Below, piece by piece: positions 1-64,000 of a stretch of 64,000 nt of DNA. The position numbers and the translations under genes are program-made. Every line of letters begins with the position of its first letter. Position 1 is the first letter of the stretch. The notes beneath the pieces are model-generated. The model was not told the DNA's origin, did no database searches, and saw only the letters and a list, made by a program, of their open reading frames with translations. Source of the DNA: an uncultured bacterium (GTDB lineage: Bacteria > Verrucomicrobiota > Verrucomicrobiia > Verrucomicrobiales > DEV007). The stretch lies in NCBI GenBank assembly GCA_963977015.1, contig CAXBMO010000007.1, positions 206,649 to 270,648 of the forward strand, in the 5' to 3' direction.

Positions 1-707
1 ACGGAAATGGTGTCGTAGAACTCTCCCTCATCGATTGGAGACTCGACAGCGATCTTCCACCCGTCATTCCCTCGTGGAGGCCCCAACGCGCAATACTCTC
101 CCAAGTTGACCAATGCGTGGGTGATGCCCTGTCCGAGGATGAAACGAGCAATCTTTTCCGAGACAAACCCCTGAGCCATTCCATTCAGGGTCAATCCCAT
201 TCCGGACTTCTTGAACCAAACCCGTTCATCGGAAAATCCGACATTTTCAAAGCCGACCTTCTCGAGAGCCGCGTCCAGAAGCTGTTGAGGTGGCTTGAAG
301 CCGGAATCTGGATTCTGCCTGAAGTGAGCCTCATAGACTTCCCAGAGCGGTTGAACGGTCGGATCAAACGCACCATCCGTCATCTCATGCACCTCTTTGC
401 AAAGCTTGAGCGCCTCCAGCAATTCATAGGGAGGATTTGGCAGGTGGCCAGCCCGATTCAACTGCCGAATGGTCGAGGCCTCGTCGTAGAGCGAGAATAT
501 GGCATCGAGCCGGGCGACTTCTCGATTCACCGCATTCATCACGGACCGCGCATCTCTTTCGCTTTGGGCGTAAAAAAGGATCGAGCCACTGGTTCCAAGA
601 ACCGGCCCATACCATTTCCATAACCGATTTCGGCGGAAGTTCAGCCACCCCAGAGTCCCTACGGCTCCCAGAGCGCATCCCATTCCGATTGCGTAACGCC
701 GATTCAT
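1..707 (-). CDS. FAD:protein FMN transferase (ApbE/NosX family), 3' end runs off the window
   Basis: Not in the ORF track; translated by hand: MNRRYAIGMGCALGAVGTLGW...LDAIFSLYDEASTIRQLN...MTDGAFDPTVQPLW...GMGLTLNGMAQGF...HALVNLGE...GWKIAV. These are ApbE/NosX motifs. Alternative in-frame ATG at 752. Confidence 0.85.
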   Translation of the reverse strand, partial: MNRRYAIGMGCALGAVGTLGWLNFRRNRLWKWYGPVLGTSGSILFYAQSERDARSVMNAVNREVARLDAIFSLYDEASTIRQLNRAGHLPNPPYELLEALKLCKEVHEMTDGAFDPTVQPLWEVYEAHFRQNPDSGFKPPQQLLDAALEKVGFENVGFSDERVWFKKSGMGLTLNGMAQGFVSEKIARFILGQGITHALVNLGEYCALGPPRGNDGWKIAVESPIDEGEFYDTIS

Positions 708-822
708 CGTTCCAGCCGGTTCAGATGGTGAGAATTTTCGCCATGAGCGCATGATAGGACGACAAATGAGAAGCGTCTTCTCAAAATGGCATTTGAAAAC
801 CGTTTTCCGGCTTAGTCAGAAC

Positions 823-874
823 TTGACAAGCCCCGGCAAATAAGCCATGGCTAAAAAGTATAGCCAAGACTATA
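823..874 (+). promoter_or_regulatory. Promoter region of the metal ABC operon with candidate DtxR/MntR-type operators
   Basis: TTGACA at 823-828. Perfect palindrome AGCCATGGCT at 843-852. Second inverted repeat TATAG-CCAAGA-CTATA at 859-874, just before the ATG at 879. Confidence 0.5.
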
Positions 875-878
875 TCTT

Positions 879-1802
879 ATGAAATTCGCTCGAATCCTCC
901 TCCTTGTCATCCCGTGGTTTTTTTCTGCGTGCACTCCTAACGAGGGAGGAAAAGTTCAAGTTGTTGCTACGACCACCATGGTCGCCGACATGGCTCGCGC
1001 GCTCCTCTCTGAGGTCGAAAATGTTGAATTGACGACCTTGATGGCTCCTGGCGTGGATCCTCACACCTACAATTTGCCGGCCCGTTCCATCGCCAAGCTA
1101 GATGGCGCGGACATCATTCTCTATTCAGGCCTGAAGCTCGAAGGACGCACTGAGGAACTTTACCAAAGCCGGGCAGGAAACGCCGTCGTTCTTGAAGTGG
1201 CGAGTTCCGTCCCCAGCGGCGATTTGATTGTTTCCGAAGGATTCGAGGGGCATCCGGACCCCCACGTTTGGGGAGACCCTCGAATCTGGCTGAAATGCAT
1301 TGATGCCGTCGTCGCGGCCCTTAGCGAAAAATTCCCCAACGATCGCGGAACGATCGAGCAGAACGCCGATGCCTATCGCCAGGAACTGGTCGAGCTCCAT
1401 CATTGGGCGACCCTGCGAACCAGCCAAATCCCGGAAGCCAATCGCATCCTGATTACGAGCCACGACGCGTTCAACTACTTTGGCAAAGCGTATGGACTTG
1501 AGGTTATCGGGATCCAAGGAATATCCACGGAAAGCGAAGCCAGCGGAGCTGATATGTCGAAAGCGGCTGAACTCATCCAGGAGCGAGCCATCAAAGCGGT
1601 TTTTGTCGAATCGAGTGTGAATGGAGCGACCATCGAGCGCCTGGCACAAGACACCGGCGCAACCATTGGCGGTGAACTTTTCTCTGATTCGCTCGGTCCC
1701 GCTGGCGAGGAAGAAACCTTCGATGGACAGACCTACGACGTGGGAACCTACGTCGGAATGCTCAAGCACAACGTCAACACCATCGTGGAAGCGCTGCAAT
1801 GA
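879..1802 (+). CDS. troA: Mn/Fe/Zn ABC transporter substrate-binding lipoprotein (TroA/MntA family)
   Basis: Lipobox FSAC; metal-ligand motifs GVDPHTY, DPHVW, SHDAFNYF, LFSDSLG. Confidence 0.93.
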   Translation: MKFARILLLVIPWFFSACTPNEGGKVQVVATTTMVADMARALLSEVENVELTTLMAPGVDPHTYNLPARSIAKLDGADIILYSGLKLEGRTEELYQSRAGNAVVLEVASSVPSGDLIVSEGFEGHPDPHVWGDPRIWLKCIDAVVAALSEKFPNDRGTIEQNADAYRQELVELHHWATLRTSQIPEANRILITSHDAFNYFGKAYGLEVIGIQGISTESEASGADMSKAAELIQERAIKAVFVESSVNGATIERLAQDTGATIGGELFSDSLGPAGEEETFDGQTYDVGTYVGMLKHNVNTIVEALQ

Positions 1803-2578
1803 CACCTGCCCTGGAAGTCCACGACCTCACGGTTGCGTATCGCAAAAAGCCGGTTCTCTGGGGAATCGACCTCGAAGTTCCCAGCGGCTGCCTTGTGGGG
1901 ATTGTGGGCCCAAATGGAGCCGGCAAGTCGACGCTGATCAAAGCCTGCATGGGGCTTCTTCCCCTCAGCAGTGGATGGGTCGAGGTCTTCGGGAAGCCTC
2001 TTTCCGCAAACATCCGCCGCGTGGGCTACGTTCCGCAGCGCGAGGACATTGATTGGGACTTTCCCGTCACCGTCCGCGATGTCGTATTGATGGGGAGATA
2101 CGGCCATTTGGGATTGTTTCGACGCCCGCGAAAGCGAGACCAGGAAATCGCAGACGAGTGCCTGGAGCACGTCGGGATGGCCGACTACAGCTCCCGGCAA
2201 ATCTCCCATCTCTCCGGCGGGCAACAGCAGCGGGTGTTTCTCGCCCGGGCGCTCGCCCAGGAAAGTGACATCTACTTCATGGATGAACCGTTTGTCGGCG
2301 TCGACGCAGCCACGGAGTCGAGCATCATCAACCTCCTGCGCGAATTGCGGGATCGCGGCAAGACCCTGTTCGTCGTTCATCATGATCTTTCGACCGCGAG
2401 TGACTACTTCGACAAACTGGTGCTGTTGAACCAACGGCTGGTCGCGTTTGGCGACACGGAAGATGTCTTCACCACAAAACTCATCCACAAGACGTATGGC
2501 GGAAGGTTGACCATCATGGCGGACGTGGCGGAGGCACTGAATCGCGACGAGGGTTTGGCTGGCGTCGATCGACACTGA
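1799..2578 (+). CDS. troB: Metal ABC transporter ATP-binding protein
   Basis: Walker A GPNGAGKST, signature LSGGQQQR, Walker B MDEPF, HHDL; ATGA overlap with troA. Confidence 0.95.
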   Translation: MTPALEVHDLTVAYRKKPVLWGIDLEVPSGCLVGIVGPNGAGKSTLIKACMGLLPLSSGWVEVFGKPLSANIRRVGYVPQREDIDWDFPVTVRDVVLMGRYGHLGLFRRPRKRDQEIADECLEHVGMADYSSRQISHLSGGQQQRVFLARALAQESDIYFMDEPFVGVDAATESSIINLLRELRDRGKTLFVVHHDLSTASDYFDKLVLLNQRLVAFGDTEDVFTTKLIHKTYGGRLTIMADVAEALNRDEGLAGVDRH

Positions 2579-4011
2579 TGACACGCGCTACCTACAGGCT
2601 GCTGAAGCATTTTCCCGCTTCCTGGTTCGCCTGGCTTTGCCTGGCGGGCATTCTGATGCTGCCCAACTTCGCTCAGGCCGCCAGGATCGGCGACGTCACC
2701 CAAGTCGATGCGTGGGAGCAAGCCCGACTCTTCTTCAATTGGGGAAACAGCTACGTCCGTTCCCAGTGGATCGGCTGCCTTCTCATTGGCGCCTGCTGTG
2801 GACTTTTGGGGAGTTTTATCGTCGTTCGCCGCATGGCACTCATGGGCGACATGCTGAGTCATGCGGTTCTTCCGGGAATCGTCCTCGGGTTTCTCTGGAA
2901 CCTCAAAAAGGATCCGATCCTGTTGCTGGTTGGGGCGATTATTGCGGGACTTGTTGCCGTTGGATTCGTGACCGCGCTCAAGCGAACCACCCGGCTAAAA
3001 CAGGATGCCAGCCTAGGCATCGTTTTGGGCGGGTTTTACGCCATTGGGATCTGCCTGCTTTCCATGGTTCAACGCATGCAAACGGGAGACAAAAGCGGTC
3101 TTTCCAATATCCTCATCGGCTCCGCTGCTGCCATTTCCGATTCCGACCTTTGGCTGATTGGCATCGTCACTGCCATTTCCGCGATCCTGATCTTCATCTT
3201 TTTCAAAGAACTGGTCGTGAGCAGCTTCGATCCCGCATTCGCCAAATCAATCGGGGTTCCGGAACGCGGCCTCCATTACCTGTTGATGGCGCTGCTGAGT
3301 TTTGCCGTGGTGATCTCCATCCAGGCCGTGGGAGTCGTGCTCGTTTCGGCGCTTCTCATCATCCCGGCGGCGACGGCCACCCTTCTGACCCATCGCTTCT
3401 GGCTCGTCGTTGTCCTGGCCGTCGAATTTGGGATGATTTCCGCGGTTGGAGGCGCCTTCACCTCGTTCCTGCGCTCCTCGCTCCCGACCGGTCCCCTCAT
3501 GATTCTCGTCGCGGCGACTGGGTTCGGCCTCGCCTTTCTTTGTGCTCCCGAAAGCGGGCTGATTCCCCGCTTTGTGCGCCGCCGTGCCCAGTCTGCCCGC
3601 ATTCGCCGCGAAAACTCACTCAAGGCGATTTTCCATCAGCTCGAATCCGAGAACTTCTCTGCGGAGCGTGTCGACATTGCCGATCTGGTGAACCGCCGCC
3701 AACGAGAGGAGGAGGACGTCCTCCGTGAAATCCAGCAACTCGCCAAGCACGGTTTTGTTGAGCTGACGGGAGAATCGCTTCGGTTGACCGACACGGGCTG
3801 GCGCAAGGCCCGGCAAGTCGTCCGCAATCACCGCCTTTGGGAACTCTACCTCACCCATGCCGCCGACATTGCGCCGGATCACGTTCACGATGATGCCGAG
3901 AAGATCGAGCACGTTTTGGGCGAAGAAGTGGTGCGAACGCTCGAAGCGCGATTTGGAGAGGAAGCCATCGATCCGCACGGGCGAGAAGTGCCCGTCGCCA
4001 GCCAATCATAA
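2578..4011 (+). CDS. Metal ABC permease (ABC-3) fused to a C-terminal DtxR/MntR-family repressor domain (YtgCR-like)
   Basis: Permease motifs GDMLSHAVLPG and FKELVVSSFD. From about 3601 a DtxR-like domain: ENSLKAIF, LRLTDTG, VRNHRLWELYL, HDDAEKIEH, DPHG. Confidence 0.92.
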   Translation: MTRATYRLLKHFPASWFAWLCLAGILMLPNFAQAARIGDVTQVDAWEQARLFFNWGNSYVRSQWIGCLLIGACCGLLGSFIVVRRMALMGDMLSHAVLPGIVLGFLWNLKKDPILLLVGAIIAGLVAVGFVTALKRTTRLKQDASLGIVLGGFYAIGICLLSMVQRMQTGDKSGLSNILIGSAAAISDSDLWLIGIVTAISAILIFIFFKELVVSSFDPAFAKSIGVPERGLHYLLMALLSFAVVISIQAVGVVLVSALLIIPAATATLLTHRFWLVVVLAVEFGMISAVGGAFTSFLRSSLPTGPLMILVAATGFGLAFLCAPESGLIPRFVRRRAQSARIRRENSLKAIFHQLESENFSAERVDIADLVNRRQREEEDVLREIQQLAKHGFVELTGESLRLTDTGWRKARQVVRNHRLWELYLTHAADIAPDHVHDDAEKIEHVLGEEVVRTLEARFGEEAIDPHGREVPVASQS

Positions 4012-4013
4012 CC

Positions 4014-4937
4014 ATGAACGAGCTGTTTCCACCTTTTGACGCCTACGCGATTTTTGTCGAACCCTGGAGTTGGGGCGCCTGGAAGATCCGGCTCCTCGCG
4101 ATGTTCGTCTTCATTTCCTGCGGCCTGGCCGGCAACTACCTCATTCTTCGCCGCATGGCGCTGGTAGGCGACGCCATGAGTCACAGCGTCCTCCCCGGGA
4201 TCGTCATTGCATTCATCATTGCACGGGGCAACCACTTCTGGGTGGTGGTCGGTGCAATTCTCGCCGGTTTGGCAACGTCAGCCCTGATCGAGTGGCTGAA
4301 CAAGAACTCCCGCGTCAAACAGGACGTCGCCATTGGCGTTACCTTCACGACGCTCTTTGCGCTCGGTGTCGTTCTCATCAACGTGTTTGCGGGGCGGGTT
4401 CACTTGGACGCGGATTGCGTGCTTTACGGAGATGTCGAGCAAGCGCCAGTCGCCAAGTTGATTCAGGCCGGGGTCATTGCGGTCGTCACCATTCTCCTCG
4501 TCCTCGCCTTCTTCAAGGAACTCCTCGTCACCTCTTTCGATCCGACCCTGGCCAGTTCCATGGGAATTCCGGCCAAATGGGTCCACTACGGGCTGATGGG
4601 GTGGCTTTCCGTTGTCGTGGTGAGCGCTTTTGAGGCGGTTGGAAGCATCATGGTCGTGGGGATGCTCATCCTCCCCGGAGCCACCGGACTCCTCCTCAGT
4701 GAGCGGCTTTCCCGCGTCATGATCGCGAGCGTCATTCATGCGGTTTTGAGCTCCTTTCTCGGTTACCATGTCGGCCTGTGGCTGGACTGCAAAATCGCAG
4801 CAGCCATGGTCAGCACAGGCTTCCTTCTCTTCATTCTTGCCTGGCTCTTCAGCCCAACCCAGGGGCTGGTTTCCCAATGGATTACCCGGTCCCAGCTTCG
4901 CAACCATGTTCGCGAAGCAGCGCTTGCCGAACCCTGA
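4014..4937 (+). CDS. troD: Metal ABC permease (ABC-3), second subunit
   Basis: GDAMSHSVLPG, HLDADCVLYG, FKELLVTSFDP; multiple TM segments. Confidence 0.92.
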   Translation: MNELFPPFDAYAIFVEPWSWGAWKIRLLAMFVFISCGLAGNYLILRRMALVGDAMSHSVLPGIVIAFIIARGNHFWVVVGAILAGLATSALIEWLNKNSRVKQDVAIGVTFTTLFALGVVLINVFAGRVHLDADCVLYGDVEQAPVAKLIQAGVIAVVTILLVLAFFKELLVTSFDPTLASSMGIPAKWVHYGLMGWLSVVVVSAFEAVGSIMVVGMLILPGATGLLLSERLSRVMIASVIHAVLSSFLGYHVGLWLDCKIAAAMVSTGFLLFILAWLFSPTQGLVSQWITRSQLRNHVREAALAEP

Positions 4938-4957
4938 ATTCACGGTTTTGTTAGAAC

Positions 4958-5320
4958 GTGTCCCAAATCATCTTTAATGAAATCAGCGCTGCGGAAATCT
5001 CCGCAATGCCAACGATGCAGCAGCTTGATCTTCTCGCCGAATTCAAAGTCTCTCCGGATGACCTCGAGAACCTCGACGAGCATCGTTTCGGCAAGCTGGA
5101 ACGTGAGGGAAAGACGCTCTATCGCTATCGCGCCAACGAGATGCGGATCTACTTTGAGCTCGAAGACCAAAGTGTCATCGTTCACCGCGTTCTCCACAAA
5201 AACACCTTCCAGGACTTTCTCTACCGCGCGAGCCTGCCCATCTCCGAAGACGAAGAGCTCTCCAAGGCCGGTGGTTTCTGGGAATTGATCGAAGAAGGCG
5301 AGCGCGCACGACGGGTTTGA
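4958..5320 (+). CDS. RelE/ParE-superfamily-like protein
   Basis: 120 aa, GTG start; QIIFNEISAAEI N-terminus and LYRYRANEMRIYFE...VIVHRVLHK pattern typical of the RelE fold. Confidence 0.65.
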   Translation: MSQIIFNEISAAEISAMPTMQQLDLLAEFKVSPDDLENLDEHRFGKLEREGKTLYRYRANEMRIYFELEDQSVIVHRVLHKNTFQDFLYRASLPISEDEELSKAGGFWELIEEGERARRV

Positions 5321-5321
5321 G

Positions 5322-6491
5322 ATGAAGATCACTTCTCTCGATCAACTGTCCGACGAACCCACGCGTCTTGCCGCGTTTCCCGTCGCCCAAAAGAAGATTT
5401 TTCTCGGCCACGCCGGCGTCACCGCCCTCCCGCGATGCGTCGCCAATGCAGTTATCGACTACACCAATGCCTCGTCCGAAAACGACCAGGAGTTTGGTGA
5501 CGTTTTGCGGCGCGTCGGCGATACCCGCCGCGTTTGCGCCAACATGATCGGCGCCAAGCCGAACGAGATCGCTCTGCTCGGCCCGACCAGCCTCGGGCTC
5601 AGCCTCTTTGCCAACGGCCTGCCGTGGGAACCCGGCGATGAAATCATCTGCTACCTCGATGATTATCCGGCAAACGTGTATCCGTGGAAGAATCTGGAAC
5701 GCCTCGGAGTCCGGCTCGTTTACCTCAAGCCGGAGCACCCGGGCGAAATCACGCCACAATTGGTCGAGCAGGCGCTCACTCACAAGACCAAACTCGTCGC
5801 CCTCGCCAGCTGCCACTTTTTGACCGGCTATCGCATCGATATCAACGCGATCGGCCAGCTCGCCCACGATCACGGCGCCCTCTTTTCGCTCGACGCCATT
5901 CAAACCATCGGCGCCTTCCCCACCACCGTCGAGCACGTCGACTTCCTGAGCGCCGATGCCCACAAATGGATGCTCGGCCCCCTCGCCACCGGCATCGTCA
6001 TGGTGAAGGAAAAGCACTTCGACCTCCTGCGCCCCACCCTGCTTGGCGCCTGGAACATCCAGTCCCCCAACTTCATCACCCAGGACTCCATCGAATTTGA
6101 AGCCGGTGCCCGTCGATACGAACCCGGCGTCCTCAACTGCGCCGGAATCTTCGGGATGCAAGCAGCATTGCAAATGATGCAAGCCGTTGGGCTCGGGAAC
6201 ATCAGCAACCGGTTGTTGGAATTGAAGGCGACGATCGTCGCGCAGCTCAAGGAGCGCGGCTTCACCATTCACGGCAAGGAGACCGGCCCCAACGCCAGCT
6301 CCATCACCACCTTCACTCACCCGGCCAAAGATCTGGAAGCCCTCTTCAATCACCTGACCGAGGCAGGAATCACCGCCAGCTTCCGGCACGACCGCTCGGG
6401 CCAGCCCTTCCTCCGCTTCAGTCCCCACTTCTACAACACCGAAGCCGAACTGGATCGTGTTTTCCAAGCCATCGACACCCTGCCCGAATAG
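5322..6491 (+). CDS. Class V PLP-dependent aminotransferase (cysteine desulfurase/selenocysteine lyase-like)
   Basis: LDAIQTIG, SADAHKWMLGP (PLP lysine), RRYEPG, LRFSPHFYNT. Confidence 0.9.
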   Translation: MKITSLDQLSDEPTRLAAFPVAQKKIFLGHAGVTALPRCVANAVIDYTNASSENDQEFGDVLRRVGDTRRVCANMIGAKPNEIALLGPTSLGLSLFANGLPWEPGDEIICYLDDYPANVYPWKNLERLGVRLVYLKPEHPGEITPQLVEQALTHKTKLVALASCHFLTGYRIDINAIGQLAHDHGALFSLDAIQTIGAFPTTVEHVDFLSADAHKWMLGPLATGIVMVKEKHFDLLRPTLLGAWNIQSPNFITQDSIEFEAGARRYEPGVLNCAGIFGMQAALQMMQAVGLGNISNRLLELKATIVAQLKERGFTIHGKETGPNASSITTFTHPAKDLEALFNHLTEAGITASFRHDRSGQPFLRFSPHFYNTEAELDRVFQAIDTLPE

Positions 6492-6499
6492 CCGCCCTA

Positions 6500-6955
6500 T
6501 CAGGCGATCTGCTTTGCCATCACGACATTGCAACGCGCATACACGGGATGCTCGCCCTCCGCGACCGGCTCAAAGCCCAGCGAGCGATACAACGCAATCG
6601 CCGCTTCCAGGCGCGTGTTGGAGAGCAGTTCCACCCGGCTCGCTCCCACCTCCCGCAGCTTCTCCAACGCGTGGAGAGCCAGTTTCCGGCCAATGCCCTG
6701 TCCCTGAAAATCGGGATCGACCGCCATCCTGGCCAACTCATACACGCCGCGCGTTTTGTTGAACAACGCGCAGCTTCCTACCACGCGCTCATCGACCGTC
6801 GCAGTAAAAATCCAACCACCTTCGCGCCAAATTCTCGCCGGATCCGCCGCCAGCGCCCGGTCGCTTTCCTCAATCGCAAAGAATTCCGCGATCCAGCGCT
6901 CATTCAGCGCAAGAAACGCCTCCAGATGATCCGGCTGATTTTCGTGGATCTTCAT
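6500..6955 (-). CDS. GNAT N-acetyltransferase
   Basis: ELARMAVDPDFQGQGIG acetyl-CoA motif; AIALYRSLGF. Confidence 0.9.
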   Translation of the reverse strand: MKIHENQPDHLEAFLALNERWIAEFFAIEESDRALAADPARIWREGGWIFTATVDERVVGSCALFNKTRGVYELARMAVDPDFQGQGIGRKLALHALEKLREVGASRVELLSNTRLEAAIALYRSLGFEPVAEGEHPVYARCNVVMAKQIA

Positions 6956-7470
6956 TCATCAGCCTCCGCTTCCACCAAAATGACGCGCCCCCGTGACGTA
7001 AAGGAAATGCCCTGCTGCCCCTGGGTGCCGATCATAATCGACTCCGCGATCGGCGGATTTGCCAACTCCTCCGATCGCCATTCCACAATGAAGTTCGCGC
7101 CCGAACCTCCCTCCTTATGGGTCTCCGGCACCACATAGCGAATCGACTCCATCGGCGCCAGGGTGATTGGCTCATCGACATACTTCTTCAGCAACTTGCC
7201 CTGTGTCTCGTAATAATCCGCCACGACAATCGAAATTGAGCGCTTGGGATCCACGTTTCGAATACTCAACGTCACCGTCAGGAAAAACGGGCTCTCCCGG
7301 TCCCCGCGATAGATGTGGGAATACGCCGGCACATAAAGGTGCTGCCCTTTGGACAACTTTACATTCTCATCACCTGCTTCAACAGTCCCCAATATCGAGA
7401 GGCTGATCACCAAACCAAGAACCAACTGCGCTATCGCGGACTTCGGAGTTAGGAACAATCGCCGGTTCAT
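6952..7470 (-). CDS. DUF3124-family exported protein
   Basis: LYVPAYSHIY, LSIRNVD, YYETQG, GGSGANFIVEW, PIAESIMIG, GISFTSRG; start placed at MNRRLFL before the hydrophobic signal. Confidence 0.8.
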   Translation of the reverse strand: MNRRLFLTPKSAIAQLVLGLVISLSILGTVEAGDENVKLSKGQHLYVPAYSHIYRGDRESPFFLTVTLSIRNVDPKRSISIVVADYYETQGKLLKKYVDEPITLAPMESIRYVVPETHKEGGSGANFIVEWRSEELANPPIAESIMIGTQGQQGISFTSRGRVILVEAEADE

Positions 7471-7719
7471 GATGTTGGCGAAGATCGCTCCGTGACTCAT
7501 CCTGTCAATTTCCGAACTGAGGATCGTCCAATCCGAGCGACTTTCACCTCTTACCGCATTCCTCGTCGGTTCTGCCTGAAGTCCCTGATCACCGGTTCCA
7601 ATCAATGCGCTGAAGCTCTACGATTTGGCCGAATTCGCTTGGTGAATCGAGCAATTCTTCGCAGTTTGTGTCTGTAGACCTGGATTTGGTCCGTGTATTC
7701 TATGTTTTGGATTCCAATC

Positions 7720-10137
7720 ATGCGCTTTCGACTCTTTACCGCTCTTTTGATCGGCCTCGGCTCTGCTTCGGCCTTGGCGCAATCTTTTGATGAGCCCTTG
7801 ATCCCGTTTCTGGAGACCCACTGTTACGATTGCCACGACGACAGTCTGAAGAAGGGCGGTCTGGACCTGTTTGAGCTGGGTGTGGATTTGAGCGACGAAG
7901 CCGTTCAAGCGAAGTGGGTTCGCATTTATGATCGTGTGATGCGCGGCGAGATGCCGCCGGAGGATAAGAAGCAACCTACAGAGGAAGAACGTCGCGCCTT
8001 CAGCCGGCATTTGGCGATGCCCATCGCGAAGGCTCACGAGGAATCCAAGGGCACGGTTTTGCGGCGCCTGAACCGTGAAGAGTATGAAAATACGATGAAC
8101 GACCTGTTCGGCACGAAGCTGGAATTGGCGAAGATTTTGCCCGAAGACGCCCGCTCCCACGAGTTCTCGAATGTGGGTGAGTCGCTCAGCATCTCCATGG
8201 TGCAGATGGAGCGTTATCTTCAGGCCGTCGACCTGGTGTGGGAGGATTTTATCGTCGACGACATCAAAGGCCTGGAATCCAACGTGATCCGGGTCAGCTA
8301 TGCGGAAACCCGGGAGGCCGAGAAGTTCATCGGCACGAGCTGGCATCAGGCAAAAGATGGGGCGGTGGTCTTTTTTCGGCGAGTGGGATACCCGACCGGA
8401 ATGCTTCGTGGGTCGGGAGTTCGCGAACCCGGTCGCTACAAGATCCGCGTCACCGGGTATGCCTATCAATCGGAGAACCCCATCACCTTCTTCCTCGGCG
8501 GAACGACGTTTGCCCGAGGCGTTGAGAAGCCGACTTACGGCTACTATCAATTGAAGCCGGGCAAGCCGCAGACGATCGAAATTGAGACCACGATTCCTCA
8601 CAATTACATGGTTCAGATTGAGCCGGAAGGGATTTCGGTTTCCACTCCCGAACTGAAGAAGATCGGCATCGAAAACTACAAGGGGCCGGGCCTCGCCATC
8701 AACCATGTCGAGATTGAAGGCCCGCTGGTGGAGGAGTTTCCGAAACGCGGATACCGTCTCATTTTCGACGGCATTGATCGCCATGAAGTGATGCCGAACA
8801 ATCCCAAGGATCGGGAACGAAGCTATTATCGGCCGAAGTTTGACGTTACCTCGGAAGATCCAAGCCGCGACGCTGCGCAGTCGTTCAAACGCCTCGCGAC
8901 CGCGGCCTTTCGACGCCCGGTCCAGAACGCTGAACTAACGCCTTACCTTGACCTCTTCAATGCTGAAATGGAAAGTGGTTCCACTTTCGAAGAATCACTT
9001 CGGACGGGTGTAAAAGCCATTCTCTGTTCGCCCAATTTTCTCTTTCTGCGCGAGAAACCCGGCAAACTGGATGATTACGCGCTGGCGTCCCGGCTCTCCT
9101 ACTTTCTCAATCGCACGAGCCCGGATGCGGAGTTGTTGGCCGACGCCGATGCCCGCCTGTTGGCCGGCGATCCCAAACGGTTGCTGAAGCATGCCGACCG
9201 ATTGCTGGCGAAGCCTCATTCCGAGCGTTTCGTCATCGACTTTACCGATGCGTGGCTGGATTTGCGAAACATCGAGTTTACCGCGCCCGATCGAACTCTG
9301 TTTCCTGAGTTCGATCCGTTTCTGCAGTTTTCGATGCTGGCCGAATCCCGCGCGTTTTTCGAAGAATTGTTGGAGCAGAACCTGAGCGTTTCCAATCTCG
9401 TCAAATCCGACTTTGCCATGTTGAACAACCGGTTGGGTAGGCACTACGGAATTGAGGGAGTGAAGAGCCCATCGATTCAACGCGTGAGCTTGCCCGCCGA
9501 CAGTCCTCGTGGCGGCTTTCTCAGTCAGGGAAGCGTGCTGAAGGTTTCCGCCAATGGGACCAACACATCGCCTGTTGTTCGTGGAGTTTGGGTGATGGAA
9601 CGCATTCTGGGGAAGACGCCACCTCCTCCGCCACCGGGAATCCCGGGAGTGGAACCCGATATTCGGGGAGCCGAGACCTTGCGGGATTTGCTCGACAAGC
9701 ACCGAAATTCGGAAACCTGCCGGAGTTGTCACCAGATGATCGATCCGCCGGGTTTCGCGCTGGAAAGCTTCAATCCGATCGGTGGTTGGCGCGAGCAGTT
9801 TCGCAGCCTCAACAACAAGGACAAACGTCCTGAGATCATCGTCAACGGACAGAATGTTCGTTACCGCATCGGACCCGAAGTCGACTCAAGTGGTCAGCTT
9901 GCCGATGGAAGTGAGTTTGCCGGTTTCAATGAGTTCCGGACCTTGCTGGCTCAAGATCAATCCACCCTGGCCCGCGCCCTCGTAACCAAGTTCCTTATCT
10001 TTGCCACGGGCCGCGAAATGGGATTTTCGGACCGTCCTGAAATCAACCGGATCGTGAAGACCGCCGCCAAGCAGGGATACGGGGTCCGTGATCTCTTGCA
10101 TCTCGCGATTTCCAGCGACATTTTTCAAAACAAATAG
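7720..10137 (+). CDS. PVC-type DUF1592/DUF1588 (PSD/PSCyt) protein with heme-c motifs
   Basis: Signal peptide; CYDCH and CRSCH; LRRLNREEYENT, LASRLSYFL, TSPVVRGVW, IDPPGFALE. Confidence 0.9.
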   Translation: MRFRLFTALLIGLGSASALAQSFDEPLIPFLETHCYDCHDDSLKKGGLDLFELGVDLSDEAVQAKWVRIYDRVMRGEMPPEDKKQPTEEERRAFSRHLAMPIAKAHEESKGTVLRRLNREEYENTMNDLFGTKLELAKILPEDARSHEFSNVGESLSISMVQMERYLQAVDLVWEDFIVDDIKGLESNVIRVSYAETREAEKFIGTSWHQAKDGAVVFFRRVGYPTGMLRGSGVREPGRYKIRVTGYAYQSENPITFFLGGTTFARGVEKPTYGYYQLKPGKPQTIEIETTIPHNYMVQIEPEGISVSTPELKKIGIENYKGPGLAINHVEIEGPLVEEFPKRGYRLIFDGIDRHEVMPNNPKDRERSYYRPKFDVTSEDPSRDAAQSFKRLATAAFRRPVQNAELTPYLDLFNAEMESGSTFEESLRTGVKAILCSPNFLFLREKPGKLDDYALASRLSYFLNRTSPDAELLADADARLLAGDPKRLLKHADRLLAKPHSERFVIDFTDAWLDLRNIEFTAPDRTLFPEFDPFLQFSMLAESRAFFEELLEQNLSVSNLVKSDFAMLNNRLGRHYGIEGVKSPSIQRVSLPADSPRGGFLSQGSVLKVSANGTNTSPVVRGVWVMERILGKTPPPPPPGIPGVEPDIRGAETLRDLLDKHRNSETCRSCHQMIDPPGFALESFNPIGGWREQFRSLNNKDKRPEIIVNGQNVRYRIGPEVDSSGQLADGSEFAGFNEFRTLLAQDQSTLARALVTKFLIFATGREMGFSDRPEINRIVKTAAKQGYGVRDLLHLAISSDIFQNK

Positions 10138-10164
10138 CCCCTTCCACTCCGTCCACCTTTCGCC

Positions 10165-11463
10165 ATGAACAGCCCTCACCTCGCTACCGGTTCCCACCTG
10201 AGCCGACGCCACTTTCTCCGCGGAACCGGCGCAGCCGCCTTGAGCCTTCCGATTCTGGACGCCATGACTCCGGCGTTTGCCGCAACGGCCCCGGCAAAGT
10301 CGCCACCCCGATTTGTCGCGATGTGCGCCGGCCTCGGATTCCATACGCCTTACCTGTTTCCTGAGAAACCCGGCAAAGACTATCAGGACACCCCCTACCT
10401 GAGCCGCTTGAAGGCGCATCGCAATCAGATGACGATCTTGTCGGGATTTTCACATCCCGAACAACAGGGAAACAATGGACACGCATCCAGCCTGACGTGG
10501 TTGACCTCGGCAAAACGACCGGGGTTGGCAGGCTTCAAGAACAGCATCTCCCTTGATCAGCTGATTGCCAGCCAGATCGGGATTGAAACGCGATATCCCT
10601 ACCTCACGCTTTCTTCTGGGGGCAGTTCGCTTTCCTGGACCTCCAACGGGGTCGAGATTCCAGCCCAGAATTCTCCCGCCAATATTTTCAAGGCGCTTTT
10701 TATCGATGGGACGGAAGCAGAGATTGCCGCTGAGATGCGAAGCTTCCAACGGGGACGAAGCATTATGGATACCGTATTGGGAGAAGCGAAGAAGCTGCAC
10801 AATGAGCTGGGGCATCGCGACCAGGAGAAGCTTGACGAGTATCTGACTTCGGTTCGTGAGCTCGAACAACGCCTCCAGCAATCCGAGAACTGGTCCCAAC
10901 AGCCCAAGCCCAAAATTGACGCCGAACCGCCTACCGACATTAGTGATCGGAATGACATCATTGGGAAGCAACGGCTTCTGAATGACATGATCGTTCTGGC
11001 GCTGCAAACGGATTCGACAAGAACCGTGACGTTCCAATTGGGCAGTCTCAACTCACCGCCCAGCAATATCGAGGGAGTGAACACCGATTGGCACAACCTC
11101 TCACACCACGGCAAGGACGAAGCCAAGATCGAAGAATTGAAACTGATTGAGGAAGCGGAGTTTGATGTCTTCAACGAGTTCCTCACCAAGCTCTCCAGCA
11201 TCAACGAGAACGGCCAGACGCTCCTGGACCGCACATCGGTTCTGTATGGTTCGAATCTGGGGAATGCGAGCAGCCACAACTGGCGCAACCTTCCCTTGAT
11301 CCTCGCCGGTGGCGGATTCAACCACGGTTCCTACATCGCGCATGATCCTGACAACAATACGCCATTCGCCAACCTCCTGGTTCCGTTGGCGCAGCGCATG
11401 GGAGTCGAGATCGACCAGTTCGGGAGCAGCACCTCAGCGGGAATCGCGGAGTTGAGCGTGTGA
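10165..11463 (+). CDS. DUF1552-family Tat-exported protein
   Basis: SRRHFLRG Tat motif; SLDQLIA, DQEKLDEYLTSVRELE, LALQTDSTR, WHNLSHH, NLPLILAGG; usual partner of the DUF1592 gene. Confidence 0.9.
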   Translation: MNSPHLATGSHLSRRHFLRGTGAAALSLPILDAMTPAFAATAPAKSPPRFVAMCAGLGFHTPYLFPEKPGKDYQDTPYLSRLKAHRNQMTILSGFSHPEQQGNNGHASSLTWLTSAKRPGLAGFKNSISLDQLIASQIGIETRYPYLTLSSGGSSLSWTSNGVEIPAQNSPANIFKALFIDGTEAEIAAEMRSFQRGRSIMDTVLGEAKKLHNELGHRDQEKLDEYLTSVRELEQRLQQSENWSQQPKPKIDAEPPTDISDRNDIIGKQRLLNDMIVLALQTDSTRTVTFQLGSLNSPPSNIEGVNTDWHNLSHHGKDEAKIEELKLIEEAEFDVFNEFLTKLSSINENGQTLLDRTSVLYGSNLGNASSHNWRNLPLILAGGGFNHGSYIAHDPDNNTPFANLLVPLAQRMGVEIDQFGSSTSAGIAELSV

Positions 11464-12566
11464 TCTACGACGTCATTGTTCTGGGAACGGGGGGAGTCGG
11501 CAGTGCCGCGCTTCACCATCTGGCACAGCGCGGAGTCCGGGTTCTCGGCCTTGATCAGTTTCCCGGCGGTCACAGCTTGGGGAGTTCGCACGGGGCGACG
11601 CGCATCATCCGCAAGGCCTACTTCGAACATCCCAATTACGTTCCCCTGCTGAACCGTGCTTATGACCTGTGGAAAGCGCTCGAAGCGGAAACCCGGAAGC
11701 CGCTCTATGCCGAAACGGGCCTGGTTGAAGTTGGTCCACCCGATGGGGCGATCGTTCCCGGCGTTCTCAAAGCCGCTGCGGAACACGGACTACCGGTCGA
11801 AACCATTGCCGAACGGGATTTCCGCGATCGTTTTCCCGCTCTGCGACTTCCCGAAGGGGCTGTTGCGTTGTTTGAACAGGAAGCGGGTTTCCTTCGGGTT
11901 GAAGACTGCGTTCTCGCGCATCTCCAGTCTGCGAGCGAACACGGTGCCAGTTGGAAACAGGAGAGCGTGATCGGCTGGGAAGCGGACGGTTCTGGAGTTG
12001 TGGTCGAGACATCTGAACAACGCTATCAGGCCCAGTCGCTTGCCATCGCCGCGGGCGCGTGGTCGGGCCCCATGCTTCGGGACATTGGGCATCCCCTGCG
12101 CATTTTGCTGCAACATCTACTTTGGTATGAAAGCGGCGAAGCTACGACGTTGGAATCCGGATTTCCCTGCTTTTTCTACGAAACCGGCGAGGGCTACTTC
12201 TATGGTTTTCCGAAACTCGACGCGCAGGGCTTGAAGGTGGCCGAGCATGGAGGAGGCGTCGAGATTCCAGTCCCCCAAAAGGCGGCAGAGGTTAATCCAA
12301 AGGTGGAGGGACGAATTGAAACGTTTCTTCGCGAAAACATCCCCAGTGTGTCCAACACAAGGACGCGCCATGAGTCGTGTTACTACACGATGTCCCGGGA
12401 CGAACACTTCATCGTGGACCGTCACCCGATTCATGAGCAGGTCAGCTTTATCGCCGGGCTCTCCGGCCACGGATTCAAGTTCGCATCAGTTCTGGGTGAG
12501 GCATTGGCCGATTTGGCGACCGGGAAAAACCTTTCGAGCGAGTTTGATTTCCTGAGGCTTCGATAG
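11460..12566 (+). CDS. solA: N-methyl-L-tryptophan oxidase / monomeric sarcosine oxidase family
   Basis: GTGGVG FAD motif, GSSHGATRIIR, CYYT (flavinylated Cys), GLSGHGFKF. Confidence 0.88.
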   Translation: MIYDVIVLGTGGVGSAALHHLAQRGVRVLGLDQFPGGHSLGSSHGATRIIRKAYFEHPNYVPLLNRAYDLWKALEAETRKPLYAETGLVEVGPPDGAIVPGVLKAAAEHGLPVETIAERDFRDRFPALRLPEGAVALFEQEAGFLRVEDCVLAHLQSASEHGASWKQESVIGWEADGSGVVVETSEQRYQAQSLAIAAGAWSGPMLRDIGHPLRILLQHLLWYESGEATTLESGFPCFFYETGEGYFYGFPKLDAQGLKVAEHGGGVEIPVPQKAAEVNPKVEGRIETFLRENIPSVSNTRTRHESCYYTMSRDEHFIVDRHPIHEQVSFIAGLSGHGFKFASVLGEALADLATGKNLSSEFDFLRLR

Positions 12567-12573
12567 ATTGGAT

Positions 12574-15500
12574 CTAACGAACCTCCAGCAGCACCGGTTG
12601 GGTTTCCCCACGAACTTCGGGCTCATAGTATTGATACGCGACGCTGGCTGGGGCCTGCACCTTGACCGGGAACTTTGCCCGCAACTGATAGCGGAACTGC
12701 AATGGCTTTCCATCTCCCGGAATCGCATTAAAATAGAGTGTGACTTGGCGTCCCTTTGGCTCGAATCGTTGGATGGTGCCCTTCTTCAACAACGCCTGAA
12801 AGGAGGCTGCCTCGATTTCAAAACCTGGTGGGATTCCGAGGTCAACCAGCGTCATGGGTGCAAAACCCGGGCGGTTGTAACGCAGGGTCACGTCAACGTT
12901 GAGAAGATCGCGGCTCGCCAATTCCGTCGTTTCGTAATCGGTTTCGATCTCCAGGATTTGCTCGGTTTCGCCTTCCTCGTCCGCATGAGGTTCGTAGTGC
13001 ACCGCAACCAGCTGGTAGGCAAGGTTCGCCTCGCGATTGATGTTGAGAACGACTTCGTTGTCCCCGGCTTTCACGAACTCGGTCAGACTGACCAGGTGGA
13101 AAACATCTGCGTTTTCCTTCGTAATTTCGAGCGGATTGGTCACGTCTCCATTTGCCGAGATCTGAACCGTCACGGCGCCTTTGATCTTACCTGCTGAGCC
13201 GGCCCCCATCAGCAAGGCGCGCATCGCCTGGACCGTCGCCTGAGTTGAATGCCAGGTTCCGCCGCTGTCACGCTGGGAGATCAGCCAGGCCAGGGCTTTG
13301 TGCGCCGTTGAAATAGAAGCATTCGCGCGCATCATCGCCTGGGCAATCAAGGCCGTGGTTTCAATGTCGAAAGAGCCACCCCGGCCATAGGTCAATCCCT
13401 CCCCTTCCGCTTTCCAAAACACAACGCCGTCCTGCTCCTGCTTCATCGAATCCAACTGGCGAATCACCTCACGCGCCTCCGCATCTCTTCCCGCCGTGAC
13501 AAACGCGTTTGCGACCAACGCCAACGTGTAGGCGTCATTGACGCCGTCACTCTTCGCGGCCAGAAAGTCAAAGCTTGCATCCAGTTCCTTCCCGCCACCA
13601 GCTTCGGCAACGGCCCAGGCGATGTAAGCGGTGGAACGCAACGCCGCGTCTTCACGCGAGTTCTTGAAATTGTTGATCGCACCTTCAGCGATTCCACCCG
13701 TGGGAGGATCCCAGCTTCCATTATTCTGGCGCTGTTGCATGAGCCAGCTCCGCGTGCGCTCGATCACAGCTTGGTCGACTTCATAGACTTTGGCCATGTC
13801 CACGAACTCCATCAGGCCATACGCGGTCAGGATCGTGTGGGCCGGAGGATTTCCAAACCAATCAAATCCTCCTCCATTCACTTCGTAGGACAACAGTCGC
13901 TGATATCCCTGGGCAATAAAGTCCAAGGCCTTCATCTCCAATTCCGGCTTAGCCTGTTTCGTATCGCGAAGATAGTTCAACACCAGCACATTCGGATAGG
14001 TGGTCGATGAGGTTTGCTCGAAACAACCGTAGGGCATTCGGAAGATGGAGTCCATGCCCTCCACGACCTGGCTAAACGCTCCGGGATAGATCTTCACAAA
14101 GAGGTCACTGCCACCGGAAATCGCATTTGCCGGGATCTGGATGCTCTCCTGCGTTTCTGTTGTGAGCCTCCCATTCTTTACAAGCTCCATTCTCTCACCA
14201 TTCGGAACCACCCGAACCGTGCGTTCAACGGCATCGGCCAACTTTGATCCCTGCGCAAAGACCGTGAGGGAGTGACGTCCCGCTTCCAGCGCGCGAATGC
14301 GATAGCTCGACTGCATCACTCCACCTCCCGAAGCTTCGAGTGTTTTTTCCGGGACGTCAGATACCAACTCATACCAGTCTTCGGCTTGGGCCTTGAGCTG
14401 AATCGATTGCGGCTCTGAGAGATAATTGAAAATGGCGATCGGAATCGTAATTTCGTCGCCCTGGGTCAGTTCAGTCGGGAAATCGATATCGATGAAGAAA
14501 TCCTGGAATACACGAATTCCACGCTCAAACGAGCCGAGTGATCCGTCTCGCGACACCGCACTTCCTGACAATCGCCAGGTCGTGATCGAGTCGGCGAGCG
14601 CCAACTCCAACGAAGCCTTCCCATCAGCACCGGTTAGAAGCTGCGGTTGCCACAAGAGGGTCTCTGGGAAATGGCGGCGAATCCGGGGAGGTTCGGCTTC
14701 ACTGCCATCGTGACCATTTGGACCAAGTGAGCCAGCTTCGGACCTTCCAAAAGCGGCCTCGGCCACCATCATGTCACCATCAAATCGTTCCGCCTTTTCG
14801 ATGAAGACGTCCAATGCATTCTGGGTCCTCCCGCCGTCCGCAAACGCCCCCAACTTGGAGAAGACCGCCAGAAGAATTACCGGGATCAGGGTGAAGGCGG
14901 TATTTGCCACGAGGATTCCCAGCCTTTGCGGAAGGGTTTGCCAACCGCTCAAGGACTTTCGCAGGAATCCAATCAGCCCCGCCAGCAAAAAGAGAATCAC
15001 AAACGAAGCCAGGGTCAACCGCAGGAACGTCGATTCATGGATTGCAGAACGATTCGACTCATTGGCGACGACGAACCCCGTTACCATGAGCCCGGAAAGG
15101 CCATAGACAATCGGGATCAACACGACCATCTGGCGGAACAGCGAGAGGTGCCTGCTAGAATGCTTCAGCCTGCGGAGCTCCGCAGATTTGATTCCGAGCC
15201 ACACGGTTCCCGTGATCATCAACACTACCCAAATAACGAACGCCATGGGAGCGGATAGATAGCCGATCGCCCGGCCGATCAGCATCATCAGAATTGGAGG
15301 CGCCAGCGTCGCGGTCAGGATGATCCAGAAAAATTGGCGCATGCGTCGTTGAAATTCGATGAGGTGAAGTTCTTCGGACTCGCCCGGGCGGAAGCGCAAA
15401 CGCGACAGTCCGTAGCCCGCAAAGACCAGCGAACAAACGATCAACAAGCCAAAAGGAAAGGTTACCAACAACCGGAACAACTCATCAGCATTCTGGCGCT

Positions 15501-17652
15501 TGCGTTCCTGCAGTTTATTGCGGCGCTCTGCCTGGGAACTGCTCTCCGCAGAGATCGGTCCGCCGGGATCGGCAGCCGCGGCGAAGGCAATGACATTCGC
15601 TTCTTCGAGCTCAGGCGTCGGCGCCCCGGGATCCGGTATTGCCGTGAAGTCTGACGGAGGTTGAGCGACAAACTGCGCTCTCGGTTTGAGGATTTCTTCC
15701 TGGATCAGGAAATACATTTCTTCCAGTCCGGGGCGAGAGTCGTTCAGTGCAAAAACGGCCTCATCAACTGCGGCAAGACTCAGGGCGGCCTCGACAGGTG
15801 ATCCGTCCTTCGACGTGACCAGGAACTCGATCATTGCCTTCTCCGCGGGTCGATACGTTTCGGCGTCGAGCTTGGCCTGAACCTGGAGTTGGTCCGCGCG
15901 ATGCACCTGGATCAGCTTGGAATCCCGGGCGATGTCTCCGTTATCCAGAATTGCGTAGGCCTGCAGTTGAAGCGTCCCGGCAAGGTCGAGCGGGATATCG
16001 TAGGCATATTCTCCCATTCCGCGTTTCAACTCGATCGAGGACGTCGCCAAGGATCGACCATTTTTCACAACATCGAGGAACACACGTTTCGCTTTTGACG
16101 CAGAAAGCACCTTCAAGTTGGCAGTCTGCCCCTGTCGGTAAATCGCCCCATCAGTCCTAAGCAGGATCCCATCGACCTGCACGCCAACCGCAAGCTCCTT
16201 GGTCACCTTCACCTCGGCACCCCGATCCGAGCGGGCTGAAAGCGACAGCTTCAAGTTCGGTTTGTCAGGAGTCAGCTTCACCTTGCCAATTCCCAACTCA
16301 TTGGTTTCCACGCGAGACCCTCCTCCGGTGTAGATAACTGCTTTGGCAGGCGTCCCGTCCGGATAGGCCGCCACGATGTAGAGCGTATTCTCCACGTTTT
16401 GAACCAGTTCACCGCTTTCCGGGAAGACCTCGACGCGCAACGGCTGATTCGTCACCTTGACCTGAAGAGGATGTCTGCGGGTCTCACCGGTTGCATCGGT
16501 CACTTCGGCCGTGAACCGAACAAACGCGTCTCCCTGATTCAAGGACTGTCCAACGAAGGCATCTTTGAGAGCAATCTCCGTTTCGAATGATCCCTGATCA
16601 TTCGTCGTTCCTGTGACGGTTTGGAAGGTTCGAAACCGCTCGATAAACTCGTCTGAAACGATGCGGATCTTGCCTCCCGCAACCGGCTTTCCAAAGGTGT
16701 AGTCGGCATTCAACTCAAGCCGGACCTTGTCGCCCGGGGCATAGTAGCCGCGATCCGCCCGAAGACTGACCTTGAACTTGGGAAGCACATAGCGCTCGAC
16801 CTTCACCTCGCGCTCAGAGGTCGTGTCATCAATCGTGACCGCGATCGTATAGCTTCCTTCGTTGACCTGGTTCGCCAACTTGAAGTCCGCTGACGCGATG
16901 CCAAATTCGCTCGTGGCGATGAGCTTGCGGAACACCTTGTTCCCCTTTGCGTCCCTGACTTCAAAAGCCACCTCACGCGATGAGGCAGGTTTCAGGGAAT
17001 CGGCCTCCATCGAAAGCGCCCGCATGTGAATGATCTGGCCGGGCTGATAGAGCGGCTTGTCCGTGCTTAGCATGGTTCGAAAGGATCGCCGAACCGTGAT
17101 TGACTCCTCGGTGTTCGCCTTGCCGGATTTCCCGCGAACCTCGGCCACCAACTTATAAGCCCCTTCCTCGACCGTATTTCTGACTTCGGCGGAGAGATCC
17201 GCAATCCCGTTCTCATCGGTTCGCGCAGAGCCGAGACGCCGCGATGATCCATCATCCCCAATCATCATCACTCGGACCTTGGCATTCTCAACCGGCCGAC
17301 GAGTTTCCTCACTTCGCACGAAAACTCGCACCGGCGTGATTTGCCCGGGTTCAACTCTTGGCTGCGTCACCATCACCACCTGCGTTGGATCGGGTTGTGC
17401 CGTTTCCACGACCCAGGTCTTGCCACCAAGTCCGATTGCGAAGAGAAAGGCGATCAACGCCGCGACCTTCCAGAACCCGCCACTAAAGAGCCAGGGCCAA
17501 GCATTTTCGCTTTCACCGTCCTGCCCCCCGATTCGCCGCTTGACGGCAGCGATGAAGCCTTCGTCATCTCCCGGTCCGCCCTTGCGACCGTATTCCTTCA
17601 TCATGCCGTCCATTGCGGCATCTTTACTGTTTTCGTTAGGTTCTTCAGGCAT
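12574..17652 (-). CDS. Membrane-anchored alpha-2-macroglobulin-family protein with an internal multi-pass TM insert
   Basis: TDKPLYQPG, YVLPKFKV, AAVDEAVF, RRHFPETLLW, DSITTW; thioester motif PYGCFEQ (CFEQ at 14014-14025); YQRLL, WHSTQAT, YQYYEPE. Start placed at MPEEPNE, overlapping the sigma stop. Confidence 0.92.
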   Translation of the reverse strand: MPEEPNENSKDAAMDGMMKEYGRKGGPGDDEGFIAAVKRRIGGQDGESENAWPWLFSGGFWKVAALIAFLFAIGLGGKTWVVETAQPDPTQVVMVTQPRVEPGQITPVRVFVRSEETRRPVENAKVRVMMIGDDGSSRRLGSARTDENGIADLSAEVRNTVEEGAYKLVAEVRGKSGKANTEESITVRRSFRTMLSTDKPLYQPGQIIHMRALSMEADSLKPASSREVAFEVRDAKGNKVFRKLIATSEFGIASADFKLANQVNEGSYTIAVTIDDTTSEREVKVERYVLPKFKVSLRADRGYYAPGDKVRLELNADYTFGKPVAGGKIRIVSDEFIERFRTFQTVTGTTNDQGSFETEIALKDAFVGQSLNQGDAFVRFTAEVTDATGETRRHPLQVKVTNQPLRVEVFPESGELVQNVENTLYIVAAYPDGTPAKAVIYTGGGSRVETNELGIGKVKLTPDKPNLKLSLSARSDRGAEVKVTKELAVGVQVDGILLRTDGAIYRQGQTANLKVLSASKAKRVFLDVVKNGRSLATSSIELKRGMGEYAYDIPLDLAGTLQLQAYAILDNGDIARDSKLIQVHRADQLQVQAKLDAETYRPAEKAMIEFLVTSKDGSPVEAALSLAAVDEAVFALNDSRPGLEEMYFLIQEEILKPRAQFVAQPPSDFTAIPDPGAPTPELEEANVIAFAAAADPGGPISAESSSQAERRNKLQERKRQNADELFRLLVTFPFGLLIVCSLVFAGYGLSRLRFRPGESEELHLIEFQRRMRQFFWIILTATLAPPILMMLIGRAIGYLSAPMAFVIWVVLMITGTVWLGIKSAELRRLKHSSRHLSLFRQMVVLIPIVYGLSGLMVTGFVVANESNRSAIHESTFLRLTLASFVILFLLAGLIGFLRKSLSGWQTLPQRLGILVANTAFTLIPVILLAVFSKLGAFADGGRTQNALDVFIEKAERFDGDMMVAEAAFGRSEAGSLGPNGHDGSEAEPPRIRRHFPETLLWQPQLLTGADGKASLELALADSITTWRLSGSAVSRDGSLGSFERGIRVFQDFFIDIDFPTELTQGDEITIPIAIFNYLSEPQSIQLKAQAEDWYELVSDVPEKTLEASGGGVMQSSYRIRALEAGRHSLTVFAQGSKLADAVERTVRVVPNGERMELVKNGRLTTETQESIQIPANAISGGSDLFVKIYPGAFSQVVEGMDSIFRMPYGCFEQTSSTTYPNVLVLNYLRDTKQAKPELEMKALDFIAQGYQRLLSYEVNGGGFDWFGNPPAHTILTAYGLMEFVDMAKVYEVDQAVIERTRSWLMQQRQNNGSWDPPTGGIAEGAINNFKNSREDAALRSTAYIAWAVAEAGGGKELDASFDFLAAKSDGVNDAYTLALVANAFVTAGRDAEAREVIRQLDSMKQEQDGVVFWKAEGEGLTYGRGGSFDIETTALIAQAMMRANASISTAHKALAWLISQRDSGGTWHSTQATVQAMRALLMGAGSAGKIKGAVTVQISANGDVTNPLEITKENADVFHLVSLTEFVKAGDNEVVLNINREANLAYQLVAVHYEPHADEEGETEQILEIETDYETTELASRDLLNVDVTLRYNRPGFAPMTLVDLGIPPGFEIEAASFQALLKKGTIQRFEPKGRQVTLYFNAIPGDGKPLQFRYQLRAKFPVKVQAPASVAYQYYEPEVRGETQPVLLEVR

Positions 17653-18169
17653 GATTTTCCGATTGTTGGGTGATGCATTTGCCCAATTGGGCGCGAGCGC
17701 GTTGCAGTCGTTTCCGAATGGCGGCCTCGTCGGCATCCAGCCGTTTGGCCACCTCTACGCCACTCAGTTTTTGAAGATAAAATAGATCGACAGCCTTCCC
17801 CATTAATTCCGGCAACTTGCGAATGCAGCGATGCAAAACGGCGAACAGATCCGTGCCGGTTTCCGACTCTTGTTGATCCCAGGAACGATGCTGAGCTTCG
17901 ATCGCCTCCAGCATTTCCTCATCCATGCCGACCAGTTTCTGGGCGCGGGCCCATTCGCGAACTTTGTTCCGGACAATTCCTCGCATCCAACTGCCGAAAT
18001 CCCGGGTGACATCGAATTTTTCCAGGTTGGTCCAGGCAATGACAAAGGCGTCTTGAACCAGATCGCGCGCGGCATCGTTCCCACCGGTAATCGAGAAAGC
18101 GTAAGCCAAAAGCCGGCGATGATGCTGCCGAACGAGAATTTCAAAGGCTTTGGAGGGGTCTTGCGTCAC
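17645..18169 (-). CDS. ECF sigma-70 factor
   Basis: ARDLVQDAF, FGSWMRGIVRN (region 2); HTH EVAKRLD...IRKRLQRAR (region 4). Confidence 0.92.
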   Translation of the reverse strand: MTQDPSKAFEILVRQHHRRLLAYAFSITGGNDAARDLVQDAFVIAWTNLEKFDVTRDFGSWMRGIVRNKVREWARAQKLVGMDEEMLEAIEAQHRSWDQQESETGTDLFAVLHRCIRKLPELMGKAVDLFYLQKLSGVEVAKRLDADEAAIRKRLQRARAQLGKCITQQSENHA

Positions 18170-18306
18170 GAATTCTGGACTTGAGTTGAGAGTAGTTGAA
18201 AAAGAAACGGGATTTGTGACATGGAATCTGAGAAAATGACACGATCCAATCCATTCGGTGATTCTCTTGACTTAAGAGCCGACGATGAGACCGAACGAAA
18301 CCTAAT

Positions 18307-18960
18307 ATGACGAAACGCGTCCTGACCCAAGAAATCCTCGATCAACTTGAGCATGATCACCCGGATGCCTTGCGGAGCCGGGCGGACTTGATTCGGATCA
18401 ATGGAATTTTGGGGAACTTTCGTTGGCTGCGCAAAGCCCTGGAAGAACAAGGGGCTGCTGATGGATCCGCACACGTCGTAGAGATTGGCGCTGGTGACGG
18501 CCACTTTATCAGGAAGTTCGCCGCCGCTCACCCCAAGGTGAACTACACCGCGATCGACCTGGCTCCGAAGCCTCCGGAATGGCCCTCGAATTTGAATTGG
18601 AAGCAGGGCGATGCGTTGGATTGCCTTCCCGAAGTTGGAGGCGACATCTTGATCGCAAATCTCTTTCTTCACCATCTGACCGACGCGCAATTGGCAAAAC
18701 TCGGCGAAGGTTTGAGCGGCTATCGCGCCGTCATCTGCAATGAACCGGCTCGCTTCCGAGCCTTTCATGTTTTGGGAAAAGGCGTGCAACTGATCGGGGT
18801 CAATTACGTAACCCGTTTTGACATGCATGCGAGCATCAACGCCGGCTTCCGGCACACCGAACTGCCAACGGCTCTCGGACTGGAGCAAGCCGGTTGGCAC
18901 ATCGAAGCGTTTCATTCCATTTTTGGGATTTACCGAATGCTGGCCACTCAGGAGCGATGA
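18307..18960 (+). CDS. SAM-dependent methyltransferase of the type often linked to type III PKS
   Basis: EILD...DLIRIN, VEIGAGDG, ANLFLHH, TRFDMHASINAGF. Confidence 0.8.
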   Translation: MTKRVLTQEILDQLEHDHPDALRSRADLIRINGILGNFRWLRKALEEQGAADGSAHVVEIGAGDGHFIRKFAAAHPKVNYTAIDLAPKPPEWPSNLNWKQGDALDCLPEVGGDILIANLFLHHLTDAQLAKLGEGLSGYRAVICNEPARFRAFHVLGKGVQLIGVNYVTRFDMHASINAGFRHTELPTALGLEQAGWHIEAFHSIFGIYRMLATQER

Positions 18961-20138
18961 ATCGGTTTTTTGACGTTGTGATTGTGGGGGCCGGTCCCGC
19001 GGGGCTGGCCGCAGCCGCCTGCCTGGGCCGCCACGGCTTGAAAATCGCAATTCTCGATCGCCGCAGCCTCCCGATCGACAAACCTTGCGGCGAAGGGGTC
19101 ATGCCTCCCGGGGTGGCCATTTTGAAGAAATTGGGGGCAACCCCGTTTCTCAACCAATCCGATTTTCACCCGTTTCACGGGATCCGGTATCTCACCCCGA
19201 CCGGCAGGGTGGCGAAAGCTGACTTTGCCGAAGGCCCGGGACTCGGCATTCGCCGAACAAACCTCTCGCAGGCTCTCACGCATCTTCTGGATTCAATGCC
19301 AACCGTTGAGATCCACGAGAACACTCGCGTTCAAGGCATTGAGCAACACGAAAGCGGGGTTTCCATTCAATCGAACCGTGGCGATTTCGAGACACGCCTT
19401 TTGCTGGGAGCCGACGGGCTGCATTCCCGGGTTCGGAAATGGGCTGGGCTCGAAGGGAAAGCATCGCGGCATCGGCGACTCGGAATTCGCCGCCATTTCG
19501 AAGTTGAGCCCTGGAGCCGGTTTGTCGATGTCCACTCCGGTCCCGGCGTTGAGGCTTATGTGACGCCCTGTGGCCCGAATCAAGTCGGCATTGCCTGTCT
19601 ATGGGAGCGTGACACCTATCCGGACGCCGAGCCGGGAAAAGACTTGCTGGACTCGCTTCTGAAAGAGTTTCCTGACATTCAAAGAAAACTTGAGGGAGCC
19701 AAGCCCCTTTCGGAAACGCTTACAACGGGGCCACTGGAACAGAAGACTCGACGGCGCGTTTCCGACTCCATCATCCTCATCGGAGACGCCGCCGGTTACC
19801 TGGATGCCTGCACCGGAGAAGGAATTACTTTGGCACTGAAGCAAGCGCAGCTTCTGGAATCCCACCTCGTTCCGCTTCTCGCCGGTTCGAGGGGGTTGAT
19901 CCGGTCGAACCAGCTTCGCAACTATGAGGCGGCTTGTCGCAGGGTGTTGGCGTCCTACTATCTGGGAACACATTTCCTGTTGCTCCTGAATCGGCAGCCG
20001 CGGTTCATGGAGATCTTTGTTCGCGTATTGAGCCAACGCCCGGCGCTCTTGCAGCATCTTCTCTCCTTCAACATGGGGACGGTTCCACTGTGGCCAAGTC
20101 GGGCCTCTCTTCATCGCATTCTCGAATCCCATGCCTAA
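18957..20138 (+). CDS. NAD(P)/FAD-dependent oxidoreductase (geranylgeranyl reductase/monooxygenase-like)
   Basis: GAGPAG, DKPCGEG, GADGLHS, IGDAAGYLDACTGEGI; ATGA overlap with the methyltransferase. Confidence 0.88.
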   Translation: MNRFFDVVIVGAGPAGLAAAACLGRHGLKIAILDRRSLPIDKPCGEGVMPPGVAILKKLGATPFLNQSDFHPFHGIRYLTPTGRVAKADFAEGPGLGIRRTNLSQALTHLLDSMPTVEIHENTRVQGIEQHESGVSIQSNRGDFETRLLLGADGLHSRVRKWAGLEGKASRHRRLGIRRHFEVEPWSRFVDVHSGPGVEAYVTPCGPNQVGIACLWERDTYPDAEPGKDLLDSLLKEFPDIQRKLEGAKPLSETLTTGPLEQKTRRRVSDSIILIGDAAGYLDACTGEGITLALKQAQLLESHLVPLLAGSRGLIRSNQLRNYEAACRRVLASYYLGTHFLLLLNRQPRFMEIFVRVLSQRPALLQHLLSFNMGTVPLWPSRASLHRILESHA

Positions 20139-20203
20139 CCTTTCCAAAATCGTTGCAGATGTTGATTTTGGCGGAATTGGAGCTGACCCAACAGAACGTT
20201 TCA

Positions 20204-20656
20204 GTGACGCCTGAAGTCCACATTTTCGAGATTCAATACCGCTCTGCCGATTATGACCGGGCGTTGGAATTGCGGGAACGCGTTCTTCGCGCGCCCCTGG
20301 GACTCACATTCTCTAAGAAGCAATTAAAGGCAGAATCCGAAGAATGCCATGTCGTCGCCCAATCAGCCGGTGGCGAGATTCTTGCGAGTGCCAGTATTGT
20401 CTGGAAAGCCCCAACAACCGCCAAGCTCCGCCAGGTTGTGGTCGCCCCGGACTTCCAATCGCAAGGACTAGGAACACGGATCGTTCAATTTGCCGAATCC
20501 ATCGCCCAGCAAAAGGAAAGAACGCTTATTTACTGCCACGCTCGCAAGCCGGTGACCGCGTTTTACACGAAGCTCGGATTTCAGATTGTCGGCTCTCAAT
20601 TTGAGGAAATTGGGATTGACCATTTCCGGATGGAAAAGGGCATCCCTCCACGCTGA
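20204..20656 (+). CDS. GNAT N-acetyltransferase (ElaA/YjcF-like)
   Basis: LRERVLRAPLG, KLRQVVV...QSQGLG, CHAR, FYTKLGF, FEEIGIDH; start uncertain (GTG 20204 or ATG 20159). Confidence 0.85.
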   Translation: MTPEVHIFEIQYRSADYDRALELRERVLRAPLGLTFSKKQLKAESEECHVVAQSAGGEILASASIVWKAPTTAKLRQVVVAPDFQSQGLGTRIVQFAESIAQQKERTLIYCHARKPVTAFYTKLGFQIVGSQFEEIGIDHFRMEKGIPPR

Positions 20657-20657
20657 A

Positions 20658-21116
20658 TCAGTTCCCGTCCTGTTCCGCCGCATACTTCCGAATCGATTTC
20701 TCGATTGCGGCGACCTTTGCCTGATCCTTATCGAGAAGATAGGTGCAGCGCTTCAGTTCCATTTCAGCCCACTTCCAAAGACGCTCCTGAGTGGCATCTT
20801 CAAAACCGCCTTCCACTGGACCGTATTTCTTGTCGAACTGCTCCCAGCGACGTTTGGCGCTTCGCAAACGTTGACTCTTGGCGGCGGCGTAGAAATCCTG
20901 AAAAACCGGGGACTGCGAACCTCCGTTATCCCTGGGGATCAGAGTTGACGGATACAACTCGGCCCACATGGATTTGTAGGCGATTGGAGGAAGCCGAAAA
21001 TTGCCCAGATCGTCCTGTGCCTTCACCGAAGTCAGGCAAAACGCCAAGGCAAGAAACAGGAAACCGCTTAATCGGACGATTGGGAACAGGGGAGCTTTGA
21101 CTGGGGGCGCGTTCAT
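20658..21116 (-). CDS. Secreted hypothetical protein, paralog of 21201-21692
   Basis: Signal-like FLFLALAFCLTSVKA; shares AYxSxWAE, DFYAAA, RW..F..KY, ED.T and W...EL.RC with its neighbour. Confidence 0.75.
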   Translation of the reverse strand: MNAPPVKAPLFPIVRLSGFLFLALAFCLTSVKAQDDLGNFRLPPIAYKSMWAELYPSTLIPRDNGGSQSPVFQDFYAAAKSQRLRSAKRRWEQFDKKYGPVEGGFEDATQERLWKWAEMELKRCTYLLDKDQAKVAAIEKSIRKYAAEQDGN

Positions 21117-21200
21117 AAATGGACAGGGGGTTGTGTCGTCATTGGACATCCGGACCGCTCGAAAACTTCAGATCAAGACAGCCCCGGTCCAACCAGAAGC

Positions 21201-21692
21201 CTACTTGGCTCCCAGCTTTTTGGCGATGGCTTGGATCTTCCGCTCGATACTGGATAGATTCCGTCCCTGTCCCTCGGAAAGCGACTGGCAGCGCTCCAGC
21301 TCGGCCTGACTCCAGCTGCAAAGTTGGGCAGCCGTCCCATCCTCATATTCGCCTCCCGGAAGAACGTATTTCCGCAGGAAACCTTTCCATCGCAACTCCG
21401 CGAGCTGGAGATTCGAGCTTTCAGCGGCGGCATAGAAGTCGGACAAAATGCGACTCTGCGAACGCATCCCAATCAGACTGTTTGCCCGGGGAGAGTTCTT
21501 GGCGAGCGTTTCCGGAAACATTTCAGCCCAAGCCGATTGATAAGCATTTCCCGTTTGAATTCGAACTGAGGAGGTTTCCCCGTCACGAACACTAACCGTT
21601 GTTTTAGGATCGGATGCTTGCGCCAGGTTGCTGCCTGCAATCAAGCAACCAACCAAGCCGATTCCGATACACGAAAGGCGAAGATATTTCAT
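21201..21692 (-). CDS. Secreted hypothetical protein, paralog of 20658-21116
   Basis: Signal-like MKYLRLSCIGIGLVGCLIAGSNLAQA; same shared motifs; starts 4 nt after the amidase stop. Confidence 0.75.
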   Translation of the reverse strand: MKYLRLSCIGIGLVGCLIAGSNLAQASDPKTTVSVRDGETSSVRIQTGNAYQSAWAEMFPETLAKNSPRANSLIGMRSQSRILSDFYAAAESSNLQLAELRWKGFLRKYVLPGGEYEDGTAAQLCSWSQAELERCQSLSEGQGRNLSSIERKIQAIAKKLGAK

Positions 21693-21696
21693 AGGA

Positions 21697-22482
21697 CTAA
21701 GAATTGGCATCGATATCCGCGATGATTCCCTCAGCAATTGCTTCGGCAACGTCGCGCTTCACTTGGGCGGGATTGGGAGCGATGTTTAAAACCCGGTCTA
21801 CGGTTTGAACATCAATGAATTCGATTTCAAGCAGGCAGGCCCGGTTTCTGGATTGGCTCGCTGAATTTCCAAGTGAAAGATCGTTGAGAACGGCGAGACG
21901 AGTCTCCTTCAATCCACGATCCTTCGCATTTGCGTCATGACTCTTCAGTGCACTGAAGACGCGACTCTGAATTCGCTGCGCGAGTCCCCGATCCTTGGTC
22001 AAGTTCACATTACCGCCATCACCGCCGGGACGAACATGAGTTTCAACCCCGCGGGCGGAGGCGTTGAACGCATTGAAATGGAGACTGACAAAAACCACGG
22101 CTCCGGTATCGCGAGCTCGGTTGGCGCGAGCGGACAGCCCCACGTTGACGTCGGAAGTCCGTGTCATCACCACATTCAGGTCGGGCGATAAAGCATTCAA
22201 CTTGTCCCTCACCAGTTGCCCAAGTTCCAAGGTGAGGTGCTTTTCCAGTTTGCCGGAGTAACTCGTCGCATTATTGGGCGAGGAACCGCCGACTCTCGTG
22301 CTTCCGCCATGCCCGGGATCAATGACAACCGTCACCCCGGACGAAGTTGGTGGATCTGGCGTCGGCGTAGAGGGCGGAGTGGGAGTGGTTGGAGGCGTTA
22401 CCGTTTCGCATCCGGTCCAGAGGGCCAGCAAGGCGAACACAACGAGAAGGCAGCAACGTCGAATCCCGGCTTTAGACATCAT
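21697..22482 (-). CDS. N-acetylmuramoyl-L-alanine amidase (Amidase_3) lipoprotein
   Basis: Lipobox WTGC, Pro/Thr linker, IDPGHGG, LEKHLTL, SLHFNA, LLEIEFI. Confidence 0.9.
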   Translation of the reverse strand: MMSKAGIRRCCLLVVFALLALWTGCETVTPPTTPTPPSTPTPDPPTSSGVTVVIDPGHGGSTRVGGSSPNNATSYSGKLEKHLTLELGQLVRDKLNALSPDLNVVMTRTSDVNVGLSARANRARDTGAVVFVSLHFNAFNASARGVETHVRPGGDGGNVNLTKDRGLAQRIQSRVFSALKSHDANAKDRGLKETRLAVLNDLSLGNSASQSRNRACLLEIEFIDVQTVDRVLNIAPNPAQVKRDVAEAIAEGIIADIDANS

Positions 22483-22625
22483 AATTGGAATCACTTCAAC
22501 GGAAGAGCTTGGTCAGGTCAACTCAAAAAAAGCCGCATTCCTGTCTTAGCCAGAAACGCAAGAATTGTGGGTTGGAAGGGGATTTTGGGCTTGTCTCTCG
22601 CCTCGCATTGCGTTGGATGGAGTCC

Positions 22626-24065
22626 ATGAAGATCCCATTCCCTGTTTTTTGGTTCGCAGCGCTTGCGAGCCTTACCTGTGCCACGGCGCAGGAACGCCCT
22701 CCCAACATTGTCGTCATGTTCACGGACGATCAGGGCTATGGAGACGTGGGATGCTACGGAGCCAAGGACTTCAAAACGCCGCATCTCGACCAAATGGCGG
22801 CGGAGGGAGTTCGCTTTACCGACTTCTATGTTTCCAGCCCGGTTTGCTCAGCTTCCAGAGCCGCCCTCCTGACGGGATGCTATCACGAACGGGTCGGAAT
22901 TTCAGGGGCCCTTGGGCCGGCAAGCAAAACCGGGCTTGCACCGGAGGAAGAGACGCTTGCCGAGATCTGCAAACAGCGCGGATACGCCACTGCGGCGATT
23001 GGGAAGTGGCACCTGGGACGCCCGTCCCAGTTTCTGCCAACCAACCAGGGATTCGACGAGTATTTCGGTCTTCCCTACTCCAACGACATGTGGCCCTTTC
23101 ATCCGAACGTTCTCCACCTGCCGATGAAGGAACGCATCAAGCGATGGCCCCATCTTCCGTTGATTGAAGGAACTGAGGTCATTGTGGACGAAGTTACGCC
23201 GGAAACACAACGCTCGCTATCCACCTGGTATGCTGACAAGGCCGTCAATTTTATCGAAAGGAACAAGAAGAAGCCCTTTTTCCTCTATGTGGCCCACTCT
23301 CAGCCGCACGTTCCTCTTTATGTTTCCGACCAATTCGAGGGCAGCAGCGAGAATGGCCTGTTCGGGGATGTCATCCAGGAAATCGATGACACCATGGGCC
23401 GGATTCTGGCGAAATTGGAAGAAATTGGACAAGCTGAGAACACCCTCGTGATTTTCACTTGTGACAACGGTCCCTGGTTGAGTTACGGCACGCATTGCGG
23501 TACGGCAGGTCCGCTTCGAGAAGGCAAGGGCACGTGCTGGGATGGCGGGATTCGCGTCCCCTTTATTGCACGCTGGCCCGGCAGGATTCCAGCTGGAAAC
23601 ACCTGTTCCGAACCAGCTGCCACCATTGACATTTTGCCAACAGTTGCAAATCTCATTGGTGCAAAGCAGCCCAAACGGCCGATCGACGGAAAAGACATTT
23701 GGCCCCTTCTCTCCTCCGCGGAAGGGGCGAAATCACCGCACGACGCACTGTTTTTTTACTACAAAAGGACCGAACTCCAGGCGGTTCGAAGCGGAAAATG
23801 GAAGCTGATACTGCCGCACAAATACCGGTCCCTGAATGGCCGCAAAGGCCGAAATGACGGCATTCCCGTTCCCTACGACAACAACGATGCGGAACTGGGC
23901 CTCTATGACCTCTCGAACGACATTGGCGAACAGAAGAATCTGGCAGCCCAAAATCCTGAAGTCGTTGCCGAACTGATGAAAAAAGTAGAGTCCATGCGCA
24001 ACGATTTGGGTGATACGCTAACCAAAACCCAAGGCAATGGACGGAGAAAACCCGGTACAAGCTGA
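22626..24065 (+). CDS. Arylsulfatase-family sulfatase
   Basis: PNIV..TDDQGYGD, CSASRAALLTG (CxAxR formylglycine motif), GKWHLG, DNGPW, LYDL. Confidence 0.93.
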   Translation: MKIPFPVFWFAALASLTCATAQERPPNIVVMFTDDQGYGDVGCYGAKDFKTPHLDQMAAEGVRFTDFYVSSPVCSASRAALLTGCYHERVGISGALGPASKTGLAPEEETLAEICKQRGYATAAIGKWHLGRPSQFLPTNQGFDEYFGLPYSNDMWPFHPNVLHLPMKERIKRWPHLPLIEGTEVIVDEVTPETQRSLSTWYADKAVNFIERNKKKPFFLYVAHSQPHVPLYVSDQFEGSSENGLFGDVIQEIDDTMGRILAKLEEIGQAENTLVIFTCDNGPWLSYGTHCGTAGPLREGKGTCWDGGIRVPFIARWPGRIPAGNTCSEPAATIDILPTVANLIGAKQPKRPIDGKDIWPLLSSAEGAKSPHDALFFYYKRTELQAVRSGKWKLILPHKYRSLNGRKGRNDGIPVPYDNNDAELGLYDLSNDIGEQKNLAAQNPEVVAELMKKVESMRNDLGDTLTKTQGNGRRKPGTS

Positions 24066-24142
24066 GTTTTCTTGCTCTTATCCTTTATTTTGCCACTTGG
24101 ATCGTGTTGCATTTCGGTCCTGCTGAGAGCACTTTCAACGTT

Positions 24143-24613
24143 ATGTGGGAAATCACCGACCAACAACTCTCCGATCACTCGGAATGGCTTAAGTCCAACG
24201 GACAAAGCGGAAGCAGAATGGACAAAACGGGACGCGACCTTTCGAATTCGGCACACCCCGGAGCGAAAATGGATCAAGGGAAATTTATCGGAGCTCGGTT
24301 TAACAACGCCAACCTGGAAGGGGCTTCCTTCGCCGAGGCCGATTTCAGTGGAGCTCGCCTGGAGAAAGCAAACCTCAAGGGAGTCAACTTTCGCGGAGCC
24401 GATCTCGGCGGGGTAACTTTGGATGGGGCGGATTTAACCGGTGCCGATTTGACCAATGCGGATTGCTCCGGCGCGACGTTTCGGAATGCCAATATGACCA
24501 ATACCATTTGCACCAACATCGATTTTGTCGCAGCAGACCTGACCGGTGCCAAGCAGGATGGCATGAAGATTTCCGGAGAAGCCCGCCTACGGGACGCGCA
24601 GGGATTGAAGTAA
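24143..24613 (+). CDS. Pentapeptide repeat protein
   Basis: Continuous A(D/N)(L/F)xx repeats: ARFNN ANLEG ASFAE ADFSG ARLEK ANLKG. Confidence 0.9.
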   Translation: MWEITDQQLSDHSEWLKSNGQSGSRMDKTGRDLSNSAHPGAKMDQGKFIGARFNNANLEGASFAEADFSGARLEKANLKGVNFRGADLGGVTLDGADLTGADLTNADCSGATFRNANMTNTICTNIDFVAADLTGAKQDGMKISGEARLRDAQGLK

Positions 24614-24626
24614 ATCGGGCTACCGG

Positions 24627-25598
24627 TTATTGCTCAAGCACGTATTGGAAAATGAGGGGAGCCACGATAGTGGCATCGGACTCAATCATGTAGCTTGGCG
24701 TATCGCCAGACAGCTTATCCCAAGTGATTTTCTCGTTGGGAACGGCCCCCGAATAGGAGCCGTAGCTGGTTGTAGAATCGCTGATCTGGCAAAAATAGGC
24801 CCAATGGGGAACCTCGGTTTTTTCCAGGTCCACCCGCAACATCGGCACCACACAGATGGGGAAATCCCCCGCAATGCCCCCGGCAATCTGGAAAAATCCC
24901 ACGCTTGAAGTGCTGGTCGTGTCCTCATACCAGGCAGCCAACTCCGTCATGTATTCGATGCCCATTCGCATTCCCACCGGACTAAGGTGATTCCGCATAC
25001 AATGGGAAGCATACATGTTGCCAAGGGTGCAATCTTCCCACCCTGGAACAAACATGGGAAGGTTCTTCTCCGCGGCGGCAACCATCCAGCTGTCTTTCGG
25101 ATCAATCTGAGAATGAGGTTCAAGTTTTCCTGACCGAATCAGCTCAAAGAGATGTTGATGAGGGAAAAGGCGGTCGCCCCGTTTCTCGGTCTGCGTCCAC
25201 TGCTCGAGCACCAGGTCATGAAGAACGGCCATTGCCTGTTCTTCCGGGATGCAGGTGTCAGTCACGCGGCAAAGCTTGGCCTCATGAATTGCCACCTCGT
25301 CGTCAGTCGTGAGATAGCGGTAGTTCGGCACTCGTCGATAATGATCGTGGGCAATGAGATTGTAGACATCCTCCTCGAGATTGGCTCCGGTGCAGCAAAT
25401 CGCATGCACCTTGTCTTGCCGGATCATTTCTGCCAAAGAAAGCCCCAGTTCGGCCGTACTCATGGCGCCCCCCATCGTAAAAAACATTTTCCCTCCATCA
25501 TCCAACAATTTCACATAGCCTTCAGCGGCATCCTTCAACGAGGCACTATTGAAATGGCGATAATGATGGCGAATGAAAGTTGAAATGGGTTGGGACAT
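24627..25598 (-). CDS. Deoxyhypusine synthase-like protein (bacterial; polyamine biosynthesis)
   Basis: GGAMSTAELG, CTGANLEED, RVTDTCIPEE, GGIAGDFPICVVP, DSTTSYGSYSGAVPNEKITWDK, ESDATIVAP. Confidence 0.92.
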   Translation of the reverse strand: MSQPISTFIRHHYRHFNSASLKDAAEGYVKLLDDGGKMFFTMGGAMSTAELGLSLAEMIRQDKVHAICCTGANLEEDVYNLIAHDHYRRVPNYRYLTTDDEVAIHEAKLCRVTDTCIPEEQAMAVLHDLVLEQWTQTEKRGDRLFPHQHLFELIRSGKLEPHSQIDPKDSWMVAAAEKNLPMFVPGWEDCTLGNMYASHCMRNHLSPVGMRMGIEYMTELAAWYEDTTSTSSVGFFQIAGGIAGDFPICVVPMLRVDLEKTEVPHWAYFCQISDSTTSYGSYSGAVPNEKITWDKLSGDTPSYMIESDATIVAPLIFQYVLEQ

Positions 25599-25733
25599 AA
25601 CTTGGGCTGAATTGGACTTTTATTAACCGGATTCAATGCTTTAGGGTCGCGAAAATGCAACGTTTTCAGCACCCTAACTTGGTGGCTACAATCCAACCGT
25701 GGCAATAGCTTTTCCCGACAAATTCATTCATCC

Positions 25734-26516
25734 ATGCCAAAATCCAGCGACGCAATCCGCAAGGCGAACCTAGACGGAAACTTGGGTTTGATCATTTACT
25801 CCATTCCAAATTTTCCGGACCCGGAAACCTATCTGGCAGTGCTCAACGAATTGGAATCCAATTCGTTCGTCAGCGTCTTGGAAACCACGTTTCCGGTCGC
25901 CGACCGATATTCCGAGTACGCGAATGAGACCATTCAGAATGCTCACCATACCGCCATCCAATATGAATCCGGTTTGGGTTCGATTGACCATCTCCAGACG
26001 ATTTCAAAGCCCAAGATTTGTGTGCTCTACCGCGCAACTTATGAGGACGAAGGATTCACCAAAATTCTGGACTATTCCCAAGGAAACCTCGATGGAATCC
26101 TGTTCGAATGGGAGGTTGAAAGCGACTCGGATTTCGTCAGCCTGGGCCAACAGCGCAATATCGAGGTAATCCATTGTGCCGGAAGTTATCTGACCGAAGC
26201 CGAAGTGGATGATCTGGCCAAAAAACTGCCCCAGAACCCGCTTATTTACTTTGAAGCCGCCTCGATGACCGGAGCTGAATTGTCTGATATCGACGAAATG
26301 AAACAGTTTGCCAAACTCCTAAAATCAAAGCGTCCTGACTTCTGCCTCGCCGCTGGTTTTGGCGTAAAAACTCCAGAAGACGTCGCCCTGTTGGCAGGTA
26401 TTGAGGAGATGGACGCCGTCATTGTAGGAACCGCGTTTCTCCAGGCGATCGAGAAGGGAACTGCTTCAGCGATCGATTACGTGGATAGCATCACCCGCTC
26501 TTTGACACGCTCATGA
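25734..26516 (+). CDS. Divergent tryptophan synthase alpha-like TIM-barrel protein
   Basis: Overall TrpA layout (Y..PNFPD, VLE..FP, TIQNAH, MTG, GFGVKTPEDV, DAVIVGTAF) but lacks the canonical DP.ADGP motif. Confidence 0.7.
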   Translation: MPKSSDAIRKANLDGNLGLIIYSIPNFPDPETYLAVLNELESNSFVSVLETTFPVADRYSEYANETIQNAHHTAIQYESGLGSIDHLQTISKPKICVLYRATYEDEGFTKILDYSQGNLDGILFEWEVESDSDFVSLGQQRNIEVIHCAGSYLTEAEVDDLAKKLPQNPLIYFEAASMTGAELSDIDEMKQFAKLLKSKRPDFCLAAGFGVKTPEDVALLAGIEEMDAVIVGTAFLQAIEKGTASAIDYVDSITRSLTRS

Positions 26517-27232
26517 ATCCATACGCCGATCTTCACTGGGACTGCGAAAAGCCGCAGACTCGAATCAAGCTCTGCGAATTCGAGAACCTGGACTCTGCTT
26601 ACGAGGCATCGTTTCTCGGCTGCGAATTTCTCGGATTTCACCTGTTCAGCGACCAGGACATTCCGGTCAAAACTGCCAAATTTGAGGAAATTTTCGAGGA
26701 ACTCCCCCCTTACGTCGAGAAAACGCTGCTAACGGATCTCGAAATCGGCAAGCTCCTCCCGATCCTGAAAAGGCTGAAACCGGAAGCGGTTCAGTACTAC
26801 GACGATACACCGACCGAACATCTGGAGGCGATTCGAGACCAATTTCCAGCGATCCGGATCCTCAAGGTCATGTCCGACAAATCGGAGGAAAATGATCCTT
26901 CGGATGACGACGCGTTTCTTGAGCGGTATCTGCCGTGGTGCGATGCCATCCTCCTGGACAGCATCCGGGATGGTGGAAGCGGAAAGACCGGCGATTGGGC
27001 GCACTGTGCAGAAATCGTCAAAAAGTCCCCCAAACCAGTGTTCCTCGCCGGGGGACTCAATCCCTACAATGTGAAGGAAGCGATCCAACAGGTCAGGCCA
27101 TTCGGAGTTGATGTCGAAAACGGAGTCAGCAACCGAATCCCATCGGGAATCAGGCTCAAGAACCTCCAGAAATGCCGCCTCTTTATCGAAGCCGTTCGGG
27201 AAGCAGATTGGCGCCTCGGTCGCGTCCTATGA
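26513..27232 (+). CDS. Phosphoribosylanthranilate isomerase (TrpF)-like protein, divergent
   Basis: RIKLC, FLGF, ILLDS, GGSGKTGDW, VFLAGGLNPYNVKEAI..VRPFGVDVENGV; ATGA overlap with the TrpA-like gene. Confidence 0.8.
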   Translation: MNPYADLHWDCEKPQTRIKLCEFENLDSAYEASFLGCEFLGFHLFSDQDIPVKTAKFEEIFEELPPYVEKTLLTDLEIGKLLPILKRLKPEAVQYYDDTPTEHLEAIRDQFPAIRILKVMSDKSEENDPSDDDAFLERYLPWCDAILLDSIRDGGSGKTGDWAHCAEIVKKSPKPVFLAGGLNPYNVKEAIQQVRPFGVDVENGVSNRIPSGIRLKNLQKCRLFIEAVREADWRLGRVL

Positions 27233-28336
27233 GATTTTCCCTTCCACCAGTTGACGGAACGTCGCGATCTCATAGTGGGCCAATGCCAAGGTCCGATTAT
27301 CCATCGTCTCCCTAACCCTGGAAGGAACTGTTTTCGGGCAATCCAAATCCAATTGGAAGAGCCAATTGTGAGAGACGATCGTTTCAACATCCCGCAGAAA
27401 CTCGTATCCTCGATAGGCCAAGCCGTCATACAACTCGTATAGCCAAGGAACAGTGTTATAGAGGAGCATTCCCCCTTCATCCTTAAAGTAGGATAACAAC
27501 CATAGAGGAAACGTTCCATTGACTCCGCTCTCAACGAATACAGGAGGCTTTTCCAGCCCCAACTGATCGAGTTGAGCCTTGGTGTCGTCAATGAAGTCCT
27601 GCGGCAACACTCCAGGAGAGAATGCACACTCTCGATACTCCTTCCGCAGCTGATCCAATGGGAGCAATTCCCTGCTGCTCATCAAACTCTTGTAGAGCGC
27701 TTCGTAAATGAGAATCTCGTAAATCTCTTCGAACCCGGCATACGCATTGGTAAACGTTCGATTAAAGATTAGCGCCTTGGGAGAGTAGCGATTCTTCCAG
27801 ACCAATCCCAAGCAAATGAGAAGCGTATCTCGCAAGAGCATGACCGGCTGCGTGTCGTCGCGAATCAAGACATCTTCAATCCATTGCAAATAGGAAGCCA
27901 TTTCCTCCAACACCCGTCGAGTTTGCCCTTCCCATTTCGTCATCGCGTCCCTACTTGGAAAGTGCATGCGAATGTCTGGAACTTCGTCGATTTCCGCCAA
28001 CCGAAGGACATATTCGGGCAGCTCCCAAGACTTCCCCGCCATAAAAAGCAACCCGAGTTGGCCTCCATCCATTGCCGAACTGGGCTCCGTCATCAAGCCG
28101 GGCCCTTTTTCGAGCAATCTCCCCAGCCGGACTCCGGCATCTTCCGGTTCCAATGCCGCCTTTACATAGTCCGCATAACCTTCGGCTTCATAGTCATTCA
28201 GGACCTGCCGAACCGTCGCGGCATCTCCAAGAGCTTTCTCCAAATCAACGCCTTGCGCCTGTTCCCAGGACAACAGTCGAGATTTTAAAAATCGAGAAAT
28301 AAATAACGCTTCGTAATCCTCTACCATTTCAAACAC
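27227..28336 (-). CDS. Hypothetical protein, possibly phosphoribosyltransferase-like
   Basis: 369-aa ORF 9 nt downstream of the MATE gene; PVMLLRD and VFVESGVNGT resemble a PRPP-loop-type motif pair. Confidence 0.6.
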   Translation of the reverse strand: MFEMVEDYEALFISRFLKSRLLSWEQAQGVDLEKALGDAATVRQVLNDYEAEGYADYVKAALEPEDAGVRLGRLLEKGPGLMTEPSSAMDGGQLGLLFMAGKSWELPEYVLRLAEIDEVPDIRMHFPSRDAMTKWEGQTRRVLEEMASYLQWIEDVLIRDDTQPVMLLRDTLLICLGLVWKNRYSPKALIFNRTFTNAYAGFEEIYEILIYEALYKSLMSSRELLPLDQLRKEYRECAFSPGVLPQDFIDDTKAQLDQLGLEKPPVFVESGVNGTFPLWLLSYFKDEGGMLLYNTVPWLYELYDGLAYRGYEFLRDVETIVSHNWLFQLDLDCPKTVPSRVRETMDNRTLALAHYEIATFRQLVEGKIS

Positions 28337-28345
28337 GTATTCCCT

Positions 28346-29716
28346 TCATTCTTCGGTTACCGGATTGTTGAATCGCCAACCACCGGACTTCCACCGTAGG
28401 GCGAGAACCAGCGCAACAACCGCGCGGTTCGCGGCGATGACAAGCCAAATCCCATACGATCCCAAATCAGGAAAGTAGTGGCTCATCAACCATCCTCCGG
28501 CAAGGATCACTAGGGAATTCGCCAAAAAAGTTGCTTTCAGCGTCCAGGCGGCATCTCCGGCACCATTCAAGGCATTGTCCACCGCGTAAAGGCACGCATC
28601 AAACGCGAGAATGACGGGGAGCAGAACCATGCATTTGACACCGATTCCGATCGCTTCGCCTGAGTTGGTAAAGCTGGCAAAAATTTCCGTTCCAAAGTGC
28701 CAGCATAGAACTCCCGCACCACCCATGAACACCAGGTTCAGGAGGAGGGTTGAACGAAGATCCCGGTTCGCCTCCTTCTCGTCACCAGCGGCCAAGTGAT
28801 GCCCAATCAAAGTCGTTAACGCAACGCCTACCCCATCGCCGGGCACACTTATCAACATCAACACACTGTAAACAATGGCTGCAGCGGCAAGATGTTCCGT
28901 TCCAAAACCGCCGATAAAAAAGATCAACGCAACATTCCAGAAAAGCGTGTCCGCCACATCAATAAATCCATTCGGCAATCCTATTTTCAAAAGGTCCCAC
29001 CCCTTTCGGAAACTGATTCTTGGAATCCACGTACGGTAGACGCGAAGAGCTGGATGGAAGAAAAACATTCCCAATAGCAAAACGGCCCAAACCACAGATG
29101 CGACAACCGTTCCCCATGCCGCTCCCGCGATTCCCATTGGCGCCACCAAACCCGGAACACCGAACATCAGAATATAGTTCAATATAATATTCAGAACTAC
29201 ATGCACAATACCACCCCACATCGGCAGAAGCGGCAACCGGGCTGCAAAGAAAAAATTTGCCAGAGCAGCAGCCAGCACTTGAGCTGGAAAAGCCCAAACT
29301 GAAATCTCAAAATAGGTAACCTCCGAGAGATAAACTGGGTAATCATGGTTGAGCGGACGAAAAATCGATTCCGCGACAAAATGAAGTGACGCTCCCAAGG
29401 CGCCGACCAACAGAGCAATGAAGATGGCTTGCCATGCATAGGCGGAACATGATTCCGGGCCAAACCTTCGGGCTGCATGCGAACCACAGGTATTCAGTGC
29501 AGTCATGAGGCCCACTGCAAAACCGAGCAAAACGTAGAGTACCTGCTGTGCAGGCATCAACGCAGCCAGGAATTCTTCACCCAATTGTCCCACCATCCAG
29601 GTATCCGTGAATTGCCGGGCCGCGAACGCAAAATAGGTCACCACGGTAGGCCATGCCAACACCAGAACCGACTCCAACCGTCTCCCGTTTGCAATAGTAT
29701 CCACCTCGCTCTCCAT
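28346..29716 (-). CDS. MATE-family efflux transporter
   Basis: LAWP, DTWMVGQLG, NIILNYILMFG, MGIAGAAWGT, LLKIGLP, GAGD; about 12 hydrophobic segments. Confidence 0.92.
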   Translation of the reverse strand: MESEVDTIANGRRLESVLVLAWPTVVTYFAFAARQFTDTWMVGQLGEEFLAALMPAQQVLYVLLGFAVGLMTALNTCGSHAARRFGPESCSAYAWQAIFIALLVGALGASLHFVAESIFRPLNHDYPVYLSEVTYFEISVWAFPAQVLAAALANFFFAARLPLLPMWGGIVHVVLNIILNYILMFGVPGLVAPMGIAGAAWGTVVASVVWAVLLLGMFFFHPALRVYRTWIPRISFRKGWDLLKIGLPNGFIDVADTLFWNVALIFFIGGFGTEHLAAAAIVYSVLMLISVPGDGVGVALTTLIGHHLAAGDEKEANRDLRSTLLLNLVFMGGAGVLCWHFGTEIFASFTNSGEAIGIGVKCMVLLPVILAFDACLYAVDNALNGAGDAAWTLKATFLANSLVILAGGWLMSHYFPDLGSYGIWLVIAANRAVVALVLALRWKSGGWRFNNPVTEE

Positions 29717-29794
29717 AGACTGAATTTTAAGACATGCTAATTTCTATGCGACACTTATAGTTTTTACGGTTATTGTAAAGTCGATACCAAAACC

Positions 29795-30961
29795 ATGAAA
29801 ATCCGAACATTCTCACTCCTTCTTTGCTTTGCATTCACCAGCGCAGCACTTTTATCCGTAAGCTGCAAAAAAGAACCAGACAAGCCTTCATCTGCAGGGA
29901 CCGCAAAAGACACCACGCCATTGGTAATTTGCGCCTGGGCAGGAGAAGAATATGTAGCGGCAGAGGCTCTCGAACTCTTCACCCAGGAAACTGGACGGGA
30001 AATTCGAGTCGATGCCTATGAGAACGCGGATGAATTGAGAGCACTTCTTGAATCGAATCCAGGCGTGTATGACATCGTCATCACCGATGAGGCGGCGCGT
30101 CGTGAGTTGCAAGAGCTTCAGCTACTGGCTCAACTGGATTTTGAAAGCCTCCCAAATACCAAACACCTGGGCAAACGCTTCTGGAACACGGACAAAGCAG
30201 CTTCGACCCCGAATGCAATTCCATACCTTTGGGGTTCAACCGTCGTTGCCTATCGCACTGACAAACTGGATCTGACCGAAGAAGAATTTAGTTGGGACCT
30301 CTTTTGGGATCCGGCAGTGAAAGGAAGATGCGCTCTGATCAACGAGAAGGTCGACATCTTCGCCATCGGCCTGATTAAAAATGGATTCTCGGCCAATTCA
30401 AACAATCCAACAGAACTTGATCTGGCCCAAAAGAGTCTGGAAGAGGTAGCAAGTGCCAATGCGCTTCAGTTTGACGGAGGCTGGGAGAATATGGAACGCC
30501 TCGCGAGTGGAGAACTTTGGGTGGCCCATTGCTATAGCGGTGATGCGGCATACTTTGCGTTTGAAGACGAAAATATTGGTTACTTCATGCCGAAGGAAGG
30601 AGCCCAACTTTGGATGGACGAGTTCGTTATTCCCAGAGACAGCAATAACACCACAGGGGCACACGAATTCATTAACTTTATGCTGCGTCCAGACGCAGCC
30701 GCGATCAGTGCGAATACCTTGTGGTATCTGACTCCAAACGAGACCGCACTTCCGATGCTTGATGAAGAGCTTCTTGCCGACACGGTCCTGAATCCTTCCG
30801 AAGAAATGTTGGAAAAGTGTGAGTTCATTGATCCCCTTACAGGTTTGCGCGAGCGGACCATGCAACTGGGAATGCGCTCGATCAGGTCCGTATCCGAGAA
30901 AGCCCTGACGCAGGTGGACGATGCCACTAGTCCAGAGACGGCAATGAACCCAACTCACTAG
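29795..30961 (+). CDS. Spermidine/putrescine-binding lipoprotein (PotD/PotF-like), no adjacent permease or ATPase
   Basis: Lipobox [42 protein letters not shown]. Confidence 0.85.
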
Positions 30962-31000
30962 AGTCGGATTCACGCGAAGTGATATCAGTCTTCACTCTAT

Positions 31001-33823
31001 TTGACCTCAAATAGCCGTTCCCCCAAGCTCAAGTCGATGCCCATTCTCGGTGCTAATGTAGAAAGCAGCCCTCGCCTCAAAAAGGTGTTGGGCCGCTTTC
31101 TACTGACATCGACGAACAGTATACGTTTCCACCTGTTTGTTGCCCTCTTCCTTGTCGCGTTTCTCCCGATCCTACTTCTCTCGTTAGCGCTTAGCTCCAA
31201 CCTCAAGAAATCAGCGCTAGCCGATGCCAGAAAACACGTTGAAGTCGTCGGTGATGAATTGGGGGAACGGGTCGGAGAGTTGATGCATTCGATCGAACGG
31301 CATCTTCAATCCCTTCAGTCAAATCCCAGGATTCGCAGCAAGAGTGACTCGACTGCCGATCGGCATCGAGAAATGGAACGCCTGTTGTCCATCTATGATG
31401 ACTTTGATGATATCAGCCTCTATCGGCCCGACGGATCCATCATCGCGTCAACCAATGAAGACGGCCCTGATCCGGCTCCCTATCATGAGCACACTGCCTG
31501 GTTCAAGGAATCCGTAAAATCTGGAGAACGAGTCGTATCACGCCCCAATCGACGTATTGGTCAGAGCGGGATGTTCTTGGTGGTCTATTTGCCGATTCGG
31601 GAGCTGTCTGGAGAAGTATACAGTGTGATGCGGGCAAGTCTTCGCTTCGATCGCATTCAGAACATTCTTGAGAGTGTTGAGCTTTCAAAAACGGGCCAGT
31701 TCATGTTGGTTGACGAGTTGAGTCTTGTGCTTCACGACCAGCAAGGTCAACCTCTCCCACGCAAGCTTGACACCGGCTTCGACTGGTCAGGGTGGCTGTC
31801 CAATCCTCGCGGAATCACTCATTTGCAGGGGGTTGAGTCGGTCTATGCCACCAAGTTGATGCATCCCACCGAAACCCGAGTCGGCTGTCATTGGCTGCTC
31901 ATTGGGCATCTCCCGACCAAGCAGGCGCTCGCTACGGTTGATACGGCGCTCAAGACGATCTGGGGGTTTCTCCTATTCTCAGTGTTTGGCATTATCGTTG
32001 TGACGCCCTACGTCAGCAACCGCCTTGTGGACCGGCTCAGTCCGTTGATCAAGGCCGCACGATATGTCGCGGAGCGGGATTGGGATAAAGTAGACCTCCC
32101 GGAAGGTGGTCCATCAGAAATTTCCGCCCTGGCACAGTCTTTTGGAGGGATGGTCCAAGAGATCAGGCTGCACCAAGATGAGCTTGAAAAGAGAGTTGAG
32201 GATCGAACGCAGGAATTGGCTGAAAACCGCCGCCAACTCGAACAAGCCAATGCCCAATTGGAAGCGTCATTCCAGTCCACGCTGGAAGGAGTTCTCGTGA
32301 TTGGGAACAATGGCAACATCCTTTCCATCAATCGTCAGTTTCTCCGTTTCTTCAACTTATCGAAGGACGTTACCGAACTGCTCACGGTGGAGCAACTCAA
32401 CGCACGGGTTGAAGAATTGATTGAGGATCACCGAGGGTTCCAAGGCTTCGGCCAACCGTTGCTGCATACCCCGAAAGACAACAAGATCCGGCAACGCCAC
32501 GAGGCGGAGTGGCACATCGAAGGAATCCACGAACGTTACCTTAAGGTTTATTCGGTCGATGTTCGCACCAAACAAGGCGACGACTTGGCGAAGATGTGGG
32601 TTCTTAGAGACTATACCGAATCTCGAGTCCTCGAAACCAACCTTCAGCAAGCACAAAAGATGGAAGCTGTTGGCAGATTGGCAGGGGGTATTGCCCACGA
32701 CTTCAACAACCTGCTCACCGGCATCATCGGGAACCTGGCGCTCGTCCACTTTGAGATGCCAAGGAACTCACCCATTCTGGAAGATCTCGAATCCGCAGAG
32801 AAGGCCGCGCAAAGGGCTGCGGAATTGGTCAAGCAATTGCTTGGGTATTCCCGTCAAAGCTTTCTCAATCTCGACGTTTGCAACCCTAACTTCCTCATCG
32901 AAGAGGTTACCACATTCCTGGGAAGAAGTTTTGATCCTGGGATCAAGATTGATACCGATCTCTGTGATCGGATCTGGGATGTGGAGGTCGATGGTACCCA
33001 GATCAATCAGGTACTTATGAACCTTTGTGTGAATGCCAGGGATGCCATGGAGGAACATGGCAACAAAGGCGAGTTGGTGTTGAGCACTCAGAACCTGGAT
33101 CTCCGTTCGAAAGACCTTCGAACCTATAGTCACGAAGCAGCGACTCCGGGAAAATACGTCTGCATCTCGGTTAGAGACAACGGTAACGGAATTCCCGACC
33201 ACATTGTGGAGCACATTTTTGATCCGTTTTTCACCACCAAGGGCCAAGGCAAGGGGACGGGACTGGGCTTGGCAACGTCTCTTGGAATTGTCGAACAGCA
33301 TGGCGGATGGATGACTTGTGAGACAAAGATCGGAGAAGGAACCACGTTTTTGGTTCACCTCCCAAAGGCGATCGCGGCCCGCCCGAAGAAGAAGAACATT
33401 CAAGCAAATACCCTACCCGCCCCCTTGGGAGGAAAAGAAACCCTTCTCCTGGTCGATGACGAGATGGTGGTGCGTGGCGTTTCCGAAAAATTTCTGCAAA
33501 AGAAGGGCTATAACGTGCTGACGGCCTGTGACGGAGAGGTCGGGTTGGAGGTTCACCAACAACATTCGAGGGAAATTGACCTGGTCATGCTCGACTTGAC
33601 CATGCCCAAACTTTCGGGGGCCGACACTTTCAGGGAATTGCGGAACCGAAATCCCAATCTGCCCATCATTATTTACAGCGGCTACATTGTTGATGACAAA
33701 GAATTTGAAGCTGAGAACGGCTCCAAACCCGACGCAATTCTTTGCAAGCCGTTCGATTTGCAGGACCTTGCCAAAGTGATTCGAAATATTCTCGACGAAG
33801 CCAAAGTCGAGATCGCCGCCTGA
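31001..33823 (+). CDS. Hybrid sensor histidine kinase (TM, Cache-like, TM, HAMP, PAS, HisKA, HATPase, REC)
   Basis: Two TMs flanking a periplasmic domain; LAGGIAHDFNN H-box, NLCVNARDAM, DNGNGI, FDPFFTTK, GTGLGL; REC motifs LLVDDE, LDLTMP, KPF. Start uncertain. Confidence 0.93.
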   Translation: MTSNSRSPKLKSMPILGANVESSPRLKKVLGRFLLTSTNSIRFHLFVALFLVAFLPILLLSLALSSNLKKSALADARKHVEVVGDELGERVGELMHSIERHLQSLQSNPRIRSKSDSTADRHREMERLLSIYDDFDDISLYRPDGSIIASTNEDGPDPAPYHEHTAWFKESVKSGERVVSRPNRRIGQSGMFLVVYLPIRELSGEVYSVMRASLRFDRIQNILESVELSKTGQFMLVDELSLVLHDQQGQPLPRKLDTGFDWSGWLSNPRGITHLQGVESVYATKLMHPTETRVGCHWLLIGHLPTKQALATVDTALKTIWGFLLFSVFGIIVVTPYVSNRLVDRLSPLIKAARYVAERDWDKVDLPEGGPSEISALAQSFGGMVQEIRLHQDELEKRVEDRTQELAENRRQLEQANAQLEASFQSTLEGVLVIGNNGNILSINRQFLRFFNLSKDVTELLTVEQLNARVEELIEDHRGFQGFGQPLLHTPKDNKIRQRHEAEWHIEGIHERYLKVYSVDVRTKQGDDLAKMWVLRDYTESRVLETNLQQAQKMEAVGRLAGGIAHDFNNLLTGIIGNLALVHFEMPRNSPILEDLESAEKAAQRAAELVKQLLGYSRQSFLNLDVCNPNFLIEEVTTFLGRSFDPGIKIDTDLCDRIWDVEVDGTQINQVLMNLCVNARDAMEEHGNKGELVLSTQNLDLRSKDLRTYSHEAATPGKYVCISVRDNGNGIPDHIVEHIFDPFFTTKGQGKGTGLGLATSLGIVEQHGGWMTCETKIGEGTTFLVHLPKAIAARPKKKNIQANTLPAPLGGKETLLLVDDEMVVRGVSEKFLQKKGYNVLTACDGEVGLEVHQQHSREIDLVMLDLTMPKLSGADTFRELRNRNPNLPIIIYSGYIVDDKEFEAENGSKPDAILCKPFDLQDLAKVIRNILDEAKVEIAA

Positions 33824-33898
33824 TGACCGACTTCGAGACCGAGCATCGAAGCTTGGATTTTCCGAGATAAATGCTACCACAAGGGCTCGCGCCTTGTA

Positions 33899-34432
33899 AT
33901 GCCTCCCGAGGAACCACAACCTTCGATTGACCAGCAACTTAGTCGGCTCCAGCCTGAATTGCGCAGGTTTGTGGGTTCACTCCTCGCCAATCCCTCCGAT
34001 GTCGATGACGTTCTTCAAGAAGTAAACCTCACGGTTTGGGCCAAACGTGACGAGTTTGAGGAAGGAACCAACTTTCGAGCCTGGGCCTTTAAAATCGCTC
34101 GATTCAAAGCCCTCGCTTCCCATCGGGATACCATTCGTAGCCGGCTTAGCTTGTTCGGCGATGACCTTGGAAACAGGATCGAAAGTTTGATGATCTCGGA
34201 CCCTGGTTTCACGGATGAACGCACGGAAGCTCTTCAAGCCTGCCTCAGCCAATTGACGAGCAATCAGGTTGAGCTCTTGGAAGCCCGTTACGCCCGCGAG
34301 TCAACCCTGGTTCAACTCGCCCAAAAGAAGGGGATTAGCGCCGACTCCGCCCATAAGGCAATCTCCCGGCTTCGCATTCAATTGCGTCAATGTGTCGAAA
34401 AACGACTGCAATCAGATCGATCTACCCCCTGA
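33899..34432 (+). CDS. ECF sigma-70 factor
   Basis: VDDVLQEVN, FEEGTNFRAWAFKIARF, SRLRIQLRQCV. Confidence 0.92.
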   Translation: MPPEEPQPSIDQQLSRLQPELRRFVGSLLANPSDVDDVLQEVNLTVWAKRDEFEEGTNFRAWAFKIARFKALASHRDTIRSRLSLFGDDLGNRIESLMISDPGFTDERTEALQACLSQLTSNQVELLEARYARESTLVQLAQKKGISADSAHKAISRLRIQLRQCVEKRLQSDRSTP

Positions 34433-34490
34433 AAAATCATCGCGTCAGGAAACTCCTTCACTTGGAATTTCCTTTTAGCCCCCTTAATCC

Positions 34491-35870
34491 ATGTCAAATC
34501 ACTCCAGAGATTTCACCGATTCTTTTCAACAGTTGGTTGATCGGTGGATTGATGGCAACATCTCACCGGATGAACTGGCGGAGTTGGAGGCTGAACTATC
34601 GACCAGCCCGGAAAAACAGCGCTACGCCGCAGAATCGTTGCTGTTTTCAGAGCAACTGGCGCTCGAAATGGAAACGCCTCAAGTTCGGAAGCCCGCACCA
34701 CGGGAGCTCATCAAACGCCGAACCCTCGTTTTGGCAGCAATTGGAGCAACTTTCTGTTTCTTGATCTTGTTGGTGAATCTGGGGAATCACGCAGAACCGC
34801 CAGGCGGGTCCCCAGATTTTGCATTCATTGATCGGCTCGAAAATGCGGAGTGGCTTACCACTGAGCAAACGCCGACTTTTGACTCGGAAGTCATCCGCGG
34901 AGAATCGCTCAAACTCGCAAAAGGGTTCGTAGGAGTAACCTTCACCAACGGAACCCGGCTCCTGATTGAAGGGCCCAGTTCCTTGACCATTCACGATACG
35001 CATTCGGTCACGCTGGAGAACGGAAAACTCGTGCTCAGCTTACCAGCAGGTTCGGACTCCTTCTCCATCGAAAGCGCCGGATACCAAATCCAGGTCGCCT
35101 CAAATAGCAGAGAATCACACGAAGGAAACCTCTATGGTTTGTTGTATGATCGCCCCAAAAATCTTCTTCAAACCAGCGTCTACTCCGGCGACGTCGAAAT
35201 TCAGCCTTTGGCGGATGGAAAACAGGCTACAATTGGCGCAATGCCCGTGTTCAACGAGGTTCCCATCGCGGAATCGTTCTCTCTCGCCCTCGAGCGGACC
35301 GAGGCTTCTGCGGCAGCCCATCGACTTGAGATTCAGCTGAAGAACGAAGAGACCGGTGACGGATTTTTCCAACTGATTGAATCTTCGACTTCTCGGGAAA
35401 GCTCCCCACCAAGCGAGTGTTGGCTGAAATTGTTTACCGAAGCCCAAAGTCAAAGCGACGATTTTCTCGTTCAAGGAAGCACGGGAAGAATCGCCAAAAA
35501 ATCCGATTCGTTTGGATGTTTTGCGTTTCCGCCGGACGCGATGCGAATCAGACTTTCCCACGATCACCCAATGCAGGGAGAAGCGTTTCTGTTCGCGAAA
35601 AACCCCTCATTTCACCGGAGTGATTTTCTGGGACGATGGACAATCTCGACTCATTCAGCAGCAAAGGCCTCGGCTAAACTTCTCAGGCTTCGCTCTGACG
35701 GAAGCATCGTTTCAGAGAGTCAGCACCGCCCCAAAACCAATTGGTATTTCCGGGCTGGCCTCGTTTATCTCATCGACTCGAACGGCAACATCAAAGATCG
35801 ATGGCTTCCGATGGACTCCGATCACTTGATTTCCGAAGCCGATCATTCCGTCTTGATCGAGCGATATTGA
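34491..35870 (+). CDS. FecR-like transmembrane anti-sigma protein
   Basis: N-terminal WIDGNISPDELAELE, single TM, FecR-like FTNGTRLLIEGPS...LENGKL; directly follows the ECF sigma. Confidence 0.75.
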   Translation: MSNHSRDFTDSFQQLVDRWIDGNISPDELAELEAELSTSPEKQRYAAESLLFSEQLALEMETPQVRKPAPRELIKRRTLVLAAIGATFCFLILLVNLGNHAEPPGGSPDFAFIDRLENAEWLTTEQTPTFDSEVIRGESLKLAKGFVGVTFTNGTRLLIEGPSSLTIHDTHSVTLENGKLVLSLPAGSDSFSIESAGYQIQVASNSRESHEGNLYGLLYDRPKNLLQTSVYSGDVEIQPLADGKQATIGAMPVFNEVPIAESFSLALERTEASAAAHRLEIQLKNEETGDGFFQLIESSTSRESSPPSECWLKLFTEAQSQSDDFLVQGSTGRIAKKSDSFGCFAFPPDAMRIRLSHDHPMQGEAFLFAKNPSFHRSDFLGRWTISTHSAAKASAKLLRLRSDGSIVSESQHRPKTNWYFRAGLVYLIDSNGNIKDRWLPMDSDHLISEADHSVLIERY

Positions 35871-35883
35871 TCGCCAGCCAACG

Positions 35884-36888
35884 TTATTGGTCGCGAAGGA
35901 AAAGGGGCAACTCCTCACTCACGTTACCGGAAGAAATATCTTTGCGCAGGCTCGGGTTCACCCCCTTGAAGTACTGAAACAAATCACTGTCAGTCGAAAG
36001 AATCACCGTCGTGTCCTTCCCGATGATCTGCTTATAAACTTCCATGGTCCGGGTGAACTCGTAAAAGTTCACCGCATCTTCACTTTGGTTGAAAGCATCG
36101 GCATAAATCTGGGTCGCTTGTGCATCGGCGCGTCCCTGAATCTCTTGAACCCGCTTATACCCGTCAGATTCGATCTCCTTGAGTTCCCGATCCATTTTCC
36201 CGAGAATGAGAGAAGCCTCTTCGTCGCCCTCAGAACGGATTTGCTCAGCAATCTGTTCCCGTTCACTCGCCATTCTGCGGTGGATCTCCATAATGACATT
36301 CTGATCCTTGTAGTTAACCCGCTTGAATCGCAAATCGAGAAGCTTGATGCCCAGATCCTCCAGTTCCTTATCAGCTTGAGCCCGGATTTGCTCTTCGATT
36401 TTATTTCGCCCGATCTCAATTGCCTTCAATTCGGTACTGATCTCCAAACCTTCGTCAGGTTCGCGATTGGATGAACGAACGACCTCAACCAACTCATGCC
36501 GAGCGATCGCCTTCAACGTCTCGCCCGCCAAGATATCATCGAGCCGCGATTCCGCGCTGCGCTCGTCTCGCAAACGGAGGAAGAACTGGAGAGGATCGAC
36601 AATCTGCCATCGTCCGTAGGTATCCACCTGAATGAACAGCTTATCTTTCGTCTGCATCGGGGTGGAAACCCCATCCCATTCCAATACCCGGCGATCGAGA
36701 ACATTCACTTCCTGAACAAAGGGAAGCTTGAAGTGAAGCCCTTCTTTCTGAACCGGCTTGCCAACCGGCTTGCCGAATTGCGTAAGAATAACCTGCTCGG
36801 TCGGATCAATAACATAGACCGACATCCAAACGACCAAGGCCGCAATTACCAGCAATAGACTGCTGGCCATAATTCCAAATTGTTTCAT
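35884..36888 (-). CDS. hflC: FtsH modulator HflC
   Basis: SPFH domain: TQFGKP, GLHFKLPF, RMASERE, FYEFTRTMEVY. Confidence 0.92.
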   Translation of the reverse strand: MKQFGIMASSLLLVIAALVVWMSVYVIDPTEQVILTQFGKPVGKPVQKEGLHFKLPFVQEVNVLDRRVLEWDGVSTPMQTKDKLFIQVDTYGRWQIVDPLQFFLRLRDERSAESRLDDILAGETLKAIARHELVEVVRSSNREPDEGLEISTELKAIEIGRNKIEEQIRAQADKELEDLGIKLLDLRFKRVNYKDQNVIMEIHRRMASEREQIAEQIRSEGDEEASLILGKMDRELKEIESDGYKRVQEIQGRADAQATQIYADAFNQSEDAVNFYEFTRTMEVYKQIIGKDTTVILSTDSDLFQYFKGVNPSLRKDISSGNVSEELPLFLRDQ

Positions 36889-37859
36889 TTCTGACCTCCC
36901 AGATTAAGTAGTGGAAGCAGTTGCTTCGTTTCCTCGTCAATAATGACTTTGCTCCCAAGTTGAGGAACGACCTCCTGAAGGGTTTCAAGATAGATTCGGC
37001 GCTTGGTCACTTCCGGCGCTTTCTCATATTCCTCAAACAAAGCCATAAATTTCGCCGCGTCGCCCTCCGCTCGATTCACTCGTTCGGTCGCATAACCTTC
37101 TGCTTCGGCAACCAAACGTTCAGCTTTACCACGAGCCTGCGGAATTGTGCTGAGATATTCCCGATTCGCCTGATTGATCTTGGTGATCTTTTCCTGCTCA
37201 GCCTTGTTCACGTCCTGAAACGCGTCATCCAGAGCTTGAGGCGGGTTCACGTCTTTTAATTGGATCTGGGTAATATCGATCCCCATTCCATATTGACTTA
37301 CCAGTTCTCGAAGTGCTTCGAATGCCTGCTGCTCAATCCCCGCACGGCCAACCGTCAATACTTCATCAACGGTGCGATCTCCGACCACTTCACGCATCAC
37401 CGATTCCGTGGCGTCTCGCAGGGTGGGTTCCGGATTTCTTACGTTAAACAAATACTTTTCCGGCTCGGTAATCCGGTATTGAACCACCCACGTCACATTC
37501 ACCGCATTCAAATCACCGGTGACCATGTCTTTCTCAAGTTCACGTTCCCCACGATCCGGCGAGAACTGCCAGCGATTCGTAGCGCCCTGACTCATGATGC
37601 CAAATTCCAGTTTCTTCTGCCGCTTGACCTCTACCTTGCGGATCTGGTCAATTCCCCATGGCAACCTCCAATGAAGGCCCGGCCCTTTCACCGGAAGGGG
37701 TTTCCCCAAACGGAGAACAACCACTTCGGAGTCTGCGGGAACCTGATAAAAAAGGGTTCCAGCAGTTCCAAGCAAGAGGATCAGAAATACAGCTGTGACC
37801 AACTTCCCGAAGGAAAGGTTGAACTTGGGAAGCTGCGGATTGGGAGGTGGTGCAGGCAT
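36885..37859 (-). CDS. hflK: FtsH modulator HflK
   Basis: GPGLHWRLP, MVTGDLN, VQYRI, PQARGKA, AEGDA, APEVTKRRIYLET. Confidence 0.93.
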   Translation of the reverse strand: MPAPPPNPQLPKFNLSFGKLVTAVFLILLLGTAGTLFYQVPADSEVVVLRLGKPLPVKGPGLHWRLPWGIDQIRKVEVKRQKKLEFGIMSQGATNRWQFSPDRGERELEKDMVTGDLNAVNVTWVVQYRITEPEKYLFNVRNPEPTLRDATESVMREVVGDRTVDEVLTVGRAGIEQQAFEALRELVSQYGMGIDITQIQLKDVNPPQALDDAFQDVNKAEQEKITKINQANREYLSTIPQARGKAERLVAEAEGYATERVNRAEGDAAKFMALFEEYEKAPEVTKRRIYLETLQEVVPQLGSKVIIDEETKQLLPLLNLGGQK

Positions 37860-37885
37860 GGGCTAAGGGTAATAGTTTAACGCAA

Positions 37886-38833
37886 CTACTTCACCCACGC
37901 GGAGTGAAGCGCTTCGCAGTTTTCAAGGCTAACTTCTCCCTTCTGAATCACCAAACGGTATTTCACCTCAAGTGGCTTATCGGGAGTCACATCAGCGACA
38001 AAGTAAGATCCAAACCGGCCATAATCGCGCTCGCTATAGGTCGCAGGTTTGGGATTCTCTGGATGATCAAGATACACCGTGGTATAGCGCTCTCCGCCCA
38101 CAACAAAACTCATCGCCTTCCAAGGCAAATTGGTAATATTCGCGGCACCGCGATTCTCCTTCCCAAGATTGATGGTTTTGCCCATCTCTGCTTTGCCACT
38201 CTCTGGTCGAATATAGTAGGTCTGTCCTTTCGTGGATTCAGCCACCTCATTGGATGCTCGAAACTGAAATCCAGCATGCTGCGGATCCCCATCCAAATGA
38301 ACCTTGGGCACTTCGGTCGACAATGTTGAAGTGAAATCGACCACGAGTTGATCTCCTTCTCCCATTCGAAACACCAGATCTCTTTCTTCCGTGATGAACG
38401 TCGTTCCATCGTCCTTTTTCCAAGCAATTTGAACCCGCTGATGCGCCTGCTCTTTAGTCGCTTCAGAAATCAATACCGATTCGTGCAGCTGAAACGCCTT
38501 CCGGCAATGCCAAGTGTCGACCGTGCCGGAAGTTCCATCAATCCCGCACTTGGAAAAGCCGAAGTAAATCCCTCGATGATGGGTAAATTTTCCTCCGGGC
38601 CCCTTGGTGATGAAATTTTCTCCCTGGGAATCGTAGACTTGGTGAAACGGTTTGTAAGTTTCCTCCCGGCGCTCCGGATCCATGGCCTCGGAAACGTAGC
38701 GGACGATGTTCCGGCCGTTGTACGACAAATCGGAGTGTTTTCCTGCCGTTTCCTGCCACGCGAAACCGGAGTCATCCGCGCACAAGTTTCCGACGACCAA
38801 GAGTCCAAGAAAGGTCAAAAAAGGGGCTTTCAT
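37886..38833 (-). CDS. Exported DUF6807-like protein
   Basis: Signal peptide; YKPFHQV, THHRGIYFG, HAGFQFR, LDHPENP, RDYGRFG. Confidence 0.65.
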   Translation of the reverse strand: MKAPFLTFLGLLVVGNLCADDSGFAWQETAGKHSDLSYNGRNIVRYVSEAMDPERREETYKPFHQVYDSQGENFITKGPGGKFTHHRGIYFGFSKCGIDGTSGTVDTWHCRKAFQLHESVLISEATKEQAHQRVQIAWKKDDGTTFITEERDLVFRMGEGDQLVVDFTSTLSTEVPKVHLDGDPQHAGFQFRASNEVAESTKGQTYYIRPESGKAEMGKTINLGKENRGAANITNLPWKAMSFVVGGERYTTVYLDHPENPKPATYSERDYGRFGSYFVADVTPDKPLEVKYRLVIQKGEVSLENCEALHSAWVK

Positions 38834-38844
38834 ACGACGCCTCC

Positions 38845-39702
38845 TTAGTGCGGCTTCCCGTATTTCGCAATCAGTTCCTTGATCCTTGCGGCCCGGTTTC
38901 CGGGGTTGGGATGAGTACTCATGAATTCGGGCTGCCGGGCGCCTCCCGAGGCTTGCTCCAGAACCTTCATCACGCCGATCAACCCCTCGGGATTATATCC
39001 CGCCGCAATCATGATCTGAACCCCAAGCGAATCCGCCTGATACTCGTCTTCCCTTCCGTAGCGAGTCGTCAGCATCTGATTGACCATCCCGGCAACCGCC
39101 GCATTCTGGCCATTTTCCGACACCAGAACGCCGGCAGCCTGACCAATTCCCGCATTTCTCATCCGCACCGCAATTTGTTCGGCAGAATGCCGCCCGATAA
39201 CGTGGCCAATTTCATGACCAATCACCCCAGCCACTTCATCCTCACCCGGCAACATCTTGTAAAGGCCGTACGTCATGAACACCTGTCCACCAGGCAGCGC
39301 AAAGGCATTGATGGTATCCGGGTCCCGGAGCAGGTGAAACTCAAATTTATACGGAGTTTCGCCAACCGACGCGAGCAGCCTCGCTCCAATCTGATCAATT
39401 TGCCGCTGGAGCCCTTGATCCGGGTGATCGCCACCATGCTGTTGTTTCATGGGATCGACCGCCTGCAATCCCATCGCGATCTCCATTTCCGGAGTCATCT
39501 CTTTCGGGATCCGTTGCTCTTCGCCCGTATACTCGTTTAGCTCGGTTTTGGTTGAGCCGTAGTAGCTTATAAACGCAACCGCAAGCATGATTAGGGCCAG
39601 GAAAATGCGCCCTGAACAACCGCCTTTTCCGGGACGACCGGGCCGCCCTCCGGCGGATCTCCGCATTCCGCCAAACATCATTCGAGCAGGTATGTCACTC
39701 AT
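38845..39702 (-). CDS. M48-family zinc metallopeptidase
   Basis: NAFALPGG, GHEIGH (HExxH), EYQAD, AGYNP, STHP. Confidence 0.9.
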   Translation of the reverse strand: MSDIPARMMFGGMRRSAGGRPGRPGKGGCSGRIFLALIMLAVAFISYYGSTKTELNEYTGEEQRIPKEMTPEMEIAMGLQAVDPMKQQHGGDHPDQGLQRQIDQIGARLLASVGETPYKFEFHLLRDPDTINAFALPGGQVFMTYGLYKMLPGEDEVAGVIGHEIGHVIGRHSAEQIAVRMRNAGIGQAAGVLVSENGQNAAVAGMVNQMLTTRYGREDEYQADSLGVQIMIAAGYNPEGLIGVMKVLEQASGGARQPEFMSTHPNPGNRAARIKELIAKYGKPH

Positions 39703-40149
39703 CTTGGTGAAATGTTAGACAGGCAATGAACTCCTGTCCAAGCAAAACCATGAGAGGAATCCGCGTGAGATCGATGCCACGGATCGCATTCCTGCGGGTC
39801 AGACCTCAATCCATCCGACCTCAAACTGAACCACTGGGCTAGCTCGAACCACTTTCCCCCTCAGAATTCGCACTCTCGGATTGATGCTTGCTGCCACAAT
39901 TTCCGGCACCCTTGCCGTGAAGATCGCAGGTCTGGCAACAGCACGGCTTTTTCGCAATCGGAGGATCGCTCCGTTCCTGGGTGGAATCGTAGTCGTTTTC
40001 ACCCAGGGAATCGATTTCGGTATGAATTTGCACGCCAGCATTCTGCAGGACATTCCTCGACCTGGCTTAGCCATAATTGTGTTGGCTTGTGCAGATTTTG
40101 CGGGCAAGATTATCAACGTAGCCCCCGTGTTTTCGCCAACCCAAATGCA

Positions 40150-42396
40150 ATGAAATCTTCGATTTCTCTCGTTCTAATCCTCTCCCTGTTTTTGCCGCTC
40201 ATCCTTCAGGCGGCACCGGCAGAGAAGCGCATCACGGCGAGCGAGAGGCTCGACCAATTGGTGTTGGAAAACCTCAAAACTCAGGGCCTGGAGCCAACCC
40301 CACCTGCGACCGACGAGATCTTCCTTCGACGGATCTATATGGACGTGATCGGACGGGCTCCAACCAAGGCAGAAGCCGTCTCGTTTCTCGAGAATGCGGC
40401 CAAAAACAAGCGGGCGGTCCTGATTCGGGATTTGTTGAACTCAGAGGGCTACATCAGCCATAGTTACAACTACTTCGCCGATCTCCTTCGCGCCAAGACC
40501 CAGATTTCCGGCGTGGGCAGCAGCAGGACAGCTGGTTACGCTTATGAACGCTGGATCAAAGACAACCTCCGCGAAAACAAGCCCTACGACGAATTGGTTT
40601 ACGAGTTGCTGACGGCAAGCGGCCAAAGCTGGAAAAATGGCGCGGTCGGTTACTATCTGAGGGACTACGGGATGCCTCTCGACAATCTGGCGATTACCAC
40701 TCAGGTCTTTTTGGGCAGCCAAATCGTTTGTGCGCAGTGCCACAACCACCCGTTCGATTCGTGGACCCAAATGGATTACTATCACCTGAGCGCCTTCACG
40801 TTCGGGATGATGACGACCAATCAGGCTGAGAATTCGCGAGCGGCACAAGCACTCTTCAACCGGCAGGGAAAACCGGACGCGGATGAGCGTCGCGCCTTCA
40901 GTCGCGCCATGAGCGAAGTTCTCAAGCCGCTTCGGTTCAACAACGTTTGGGAGCAGGATCGAAAACTCCGGTTGCCTCACGACTACCAGTACAGCGACGC
41001 AGCGCCAAAAGCAGTGGTGCAGCCCGCAGTTCCTTACGGTGAACAGCCAAAGGTCGAAAAAGGCGAGGTTCCGATTCATCAATTTGCGCAGTGGATGACG
41101 TCCCCCGAGAATCCGCGGTTCACGAAGGTGATCGCGAACCGCTTGTGGAAGCGGGCCATGGGCCTTGGCTTGATAGAGCCGGTGGATGACATGCGCGAGG
41201 ACACGAACGCGTCCAATCCGGCCCTGATGACCTTTCTCGAACGACGCATGGTCAATCTCGACTACGACATGAAGCGTTTCCTGCAGATGATTTATCTGAG
41301 TGACGCCTATCAGCGGGAATCATCTCCAGCCGAGGTCTCCCTGGGGCAAGCCTACCATTTTCCGGGTCCCGTTCTGCGTCGATTGAGTGCGGAACAAATT
41401 TGGGATTCGCTGGTCGCCATGGTCGTTGAGGATGTCGATAGACCGAGCCAACGCGCAGAATTGGTAAGGGAACAGCTGATCACGCGGACGGAGTGGGTCG
41501 CCAACGGAGTTTATGATCTGTCGAGCGAGGATTTGATGGAACTGGGCATCGAAATTGCCGCCAAACAGCAGGAACTGGCCGATCGACTTCAGTCAACTCA
41601 GGAGAAAGTGGCACAAGCCAGGGAAGACGAAGACGCCGAGAAGATTCGGGCGGCGCTCAACGAGGCGGCACTGGTGCGCGGAGAACTCGCCGAAATGATC
41701 AGCAACTCGGTCTACCGGAAGGGCCTGCAACAGAAAGCGGAGCTGGTCATGAACGACAGCGTCAGCAGTGATGAGTTTTTGGCGGAACTGGCTACCGTCA
41801 TCACAGACGAAGGACTGATGGAGCCACAATTGCGCGGTGAGAGCCGGAGCAACGGTTTTGATGGCGGGCAATACGTCAACGGCTTGGTGGATGCGGTTCT
41901 CGCGCCCCAAATCCAAGCGCTGGAACAAGCGGAAGCGGAACAAAGAGATCGAGAGATGGAGGAATGGGCCGTGGATACAGCCAAGAAGCGGACAGTTTAC
42001 AAAACGTTCGTCAAAACTCGCCGTTCCTTTGTGCGGGCAAGCGATATCCGCTCTCCCGCGCCCAACGGGCATTTCCTGCGTGAATTCGGTCAGAGTGATC
42101 GTGAATTGGTCGAAAACGCGAATGACCAAGCCTCCATCACCCAGGCTTTGGCTCTGATGAACGGAACCATTTCAAACGGAATCATGAGCTCGTTCTCCGT
42201 CATCACGAGAGATTTGCGGGACGACGCCAACCCAACGGAAAGGCTCGATACCATTTACCTGACGATGCTGAGCCGGTTGCCAACCGCGGAAGAGCGAAAG
42301 ATGCTGTTGCCAATCCTCCGCGCCGAGGGGATTCAAGGTAGCCAACAAGTCATCTGGACACTGCTCAACACGCGGCAGTTTCTCTTCCTGCAATAA
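40150..42396 (+). CDS. DUF1549/DUF1553 PVC-type protein
   Basis: DEIFLRRIYMD, NKPYDE, CAQCHNHPFD, NPRF..VIANRLW, RRLSAEQIWDS, QALALMN. Confidence 0.9.
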   Translation: MKSSISLVLILSLFLPLILQAAPAEKRITASERLDQLVLENLKTQGLEPTPPATDEIFLRRIYMDVIGRAPTKAEAVSFLENAAKNKRAVLIRDLLNSEGYISHSYNYFADLLRAKTQISGVGSSRTAGYAYERWIKDNLRENKPYDELVYELLTASGQSWKNGAVGYYLRDYGMPLDNLAITTQVFLGSQIVCAQCHNHPFDSWTQMDYYHLSAFTFGMMTTNQAENSRAAQALFNRQGKPDADERRAFSRAMSEVLKPLRFNNVWEQDRKLRLPHDYQYSDAAPKAVVQPAVPYGEQPKVEKGEVPIHQFAQWMTSPENPRFTKVIANRLWKRAMGLGLIEPVDDMREDTNASNPALMTFLERRMVNLDYDMKRFLQMIYLSDAYQRESSPAEVSLGQAYHFPGPVLRRLSAEQIWDSLVAMVVEDVDRPSQRAELVREQLITRTEWVANGVYDLSSEDLMELGIEIAAKQQELADRLQSTQEKVAQAREDEDAEKIRAALNEAALVRGELAEMISNSVYRKGLQQKAELVMNDSVSSDEFLAELATVITDEGLMEPQLRGESRSNGFDGGQYVNGLVDAVLAPQIQALEQAEAEQRDREMEEWAVDTAKKRTVYKTFVKTRRSFVRASDIRSPAPNGHFLREFGQSDRELVENANDQASITQALALMNGTISNGIMSSFSVITRDLRDDANPTERLDTIYLTMLSRLPTAEERKMLLPILRAEGIQGSQQVIWTLLNTRQFLFLQ

Positions 42397-42402
42397 ACCG
42401 GC

Positions 42403-43032
42403 TTAAACCGTCAGCGCAGCCGCCGTCGACTCCAGGAAATTCCCGAGAATCTGGAGCCCAAGTTTCTGGCTTTTTTCGGGGTGGAATTGGGTTGCGACCA
42501 CGTTTCCTTTGCGAATGCTTGAGGCAAACTGGAGCCCGTAATCCGCCGTCGAGGCCACAATTTCGGATTCATCCGGTTTCGGATAAAACGAGTGCACAAA
42601 ATAAACGTGCGGATGAGGGGGAAGCCCCTTCCAGAGCGGATCGGCAGGATCCACCGGCTGAATCTCGTTCCAGCCCATGTGCGGCACCTTTAAATCCGAC
42701 TTCGGGAAGCGGACGACGCTCCCGCCAAGCACGCCAAGCCCATCAACGCCGGGTGACTCCTCGCTCGATTCGAACAAAATTTGATATCCCAGGCAAATTC
42801 CAAGGTAGGGCTTCCCTTCCTTTACCCACGCCCGAATCGGTTCCCACAGTTCCTGTTTTTGAAGGTTTTCGACACAATCGCCGAAGGCGCCGACACCAGG
42901 CAATATCAGCGTATCAACCGCCTCCAACTCGGATGGTTGATGGACGATTTGAGCCGCGAAGTTAAGGGTCTCGACAGCTTTGTGAACGCTGCGCAAGTTT
43001 CCAGCTCCGTAATCAATGATGCCTGTTTTCAC
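42403..43032 (-). CDS. hisH: Imidazole glycerol phosphate synthase glutaminase subunit
   Basis: IDYGAGNLRSV, LPGVGAF, GICLG, PHMGWN, YFVHSF, QFHPEKS. Confidence 0.96.
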   Translation of the reverse strand: MKTGIIDYGAGNLRSVHKAVETLNFAAQIVHQPSELEAVDTLILPGVGAFGDCVENLQKQELWEPIRAWVKEGKPYLGICLGYQILFESSEESPGVDGLGVLGGSVVRFPKSDLKVPHMGWNEIQPVDPADPLWKGLPPHPHVYFVHSFYPKPDESEIVASTADYGLQFASSIRKGNVVATQFHPEKSQKLGLQILGNFLESTAAALTV

Positions 43033-43039
43033 GAGGCGC

Positions 43040-44500
43040 CTAGCTTATCACCTCTTGCCAACCCTTCACGAAAAACTTTTCTTCGAGCGAGTCCCACAAT
43101 TCCCCGATCTGCTCGCGGGAGCTACTCACCCGAATTTCGCGCTGAAGCGGAACTTTGCGATTGGGACTGTAATCAGTCAGATGAACCACATAGGCTGGAA
43201 ACGGCGAATTTTCGCCCTCCTTATTGGTCTTCCACATCAAGAGCTTGCGAACCATGGTGGCCCCTTTGAGCGTTTTCGTGGCCACCTTTCGGCGAAGCAG
43301 ATCACTGGACGGCAGTTCCAATTCCCTGGCACTTTTGTCGGCCAACGAAATCTCCACCAGATCGGTCAGTTGCTTGATCGCGATGTCGTTGGGATGAATC
43401 TTCTTGTCGTCCCGAAATCGGATGAACTGCGGTGAGATCACGCTGACCAATGGCAAGCGGCGCACCGTTTCCCAAGTCTTTTTCTCCGCGTTCCAATTCA
43501 AAACCATCCGGTCAATCGTTCCTCCTCGAGTCGTTTGTGATACGAGATCGAGACAGGAAATCTCCGCGACCATCGTTGGCTCAACCATCTGGTAGGCCAC
43601 GCGATCGGAATTCACTTCGGCATACTCGCTGGAAACCACCAGGTCGCTGAGATCGGAGAGAAAATCACTTCTTTCCTGGTCCGCAAACCCGCCTCCCACC
43701 CGGCCCAAAATCTGAAATGAGCCATCGCCACGCATGATCGCCAGAAGGAGGTCGTGAATCATCCCCGATCGATCGCCGGTTCCTTCCGCAAATCCGATCA
43801 CTGCGACATCCAACGTATGGCGCGGCTTGATCTTAAAGAAACCCGCATTGTCACTTCGCACGACAACCCCTTCCCCACCCTCCTTTTCAACCCACTGCTC
43901 AAACTGCTTCCGAACCGATTTTTCACTCCCCTGAACCGTTTCGACCGGATGAATCTTGCGGCCCGTTCCAAACACCGCCTCGATCTTTTCCCACTTCTCA
44001 GCATAGGAACCTGCGACCGCCTCGTCGCCCAATTCGATAATGTCGAAGACGGCAAACTGGAGGGAATCGACTTCCTGTTGATTCCCTGGTTTTCGAGCCA
44101 CCTTCACGACATCGTGAACTCGAGGGCGCTGATCGTCACTACGATTGACATAAAGCTCCCCGGCAATCATCGCGCTCTCGATCCCGGCGTTCTGTAGAAG
44201 GTTGGTGGCCTCTTCCAGGAAGGGCGCTCCATGGCGAATGGTGCCACCGGGATTTAAGGCGATCGCATCTCCGTCCTTCAGAATCACCACGGAAAACTCC
44301 CCATCGATTTTGCGGCTGATATGATAGTGATTCGCGATGACATGCTTGGAAATGCCTGTCTTATCCAGCGCCATCATCTGAGCACCGATCTGCCGGCGGA
44401 ATGCCTGAACCCGAGTCAGCATTGCCGATTGATGGAGTGCCGTTCCCGGAGCGACGCCATACTTGCCGAACTTTATATTGAGACGAGCCTGCTCAAACAT
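43040..44500 (-). CDS. ATP-dependent DNA ligase-like protein (adenylation + OB fold) with a WGR-like C-terminus
   Basis: Motif I RKIDGE, III IAGELY, IIIa FAVFDI, IV EGVVVR, V FKIKP; OB-fold motifs LDVAVIG, GRVGGGF, PQFIRFRDDK. Confidence 0.85.
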   Translation of the reverse strand: MFEQARLNIKFGKYGVAPGTALHQSAMLTRVQAFRRQIGAQMMALDKTGISKHVIANHYHISRKIDGEFSVVILKDGDAIALNPGGTIRHGAPFLEEATNLLQNAGIESAMIAGELYVNRSDDQRPRVHDVVKVARKPGNQQEVDSLQFAVFDIIELGDEAVAGSYAEKWEKIEAVFGTGRKIHPVETVQGSEKSVRKQFEQWVEKEGGEGVVVRSDNAGFFKIKPRHTLDVAVIGFAEGTGDRSGMIHDLLLAIMRGDGSFQILGRVGGGFADQERSDFLSDLSDLVVSSEYAEVNSDRVAYQMVEPTMVAEISCLDLVSQTTRGGTIDRMVLNWNAEKKTWETVRRLPLVSVISPQFIRFRDDKKIHPNDIAIKQLTDLVEISLADKSARELELPSSDLLRRKVATKTLKGATMVRKLLMWKTNKEGENSPFPAYVVHLTDYSPNRKVPLQREIRVSSSREQIGELWDSLEEKFFVKGWQEVIS

Positions 44501-44502
44501 CT

Positions 44503-45369
44503 CTATTTCCCTCCCTTCACATTCTTCTTCGCCGACTTCTTCTTGGAAGTCTTCTTTGTCGTCTTCTTCGCCAGAGCCTTTTTCTTGGCAGCCGCCGTCT
44601 TCTTGCTTGCAACCTTCTCGACCGGTTCAGCTTTAGCTTCTTCCTCTTTTGGCTCGCCTTTCTCAGCAGGTTCAGGCCGCTTCAGTTCCATATTCGTCAG
44701 GTGAAGAATCAGCGCATATTTCTTACCATCCGTTCGTCCCTCGAGAAACCCGAAGTATTCCACCCCACCCCGGCGAAACAAGAGTTTGTCAACGCCCTTG
44801 GCCCCTCCCCCAACCCGCATCAGGCATTCCTCGTCTTCCAACTCTTTGGCCATGTCATAGAGGAAGTCATAGGTCAGACCGTTAACGTGGATGATCTGCA
44901 CCTTTGATCCAAAAATGAATTGGTTATAGATCTGCGATTTCTTGAACTTTTTGCCGGTCCATTTGATCGGCGTTTCTGTCGCGACATTGGGCTCAACAAC
45001 CGTTTTCTCCCTGCGTCCTTTGACATTCCCCTCCGGATCATAGACAACCTCCTCAAGGGTTACCTTATGTACAATGTTGGAATCGGGATCGATATACACA
45101 CGAGAGGTATCTTCCAGAAACTGTCCGAACATCTCAAGATCCACTTCCGGATCGCCATCCTGAAAGGCTTGCGCGATTTCTTCCGGATCATCTCCATACT
45201 TCTGCTCGAGCGCTCCCAGATCATGAGGGACGGTTGATCGCAGAATCTTGAACGAACCGGCTTGCGCCCCGGCGTCATCAACCCAGCGCACGTGAAAAGA
45301 GGTTGCCACGCTCTCCGCCGCAACCAATGCGTCCCGTCCTTTGCTGTCTGATAGATTGATTTCCGCCAT
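44503..45369 (-). CDS. Hypothetical protein, divergent Ku-like, with a Lys/Ala-rich basic tail
   Basis: C-terminal half follows the Ku beta-barrel pattern; tail KKTAAAKKKALAKKTTKKTSKKKSAKK; 2 nt from the ligase start. Confidence 0.6.
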   Translation of the reverse strand: MAEINLSDSKGRDALVAAESVATSFHVRWVDDAGAQAGSFKILRSTVPHDLGALEQKYGDDPEEIAQAFQDGDPEVDLEMFGQFLEDTSRVYIDPDSNIVHKVTLEEVVYDPEGNVKGRREKTVVEPNVATETPIKWTGKKFKKSQIYNQFIFGSKVQIIHVNGLTYDFLYDMAKELEDEECLMRVGGGAKGVDKLLFRRGGVEYFGFLEGRTDGKKYALILHLTNMELKRPEPAEKGEPKEEEAKAEPVEKVASKKTAAAKKKALAKKTTKKTSKKKSAKKNVKGGK

Positions 45370-45375
45370 TTCTCG

Positions 45376-45999
45376 TTAGAATCCAAAATCCATGTCTTCT
45401 CCGTCAGCCTCATCACCCTCTTCGTCTTCTGAAATCAGCCCACGAGTTTCCTCCTGCCCGACAAAATGAATTTCGGCCTTTTTTCCGACCGTCATCCATA
45501 CCACTTCATCAGCGCCCATCAGCATGAATCCGGAATCTGGATCCAATCCCCCGCGATAGCTGAACGGAAACTTGTAAATAACACCGCTTTTCAGTTCCCC
45601 CAGTAGTTCCGAAGGAAATTCGTTTTCCCCAGCGAGGCTCAACTCATAGATCAGACGAATGTTGTGCGATAGATACTCTTCAAACGATGCTTTTTCGGAG
45701 AGTTGCGTTGAGAGCTTAAACGTGGAGGAAACTGGCGTAATTTCTTCCCCGTCCAAATCTACAGCTCTGAGCGCTCCTTTGTCTCTCCATTCTCCATCGG
45801 GCGATAGATAGGCCAGGGCGGTTCCTCCCATGGGAATCAACGTCTTGCCATCACCGGCAAGGCTGCCTAACTCGCAAGGCCGGCCGGATTCGTCCACAGC
45901 CTCAACTTTGACCGTTCCATAGAGCTTGGTTCGGTCTACTTTTGACACCGAACAGGAAAACTCTTTGGATCCAAATTGAAACTGCAATGCCTGGGCCAT
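45376..45999 (-). CDS. Hypothetical protein, divergent Ku-like, with an acidic tail
   Basis: Ku-like pattern FQFGS..., ALAYLSPDGEW, IRLIYEL, ELLGEL...FSYRGG; tail EDEEGDEADGEDMDFGF; 6 nt from the next gene. Confidence 0.6.
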   Translation of the reverse strand: MAQALQFQFGSKEFSCSVSKVDRTKLYGTVKVEAVDESGRPCELGSLAGDGKTLIPMGGTALAYLSPDGEWRDKGALRAVDLDGEEITPVSSTFKLSTQLSEKASFEEYLSHNIRLIYELSLAGENEFPSELLGELKSGVIYKFPFSYRGGLDPDSGFMLMGADEVVWMTVGKKAEIHFVGQEETRGLISEDEEGDEADGEDMDFGF

Positions 46000-46080
46000 T
46001 GTAATCTACGATATAGTACGCTTTCTATACCGCCTTCTCTTTTTATGGTCTTTACAAATTCAACGAGACGATGAGAAGAC

Positions 46081-47484
46081 CTATTGATGAAGTTCATCCA
46101 TCATCTCGATGAGATTTCGAACAACGATTTCGGCAGAATCTTTCTCAACCTTGTTCGTCGCGAGCCAGGTTTCATAGCCGCCAAAGGCATGTTGAAGACG
46201 GGAAGGTAGATAGCCAAAACCGCCGTTGGCGAGTTCGATGACAAACGTGTTTTCAAATGGGCTGCTTGACTTTAATTCCAAACCAATCTCAACCAGCACT
46301 TCAAAGGGAATCGCGCAGATTGCCAAATCTCCAATCCGGACCGCTTGAAGCAGGATCTTGGTTTCCTCGCCCAGTTCCGCCTGAGCCAAAACCCGCTCTG
46401 CATAGATTTTGGCTAACCGTGGAACCGATTTCTCATCCACCTTCGACCTTTCGAGATAACCCTTCGACCTCTCAATCTCTTCCCTGGTCGGAACTCGCAG
46501 ATTTAACGTGACCTCCCGCTCCAGCATTCCAAGCTTTCGCGGAGCCTGGTCCGTTCTCCGATCCGCCGCATACGCTGAATCGGCAACCTTGTTCGCCACC
46601 ACCCGAATCTGCTCGAAAGGCTCGCGGGAAGGACGTGGATTGCGAAAATTGATGTTGTTGATATCACCGCTGGTTCCATTGGAAAGCATGCCGACGAATT
46701 TCGATTCCGGCCTTTGTCGAAGTCGAACACCAATCAACCGAGCAAACTCGCCAAAGTAGTCCGCCGAAACCATCCCGCCAGTGTTTCCAACATAATGAAG
46801 CGGATAATTGGCCAACAATCCGATGGGCTTCCCCTTGGCATCTCGCAGCGAAAGAATTGAGACGTCCGGATCGATCGGTCCCGCCGGATGTAGGAGATTC
46901 GGGCCTCTGCCTGGATTCATCTTCGCCAAATCGGTGGTCTCTCCAAACGGATTCTCCGGCATCGTTCCAGCTTTCAAAAACCATCGCCGATTGAAGACCT
47001 CGTCAGGAAGCTCTTCCACGGAATAACCAGCGGTAGCGGGCTCCAACCTGGAATTTGCCTGAATGATCGCATCCGCGATCCCTTGAATGAGCAGCTTTTG
47101 GTAGGCCAGTTCCTGATCGGTTCCGTTGCTTGCATTGGCAAACGGCGCCGAGTGCGTATGCGTCGAAGCGACCAGCATGTGGCTCGCGGGAATCCCGGTT
47201 TTCGCCGACGCAATCTCCTTCGCCTGATCCAACTCAGGACGATGGACCATGCAACTGTCGACGATTGCAATGGCGACGGTGATTTCTGATCGCATCACCA
47301 ATGCCCGAACCGTCAGTGGATCATGCGCTTCCTCGGCCAACTTGGGAGAAAAGCTTCCCCGAAGATGGAGCGGCCATTCCTTGGGCGTGATATCGACCAA
47401 CGAAGATCCCGCCTCAAACTCTGGTTCCGCCCAAAGGGGCAGGACACCCATCCAAATCCAAACACTGCGCAGTAGCCATTTCAT
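46081..47484 (-). CDS. Neutral/alkaline ceramidase-like exported hydrolase
   Basis: VDITP, HDPLTVRALV, STHTHSAP, NRR, GPIDP, NYPLHY, SADYFG, NGTSGDIN, LANG..GYLP. Confidence 0.8.
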   Translation of the reverse strand: MKWLLRSVWIWMGVLPLWAEPEFEAGSSLVDITPKEWPLHLRGSFSPKLAEEAHDPLTVRALVMRSEITVAIAIVDSCMVHRPELDQAKEIASAKTGIPASHMLVASTHTHSAPFANASNGTDQELAYQKLLIQGIADAIIQANSRLEPATAGYSVEELPDEVFNRRWFLKAGTMPENPFGETTDLAKMNPGRGPNLLHPAGPIDPDVSILSLRDAKGKPIGLLANYPLHYVGNTGGMVSADYFGEFARLIGVRLRQRPESKFVGMLSNGTSGDINNINFRNPRPSREPFEQIRVVANKVADSAYAADRRTDQAPRKLGMLEREVTLNLRVPTREEIERSKGYLERSKVDEKSVPRLAKIYAERVLAQAELGEETKILLQAVRIGDLAICAIPFEVLVEIGLELKSSSPFENTFVIELANGGFGYLPSRLQHAFGGYETWLATNKVEKDSAEIVVRNLIEMMDELHQ

Positions 47485-47556
47485 GAAGGAAGCCTGACAA
47501 ATCCGCGGATCTTTGTCAGTCCCGAAAACCCAATTTGCCCAAAATCCCCCCCCTTG

Positions 47557-47595
47557 AACAGAGAAAGGCGGAGCGAAATGAATCGCCCCGCCTTT
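47557..47595 (-). terminator. Rho-independent terminator after the porin gene
   Basis: Stem AAAGGCGGAGCGA / TCGCCCCGCCTTT at 47564-47595 (one G-U pair on the minus-strand RNA), then a U-rich run; about 30 nt past the porin stop. Confidence 0.7.
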
Positions 47596-47624
47596 GCTAA
47601 CTAAACTAACAGAAATGGATTCGC

Positions 47625-48761
47625 TTAGAAATACATGCGGATACCAGTCATGTAGCTCCAGTAATCGTTGTCATCCTGTCCCTCGAGGGAGGACCATTCG
47701 ATACCGTTCATGAGCTTCAGCTTGTCACCACAGATGTAGTAGTTAAGACCAAGGTAGAGAGCATGATACTCGTCACCTTCAAGGCTGCCGGCAGCAGCGC
47801 GCTCATAGCGGCTTTGCACATTCAAACCATCGGCGTCATCAGCTGAGGAGAATGTGTAGCGAAAGACGGCTTCCAAACGATCGGAGAGATCATAGTATGG
47901 CATGAGCACCAATCCCCAGACGTCGCCATCCTCAGAAGGAAGTGCATCGCCATAGATGAGGTCAGTCACCAGATGAAAACGATCCCAATCACTCTTGGTG
48001 TTCAAAGAGAACAGGTTTTCGTAATTTGCGAAGGCGTTGTTTCCTGCTTCCCCGTCGTTGTAGAGGTAATCGAACCGAACTTCGGTCGCTTCCGTGATGT
48101 CGCGGCCGATGCGGGCATAAACAGCGCCACCAGCATCAAAATCAGGCAATGCCCAATCGTCGGTCGTTGCTCCGGCAAACCCACCGATATCGATGGTGAA
48201 TCCAGCGAGATCGTTCAGGGTCAGCACGACACCACCAGCTTTGTCGGGGGTGGTTTGGTTCACGAGCTGTGAACGCTCGATCGTTTTGATTCGCTTCGAG
48301 GAAGTCGAATATTCACGAGTGATTCCTGGCTTTTGCTTACCAACAGTGAGCGAGAACGCATCGTTTGGCTCCCAAGTAATGAAGAGCGTGTCAACATCCT
48401 CAAAAAGACGACCCGACTCATCAAAGTCACGCTTGAGGTTGAACTGACCTTCGAATTCAAAGTTGTTGAGGAACTCAGCAGCAACCCCGAAACGGAAACG
48501 ACGGTTTTCCCAATCGCTATCATCACCAAGATCAGACTCGGTGTCGTGGTATTGACCTTGGTAGCGGCCAATCAGGGCAATTTCCTGGAAGAACCCGCCT
48601 TCGCCCTCATAGAGCGTGGCCAGATCTAGAACATCGTAGTAGTGATCGCAGAACGTTTTGGGATCCTCGATGAGGACCTCTTTTCCAGGCCCGGCAAGAA
48701 CCGAAGCTGAAAAAGCAAAACTCACTGCCGCCACTAGAGCGAGTGAATAAGTGGATTTCAT
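47625..48761 (-). CDS. Outer-membrane porin (OprO/OprP-like)
   Basis: Signal peptide; NRRFRFG, TVGKQK, TSSKRIKTIERS, GLNYY...KLKLM; C-terminal aromatic residue (RMYF). Confidence 0.8.
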   Translation of the reverse strand: MKSTYSLALVAAVSFAFSASVLAGPGKEVLIEDPKTFCDHYYDVLDLATLYEGEGGFFQEIALIGRYQGQYHDTESDLGDDSDWENRRFRFGVAAEFLNNFEFEGQFNLKRDFDESGRLFEDVDTLFITWEPNDAFSLTVGKQKPGITREYSTSSKRIKTIERSQLVNQTTPDKAGGVVLTLNDLAGFTIDIGGFAGATTDDWALPDFDAGGAVYARIGRDITEATEVRFDYLYNDGEAGNNAFANYENLFSLNTKSDWDRFHLVTDLIYGDALPSEDGDVWGLVLMPYYDLSDRLEAVFRYTFSSADDADGLNVQSRYERAAAGSLEGDEYHALYLGLNYYICGDKLKLMNGIEWSSLEGQDDNDYWSYMTGIRMYF

Positions 48762-48948
48762 TTGTATATGCGTAGTGTTTGAACTGTGTTGTCGATATTC
48801 CTCCAAAATTGATATTTTGGAAAAAGTATCAATACGGATTACCTAAATATCAGTTCAACAAAAATAAAGCTCTTTTTACCCCTGTTAGTAAATTGTCACA
48901 TTCGAACCGGGATACTTCGCCCGGACACCTCCAATCCGACTTCCCCAG

Positions 48949-49731
48949 TCAGGCTCGCAGGCTCACAATTCTCCCTTTGTCGCAAATGCCATCTTCAGGC
49001 TCAAAGGTCTCGGTTTCCCAATCCCGGCTACCAACGACGCGACCCGCAGTCGGTCGACTGAACCCCAACCTGGTGGCGGCGAGATGTCGCGCGTAGTTGA
49101 CGGGGCGTGGCGCATTGATCGGGACGATACAATGAAACAGTGATGGGACTGCGGTTCCCCGAAAATCCAGATTCCACCCCTTTTTCTGTCCACTTTCTGC
49201 AAAGACGCGGTCATCAGGAGTTTCTCCGCGATTCCAACTTTCCCGCAAGAAACTCGCATAGGCCTCCCGCGTTTCGTCCGTGGGGTGGAAAGCCTCTACG
49301 TGGTAGGTGACTTCCAACGACAAGCGATCCATCTTTCCGAATGAGATTCGGGAATCCCAGCATTGCTGCGCATACGTCGTGATGGGTTCGCCGTTGCCAA
49401 AACTCCAAAAATCAACCTCCGGAACCTCAATTCTCGTTGTGGCCGCCTGCTCCTCCACAAAAAGCCCGGGATCAAACTCCAAGACGGATTCTTCGAAACC
49501 GGCCCAATCATTGACCTGTGGAAAATTCCCACGGAGCAACAACCGTGCCTCCGGACCATCGACGATCAAGTCTTCATCGGGTTCGTCATCTTCCAGAATC
49601 AAACTCGCCTCGATTTCGAAATCCTGGGAGTCCGGGCGGGGATCCAGATGGTTAAGAAAATAGAGGATTTCTCCGGGTCCAAACTCTTTCCATCGCCGGT
49701 CTTGATGTTGGAGAATTGCTTGCGTTTTCAT
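48949..49731 (-). CDS. Hypothetical acidic protein
   Basis: 260-aa ORF filling the gap between the porin and gyrA; no motif recognised. Confidence 0.55.
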   Translation of the reverse strand: MKTQAILQHQDRRWKEFGPGEILYFLNHLDPRPDSQDFEIEASLILEDDEPDEDLIVDGPEARLLLRGNFPQVNDWAGFEESVLEFDPGLFVEEQAATTRIEVPEVDFWSFGNGEPITTYAQQCWDSRISFGKMDRLSLEVTYHVEAFHPTDETREAYASFLRESWNRGETPDDRVFAESGQKKGWNLDFRGTAVPSLFHCIVPINAPRPVNYARHLAATRLGFSRPTAGRVVGSRDWETETFEPEDGICDKGRIVSLRA

Positions 49732-50078
49732 CTAAAGAAAACCTAATATTAAAGTTTTCTTAACAAACTGCAAGAAAAGGGTGCAAAGCGATGACCAAAA
49801 ACAGGTTCGAGGGACTCGATTTCCGGCGGATTCAGCCACTCTGAACGGACCGTTTCAGCCCCTCTTGCGAGAATCTCGACAGGAGCAAACTTCCCTCTAA
49901 AAACACCGGGCAAAAACTTGCATGAGGTAGCGCCCTCGCTACATTTTTCCCTCACCAAACCACCATGTTTCCGGCCCCTGTTCATTTCACGATCGAAATA
50001 GTCATTCGACTGACTTAGCGGCAGTTCAAGACAGCGACCATTCTCCGGATTCACCACCTTTGATTTACGACAACACGC

Positions 50079-52772
50079 ATGGCTGAAGATTCCACGCCTC
50101 AAGACCCTAATTTCGACAATATCCTGCCCATCAACGTGGCGGACGAGATGAAAAACTCGTTTCTGGACTACTCGATGTCGGTCATCATTTCCCGAGCGCT
50201 GCCCGATGCTCGAGACGGACTCAAACCGAGCCAGAGGCGCCTGCTTTACGCGATGTACAACGATTTGAACTTGCTCCCGAGCCGCAAGTTTTTGAAGTGC
50301 GCCCGTATTGTTGGTGACACGATGGGTAAATATCACCCTCACGGTGACCAGGCCATCTACCCGACCTTGGTGAACATGGCGCAACCATGGTCGATGCGGG
50401 ATCCTCTCGTTCATGGTCAGGGCAACTTCGGCTCCCCTGAGGGAGACAACGCGGCCGCGATGCGATACACCGAGGCCAAGCTCACCCATTTGGGGGCGGC
50501 GCTGATGCTCGACCTCGACAAGGACACCGTCGACAAGGTCAAAAACTACGATGAGTCGAACGAAGAACCCGTCGTTCTGCCCGCTGCGTTTCCAAACCTT
50601 TTGGTCAATGGCGGCACCGGAATCGCCGTCGGAATGGCGACCAACATCCCGCCTCACAACCTCGGCGAGGTGATTGACGGGATTTGCGCGACGATCGACA
50701 ACCCGAAGATCACCAACGAGGAGCTGCAAAAGATCATCAAGGGGCCGGACTTCCCGACGGGCTGTACCATTTTGGGCTCGCGGGGGATCAAGAGCTACTT
50801 CGAAACGGGCCGCGGCCAGATCAAGGTGCGGGGAACGGCTGAGATCGCCGAAAAAGGCAATCACGAGCAAATCATCATCACGCAAGTGCCGTTCTACGTT
50901 CGCCGCGACAAGCTCCACGAGCGGATCGCCGAATTGACCCGGGAAAAGGTTCTCCCTGAAATTAGCGCAATTCGCGATGAGTCCGACGAGAACACGCGAC
51001 TGGTGATCGACCTCAAGCGCGACGCCCAACCGCAGGTGGTGCTGAACAACATTTACAAGCACACCAGCCTAGAAACGAGTTTCAGCGCGAACATGCTCGC
51101 GATCGACAACCGTCGCCCCAAGCTGCTTTCCGTTCGCGACGCGATCAACTGCTATATCGAACACCGTCGCGACGTTATCCTGCGCCGGACCCGCTACTTG
51201 CTGAAGCAGGCTGAGGATAAGGCCGAACGGCTCGAAGCTTTTCTGCTGGCTCTGGGTCACATCGACGACTTCATCAAGATGATTCGCGATTCGAAGAGTC
51301 GTGATGAAGCTCGCGAACGCATCAAAGCCTACGATTTCGCCCCGGAAGCTGCTGAAGCGCTCGGCGTCCTGATTCGGGACCAGCCCAGCTTGAAGATCAA
51401 AGAAGGACGCTACGTCTTCACGGATCGGCAGGTAAACGCCATTCTCGATCTCCGTCTCTATCAATTGACGGCGCTCGAGCGGGATAAGACGAAGAACGAC
51501 TACAATGAAGTAATCGCAGAGATTAAGGATTACCTCGACATTCTCGGAAGCGAGGAGCGTGTTCTGACGATCATCAAAGACGAGTTGATCGAGATCAAGG
51601 ACAAGCACGCCACACCGCGTCGCACCGGCTTTGCCGCTGACGAAGGGGACATGAACCTGGAAGACCTGATTGCCAACGAAGGCGCAATCGTAACGGTTTC
51701 CCATAAAGGTTACATCAAACGGACGCCGGCCGAGGAATACCGCGTTCAAAACCGTGGCGGCAAGGGATTGAAGGGTATGGAAACCCGGGATGCGATGAGC
51801 GAGGAGGACGAAGACGATTTCGTCGAGCAACTGTTTGCCGCGACAACGCACGATTACCTGCTGTTCTTCACGAACACCGGGCGCGTCTTCCTGGAGCGTG
51901 TTTTTTCCATTCCGGAAGGCTCTCGAACCGCCAAGGGGCGTTCGGTCAAAAACCTCCTGAACTTCCGACCGGAAGAGAAGATTGCTTCCGTTCTCCGAAT
52001 TGAAGGTGACCCCGATGGCGATCGCGCCAAGACTTTCAGCCCGGGATATCACGTCATTTTCGCGACGAAGACCGGAATCATCAAGAAGACGAATCTGAGC
52101 GACTTCAAGAACATCCGGAAAGACGGAATCATCGCGATCAACATTGATGAAGGGAACGAACTGATCGGCTGCAAACTCACGAGCGGAGAAGACGAAATCG
52201 TTCTCGTCACCAATCAGGGAATGAGCTTGCGCTGCAGCGAGAAGGACTTCCGTGATCAAGGCCGCGCGACCCGAGGAGTCACCGGAATTCGTCCCGGTAA
52301 GGAAGGCGACTTTGTTGTTGGCATCGCGATTGTTGATCCCGATGCCACGTTGCTGGTGGCTTCAATGAACGGTATCGGCAAACGCACTCCGTTTGAAGAC
52401 TACCGTCTCCAGAACCGCGGTGGAAAAGGGATCATCACCATGAAGGTTACCGATAAAACCGGCCTGGTGGTCAGTGCGGTAGCGGTCCATGAGACTGACG
52501 AGTTGATGTTGATGACGAGCACCGGGCAGAGCGTCCGAATTCGCGTCACCGATGTCCGGCAAGCCGGAAGAAACACCCAGGGCGTAAAGCTCATGACTTT
52601 GGCTGAAGGTGAAACCATTCAGGATATCGCCAGAGTGGTTGCCGACCCTGACCAAACTCTCGAAGAGATGGCATCCGACGATGATCCCGTCGCAGTCGTG
52701 GATCCCGAGACCGCAGATCCAGAAACGACTCCGGAAAACCCGGAAACTCCGCCAGCAGAACCCGAGGCGTAA
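50079..52772 (+). CDS. gyrA: DNA gyrase subunit A
   Basis: [26 protein letters not shown] (catalytic Tyr), GyrA-box QNRGGKG, beta-pinwheel repeats, acidic tail. Confidence 0.97.
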
Positions 52773-52983
52773 CCGTCCTGAGGGGCTCTTGAACACGAGG
52801 TCGAGACGCGCTGCGAGTGATTTTTATCGACTTGGATTGATGGCTCGGGGCGGCGATGAGTCTTCTCACAATGCCCCGAACCGCAGTTCCAGTCGGAAAA
52901 AGCGCCGCATCACCAGATCACGCGAAGCCGATCCTCGAAAAAGCGGACCAACTTGCGCGTCCGTCATCCTTTTCAATCGCTCC

Positions 52984-55900
52984 CTAAGCCAAACCGCCTC
53001 GACGTCTCAAGATCCACTCGGTGGTCACGAATCCTACGAATAGCAGGAGAAGAGGCCACTTGTCCCACAGCTTCACGTCATTCCGTTCCTTGATCACTTC
53101 TTTGGCCGCCCCAAAATAGCTGAGAAGACTTTCCGCATTGTCGATACTCGCGACGGCCCCACCGGATAGCTGGGCCGTTTGTGCGAGGAAATCGTGGTCG
53201 GCGGTCAATTCAGCCAACTCGATCGCGCTCTTGCTGTTCACGACCAGCAGCTCGGTTTGCACAATGTCCAAGCCACTCTCGTTTCGGGCCCGGTTTACCG
53301 GACCTCCGTCGAGAATGAGCTTGTAGTTTCCCTCCTCCGAAATCGGATCAAGCTCCGTCTCAAAAATGCCGTTGGATCCCTCGCGATAGGTCATTTGGCG
53401 GCGCTGCAACCGGGTGTTTCCCTTGAACAGACTAACGTTCACACTGCCTCCTGTGATCGGTTCGCGATTTCTGTCCAAAACCTTCGCGGTGACTTTGACC
53501 GGAGCATTTGGCGTGTAGGAGAGTTGGTCGGTCCCCAATCGCACATACTCGCCTCCGCTGCGCAAATTCTCGCCTGTCCCCCAACGCATCATCTGCCCCC
53601 AAAACTTGTGATGATAGGTGTCCCCCACCCCGTAGCGAAACCGCCAGGTGCTATCGAAATTCAACATGACAACCCGCCCCAATCCAAATCGCTGAGTCAC
53701 GAGTAGCGCATTGTCCTGCTCAAATTCCTTTTGATTGGCCAACTGCTCCAAGGCAGCCTCCACATCTCCGGGATCACCGGAAAAAGCAGCGTCCTGGCCT
53801 CCGTTTTCTCCATCCGCCATCGCGTAGGCCAGAATCTCGGCTCCTTCTTTGACGCGATCACTTTGAAATCGCCAAGCCATCGGGGGAATGCTGCCCCAAA
53901 TCTGTCGATTGACGCTCCGGCTCAGACTCTGCTGAAGGATTGGGTTGGAGAAGCCCGACGAAGTCAATTCCAAGCGAAACTCCTCGTTCGGGTTTCCCGC
54001 CGGACTGACTCCAGGCGTGTATTGAACCGGCAACAGATCCGCAAAGTCGTCGTTGCTGAAGGCATGAGGCATGTAGCGTGGACCGGCGATGCAGACCAAC
54101 ATGCAACCACGCTCTGAAACGCATTCCCGCAGAACTTTCCATCGATCGGAACTAAACGCAGCCGGCGGCACGTCTCCCAGGATGATTGCATCAAATTTTC
54201 TCCACTCATTGTCATCACTGGGAAGATGGGTCGCCTCGGCATCGCCAAATTTCCGAGCGGCACTCGCTTCGATTTTTTCGTTGCGCTCCCGACCATGAAT
54301 TTCGTCGGGATTGAGTAGGACGTACTGGAGGTGGACCGATTTATCACGGCCGTAGAACAGGTTGCGAAGGTAGCGAAATTCCCAACGCGGAAACCCATCA
54401 ACAATCAGCACGTTGGTCCGGTCATCGGTTACGGCACATTTGAAATCCCATCGGTTGTTGTCGGAAAAAAGTTCGTCAGCAATCGGATCGATCTCCAACC
54501 GGTAGTCAAAAATGCCTTTCTCCTCCGGCGTGTGGGAAAAACGCAGCTCAGTCCGAAATTGATCGGCAGGAACGCTGACCGTTTGCTCCGCGACGGTCTC
54601 TCCCTCAAAGATCAACCGCGCGTTGACCCGTTGTCCCCGCAAACCATCGAGCTTGAGTTCCGAGCGAATCGCAATTCGATCGCCGAGATAAATGGACTCG
54701 GGATTCCGCACCGTGAGAATCGACGCATCCCGGGGGCCAATTCGGCTTCCGATCGGAACGACGCAAATGGGCGAACCCTGTGCTCCCATTTGACGGGCAG
54801 CATCCTCGACGGGCAGTTCAGCGTTGTGCCTTCCATCAGTCAGCAAAAGGATTCCGGCCAAGCTCTCCGCCGGAACTTTTTCCAAAGTCTCCTCCAGCGC
54901 GGTGGCCAGATCCGTCGAACGGCGGATGGCCGGGGCCAATTCCTCTTCAGTTGGGCTCCCTCCCTCTGCGAGCCAGGTTTTTCCATCAAACTCCGCCGCT
55001 TGATGCCCAAAACGCACATAGCGAATGTTGTAGAGATCCTCCAATCCGCCAATCAAGGTATTCCCTTCCAGCGCAGGCTTCTCCAAAATTTTTCTCGCGA
55101 TCTCAATCCGCGGCTTTCCAGCCGCTTGATCAATTTTTTCGCGATCTGAGCCCGAAAGGTTTCGGTAGTAGATCTCATCGAGTCTGGCGCTTGCCGAGGG
55201 AAGTTTCTGAAGCGCGTATTCAAGTTGGTCACCGGCACTCTTCAATTGCTGAATCACTCCCTTGGAGTCCTTCTCCTCCAACTGCTTCTTCGCTTCCGCC
55301 AAATGACGGGGAAATTGCTCGTTCAATCGCCGCGATACATCGCTGAGAAGATTCTTCGATCCGCCATCAATTCCCTTCATCTTTGCCGCATTCGCGATGG
55401 CTGCGATCGCAGGCTTTGATTCCTTCTCGGCTTCGTCCAAAGCGGCAATCAACTGTTCAGCTCGGTTCTCGAGCAGTGTTTCCAGCAGGGTGCGGTCCGC
55501 CCCATCCGGTCCAGAAACCGCGTTGCGCTCCTGGCTGAGATTCGCCTGAAGAATCCCGATCGTGACCAACGCGGAATCCATCAAGGGACGCTCTTTCATC
55601 ACGTTGGGTTCAAAGAGCCCTCCAATTGCCAACTGATCCGAAATCGCATGCTGCTTGTCACTCAGTTGCATGGATTCAGAATCATCGACCAAAACGACAA
55701 CCTCACGATTGATCTCGCGATCAATCATTCGACTGAGAACGGGCTGAACCAGAATCAGCAGAAGCGTCGCTGTGGCAAAGAGTCGCAGCGCGAGGAGCAA
55801 CCTCCCCCGCCATGGCAGGACCAACTGCTTCTCGAGCCCATAGATCCACCAAATCGCCTCGATCGCCGCGCCTCCGACAAACGAGGCGAACCAGAGCGAC

Positions 55901-56136
55901 CAACTCGTTTCCAGCACAAACGTCCTCCCGAGAATCTGCCAGGTGCACCAAAACGCGACGGTTACCAAGACGACCCGAACCGCCAGCCAAGGCCAGCCCT
56001 TGAGAAAACCGGCAAAGCGATCTTTGACCCAATGACTGCCCGCCCACGCCGCAAGGGAGAGGGCAAGAAACAGCACGATCATCCAAGTAGGAAAATCCGC
56101 GCCAAGGAGGTCGTGGCGATTCTGGTCTGGAGTCAT
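52984..56136 (-). CDS. Large membrane protein with a VWA domain, Ig-like domain and GATase-like domain (PVC type)
   Basis: N-terminal TMs; MIDAS DDSES...TDL...LTDG; NNRWDF; PRWEFRYLRN; DAIILGD; GLGRV..., TWRFR; C-terminal EWILRRR. Confidence 0.8.
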   Translation of the reverse strand: MTPDQNRHDLLGADFPTWMIVLFLALSLAAWAGSHWVKDRFAGFLKGWPWLAVRVVLVTVAFWCTWQILGRTFVLETSWSLWFASFVGGAAIEAIWWIYGLEKQLVLPWRGRLLLALRLFATATLLLILVQPVLSRMIDREINREVVVLVDDSESMQLSDKQHAISDQLAIGGLFEPNVMKERPLMDSALVTIGILQANLSQERNAVSGPDGADRTLLETLLENRAEQLIAALDEAEKESKPAIAAIANAAKMKGIDGGSKNLLSDVSRRLNEQFPRHLAEAKKQLEEKDSKGVIQQLKSAGDQLEYALQKLPSASARLDEIYYRNLSGSDREKIDQAAGKPRIEIARKILEKPALEGNTLIGGLEDLYNIRYVRFGHQAAEFDGKTWLAEGGSPTEEELAPAIRRSTDLATALEETLEKVPAESLAGILLLTDGRHNAELPVEDAARQMGAQGSPICVVPIGSRIGPRDASILTVRNPESIYLGDRIAIRSELKLDGLRGQRVNARLIFEGETVAEQTVSVPADQFRTELRFSHTPEEKGIFDYRLEIDPIADELFSDNNRWDFKCAVTDDRTNVLIVDGFPRWEFRYLRNLFYGRDKSVHLQYVLLNPDEIHGRERNEKIEASAARKFGDAEATHLPSDDNEWRKFDAIILGDVPPAAFSSDRWKVLRECVSERGCMLVCIAGPRYMPHAFSNDDFADLLPVQYTPGVSPAGNPNEEFRLELTSSGFSNPILQQSLSRSVNRQIWGSIPPMAWRFQSDRVKEGAEILAYAMADGENGGQDAAFSGDPGDVEAALEQLANQKEFEQDNALLVTQRFGLGRVVMLNFDSTWRFRYGVGDTYHHKFWGQMMRWGTGENLRSGGEYVRLGTDQLSYTPNAPVKVTAKVLDRNREPITGGSVNVSLFKGNTRLQRRQMTYREGSNGIFETELDPISEEGNYKLILDGGPVNRARNESGLDIVQTELLVVNSKSAIELAELTADHDFLAQTAQLSGGAVASIDNAESLLSYFGAAKEVIKERNDVKLWDKWPLLLLFVGFVTTEWILRRRGGLA

Positions 56137-56334
56137 AGTTGAACGACGCAAACCGGATTTCGGCCACGTACCATGACTGAGATTCCAAAGTGCCCGGAAT
56201 GTTCAGTCCTCGGCGCCTCTAACCCAAACAAAAGCGCCCGATCATCGGTGAATTTGACCCGAAGGCCTGGCCCACCCATCATCCGGCGCTCTTCGAGGCC
56301 CCGAACAGGGCCTCCAAATCAGCCAATTCTCCGC

Positions 56335-57006
56335 CTAAAACCGGGAGTAGGAGTTTTGGATGCGAACCGGCGTTCCGCTTGAGGTGTTGTCGTAAACCAT
56401 CTGCGCGACACTGTATGGAAGGCGGACACATCCGGCCGAAGCTGGATACCCTGGCAAATGCCCGGCATGCACGCCGAATTCAGTGCTGCTGAGACGCATC
56501 CAGTAGGGCATCGAACTATGGTAAATGGTTGAAATTTTCCCGGTCCTAACGCGCTCCGTCATGCGAAACGTTCCAGTCGGTGTGTATTTGCCGGGCCGTG
56601 CGGTCGAAACCGGCGTGACAATCCCCACTTTTCCATTCACGAGCAGATATCCCTTTTGACCCGAAAGATCGATCACCATCTCCGTGTTGCTACGGGTGCT
56701 TTGATTGAGAACTCTCTCGTTGATGACGTAAGCACCGCTCTGGGGTTTGGGTTCCGGCTTTGAGTATCGGGTCGAAGTTTTGGCGCGAAACAATCCTCCC
56801 CGAGTGCTGGCGGTAACATACTGATCCCGCTTATTGCGCTTCCGCTCCGCTTTGCGAGCAGCTTTTTCTTCGGCTGTTTTCTTGCCAAAGACTTTGCTGA
56901 AGAAGCCTGACTTCTTTGCACTGGAACTTGCCGCTTCAACCTCGGACGTACCGAGGACGGCGAAACCGAGTGCCAAAATGATGAGATAAGTGAATGATGG
57001 TTTCAT
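56335..57006 (-). CDS. L,D-transpeptidase (YkuD) family protein
   Basis: Signal peptide; IDLSGQ, TPTGTF, MPYWMRL, GVHAG...PASAGCVRL. Confidence 0.9.
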   Translation of the reverse strand: MKPSFTYLIILALGFAVLGTSEVEAASSSAKKSGFFSKVFGKKTAEEKAARKAERKRNKRDQYVTASTRGGLFRAKTSTRYSKPEPKPQSGAYVINERVLNQSTRSNTEMVIDLSGQKGYLLVNGKVGIVTPVSTARPGKYTPTGTFRMTERVRTGKISTIYHSSMPYWMRLSSTEFGVHAGHLPGYPASAGCVRLPYSVAQMVYDNTSSGTPVRIQNSYSRF

Positions 57007-57212
57007 AGTTTCGATGAATGCAAAAAATGCAGTCACCACAGCGGTAATAACAAATTTGAGAATCGCAATTATAATTCTCGCATTTTTGATACTTAACCGG
57101 AGGCAATGTTAGGAATCTGGGGACATTATTTTGCCTTCGTAGGAATTAAGCTTTCTTGAAATATCACATTCTTCAGTTTGGTGGCTTTTGGTGACCGTGT
57201 TAGTGTCTCGTC

Positions 57213-58166
57213 ATGCGTATCGCGCCCCTTTTCGCAGTGTTCGTCACCTCGGTGACCGTCCTCACGCTCAACGTCGTGGCAGAGAATCCCGACGACTGGA
57301 AGTCAAGGGTGATGACGAGCCCGCCCGGCGAATTCCCCTTGCTGCCACCGTGCCTGCTCACCTTCAACGTCAATTGGAATGGATTGGTAAAGGCCGGGCA
57401 AGCTGACGCCGTTTTTCGCTACGACGAAAGTGCCTCACGCCTGATCGTAACCGCCAAAGCCCGAAGCACCGGCCCGGCACGTCTCCTTTGGGCCTACGAT
57501 GCCAATCAGACCACGTGGATCGATACGGAAAGGCTTTTGCCGATCAAAGTGAGTCAGGTGGAGGACGACCGGCGGGAAACCAACATCTACAACACCGAGT
57601 TTGTCGGCGATTTTGCCTTTAACCAATGGACAACCGAAGCGAAGAGCGACGAATCCGAGTCCATTGAACGCAAGGAGCGAATTTTTGAGCAGGCCGCGAT
57701 GCACGATTTGGTTTCTGCGGCACTCTACCTCAGAAGTCAGCCGCTCGATGAGCTGGGACAGGAGTTTGCCCTCGTCACGTTTCCCTTTCGGGATCCCTAT
57801 CTGGTTCTGCTGACCCTTTCCGCCAAGGAAAAGCGAAAATTCGACGGCGAGAAGATCGATGCGATCAAATTCGACGTTCAACTCTCCAAAGTGGACGAGG
57901 AAGGACGCCTGGAATCTCAAAGGGACAAGTTCCATTCCGCAAGCGTCTGGCTATCGGACGATGAACGCCGTCTCCCTCTGGAACTGCGTTCGGAGATCTT
58001 TATCGGAAGCGTGCGGGCATCGCTGGTCGATTTCACTCCGTTTGACAAATCTGCCGGGAATTCTGCCACAAACGGATCAAGGGCCGTTGAACTTGGTGAA
58101 GTCTCCGAAGGAATTCGGGAGAAAGCCCGGGGAATCGTCGCCCGATTGAGAAAAGGGGGCTCTTAG
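57213..58166 (+). CDS. DUF3108-like exported protein
   Basis: Signal peptide; VNWNGLVKAG, HDLVSAALYLRS, VWLSDDERRLPL, IFIGSVRASL. Confidence 0.7.
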   Translation: MRIAPLFAVFVTSVTVLTLNVVAENPDDWKSRVMTSPPGEFPLLPPCLLTFNVNWNGLVKAGQADAVFRYDESASRLIVTAKARSTGPARLLWAYDANQTTWIDTERLLPIKVSQVEDDRRETNIYNTEFVGDFAFNQWTTEAKSDESESIERKERIFEQAAMHDLVSAALYLRSQPLDELGQEFALVTFPFRDPYLVLLTLSAKEKRKFDGEKIDAIKFDVQLSKVDEEGRLESQRDKFHSASVWLSDDERRLPLELRSEIFIGSVRASLVDFTPFDKSAGNSATNGSRAVELGEVSEGIREKARGIVARLRKGGS

Positions 58167-58245
58167 AGAGATTGAAGGCGGAATGATGAAGGATGAATCG
58201 CGTGGCTAATTGCTCATCCTTCATCTTTCCGCCCTCACTCTCTAA
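58163..58245. repeat. Long imperfect inverted repeat (REP-like or terminator-like hairpin)
   Basis: Left arm TTAGAGAGATTGAAGGCGGAATGATGAAGGATGA (58163-58196) pairs with TCATCCTTCATCTTTCCGCCCTCACTCTCTAA (58214-58245). Confidence 0.75.
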
Positions 58246-58496
58246 AAGTGAGAGGCAGCCCGATCTGCTCAAAAGTGCCGGAAAACCCCTAAACCGACAC
58301 AAACTGAAACAGACCGAGCTGCCCCTTCAGCCCCTGTCGAGCTATTGCTCATCTACACAAATAGCATGTGGCGTGCCAACCTTTGGCATCACCTTTCAAA
58401 ATTGTTAAAGTGACCACCTTTTTGGGCATGAAAGGGTCATTTTGTTCAGTTCGAGCCAATCCTTGACCAAAATGCGCCAGTCGGGAAGATGTCACC

Positions 58497-59879
58497 ATGC
58501 CAGTCAGTGATCACAACATGCGCATTTCTGAAACAGAAGTGTACTTTTTGCCCGTTTCGATGCGGATGCCCCTCAAATTTGGCAACCAGGTTCTGACTCG
58601 AGTGAAGTGTGCTCGGGCCAGGGTGACGGTGAGCGATGCCAATGGAAAGTCCGCCGAAGGTTGGGGGGAAACTCCGCTGAGCGTTGGCTGGGTTTGGCCT
58701 GCCGCGTTGCCTTACGAGGAGCGGGAACAAGCCCTTGAAGCATTCACTCTTCAATTGGTGGACGAACTTGGCCAGTTTACCCAGACGGGTCACGCCTTCG
58801 AGATTGGGCATGCGTTTATCGAGACGAAGCTGGGAGAATTGCAGAATCGTTTCAATGCCGCCCGACCACCGGAAGCTCATTTGCCACATCTGGCCGCGCT
58901 CGTCTGCTTTTCGGCACTCGATATTGCGTTGCACGATGCCTACGGAAATCTCAACGGCGTTCCGGTCTACCAGACCTACAACTCCGACTATCTGAACAAG
59001 GACCTTTCTCACTATTTGGAACCCGCCTCCGGAACCGATGTGACCTTCAAAGGCCTGTATCCGGCTGATTTTTTCGTGGAGCCAGCGTCCCAACTTCCGG
59101 TTTGGCATTTGGTGGGTGGCCTGGACCCGATCACTCCCGAGGAGTTGACTGGCGAAGAACCGAACGACGACTACCCGGTCCTGTTGCGGGATTGGATCCA
59201 ACGCGATGGATTAAACTGCCTGAAGGTGAAACTCCGCGGCAACGACGAAACCTGGGATTTTGAGCGATTGGTCCGGATTGGCCAGATTTGCGCGGAAGAA
59301 GAAGTCGAATGGCTGACTGCCGACTTCAATTGTGCCGCAACCGATCCCGATTATGTGAATCGCATTCTCGACCGCCTTCGGGATGAGCATCCGCGCGTCT
59401 ATCAGGCGATTCTCTACGTTGAACAGCCTTTTCCTTACGACTTGGAAGCGAATCGGATTGATGTTCACAGCGTGAGCGCCCGCAAACCACTCTTCATGGA
59501 CGAAAGTGCGCATGATTGGAAGTTCGTGCGCATGGGACGCGAGCTGGGTTGGACCGGTGTCGCCCTCAAAACCTGCAAAACCCAGACCGGCGCCCTGCTC
59601 AGTCTGTGTTGGGCCAAGGCACACGGAATGACCCTGATGGTCCAGGATTTGACCAATCCAATGATCGCCCAGATTCCGCACGTGCTTCTCGCAGCTCACG
59701 CAGGCACGATCATGGGCGTCGAAAGCAACGGCATGCAGTTTTATCCGGACGCCTCGTTGCCGGAGCAGGCCGTGCATCCAGGGCTCTATCAACGCCGGGA
59801 AGGCGTGCTGGACCTCTCAACCCTCAGCGGTAGCGGGTTTGGCTATCGCCTGAGCGAAATCGAACGAGAACTGCCATAG
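58497..59879 (+). CDS. Enolase superfamily (mandelate racemase/muconate lactonizing enzyme-like) protein
   Basis: GWGE, LDIALHDAYG, LKVKL (KxK), ADFN, YVEQP, MDESA, ALKTCK. Confidence 0.85.
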   Translation: MPVSDHNMRISETEVYFLPVSMRMPLKFGNQVLTRVKCARARVTVSDANGKSAEGWGETPLSVGWVWPAALPYEEREQALEAFTLQLVDELGQFTQTGHAFEIGHAFIETKLGELQNRFNAARPPEAHLPHLAALVCFSALDIALHDAYGNLNGVPVYQTYNSDYLNKDLSHYLEPASGTDVTFKGLYPADFFVEPASQLPVWHLVGGLDPITPEELTGEEPNDDYPVLLRDWIQRDGLNCLKVKLRGNDETWDFERLVRIGQICAEEEVEWLTADFNCAATDPDYVNRILDRLRDEHPRVYQAILYVEQPFPYDLEANRIDVHSVSARKPLFMDESAHDWKFVRMGRELGWTGVALKTCKTQTGALLSLCWAKAHGMTLMVQDLTNPMIAQIPHVLLAAHAGTIMGVESNGMQFYPDASLPEQAVHPGLYQRREGVLDLSTLSGSGFGYRLSEIERELP

Positions 59880-59894
59880 CCTCCAAAAACAGGC

Positions 59895-60515
59895 TTACTT
59901 CACTTCGACCTGCGCTGGAGCGAGGGGCGGTAATTCCGCTTTTCCAGATTCAATCACCTTCGGGAGATTGATCGAGGCGACCTTCCACCCCTTGTGAACA
60001 AGCGTTCCCTGAAACGGCGCGCTACCACTCAAATTTCCGCTGAGGCGGTAGAGTTCCTTCTCGTACCCGTCGGGCAACGTCACGCTCCCTCCTTCAGCGG
60101 TCGATTCCACCGCATCAACCTTAAGGTGCTCCGACAAGACTCCACTGCATCCCTGATGAACAACGCGCGCCACCGCTCCCAGTTGGGCATCGTCCGCGCC
60201 GCTGATATCCTCCATCAGGAAATCGATGAAACGCCCCTTGTCTTGAAGCATTCCCAAAAACGTGATGACCTCCGCTTCGGCGCTGCCTTTGGCCTGACCT
60301 GGGTCGGGCTTGCTGGGTTCCGCCTCTGGCGCGACCGCGACCGATTCAGCCTTGGATCCGGCAGCCTTGGATGAGAACAAAAAGGCGGCGACACCTCCCG
60401 AAGAAAGAAGGGCCAATACCGAAACGGCGGTTTTTGCACCTCCTTCCGGAAGGAACATGGAAACCAGGACGAAGATCGCTGCGACCACAGCGAGGATGGG
60501 CAAATTCTTGTGCAT
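59895..60515 (-). CDS. DUF2760-domain membrane protein
   Basis: Two N-terminal TMs; LQDKGRFIDFLMEDI, ARVVHQGC, LSGN..G..PF.GTLVHKGW, APAQVEV. Confidence 0.85.
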   Translation of the reverse strand: MHKNLPILAVVAAIFVLVSMFLPEGGAKTAVSVLALLSSGGVAAFLFSSKAAGSKAESVAVAPEAEPSKPDPGQAKGSAEAEVITFLGMLQDKGRFIDFLMEDISGADDAQLGAVARVVHQGCSGVLSEHLKVDAVESTAEGGSVTLPDGYEKELYRLSGNLSGSAPFQGTLVHKGWKVASINLPKVIESGKAELPPLAPAQVEVK

Positions 60516-60611
60516 TGCCCCATTTCTAGGCCAATGACAGTATTTTGCAATCGGACAGAGCGGCAAGTGTCCCTGATCTCAAACGAGATCAGGGTATGAT
60601 TGCCTCAAAAC

Positions 60612-61967
60612 CTAGCCGAGCCCTTCAATTGCCGTCACACCAGGAACGGCAACCGGGTTGGGCTTGTAGGATTCATCCCAAGTCAGCCCGGCCTCATCAG
60701 CATAGAGATCTTCCTGGGCATTCAGCGCCTGATCCCACGTCACCATCTGCCCGGTGTGGGCGGACATCCGTCCCATAATCGCCATCATGGTTGAGTGAAT
60801 CATCCAGTCGCCATCATTGATGTTTTCGCCGGTGCGAATGCTCTTGAACAGTTCGTCGTGCTCGACCTGATACATGTTGGGCTCCGTTTCGTCACGGCGG
60901 AGGCGATGGGACCAGATTTTGTTTCCGTCGTTGTCCTCAATGTAAGGAAATTTTCCGCGACCGATCACGAGCGTTCCCTTGGTCCCGCGGACATAGTCTG
61001 CATTTTCATTGTAACAACCGGGTGCTTTGCGGGAGCCCAGATGACACCACACATTGTTCGGATACTCGTAGGCAATGTGGTAGTGATCAAAAATGTTGCC
61101 GTCGCCAACCTGAGGAGCCGCCAGTCCACCCGTTGCCCGACAGGCAATTGGATTCGTGTCCCCCATCACCCAGCCGATCTTGTCGACGCTATGAACGGCT
61201 TGCTCGACCAATCCGCCACCACCCAACCAGGTGTAGTTGTACCAATTCTTGATCTGCCACTCGATATCGCTCATTCCCGCAGGGCGATCCGCAGGCTTCA
61301 TGTGAGGTTTGGAGTGTCCCGAATAATAGGTCGCATACACGCCGGTGACGTCGCCAATCAACCCTTCCTCCAACACTTTCTGATACGCCAGGGTCCGCGA
61401 CGGCGAATAGCGCCAGCAAAACCCGGCCACGATCGAAATCGGCTTCGACTTCGACATCTCGATCGTCTCCATCACATGCCGAACACCAGCAGCGTCCACC
61501 GCCATGGGTTTCTCGGCGAAAACATGTTTCCCGGCTTCAACCGCGGCACGCAAATGAACGGGGCGAAACCCCGGCGTCGTGGTGAGGAGAACCACGTCGA
61601 CTCCGGAATCCAAAACCTTCTTGTAGGCATCCAAGCCGACAAATTGTCGATCGGAAGGAACACTGACCTTCTCTGCGAGGTTCGGATTCTTGCTCAACGT
61701 GGCCAAGGAAAGGTCAATGCGCTCCTGAAACACATCGCCCATCGCATGAAGCTCGATGTTGTCATCCGCGCTCAACGCCTGCGACGCCGCCCCGGTTCCC
61801 CGGCCACCGCAGCCAATGAATCCCACCTTGATCTTCCTGCCTGGCTCAATTCCCTGACCACGGAGAGTCGGAGCCAGGGCACCAGCCGCGGCAGAGGCGC
61901 CAGCTGCTGCTTTGACAAAGGATCGGCGATTAAAGCCGGAAGATTGGGGGTTTTCGGGGGTAGTCAT
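60612..61967 (-). CDS. Tat-exported Gfo/Idh/MocA-family oxidoreductase
   Basis: NRRSFVK Tat motif; IGCGGRG, GKHVFAEKP, NWY...GG...EQAVH. Confidence 0.9.
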   Translation of the reverse strand: MTTPENPQSSGFNRRSFVKAAAGASAAAGALAPTLRGQGIEPGRKIKVGFIGCGGRGTGAASQALSADDNIELHAMGDVFQERIDLSLATLSKNPNLAEKVSVPSDRQFVGLDAYKKVLDSGVDVVLLTTTPGFRPVHLRAAVEAGKHVFAEKPMAVDAAGVRHVMETIEMSKSKPISIVAGFCWRYSPSRTLAYQKVLEEGLIGDVTGVYATYYSGHSKPHMKPADRPAGMSDIEWQIKNWYNYTWLGGGGLVEQAVHSVDKIGWVMGDTNPIACRATGGLAAPQVGDGNIFDHYHIAYEYPNNVWCHLGSRKAPGCYNENADYVRGTKGTLVIGRGKFPYIEDNDGNKIWSHRLRRDETEPNMYQVEHDELFKSIRTGENINDGDWMIHSTMMAIMGRMSAHTGQMVTWDQALNAQEDLYADEAGLTWDESYKPNPVAVPGVTAIEGLG

Positions 61968-62109
61968 CGTTGGGTTTTTATTGAAAGAGGTGATTTCTGT
62001 AAGATTTCACGTCCGCAAACGCAAGCCCCTATCATGGTGAACTTGGAGCAATCCAGGTTTTCAGCGCGACAACACTTGAAACTCAAATAGAGACGATTGA
62101 AGCTCGCGC

Positions 62110-62397
62110 ATGCCCGAAACGGAATTTGATGTTGGTTATGTTGCGGAACTTTGTCGCCTGGAATTGAGCGATGAAGAGAAAGCCCGTTATCAGGAGCAAC
62201 TTAGCAAGGTGCTCGATTACATGCAGCAGGTTGACGCGATTGACGTGTCAGGAATTGAACCAACCGCTCACGCCAACCCGGTTTTTGACGTGGTGAGAAA
62301 AGATGAGGTTCGCGAATGCCTGGATCGGGATGAAGTGCTTAAAAACGCGCCGCAGAGCGCCTTGGACCAGTTCGCCGTGACCAAAGTGGTCGAATAG
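62110..62397 (+). CDS. gatC: Asp/Glu-tRNA amidotransferase subunit C
   Basis: VAELCRLEL, VSGIEPTAH, VRKD, LKNAP, KVVE. Confidence 0.93.
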   Translation: MPETEFDVGYVAELCRLELSDEEKARYQEQLSKVLDYMQQVDAIDVSGIEPTAHANPVFDVVRKDEVRECLDRDEVLKNAPQSALDQFAVTKVVE

Positions 62398-62421
62398 ACA
62401 GCCTAATTTTGCTCGACAACG

Positions 62422-63864
62422 ATGGATCTTGCCAAACTTACCATTTCTGAACTTCGCTCCCAGTTTCAAAGCGGAGACGCCACCCCCAAAGACGCAATTG
62501 CTGCGATCGAGAAAGCCGTCGACTCGCGCGATGGCGAAGTGGGGGGCTACCTCTCGCTGGATTTCGAAACGGCCCTGAAAGAGGCCGAAAACGCGGACCT
62601 TTCCAAGCCTCTGGGCGGTGTTCCCATTGCGATCAAGGACTTGATCAACGTTCGGGGTCAATCTTGTGGCTGTGCCTCCAAGATGCTGACGGGAACCTAT
62701 GAGTCTCCCTACGATGCGACGGTGATCCGAAAACTTCGGGAAGCGGGAGCAATTCCCTTGGGGCGAACCAATATGGATGAGTTCGCGATGGGTTCTTCGA
62801 CTGAGAATTCCGGAATCCAACCGACCCGCAATCCCTGGGACCTGGAGCGGGCTCCGGGCGGTTCCAGCGGCGGTTCGGCGGCCGTCGTTGCCGCGAATAC
62901 AGCGATTGCCTCGCTCGGCAGCGACACCGGCGGCTCGATTCGTCAGCCGGCGAGTTTCTGCGGATGCGTTGGCCTGAAACCCAGTTATGGCCGGGTGTCC
63001 CGCTATGGATTGGTCGCGTTTGCTTCGAGCCTGGATCAAATCGGTCCAATGACAAAGACGGTTGAGGATTCGGCACTGCTGCTTCAGGCCATTGCGGGTC
63101 ACGACGATCGGGATTCGACCTGCCTGAACGAAACCGTTCCGGATTACGCAAGCGAACTCAAGAAAGACCTCAACGGGCTCAAAATTGGCATGCCCAAGGA
63201 GTATTTCGGCGACGGGATCGACAGCGAAGTCCGCGAGCGTATCGACGCAGCCATGAAACAGCTCGAGTCGCTCGGCGGAGAAATCGTAGAGGTATCGCTT
63301 CCCAACTCAGAACCGGCGATCGCGGTTTACTACATCATCGCAACGGCGGAAGCGTCTGCGAATTTGGCTCGGTTTGACGGCGTTCGCTACGGTCACCGCA
63401 CCTCCAATGTCGAGGATCTTCGCACCCACTATCAGCGCAGTCGAGCTGAGGGATTTGGCGACGAAGTCAAGCGACGCATCATTCTCGGAACCTATGTGCT
63501 GAGCAGCGGATATACCGACCAGTATTACACTCGTGCCCAAAAAGTCAGAACCCTGATTCGGCAGGACTTTGAGAAGGCGTTTGAGAAAGTCGATGTGCTG
63601 GTTTCGCCAACGTCACCAACCCCTGCCTTCAAAATCGGCGAAAAGACCAACGACCCGCTCCAGATGTATCTGGCGGATATTTTCACGATTGCAGCCAACC
63701 TGGCCGGAATTTGCGGGATCAGCGTGCCGTGCGGAATGGTGAATGGCCTTCCGGTCGGACTTCAGATTCTCGGCAAAGCCTTTGGGGAAGCGGACGTTCT
63801 GAAGACCGCACACGCCTACGAGCAGAGCACCGACTGGCACAAAAGCTGGCCAGATCTCGGCTGA
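62422..63864 (+). CDS. gatA: Asp/Glu-tRNA amidotransferase subunit A
   Basis: [62 protein letters not shown]. Confidence 0.96.
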
Positions 63865-63879
63865 TTCTCAGCCAGGAAC

Positions 63880-64000
63880 TCAGGTCGTTGCGATTTCTGG
63901 TTTATCGCTGGAATCCGTCTTTGGATTGGCGTCGGCGGCGGGCTCCGTTTCGGTGGCGGGTTCCGTTTCGGCGGCGGGTTCCGTTTCGGCGGCGGGTTCC
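63880..64000 (-). CDS. 3' end of a CDS entering from the right edge (acidic Pro/Ala-rich tail)
   Basis: Minus-strand frame reads EPAAETEPAAETEPATETEPAADANPKTDSSDKPEIATT then TGA at 63880-63882. Confidence 0.6.
   Translation of the reverse strand, partial: EPAAETEPAAETEPATETEPAADANPKTDSSDKPEIATT
63934..64000. repeat. 18-bp tandem repeat, at least 3.7 copies, truncated by the window edge
   Basis: Unit GGCGGCGGGTTCCGTTTC at 63934, 63952, 63970 and 63988 (partial); encodes ETEPAA on the minus strand. Confidence 0.9.

What the first reader, a model, noticed from the sequence alone, without database searches (positions are those of the whole stretch)
14845..15485. Alpha-2-macroglobulin with a six-helix membrane domain inserted at the bait-region position
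Seen: between AAVDEAVF and RIRRHFPETLLW lie six hydrophobic segments (LLVTFPFGLLIVCSLVFAGYGL; FFWIILTATLAPPILMMLI; MAFVIWVVLMITGTVWLGI; MVVLIPIVYGLSGLMVTGFVVA; LTLASFVILFLLAGLIGFL; LGILVANTAFTLIPVILLAVF). The thioester motif CFEQ is intact. Established: in A2M proteins this interval holds the flexible protease bait whose cleavage triggers the conformational change. Inference: an even TM count returns the C-terminal half to the same side as the N-terminal half. The trap may therefore be mechanically coupled to a membrane module, or triggered by membrane-proximal or intramembrane proteolysis. I know of no described A2M with this architecture.
Basis: partly seen in the sequence, partly recalled or inferred. 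Interest (0 to 1): 0.75.

Follow-up and report, generated by a model that had tools for sequence, protein, structure and literature searches.

The report
Membrane-threaded macroglobulin that is an anti-sigma factor
A bacterial relative of the protease-trapping alpha-2-macroglobulins has six membrane helices inserted where its protease bait should be and is coupled to a sigma factor gene, so it may report protease attack to the cell's transcription machinery.

Summary
Window 12574-17652 (-) encodes a 1692-aa thioester (GCFEQ) protein of the CD109/A2M/TEP type. It has an N-terminal membrane anchor. Six strongly hydrophobic helices (window 14860-15471) lie between Pfam A2M_BRD and A2M, the bait position. 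The arrangement is not an assembly artefact. Homologues with the insert occur in many independent assemblies, and contigs from two studies bridge every junction. The domain folds as a confident six-helix bundle (pLDDT 91.5) and obeys the positive-inside rule. It has no conserved polar motif and no specific match among solved folds. Disordered linkers flank it on both sides; the second is hypervariable and bait-like.

The gene's ATG overlaps by 8 nt the stop of an ECF sigma factor gene (17645-18169). The same coupling, mostly a 4-nt ATGA overlap, recurs in relatives whose N-terminal tails are zf-HC2 anti-sigma domains. A complex prediction places the window's 56-residue tail between sigma regions 2 and 4 (0.88; best control 0.00).

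Best reading: a membrane-threaded protease trap that doubles as an anti-sigma factor. How the signal is relayed is inferred, not shown. Separately, many relatives carry TGA (probably selenocysteine) at the thioester cysteine.

The parts
18195..18223 (-). Candidate promoter-like motif CATGTCACA-N14-TTCAAC, 26 nt upstream of the sigma start (low confidence)
   Evidence: The motif is shared with the orthologous locus L004. The long pattern occurs once in the 6.9-Mb genome and the shortened one twice, with 0 hits for the reversed control. It rests on only two related sequences.
17645..18169 (-). ECF sigma factor gene (174 aa, GTG start)
   Evidence: Pfam Sigma70_r2 E 6.4e-16, Sigma70_r4_2 E 5.9e-10, Sigma70_ECF E 1.5e-4. 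The gene upstream is a divergent methyltransferase on the + strand at 18307-18960, so the 294-aa minus-strand ORF 18166-19050 is probably spurious.
12574..17652 (-). A2M/TEP-family thioester protein, 1692 aa (P0002). Its ATG overlaps the sigma stop by 8 nt (ATGCCTGA).
17491..17652 (-). Cytoplasmic N-terminal tail (residues 1-54), candidate sigma-binding segment
   Evidence: The tail is conserved in the clade. The predicted complex with the sigma factor scored ipSAE 0.88 against a best control of 0.00. No Pfam or NCBIfam family matched.
17422..17490 (-). N-terminal membrane anchor helix (TM0, residues 55-77)
   Evidence: Hydropathy peak of 1.9. A peak was detected in 20 of 21 aligned homologues.
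15751..17421 (-). Periplasmic MG domains up to the end of Pfam A2M_BRD
   Evidence: Pfam MG2, MG3 and A2M_BRD. Mean column conservation 0.74.
15472..15750 (-). Linker 1 (residues 635-727): conserved helices followed by disordered stretches, then a charged helix that continues into TMa
   Evidence: Model 1 has pLDDT under 50 at residues 143-149, 157-169, 171-175 and 197-208 of the 623-aa fragment. Length is constant in the clade at 63-68 residues.
14860..15471 (-). Six-helix membrane domain (TMa-TMf, residues 728-931)
   Evidence: The domain model has pLDDT 91.5 and pTM 0.86.
14686..14859 (-). Linker 2 (residues 932-989): acidic, disordered and hypervariable, the most bait-like stretch
   Evidence: Mean conservation is 0.27, length ranges 35-79 and D+E has a median of 11. 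pLDDT is under 50.
12577..14685 (-). C-terminal half: Pfam A2M (MG7 region), TED with the thioester, and the receptor-binding-like domain
   Evidence: Pfam A2M, TED_complement E 3.5e-48 and A2M_recep. It aligns with CD109 residues 695-1409.
14014..14028 (-). Thioester motif GCFEQ
   Evidence: Invariant in 21 of 21 aligned homologues.

Best explanation
The gene encodes a membrane-threaded thioester protease trap that is also the anti-sigma partner of the ECF sigma factor encoded just upstream. Topology (inferred from hydropathy and charge): a 54-residue tail lies in the cytoplasm, followed by one anchor helix. MG1-MG6 lie in the periplasm. The chain then dips through the inner membrane six times at the bait position and returns to the periplasm for MG7, CUB, the thioester domain and the C-terminal domain. 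Two flexible linkers at the membrane surface flank the bundle and remain available as bait. Proposed mechanism (inferred): at rest the cytoplasmic tail holds the sigma factor between its regions 2 and 4, possibly helped by the long arginine-rich cytoplasmic loops of the bundle. A protease that reaches the periplasm cuts a linker. The macroglobulin body rearranges and its thioester captures the protease at the membrane surface. The rearrangement, or the newly cut helix ends beside the anchor, inactivates the anti-sigma function. The sigma factor is released and switches on at least its own operon, replacing the single-use trap. In relatives that lack a sigma partner, such as the Anaerolineales-type clade, the bundle would serve only as a mid-chain membrane anchor.
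For: Architecture: Pfam domains and their order, seven hydropathy peaks, and invariant GCFEQ. In the clade the median K+R is 7, 5 and 4 in loops ab, cd and ef, against 1 and 1 in loops bc and de. The same pattern holds in 47 six-helix loci. The bundle model has pLDDT 91.5 and pTM 0.86, and both linkers are disordered.

It is a real family. Of 7016 candidates, 26 proteins matched the insert, almost all about 1700 aa with the same Pfam set. A full-library phmmer search found 42 clusters. Of 109 distinct loci, 57 have helices at the bait position. Contigs of four runs from two studies bridge all junctions without joints.

Anti-sigma reading: the ECF sigma gene is directly upstream with an 8-nt overlap. 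One search listed 20 sigma-neighbouring loci. The overlap is 4 nt in 11, 8 nt in 3, a gap of 4-39 nt in 5, and about 650 nt in one. Where at least 700 nt of upstream sequence is available, the sigma gene is present in 18 of 50 helix-bearing loci and in 0 of 47 helix-free loci. zf-HC2 scored over Pfam's cut-off in 8 of 10 N-terminal tails scanned and in 2 of 5 full proteins scanned. The predicted sigma-tail complex scored 0.88, 0.87 and 0.88 against a best control of 0.00. That mark was reached by 58 of 80 solved complexes and 2 of 110 mismatched pairs. The runs agreed in at least 78% of contacts, and partner pLDDT was at least 66.

Co-variation among the near relatives holding a full-length or near full-length copy: the sigma gene is adjacent in G000, G003 and G010. 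In G001 it is retained on another contig and the tail motif is kept. In G002 it was not found (best match 30% identity, genome 92% complete) and the tail motif is deleted. The cytoplasmic loops are longer in sigma-linked forms, with medians of 32, 21 and 21 residues against 12, 11 and 16.5.
Against: The window's own 56-residue tail matches no anti-sigma profile. Solved sigma/anti-sigma complexes exist, so the complex prediction may score high from likeness, and my own alignments were used, so its calibration holds only roughly. A clade of 31 loci has the six helices but no sigma gene and only a short N-terminus, so the bundle does not need a sigma partner. No route is shown from a cut at the bait to the release of a tail that stays tethered, through the anchor helix, to about 560 periplasmic residues. 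Classical site-2 proteases need a short periplasmic stub on the helix they cut (general knowledge, recalled). Protease trapping, thioester formation and topology are all untested. No RNA run was listed. The promoter-like motif rests on two related sequences.
Confidence: 0.55

Rival explanations
1. Anchor only. The six helices, together with the N-terminal helix, merely hold both halves of a periplasmic protease trap on the inner membrane, so that the halves stay tethered after the bait is cut. The sigma factor only drives transcription of the operon, and the tail does not regulate it.
For: Thirty-one loci of one clade have the six helices, a short N-terminus and no sigma gene. Only one residue, a proline in TMf, is nearly invariant across 43 bundles, which fits a passive structural module. 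Known relatives are membrane-tethered by other means: E. coli YfhM is described as a lipoprotein in its PDB entries, and CD109's GPI anchor is recalled.
Against: An N-terminal anchor already exists, so six further helices are costly for tethering alone. The 4- or 8-nt translational coupling to the sigma gene, the zf-HC2 tails in relatives, the predicted tail-sigma complex, and the joint loss of sigma and tail motif in G002 all point to regulation.
Confidence: 0.25
2. Endogenous or intramembrane trigger. The bundle presents the trap to a membrane-embedded or membrane-proximal protease of the cell itself, such as a site-1/site-2 or rhomboid-type enzyme. That cut, not a foreign protease, fires the trap or the signal.
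For: Both linkers emerge at the membrane surface. Forms with 2, 4 and 6 helices all keep helices directly beside the variable linker. Anti-sigma factors are commonly controlled by regulated intramembrane proteolysis (general knowledge, recalled).
Against: No protease gene lies in the operon or beside it. The helices carry no conserved helix-breaking or recognition motif apart from one proline. The hypervariable, acidic linker 2 looks like a broad-spectrum bait rather than a specific site.
Confidence: 0.1
3. The bundle is an autonomous functional module, such as a channel, transporter or enzyme (for example rhomboid-like), fused into the macroglobulin.
For: It is a confident, compact six-helix bundle. 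The window's fourth helix contains GLSG, which resembles the rhomboid serine motif (a recalled resemblance).
Against: That serine is not conserved. No polar residue is conserved across 43 bundles, and no family member shows a free-standing full-length form.
Confidence: 0.04
4. Assembly chimera or mis-joined contig.
For: None found.
Against: The same architecture occurs in dozens of independent assemblies from several phyla. Short contigs from four runs of two studies bridge the junctions between linker 1 and TMa, TMf and linker 2, and sigma and A2M, with no joints.
Confidence: 0.01

Closest known systems
CD109, human alpha-2-macroglobulin, A2ML1 and insect TEP1 (eukaryote-type thioester proteins)
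   Same: These are the best sequence matches among solved structures: CD109 E 7.2e-77, A2M 3.1e-68, A2ML1 1.1e-54 and TEP1 5.8e-50. They share the domain order, the thioester motif, and the RKHFPETWIW-type segment straight after the bait. CD109 is also held on a membrane (GPI anchor, recalled).
   Different: None of them has membrane helices inside the chain, a cytoplasmic tail or a link to a sigma factor. Their bait is a soluble loop.
Type I bacterial alpha-2-macroglobulin (E. coli ECAM/YfhM, Salmonella A2M)
   Same: It is a bacterial thioester-bearing protease trap, described as a lipoprotein in its PDB entries. Periplasmic location and inner-membrane attachment are recalled. The fold is matched by Foldseek (5a42, 4ziq, 4u48).
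   Different: Sequence similarity is distant (E 1.2e-12, covering only residues 1005-1317). The window protein has no cysteine in its tail or anchor helix for a lipobox and no PBP1c-like neighbour among the genes scanned. The usual PBP1c pairing is recalled.
ECF anti-sigma factors with an N-terminal zf-HC2 anti-sigma domain and one membrane helix (RseA, RsiW and ChrR types)
   Same: The gene lies directly downstream of, and overlaps, an ECF sigma gene. It has a cytoplasmic N-terminus, one helix, then a large extracytoplasmic domain. Relatives carry zf-HC2. The tail is predicted to sit between sigma regions 2 and 4.
   Different: The sensor domain is a whole thioester macroglobulin of about 1600 residues that re-enters the membrane six times. 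The window's tail is short and matches no anti-sigma profile.
Complement C3, C4 and C5 (anaphylatoxin domain at the same position)
   Same: An extra helical domain is inserted between the two halves of MG6 at the activation or cleavage site. C5 gave the top Foldseek matches for the 623-residue model.
   Different: The anaphylatoxin domain is a small soluble four-helix bundle released by cleavage (recalled). Here the inserted helices are hydrophobic membrane spans.

Membership tests
A2M/TEP thioester-containing protein superfamily | Chain of macroglobulin (MG) domains in the canonical order | tested here: met
   Pfam MG2 (2e-30), MG3, A2M_BRD (3.4e-11) and A2M (1.8e-21) occur in order. Foldseek matched the 623-aa model to C5, CD109 and A2M.
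A2M/TEP thioester-containing protein superfamily | Thioester domain with the G-C-x-E-Q motif | tested here: met
   TED_complement E 3.5e-48. GCFEQ is invariant in 21 of 21 homologues.
A2M/TEP thioester-containing protein superfamily | C-terminal receptor-binding/MG8 domain | tested here: met
   A2M_recep E 4.6e-12 at residues 1628-1711.
A2M/TEP thioester-containing protein superfamily | Flexible, protease-sensitive bait between A2M_BRD and A2M | tested here: inconclusive
   The position holds the six helices. Disordered linkers flank them, and linker 2 is hypervariable. Cleavage was not tested.
A2M/TEP thioester-containing protein superfamily | Formation of a thioester and covalent capture of proteases | not testable with these tools
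   This needs biochemistry (methylamine reactivity, protease adducts).
Type I bacterial A2M (ECAM/YfhM) | Lipoprotein signal with a lipobox cysteine | tested here: not met
   There is no cysteine in the N-terminal tail or anchor helix. The N-terminus is a 54-residue tail followed by a helix.
Type I bacterial A2M (ECAM/YfhM) | Close sequence relationship and a PBP1c neighbour (the pairing is recalled) | tested here: not met
   E 1.2e-12 to YfhM against 7.2e-77 to CD109. The ten neighbouring ORFs scanned include no penicillin-binding protein.
ECF anti-sigma factor | Gene adjacent to and co-oriented with an ECF sigma gene | tested here: met
   The sigma gene is at 17645-18169 with an 8-nt overlap. 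Of the 20 sigma-neighbouring relatives listed, 13 besides the window's own locus show a 4- or 8-nt overlap.
ECF anti-sigma factor | Cytoplasmic N-terminal domain followed by a single membrane helix | tested here: met
   A 54-residue tail is followed by a hydropathy peak. The topology is inferred, not measured.
ECF anti-sigma factor | Recognisable anti-sigma domain (zf-HC2 or a related profile) | tested here: not met
   The window tail matched no Pfam or NCBIfam family. Relatives do: 8 of 10 tails scanned, plus P0027 and P0046.
ECF anti-sigma factor | Binds and inhibits its sigma factor | tested here: inconclusive
   The complex prediction scored 0.88 against a best control of 0.00, a mark reached by 58 of 80 solved complexes and 2 of 110 mismatched pairs. 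The runs agreed in at least 78% of contacts and partner pLDDT was at least 66. This supports binding but does not show it, and solved sigma/anti-sigma complexes may be remembered by the model.
Known six-helix membrane families (rhomboid and others) | Conserved catalytic or signature residues and a matching fold | tested here: inconclusive
   Only one proline is nearly invariant in 43 bundles. Foldseek gave no match at E 0.001 or below. The best VIA-align Z was 9.8, to generic helical bundles.

The most novel reading that the evidence does not exclude
This would be a new kind of envelope alarm. The extracytoplasmic sensor of an anti-sigma factor is a suicide protease trap threaded through the membrane at its bait. 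A foreign protease that cuts the bait makes the site-1-like cut itself. The trap captures the protease covalently at the membrane and at the same time frees an ECF sigma factor, which re-synthesises the consumed trap and perhaps other defences. Bacteria would then sense protease attack directly through a complement-like molecule.
Probability: 0.3. Interest if true: 0.88.

Novelty: new variant of a known kind. Interest (0 to 1): 0.78.

Why it matters
Alpha-2-macroglobulins and complement-like thioester proteins are regarded as soluble or surface-tethered traps. Here the polypeptide re-enters the membrane at the bait and carries a cytoplasmic sigma-binding tail. That would connect two well-studied fields, thioester-protein innate defence and ECF sigma signalling. 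It would also give a testable answer to how a bacterium could detect hostile proteases in its envelope. The family is widespread in Verrucomicrobiota, Planctomycetota, Chloroflexota (Anaerolineales), Myxococcota and candidate phyla, and it is annotated only as 'MG2 domain-containing' or 'alpha-2-macroglobulin family' protein. The forms with 2, 4 and 6 helices, with and without a sigma partner, offer a natural series for dissecting the role of the membrane module.

Tried and rejected
- Assembly chimera: rejected.
- Rhomboid-like protease suggested by the window's GLSG: rejected, because that serine and all other polar residues vary across 43 bundles.
- Fold search of the bundle: Foldseek against the PDB gave no match at E 0.001 or below; the best was APH-1 at E 0.17. 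VIA-align wide gave only generic helical bundles, Z at most 9.8, below the roughly 13 expected by chance for helical models. This does not show that the fold is new.
- ESM Atlas search on the bundle: no usable hit.
- NCBIfam on the whole protein: only a sub-threshold hopene-cyclase match in the TED.
- ECF-type promoter common to 17 sigma-upstream regions, by pairwise k-mer enumeration: nothing convincing. Only a motif shared by the window and L004 turned up.
- Lipobox survey of helix-free relatives: my choice of sequence window was too imprecise to use.
- RNA evidence: no RNA holder was listed, so expression and co-transcription are untested.
- Earlier notes of this scan near this place: none. 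By words on anti-sigma and transmembrane bait: none.
- Literature: three full-text searches found no paper that describes a macroglobulin with a membrane-spanning bait or a macroglobulin anti-sigma factor. For one search I saw the first 15 of 73 listings. Supplementary tables of ECF classification papers were not available and could list such an anti-sigma domain.
- Single origin of the insert: the FastTree tree needs only one change between helix-bearing and helix-free forms, but that branch has support of 62, so this is unresolved.
Full report
**What is there.** The minus strand of the window carries one very long ORF, 12574..17736 (1720 aa). Pfam finds the full set of alpha-2-macroglobulin (A2M) modules in canonical order:
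- MG2 and MG3;
- A2M_BRD at residues 526-664;
- A2M at 1026-1115;
- TED_complement at 1221-1508 (E 3.5e-48);
- A2M_recep at 1628-1711.

The thioester motif GCFEQ is intact. The six hydrophobic segments (residues 756-959 of this reading, window 14860-15471) have 19-residue Kyte-Doolittle means of 2.1-2.6. A seventh segment lies near the N-terminus. The interval between A2M_BRD and A2M is where the bait lies in this family. In the alignment to solved CD109, the query segment RIRRHFPETLLW pairs with CD109's RKHFPETWIW. Foldseek aligns a 623-residue model spanning this region to C5, CD109 and A2M across both flanking MG domains.

**The real start.** The public gene call starts at the ATG at 17652 (1692 aa, P0002). 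That methionine is invariant in the alignment of 21 homologues. I number from it below.

**Not an artefact, and a family.**
- A word-indexed search with the insert alone (361 residues) returned 26 proteins at 27-100% identity. Almost all are about 1650-1730 aa with the same Pfam set. The few with names are called only 'alpha-2-macroglobulin family' or 'MG2 domain-containing' protein, from Verrucomicrobiota, Planctomycetales and Phycisphaerae.
- An exhaustive phmmer search of 1.84 billion cluster representatives found 42 hits at E 0.001 or below. They are long macroglobulins or short pieces; none is a convincing free-standing six-helix protein.
- In 21 aligned full-length members GCFEQ is invariant. 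Seventeen show six hydropathy peaks in the insert and four show five, at my threshold.
- Short contigs from four public runs of two studies bridge the junctions between linker 1 and TMa, TMf and linker 2, and sigma and A2M, with no joints.
- Among 41 related genomes, full-length or near full-length orthologues are in all four genomes of the window's genus (split over contigs in the 59%-complete G003). They are in one of 21 other genomes of the family and in none of 16 from other families of the order. The other matches in those genomes are ordinary 1700-2700-aa macroglobulin paralogues.

**The membrane domain.**
- With an alignment of 43 bundles, AlphaFold2 gives six long helices at mean pLDDT 91.5 and pTM 0.86. 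In the larger 623-residue model the helices score 90-98.
- The stretches before the bundle (fragment residues 143-208) and after it (445-497) score below 50.
- In the window's clade, loops ab, cd and ef hold a median of 7, 5 and 4 Lys+Arg. Loops bc and de hold 1 and 1. The same alternation holds across 47 six-helix loci.
- This is the positive-inside pattern expected if both macroglobulin halves are periplasmic and the N-terminal tail is cytoplasmic.
- Sequence conservation in the bundle is low. Across 43 bundles only one proline, in the last helix, is nearly invariant, and no polar residue is conserved. That argues against an enzyme or transporter.
- Foldseek found no solved structure at E 0.001 or below. 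VIA-align found only generic helical bundles, Z at most 9.8. Neither result shows that the fold is new.

**The bait is probably still there.**
- Linker 1 (residues 635-727) has a constant length (63-68 residues) and is moderately conserved.
- Linker 2 (932-989) is the least conserved part of the protein (0.27, against 0.74-0.76 for the MG and TED parts). Its length varies from 35 to 79 residues, it is acidic, and it is predicted to be disordered.
- That profile is what bait regions look like, so the helices were inserted beside the bait rather than in place of it.

The ORF immediately upstream (17645-18169, minus strand) is an ECF sigma factor (Sigma70_r2 6.4e-16, Sigma70_r4_2 5.9e-10). Its stop overlaps the macroglobulin's ATG by 8 nt (ATGCCTGA). 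The next gene upstream is a divergent methyltransferase on the other strand. The genes below 12574 run convergently. The operon is therefore sigma plus macroglobulin.

**The coupling recurs in relatives.** I collected 160 related loci from genome and metagenome collections.
- Of 109 distinct sequences that could be scored, 52 have no helix at the bait position. Fifty-seven do: six helices in 47, two in 6, four in 2, and single cases scored as five and nine.
- Where at least 700 nt of upstream sequence is available, an ECF sigma gene lies immediately upstream in 18 of 50 helix-bearing loci and in 0 of 47 helix-free loci.
- One search listed 20 sigma-neighbouring loci. The macroglobulin ATG overlaps the sigma stop by 4 nt in 11 and by 8 nt in 3. 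The gap is 4-39 nt in 5 and about 650 nt in one.
- The N-terminal tails of these relatives are recognisable anti-sigma domains. zf-HC2 scores above Pfam's cut-off in 8 of 10 tails scanned and in 2 of 5 full proteins scanned. Two of 8 tails give sub-threshold NCBIfam 'anti-sigma factor' matches.

**The window's own tail.** It is shorter and matches no family, so it fails that membership feature. A complex prediction with controls nevertheless supports binding.
- Sigma plus tail residues 1-56 scored 0.88, 0.87 and 0.88. The best of three controls scored 0.00.
- That mark was reached by 58 of 80 solved complexes and 2 of 110 mismatched pairs.
- The runs agreed in at least 78% of contacts, and partner pLDDT was at least 66.
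- Tail residues 5-24 and 30-41 touch both sigma region 2 and region 4.
- Solved sigma/anti-sigma complexes exist, so this may partly reflect likeness, and my own alignments were used.

**Co-variation with the sigma gene.** Among the near relatives that hold a full-length or near full-length copy:
- G003 (sigma 80% identical) and G010 (58%) keep the adjacency.
- G001 keeps a 76% identical sigma factor next to the same methyltransferase on another contig, and its macroglobulin retains the tail motif.
- G002 has no orthologue (best match 30%, genome 92% complete), and its macroglobulin has lost the tail motif while keeping the anchor and the six helices.
- The cytoplasmic loops of the bundle are longer in sigma-linked forms, with medians of 32, 21 and 21 residues against 12, 11 and 16.5.

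**How it most likely works.** Three things are shown:
- the architecture;
- its conservation across assemblies;
- the genetic coupling to an ECF sigma factor.

Three things are supported by prediction only:
- the topology;
- the bundle fold;
- tail-sigma binding.

The rest is inferred. A protease that reaches the periplasm would cut a linker at the membrane surface. The macroglobulin would rearrange, and its thioester would capture the protease. This change would be relayed to the anchor helix, the cytoplasmic loops and the tail, so that the sigma factor is freed and re-expresses the operon, replacing a single-use inhibitor.

Two weaknesses stand out. I can offer no demonstrated route from bait cleavage to tail release. 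In addition, a clade of 31 loci (Anaerolineales-type) has the six helices without any sigma partner. In that clade, and perhaps originally, the bundle is best read as a mid-chain membrane anchor.

A tree built on the MG2-MG6 region, with the insert excluded, needs only one change between helix-bearing and helix-free forms. The branch support is weak (62) and the tree is unrooted.

**Comparison with what is known.** By sequence the protein is much closer to eukaryote-type CD109, A2M, A2ML1 and TEP1 (E 7e-77 to 6e-50) than to E. coli ECAM/YfhM (E 1.2e-12). It lacks ECAM's lipoprotein anchor. It is a member of the A2M/TEP superfamily. It works like, and probably is, an ECF anti-sigma factor, although the window copy fails the profile test for an anti-sigma domain. 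Three full-text searches found no paper that links macroglobulins with anti-sigma factors or with a membrane-spanning bait. Supplementary tables of ECF classification papers could not be consulted. I rate it a new variant of known kinds.

**Noticed on the way.** In 33 places in the related loci the thioester cysteine codon is TGA, never TAA or TAG in a homologous context (G-TGA-F/M-E-Q).
- A hairpin begins about 13 nt downstream. Mean folding energy is -16.0 kcal/mol for 31 TGA sequences against -11.4 for 121 Cys sequences; relatedness inflates this contrast.
- The two complete genomes tested that carry such a gene have selA, a TGA-containing selD and tRNA-Sec. selB scores over its cut-off in one of the two.
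- This is most simply selenocysteine at the thioester site.
- Two earlier notes of this scan report the same in other genomes.
- The window's own gene uses cysteine.

Noticed in passing
L019:4102, L020:7349, L031:7565, L065:7331, L085:7373 and 28 further places in loci L089-L171: In relatives of this protein the thioester cysteine codon is an in-frame TGA (G-TGA-F/M-E-Q), with a hairpin about 13 nt downstream. The two complete genomes checked have selA, a TGA-containing selD and tRNA-Sec. This is probably selenocysteine at the thioester site. The window's own gene has Cys. It matches earlier scan notes e1-1166815 and e1-1168202.
   Followed up: partly
G000 contig C7:163997-165907 (about 41 kb before the window start), C1:42944-44299, C5:255715-256644, C5:263260-263354: The window's own genome encodes selB, selA, a TGA-containing selD and tRNA-Sec. 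It can therefore make selenoproteins, although this macroglobulin uses cysteine.
   Followed up: no
L143 and L058, insert between VDE.. and the MG7 start: The two-helix variants end their second helix with a segment of the type LLPAVQAARE.ARR...NLKQ. From memory this resembles the prepilin-like N-terminal helix of planctomycetal DUF1559 proteins. It was not tested.
   Followed up: no
L027 and L028: Two relatives have inserts of about 650 residues at the bait position, with roughly 9-12 hydrophobic segments. This may be a doubled bundle. My hydropathy threshold could not settle whether the count is even.
   Followed up: partly
window 18195-18223 (-): CATGTCACA-N14-TTCAAC lies 26 nt upstream of the sigma start. 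It is shared with orthologous locus L004 and is unique in the genome. It may be an autoregulated promoter, but it rests on only two related sequences.
   Followed up: partly
window 18166-19050 (-) versus 18307-18960 (+): The 294-aa minus-strand ORF has no family match. The overlapping plus-strand ORF is a methyltransferase (Methyltransf_12, E 2.2e-8). The minus-strand ORF is therefore probably spurious.
   Followed up: yes
window 7693-11463 (+): This is a pair of genes typical of Planctomycetota-Verrucomicrobiota. One is an 814-aa protein with PSCyt1, PSD2-5 and PSCyt3 (DUF1585-1595) domains. It is followed by a DUF1552 protein with a weak, below-cut-off match to a Tat signal.
   Followed up: no
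L107:3271-3987 and L108:2949-3587: In two 5'-truncated relatives an ECF sigma gene lies directly downstream of the macroglobulin gene. It may belong to a following operon.
   Followed up: no

Follow-up and report, generated by a model that had tools for sequence, protein, structure and literature searches.

Three adjacent genes on the minus strand of an uncultured bacterium raise the question of what an ATP-dependent DNA ligase does when it is encoded directly behind two proteins that match no family model. The genes occupy positions 43040 to 45999 of the window, the whole stretch of 64,000 nucleotides that was analysed. On the accepted view, bacteria join DNA ends with a Ku homodimer and LigD, and the range of this pathway has been mapped with a Ku sequence model. 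From patterns read in the sequence, a first-pass annotation had suggested that the locus encodes two different, strongly diverged Ku-like proteins together with a ligase of their own. Here we ask how far structure prediction, comparative genomics and family searches bear out this proposal.

The cassette and its ligase

The three open reading frames called at this locus are co-oriented on the minus strand in the order A (45376-45999, 207 aa), B (44503-45369, 288 aa) and ATP-dependent DNA ligase (43040-44500, 486 aa), with gaps of 6 nt between A and B and 2 nt between B and the ligase, which is the tight spacing that the first-pass annotation had described. By predicted fold, A and B would be Ku-like subunits 1 and 2, and the ligase belongs to a distinct clade that accompanies them. 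A scan for promoters and terminators returned one promoter-like site, overlapping the start codon of A, against 2.7 expected, so that this site is uninformative. The genes that flank the cassette within the window are housekeeping genes.

The third protein carries motifs I, III, IIIa, IV, V and VI and an OB domain, the features that define the ATP-dependent DNA ligase superfamily. The motifs are located where they had been claimed, at residues 63 (RKIDGE), 114 (GEL), 151 (VFDI), 210 (EGVV) and 223 (KIKP), with motif VI (RFRDDK) at 361, and Pfam confirms both domains: a nucleotidyltransferase domain (residues 56-219; 43844-44335, minus strand; DNA_ligase_A_M, PF01068, E 4.2e-8), and an OB domain that includes motif VI (residues 244-366; 43403-43771, minus strand; DNA_ligase_A_C, PF04679, E 1.8e-10). 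The catalytic K64 (44309-44311, minus strand) lies within RKIDGE, and S62, R63, K64, D66, G67 and E68 are invariant among 30 aligned ligases. The enzyme had also been called minimal, a description that has to be dropped: it starts with a basic extension of 55 aa and ends with a C-terminal domain of about 90-120 aa that is conserved in all 30 aligned ligases and is basic in this protein (residues 395-486; 43043-43318, minus strand; pI 9.6). Neither a POL nor a PE domain was found in its 486 aa with Pfam and NCBIfam, and none is conserved nearby in 80 related loci. Its best NCBIfam match is the NHEJ ligase domain TIGR02779, with 67.9 bits against a cut-off of 227.75, and TIGR02776 gives 54.6 bits against a cut-off of 373.2; the cut-offs of these two LigD families are thus not reached. 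For the profile of the ligase family, E is 7e-16 with ligase structures from archaea and eukaryotes and only 0.006 with LigD (1vs0).

The WGR domain serves PARP enzymes as a sensor of breaks. In the Atlas model of the ligase, the C-terminal domain matches a WGR cluster over 76 residues (TM 0.52/0.66) and is therefore possibly WGR-like, a weak lead: Pfam WGR (PF05406) was not found in the 30 ligases at E<=10, and comparison of the C-terminal domain with 15 WGR domains by hhalign gave a probability of 0.3%. WGR was not found in six frames of the bacterium's own genome either. The same genome (95% complete) contains no Pfam Ku according to a six-frame PF02735 search that did detect the B. subtilis control, and the LigD polymerase (TIGR02778) and phosphoesterase (TIGR02777) domains were not found in it. 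The genome encodes just one further ATP ligase, which carries a fused domain read by eye as a metallo-beta-lactamase-type nuclease; the existence of this second ATP ligase makes a specialisation of the cassette ligase plausible.

Predicted folds and pairing of A and B

The likeness to Ku does not reside in the sequences of A and B. Neither protein has a family match in Pfam, NCBIfam, PADLOC or PHROGs (B has one chance-level PHROG match, E 0.37), and the Ku model PF02735 was among the Pfam and NCBIfam models that neither matched at E<=1. PADLOC defence-system models likewise matched none of A, B and the ligase at E<=1. The patterns by which A and B had been likened to Ku by eye are at chance level: against 14 canonical Ku proteins, hhalign gave A a probability of 0.1% and B one of 0.3%, and comparison of the two profiles with PDB sequences revealed no Ku link (best E 0.06 for A and 0.65 for B). 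The ESM Atlas model of A was too poor for use (pLDDT 0.35) and had no meaningful structural neighbours.

The AF2 models of the two proteins (pLDDT 77 for A; 62 for B, with about 80 in its core) both contain the seven-stranded beta-barrel core typical of Ku, at about residues 1-183 of A, interrupted by a long insertion at about 28-100, and within a core of about residues 1-232 in B. With Foldseek, the top match of A is the bacterial Ku 9vnq_A (E 6.1e-6) and that of B is M. tuberculosis Ku, 9i91_A (E 2.5e-5); 27 and 47 matches, respectively, were obtained at E<=0.001, and every one listed is a Ku chain. VIA, an independent aligner that was run against 48,161 chains, also puts Ku first. It aligns A with 9i91_A at Z 11.3 (rmsd 2.5, 103 residues) and with 9vnq_A at Z 10.9 (153 residues), and it aligns B with four Ku chains at Z 13.2 (M. 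tuberculosis Ku), 13.1, 13.0 and 12.8. SPOC domains and INTS13/14 share the barrel and reach Z 7-11 against both models, 2-3 Z units below Ku, and the Ku chains outrank SPOC domains with Foldseek as well as with VIA. The Ku/SPOC barrel that the two proteins had been suspected to contain is therefore present in both predicted structures, with Ku ranked first by two methods.

Alignments to B. subtilis Ku span 153 residues of A and 147 of B and thus exceed the barrel, although the insertion arms are of low confidence. In A, the putative bridge/pillar insertion (residues 21-80) has pLDDT 53-76; in B, where long and conserved insertions interrupt the barrel at about 21-105 and 122-135, the corresponding segments at 21-47 and 75-91 fall below 50. 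Both cores are net acidic (pI 4.75 and 5.0 for A and B), and B has conserved basic residues at R12, R28, R90, R120, K140, K144, K156, K191, R200, R212 and K230. The C-terminal tail of A (residues 184-207; 45379-45450, minus strand) is acidic, with 11 D/E to 1 K/R, and is disordered in the AF2 model (pLDDT <50); its D-F-G tip is conserved, F205 being invariant and D204 nearly so in 42 sequences. That of B (residues 233-288; 44506-44673, minus strand; pI 10.1) is lysine-rich, and the alignment shows it in part of the family only.

An RGG had been noted at an equivalent place in both proteins. Part of this observation stands: hhalign pairs FSYRGG of A with FRRGG of B, and R149, G150 and G151 of A are invariant or nearly so. 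The pairing is weak, however, and R200 is the sole nearly invariant residue of the motif in B. Across 119 columns, the comparison of the A family with the B family by hhalign (P 0.0089, probability 4.5%) weakly suggests that A and B are distantly related paralogues.

Prediction of the A+B complex gave an ipSAE of 0.72 (0.70, 0.76 and 0.72 in individual runs) against 0.00 for the best of three controls. Of 80 solved complexes, 58 attain this mark, as do 2 of 110 mismatched pairs; such a high score can also stem from the likeness of the folds to solved Ku dimers. The three runs produced 273-297 contacts with at least 84% agreement, and the pLDDT of the partners was at least 65. The lowest-error contacts join equivalent strands, 112-114 of A with 152-154 of B, and the interface takes in the long insertions of both proteins (21-87 of A; 21-44 and 87-114 of B). 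The prediction for A and B is thus a pseudo-symmetric heterodimer with an extensive interface, as would be expected from the earlier suggestion of a Ku-like pair.

Distribution of the cassette

The family is large: we collected 203 homologues of A and 1933 of B, at least 560 species records, and, from a profile search with B in 1.84 billion representatives, 590 clusters or more at 50% identity, the best 150 matches of that search all being close family. Relatives of B were not found in the collections of viral contigs, plasmids and phages that were searched with it. Gene neighbourhoods were compared in the best 80 of 560 related loci, which come from six phyla. The ligase is present in 75 of these 80 loci (the other five have no ligase within 4.5-6 kb) and A in 65-66, and the order is always A-B-ligase. 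No other real gene family is common to more than 8 of the 80; the positions of the other open reading frame clusters that recur, and the low complexity of their translations, led us to judge them out-of-frame or antisense frames over the trio genes. A, B and the ligase are therefore the only conserved gene set at these loci, as anticipated, and no polymerase, nuclease or other end-processing enzyme is conserved with them. The pairwise distances of the three proteins also correlate across 61 loci (r 0.83-0.89, Mantel p<=0.001), B being the more conserved of the two candidate subunits (mean pairwise identity 0.55 vs 0.46 for A).

Within the phylum, A was found in four of the 201 genomes sampled and B in exactly these four, and the two genes are adjacent in each. 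In the broader set, 74 loci have sufficient sequence upstream, and in 9 of them A does not adjoin B; five such genomes were tested, and A is encoded elsewhere in four of them and was not found in the fifth. The family-level sample contains the cassette in 14 of 61 genomes and 10 of 30 genera, and a decayed copy in genome G216. Identity to cyanobacterial copies is about 55%, the same as within the phylum, which suggests horizontal transfer. Exclusion of canonical Ku by the trio had been put forward as a further check and was rejected as evidence: canonical Ku occurs in 2 of 27 trio carriers against 14 of 201 and 5 of 61 genomes of the background samples, so that it is not depleted in carriers and there is no complementarity signal.

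Interpretation and relation to known systems

The conserved cassette, the fold, the predicted heterodimer and the intact active site of the ligase were all obtained here by computation. Because two proteins with Ku-like predicted folds are predicted to pair and are encoded with a ligase, the trio is probably a DNA break-joining kit of many bacterial phyla that has gone unrecognised. Specifically, we infer that A and B constitute a heterodimeric, Ku-like binder of DNA ends that has diverged in sequence and is served by a ligase of its own, a reading to which we give a probability of roughly 0.6. A and B would assemble as a pseudo-symmetric heterodimer, the bacterial counterpart of Ku70/Ku80, and the ring so formed may close around DNA and bind its ends. 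The ligase, which would be co-transcribed with them, could then act as the dedicated sealing enzyme, possibly recruited by docking of the acidic D-F-G tail of A on its basic C-terminal domain, and the lysine-rich tail of B, where present, may add affinity for DNA. The whole would be a minimal Ku-plus-ligase, NHEJ-like module that joins double-strand breaks in vivo and, having no polymerase or nuclease in the cassette, would join only compatible or clean ends unless host enzymes help.

Other readings of the same data have to be weighed. One that we consider unlikely is a back-up role in excision or base-excision repair, in which the Ku-fold pair and its ligase would deal with single-strand damage (nicks, gaps or abasic sites) and not with double-strand ends, and A and B would clamp lesions or nicks or serve as an AP/dRP lyase. 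Processing of abasic sites has been reported for bacterial Ku proteins (PMC4245934), and a cassette that lacks a polymerase and a nuclease, in a genome that already has another ATP ligase, could be suited to such work, as could a ligase C-terminal domain that is weakly WGR-like in structure. The WGR lead was nevertheless negative in both sequence tests, and the extensive, interlocked dimer that is predicted suits threading onto ends better than binding to nicks. To our knowledge, moreover, a Ku fold paired with a ligase serves end joining in every characterised case. It is less probable still that A and B are a SPOC-like protein-protein adaptor or regulator that tethers the ligase to another machine and does not encircle DNA, as in INTS13-INTS14: the ranking of Ku above SPOC by two methods, the extent of the B. 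subtilis Ku alignments beyond the barrel alone, the long conserved barrel insertions, which SPOC domains (120-170 aa) do not have, and the many conserved basic residues of B argue against it, in spite of the appreciable Z scores of SPOC domains and INTS13/14, the acidic cores of A and B and the poor modelling of the putative ring arms.

We attach little weight to the idea that B, or A, is a homodimer like ordinary bacterial Ku, the other protein being an accessory rather than a half-ring. Such a division of roles would account for the loci in which A is not next to B, including the genome in which A was not found, and for the stronger conservation of B, and complex modelling covered A+B and the three controls; yet both proteins have the Ku fold, the predicted interface pairs equivalent strands, the two genes co-occur in the same genomes of the phylum and A is encoded elsewhere in most of the unlinked cases tested. 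The least probable of the alternatives, in our estimation, places the cassette in conflict or mobile-DNA biology, where it would reseal the chromosome after nuclease attack, as a defence, or handle the ends of linear elements. The patchy distribution, the decayed copy and the cross-phylum identities that suggest horizontal transfer would all suit this role. Canonical Ku/LigD, however, is typically patchy too (14 of 201 genomes), neighbours related to defence or mobile elements are not conserved in the 80 loci, the flanks in the window are housekeeping, the PADLOC models gave no match to the three proteins, and the viral, plasmid and phage collections gave none to B.

If A, B and the ligase do join breaks, the known range of NHEJ reaches phyla that are usually scored as being without it, and also large-genome, slow-growing environmental bacteria. 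A heterodimeric bacterial Ku could then be compared with Ku70/Ku80, and genome engineering would gain a compact end-joining kit of three genes; the A-B-ligase assembly is small enough for reconstitution and cryo-EM. We see about even chances for the larger claim that a second, heterodimeric Ku lineage, invisible to sequence searches, and a ligase clade with a break-sensing WGR-like domain amount to a full alternative pathway of end joining, carried by several hundred species or more of Verrucomicrobiota, Planctomycetota, Cyanobacteria, Myxococcota, Gammaproteobacteria and Actinomycetes, in which case surveys with Pfam Ku would underestimate the spread of bacterial NHEJ. No published description of the trio was found in a search of openly readable articles, among them passages of PMC11936186.

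Among the closest known systems is bacterial Ku with LigD, as in M. tuberculosis and B. subtilis. In both cases a Ku-fold protein, here a candidate end binder, is encoded beside an ATP-dependent ligase, the cassette ligase has the LigD ligase domain as its best NCBIfam match, and the distribution is patchy; the lysine-rich basic tail of B is also similar to those of mycobacterial Ku. A tail of this lysine-rich kind is known to modulate DNA binding in M. smegmatis Ku (PMC3553676), and LigD is recruited by the C-terminus of Ku (PMC4889933 and PMC9638933). Unlike the bacterial Ku homodimer, the cassette has two different subunits that neither Pfam Ku nor profile-profile comparison detects, and its ligase, unlike LigD, lacks POL and PE domains, falls far short of the LigD cut-offs and carries a different conserved C-terminal domain. 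Archaeal NHEJ in Methanocella paludicola uses separate genes for Ku, ligase, polymerase and phosphoesterase, with a canonical, homodimeric Ku. The cassette resembles it in that a stand-alone ligase gene, with no LigD fusion, adjoins a Ku(-like) gene; it differs in that polymerase and phosphoesterase genes are neither conserved at the trio loci nor found in the bacterium's own genome. Multiple canonical Ku paralogues occur in Sinorhizobium. Here, as in that genus and in Streptomyces (multiple canonical paralogues; PMC5124664), more than one Ku-type gene is present per genome and hetero-oligomers are possible, but those paralogues are ordinary Pfam Ku, and A and B lie outside it.

INTS13-INTS14 of Integrator is a heterodimer of Ku-like proteins whose barrel is also common to SPOC domains, but these are eukaryotic proteins that have no ligase linkage, form no DNA-encircling ring and score below Ku against A and B. 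Ku70/Ku80 with DNA ligase IV has in common with the cassette a heterodimer of diverged Ku-fold proteins, predicted in the case of A and B, with a dedicated ATP-dependent ligase, and the Ku70 and Ku80 chains are among the best structural matches of the A and B models. A and B lack the vWA, SAP and Ku80 C-terminal domains of their eukaryotic counterparts, as well as partners of the XRCC4/XLF type, and are one third the size; the duplication that gave rise to A and B was presumably independent of that which produced Ku70 and Ku80.

The cassette and its distribution

Three genes lie in a row on the minus strand of the window: those for A (45376-45999, 207 aa) and B (44503-45369, 288 aa), two unannotated proteins, and that for an ATP-dependent DNA ligase (43040-44500, 486 aa). 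Their intergenic gaps measure 6 and 2 nt, as stated in the first-pass annotation, which had proposed that two divergent, heterodimeric proteins resembling the DNA-end-binding ring protein Ku act with the ligase in end joining. A glutamine amidotransferase gene (Pfam match GATase), presumably 'hisH', follows 7 nt past the ligase; upstream, 81 nt separate A from the end of a ceramidase-like gene. The wider neighbourhood is of the housekeeping kind (a phosphate porin, a PSCyt2/PSD1 protein, an M48 peptidase), and we take the 897-aa ORF at 50079-52772, by eye, to be gyrA. Between this ORF and the porin gene lies a 260-aa ORF (48949-49731, minus strand) without a Pfam family at E ≤ 0.001.

With one genome scanned per species, relatives of B turned up at a minimum of 560 loci, of which the best 80, a set biased towards the query, were examined. 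By our own count, these 80 comprise 40 loci from Planctomycetota, 17 from Verrucomicrobiota, 11 from Gammaproteobacteria or Pseudomonadota, 6 from Myxococcota or 'Deltaproteobacteria', 5 from Cyanobacteria and 1 from Actinomycetes. The ligase is found downstream of B at 75 of these best 80 loci and A upstream of B at 66 (tblastn) or 65 (HMM). Where A is missing (15 loci), the sequence upstream of B is shorter than 700 nt in 6 cases, which are not judgeable; five of the other 9 were searched genome-wide, and A is present as a stand-alone gene elsewhere in four of these five genomes. Of 201 genomes sampled evenly from the phylum, the same 4 contain A and B, and in each the two genes adjoin. The trio thus recurs across genomes, as its reading as a single system presupposed. 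The distances of A, B and ligase are correlated (r 0.83-0.89, 61 loci, Mantel p ≤ 0.001), to which common species history contributes. Clustering of all ORFs at the 80 loci revealed no other real conserved family near the cassette in more than 8 loci; the remaining recurrent clusters, which overlie the trio, were judged out-of-frame or antisense from their position and low-complexity translation.

B is present in 14 of 61 genomes and 10 of 30 genera of the taxonomic family to which the window's genome belongs. In one of these 14, G216, the B copy is in three pieces with internal TGA and TAA stops (C27:43467-44093) and looks like a cassette pseudogene in decay. The patchy presence of B and this broken copy therefore mark the cassette as accessory, gained and lost. 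Searches of IMG/VR viral contigs, PLSDB plasmids and GenBank phages turned up no relative of B.

Three B proteins are long forms of 518-533 aa (P0241-P0243) with SAM domains (PF00536, PF07647) at the C-terminus. At a Granulosicoccaceae locus, L042, B occupies 6001-6690 and the ligase starts at 7632, a gap of about 0.9 kb that is probably explained by a SAM-bearing long form. SAM domains oligomerise, and it is tempting to speculate that this would suit the synapsis of DNA ends.

Predicted folds and pairing of A and B

Neither A nor B has a meaningful match in Pfam, NCBIfam, PADLOC or PHROGs at E ≤ 1, the sole row being a PHROG match (E 0.37) to the low-complexity tail of B. A word-indexed protein search (E ≤ 0.001) returned 203 homologues of A and 1933 of B, all unnamed or 'hypothetical', and an exhaustive profile search with B gave 590 clusters at 50% identity (419 at E ≤ 1e-10, 163 at E ≤ 1e-30). 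With 13 invariant columns in the alignment of A (42 sequences) and 37 in that of B, both are, on this sequence evidence, genuine conserved families. A terminates in an acidic, disordered tail, the D-F-G tip of which is conserved; the core of B ends near residue 232, and the lysine-rich tail of the window's B is present in only some family members. The resemblance to Ku that had been perceived by eye in both sequences did not hold, hhalign against 14 canonical Ku proteins of the same phylum giving A a probability of 0.1% and B one of 0.3%. As for the RGG said to be common to both proteins, hhalign of A against B does superpose the RGG loops, over 119 columns, but the match is weak (P 0.0089, probability 4.5%).

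The predicted structures do point to Ku, as had been proposed. AlphaFold2 models built from 42-row alignments reached a mean pLDDT of 77.2 (pTM 0.63) for A and 62.2 (pTM 0.45; core about 80) for B. With Foldseek against the PDB, only Ku chains were among the matches listed: B. subtilis Ku came first for A (9vnq_A, E 6.1e-6, TM 0.43/0.40; 27 matches at E ≤ 0.001) and M. tuberculosis Ku for B (9i91_A, E 2.5e-5, TM 0.38/0.47; 47 matches at E ≤ 0.001). A second structural aligner, independent of Foldseek and run on 48,161 representative chains, also placed Ku first for A (9i91_A, Z 11.3, rmsd 2.5, 103 aligned; 9vnq_A, Z 10.9, 153 aligned; then Ku80, Z 9.7) and four Ku chains first for B (Z 13.2, 13.1, 13.0 and 12.8), followed for both proteins by SPOC domains and INTS13/14 at Z 7-11. 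The models therefore show a barrel of the Ku/SPOC type, for which Ku is the best match and not the sole one. The ESM Atlas holds the exact sequence of A, with a useless single-sequence model (pLDDT 0.35, against 77 for the alignment-based AlphaFold2 model), a weakness that may account for structure mining having passed the family over.

When A(1-185) and B(1-235) were modelled together in three runs, the complex scored 0.72 (0.70, 0.76 and 0.72), whereas the best-scoring of three controls had 0.00. In reference sets, this mark was attained in 58 of 80 solved complexes and in 2 of 110 mismatched pairs, counts that are only a rough guide here because we supplied our own alignments. Contact agreement between runs was at least 84% and partner pLDDT at least 65. 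The predicted interface is very large (273-297 contacts), long insertions of both A and B taking part, and its most confident contacts join A 112-114 to B 152-154, in each model a strand that comes after a short helix. Such strand pairing is the pattern expected of a pseudo-two-fold Ku-like dimer. The score supports A-B binding and is not proof of it, and likeness to solved Ku dimers may contribute to it.

The ligase and canonical end-joining genes

The ligase matches DNA_ligase_A_M (residues 56-219, E 4.2e-8) and DNA_ligase_A_C (244-366, E 1.8e-10) in Pfam, and the nucleotidyltransferase motifs previously listed for it are all present, together with motif VI. None of the 9 listed NCBIfam families reached its cut-off, the best being the LigD ligase domain TIGR02779 (67.9 bits against 227.75). 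Thirty cassette ligases align over their full length with the window's ligase at 48-74% identity and have an invariant S-R-K-x-D-G-E and motif VI in common; the family profile best matches archaeal and eukaryotic ligase structures (E 7e-16), M. tuberculosis LigD scoring E 0.006. The C-terminal domain (residues 395-486, 43043-43318) is conserved and basic (pI 9.6), with a terminal K-G-W. Its Atlas model bears a weak likeness to a WGR cluster (TM 0.52/0.66, 76 residues), an identity left unconfirmed by Pfam and hhalign sequence tests; a WGR-like domain is a lead only.

In the genome carrying the window (95.26% complete), no Pfam Ku, LigD POL or LigD PE domain was found. Its only other ATP-dependent ligase (C2:94122-97712, 825 aa in the locus, open frame 912 aa) reads by eye as a fusion of a metallo-beta-lactamase-type nuclease, which makes up the N-terminal half, and a ligase that starts with a DNA-binding domain. 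Canonical Ku occurs in 14 of the 201 phylum-sample genomes, all 4 carriers of the cassette lacking it, in 5 of the 61 family-sample genomes, one of which (G220) is a carrier, and in 1 of 10 carriers outside the phylum. Overall, it is present in 2 of 27 carriers, which is the background rate, so that canonical Ku is neither excluded from carriers nor needed by them; the exclusion raised as a possibility in the first-pass annotation is not seen.

A putative end-joining mechanism

Computation gives a cassette, a predicted Ku-type fold in both partners, a predicted heterodimer and an intact ligase. By analogy with known Ku and LigD, A-B would thread onto double-strand ends and recruit the ligase, which would then seal them. 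We further suggest that the ligase, through its basic C-terminal domain, may be the docking site for the acidic D-F-G tail of A. Extra non-specific DNA affinity could come from the lysine-rich tail of B, as it reportedly does from such a tail in M. smegmatis Ku (PMC3553676). Against this mechanism, the cores of A and B are acidic, their arms are poorly modelled and the barrel is also common to SPOC-type proteins.

A description of the A-B-ligase trio was not found in the main texts of the open full-text literature, and a 2025 survey of Ku evolution covers, in its accessible portions, canonical Ku only (PMC11936186). Judging from the models, we class the trio as a probable form of end joining by Ku and a ligase, in which there are a putative heterodimeric Ku-like pair beyond the reach of sequence searches and a distinct ligase clade.
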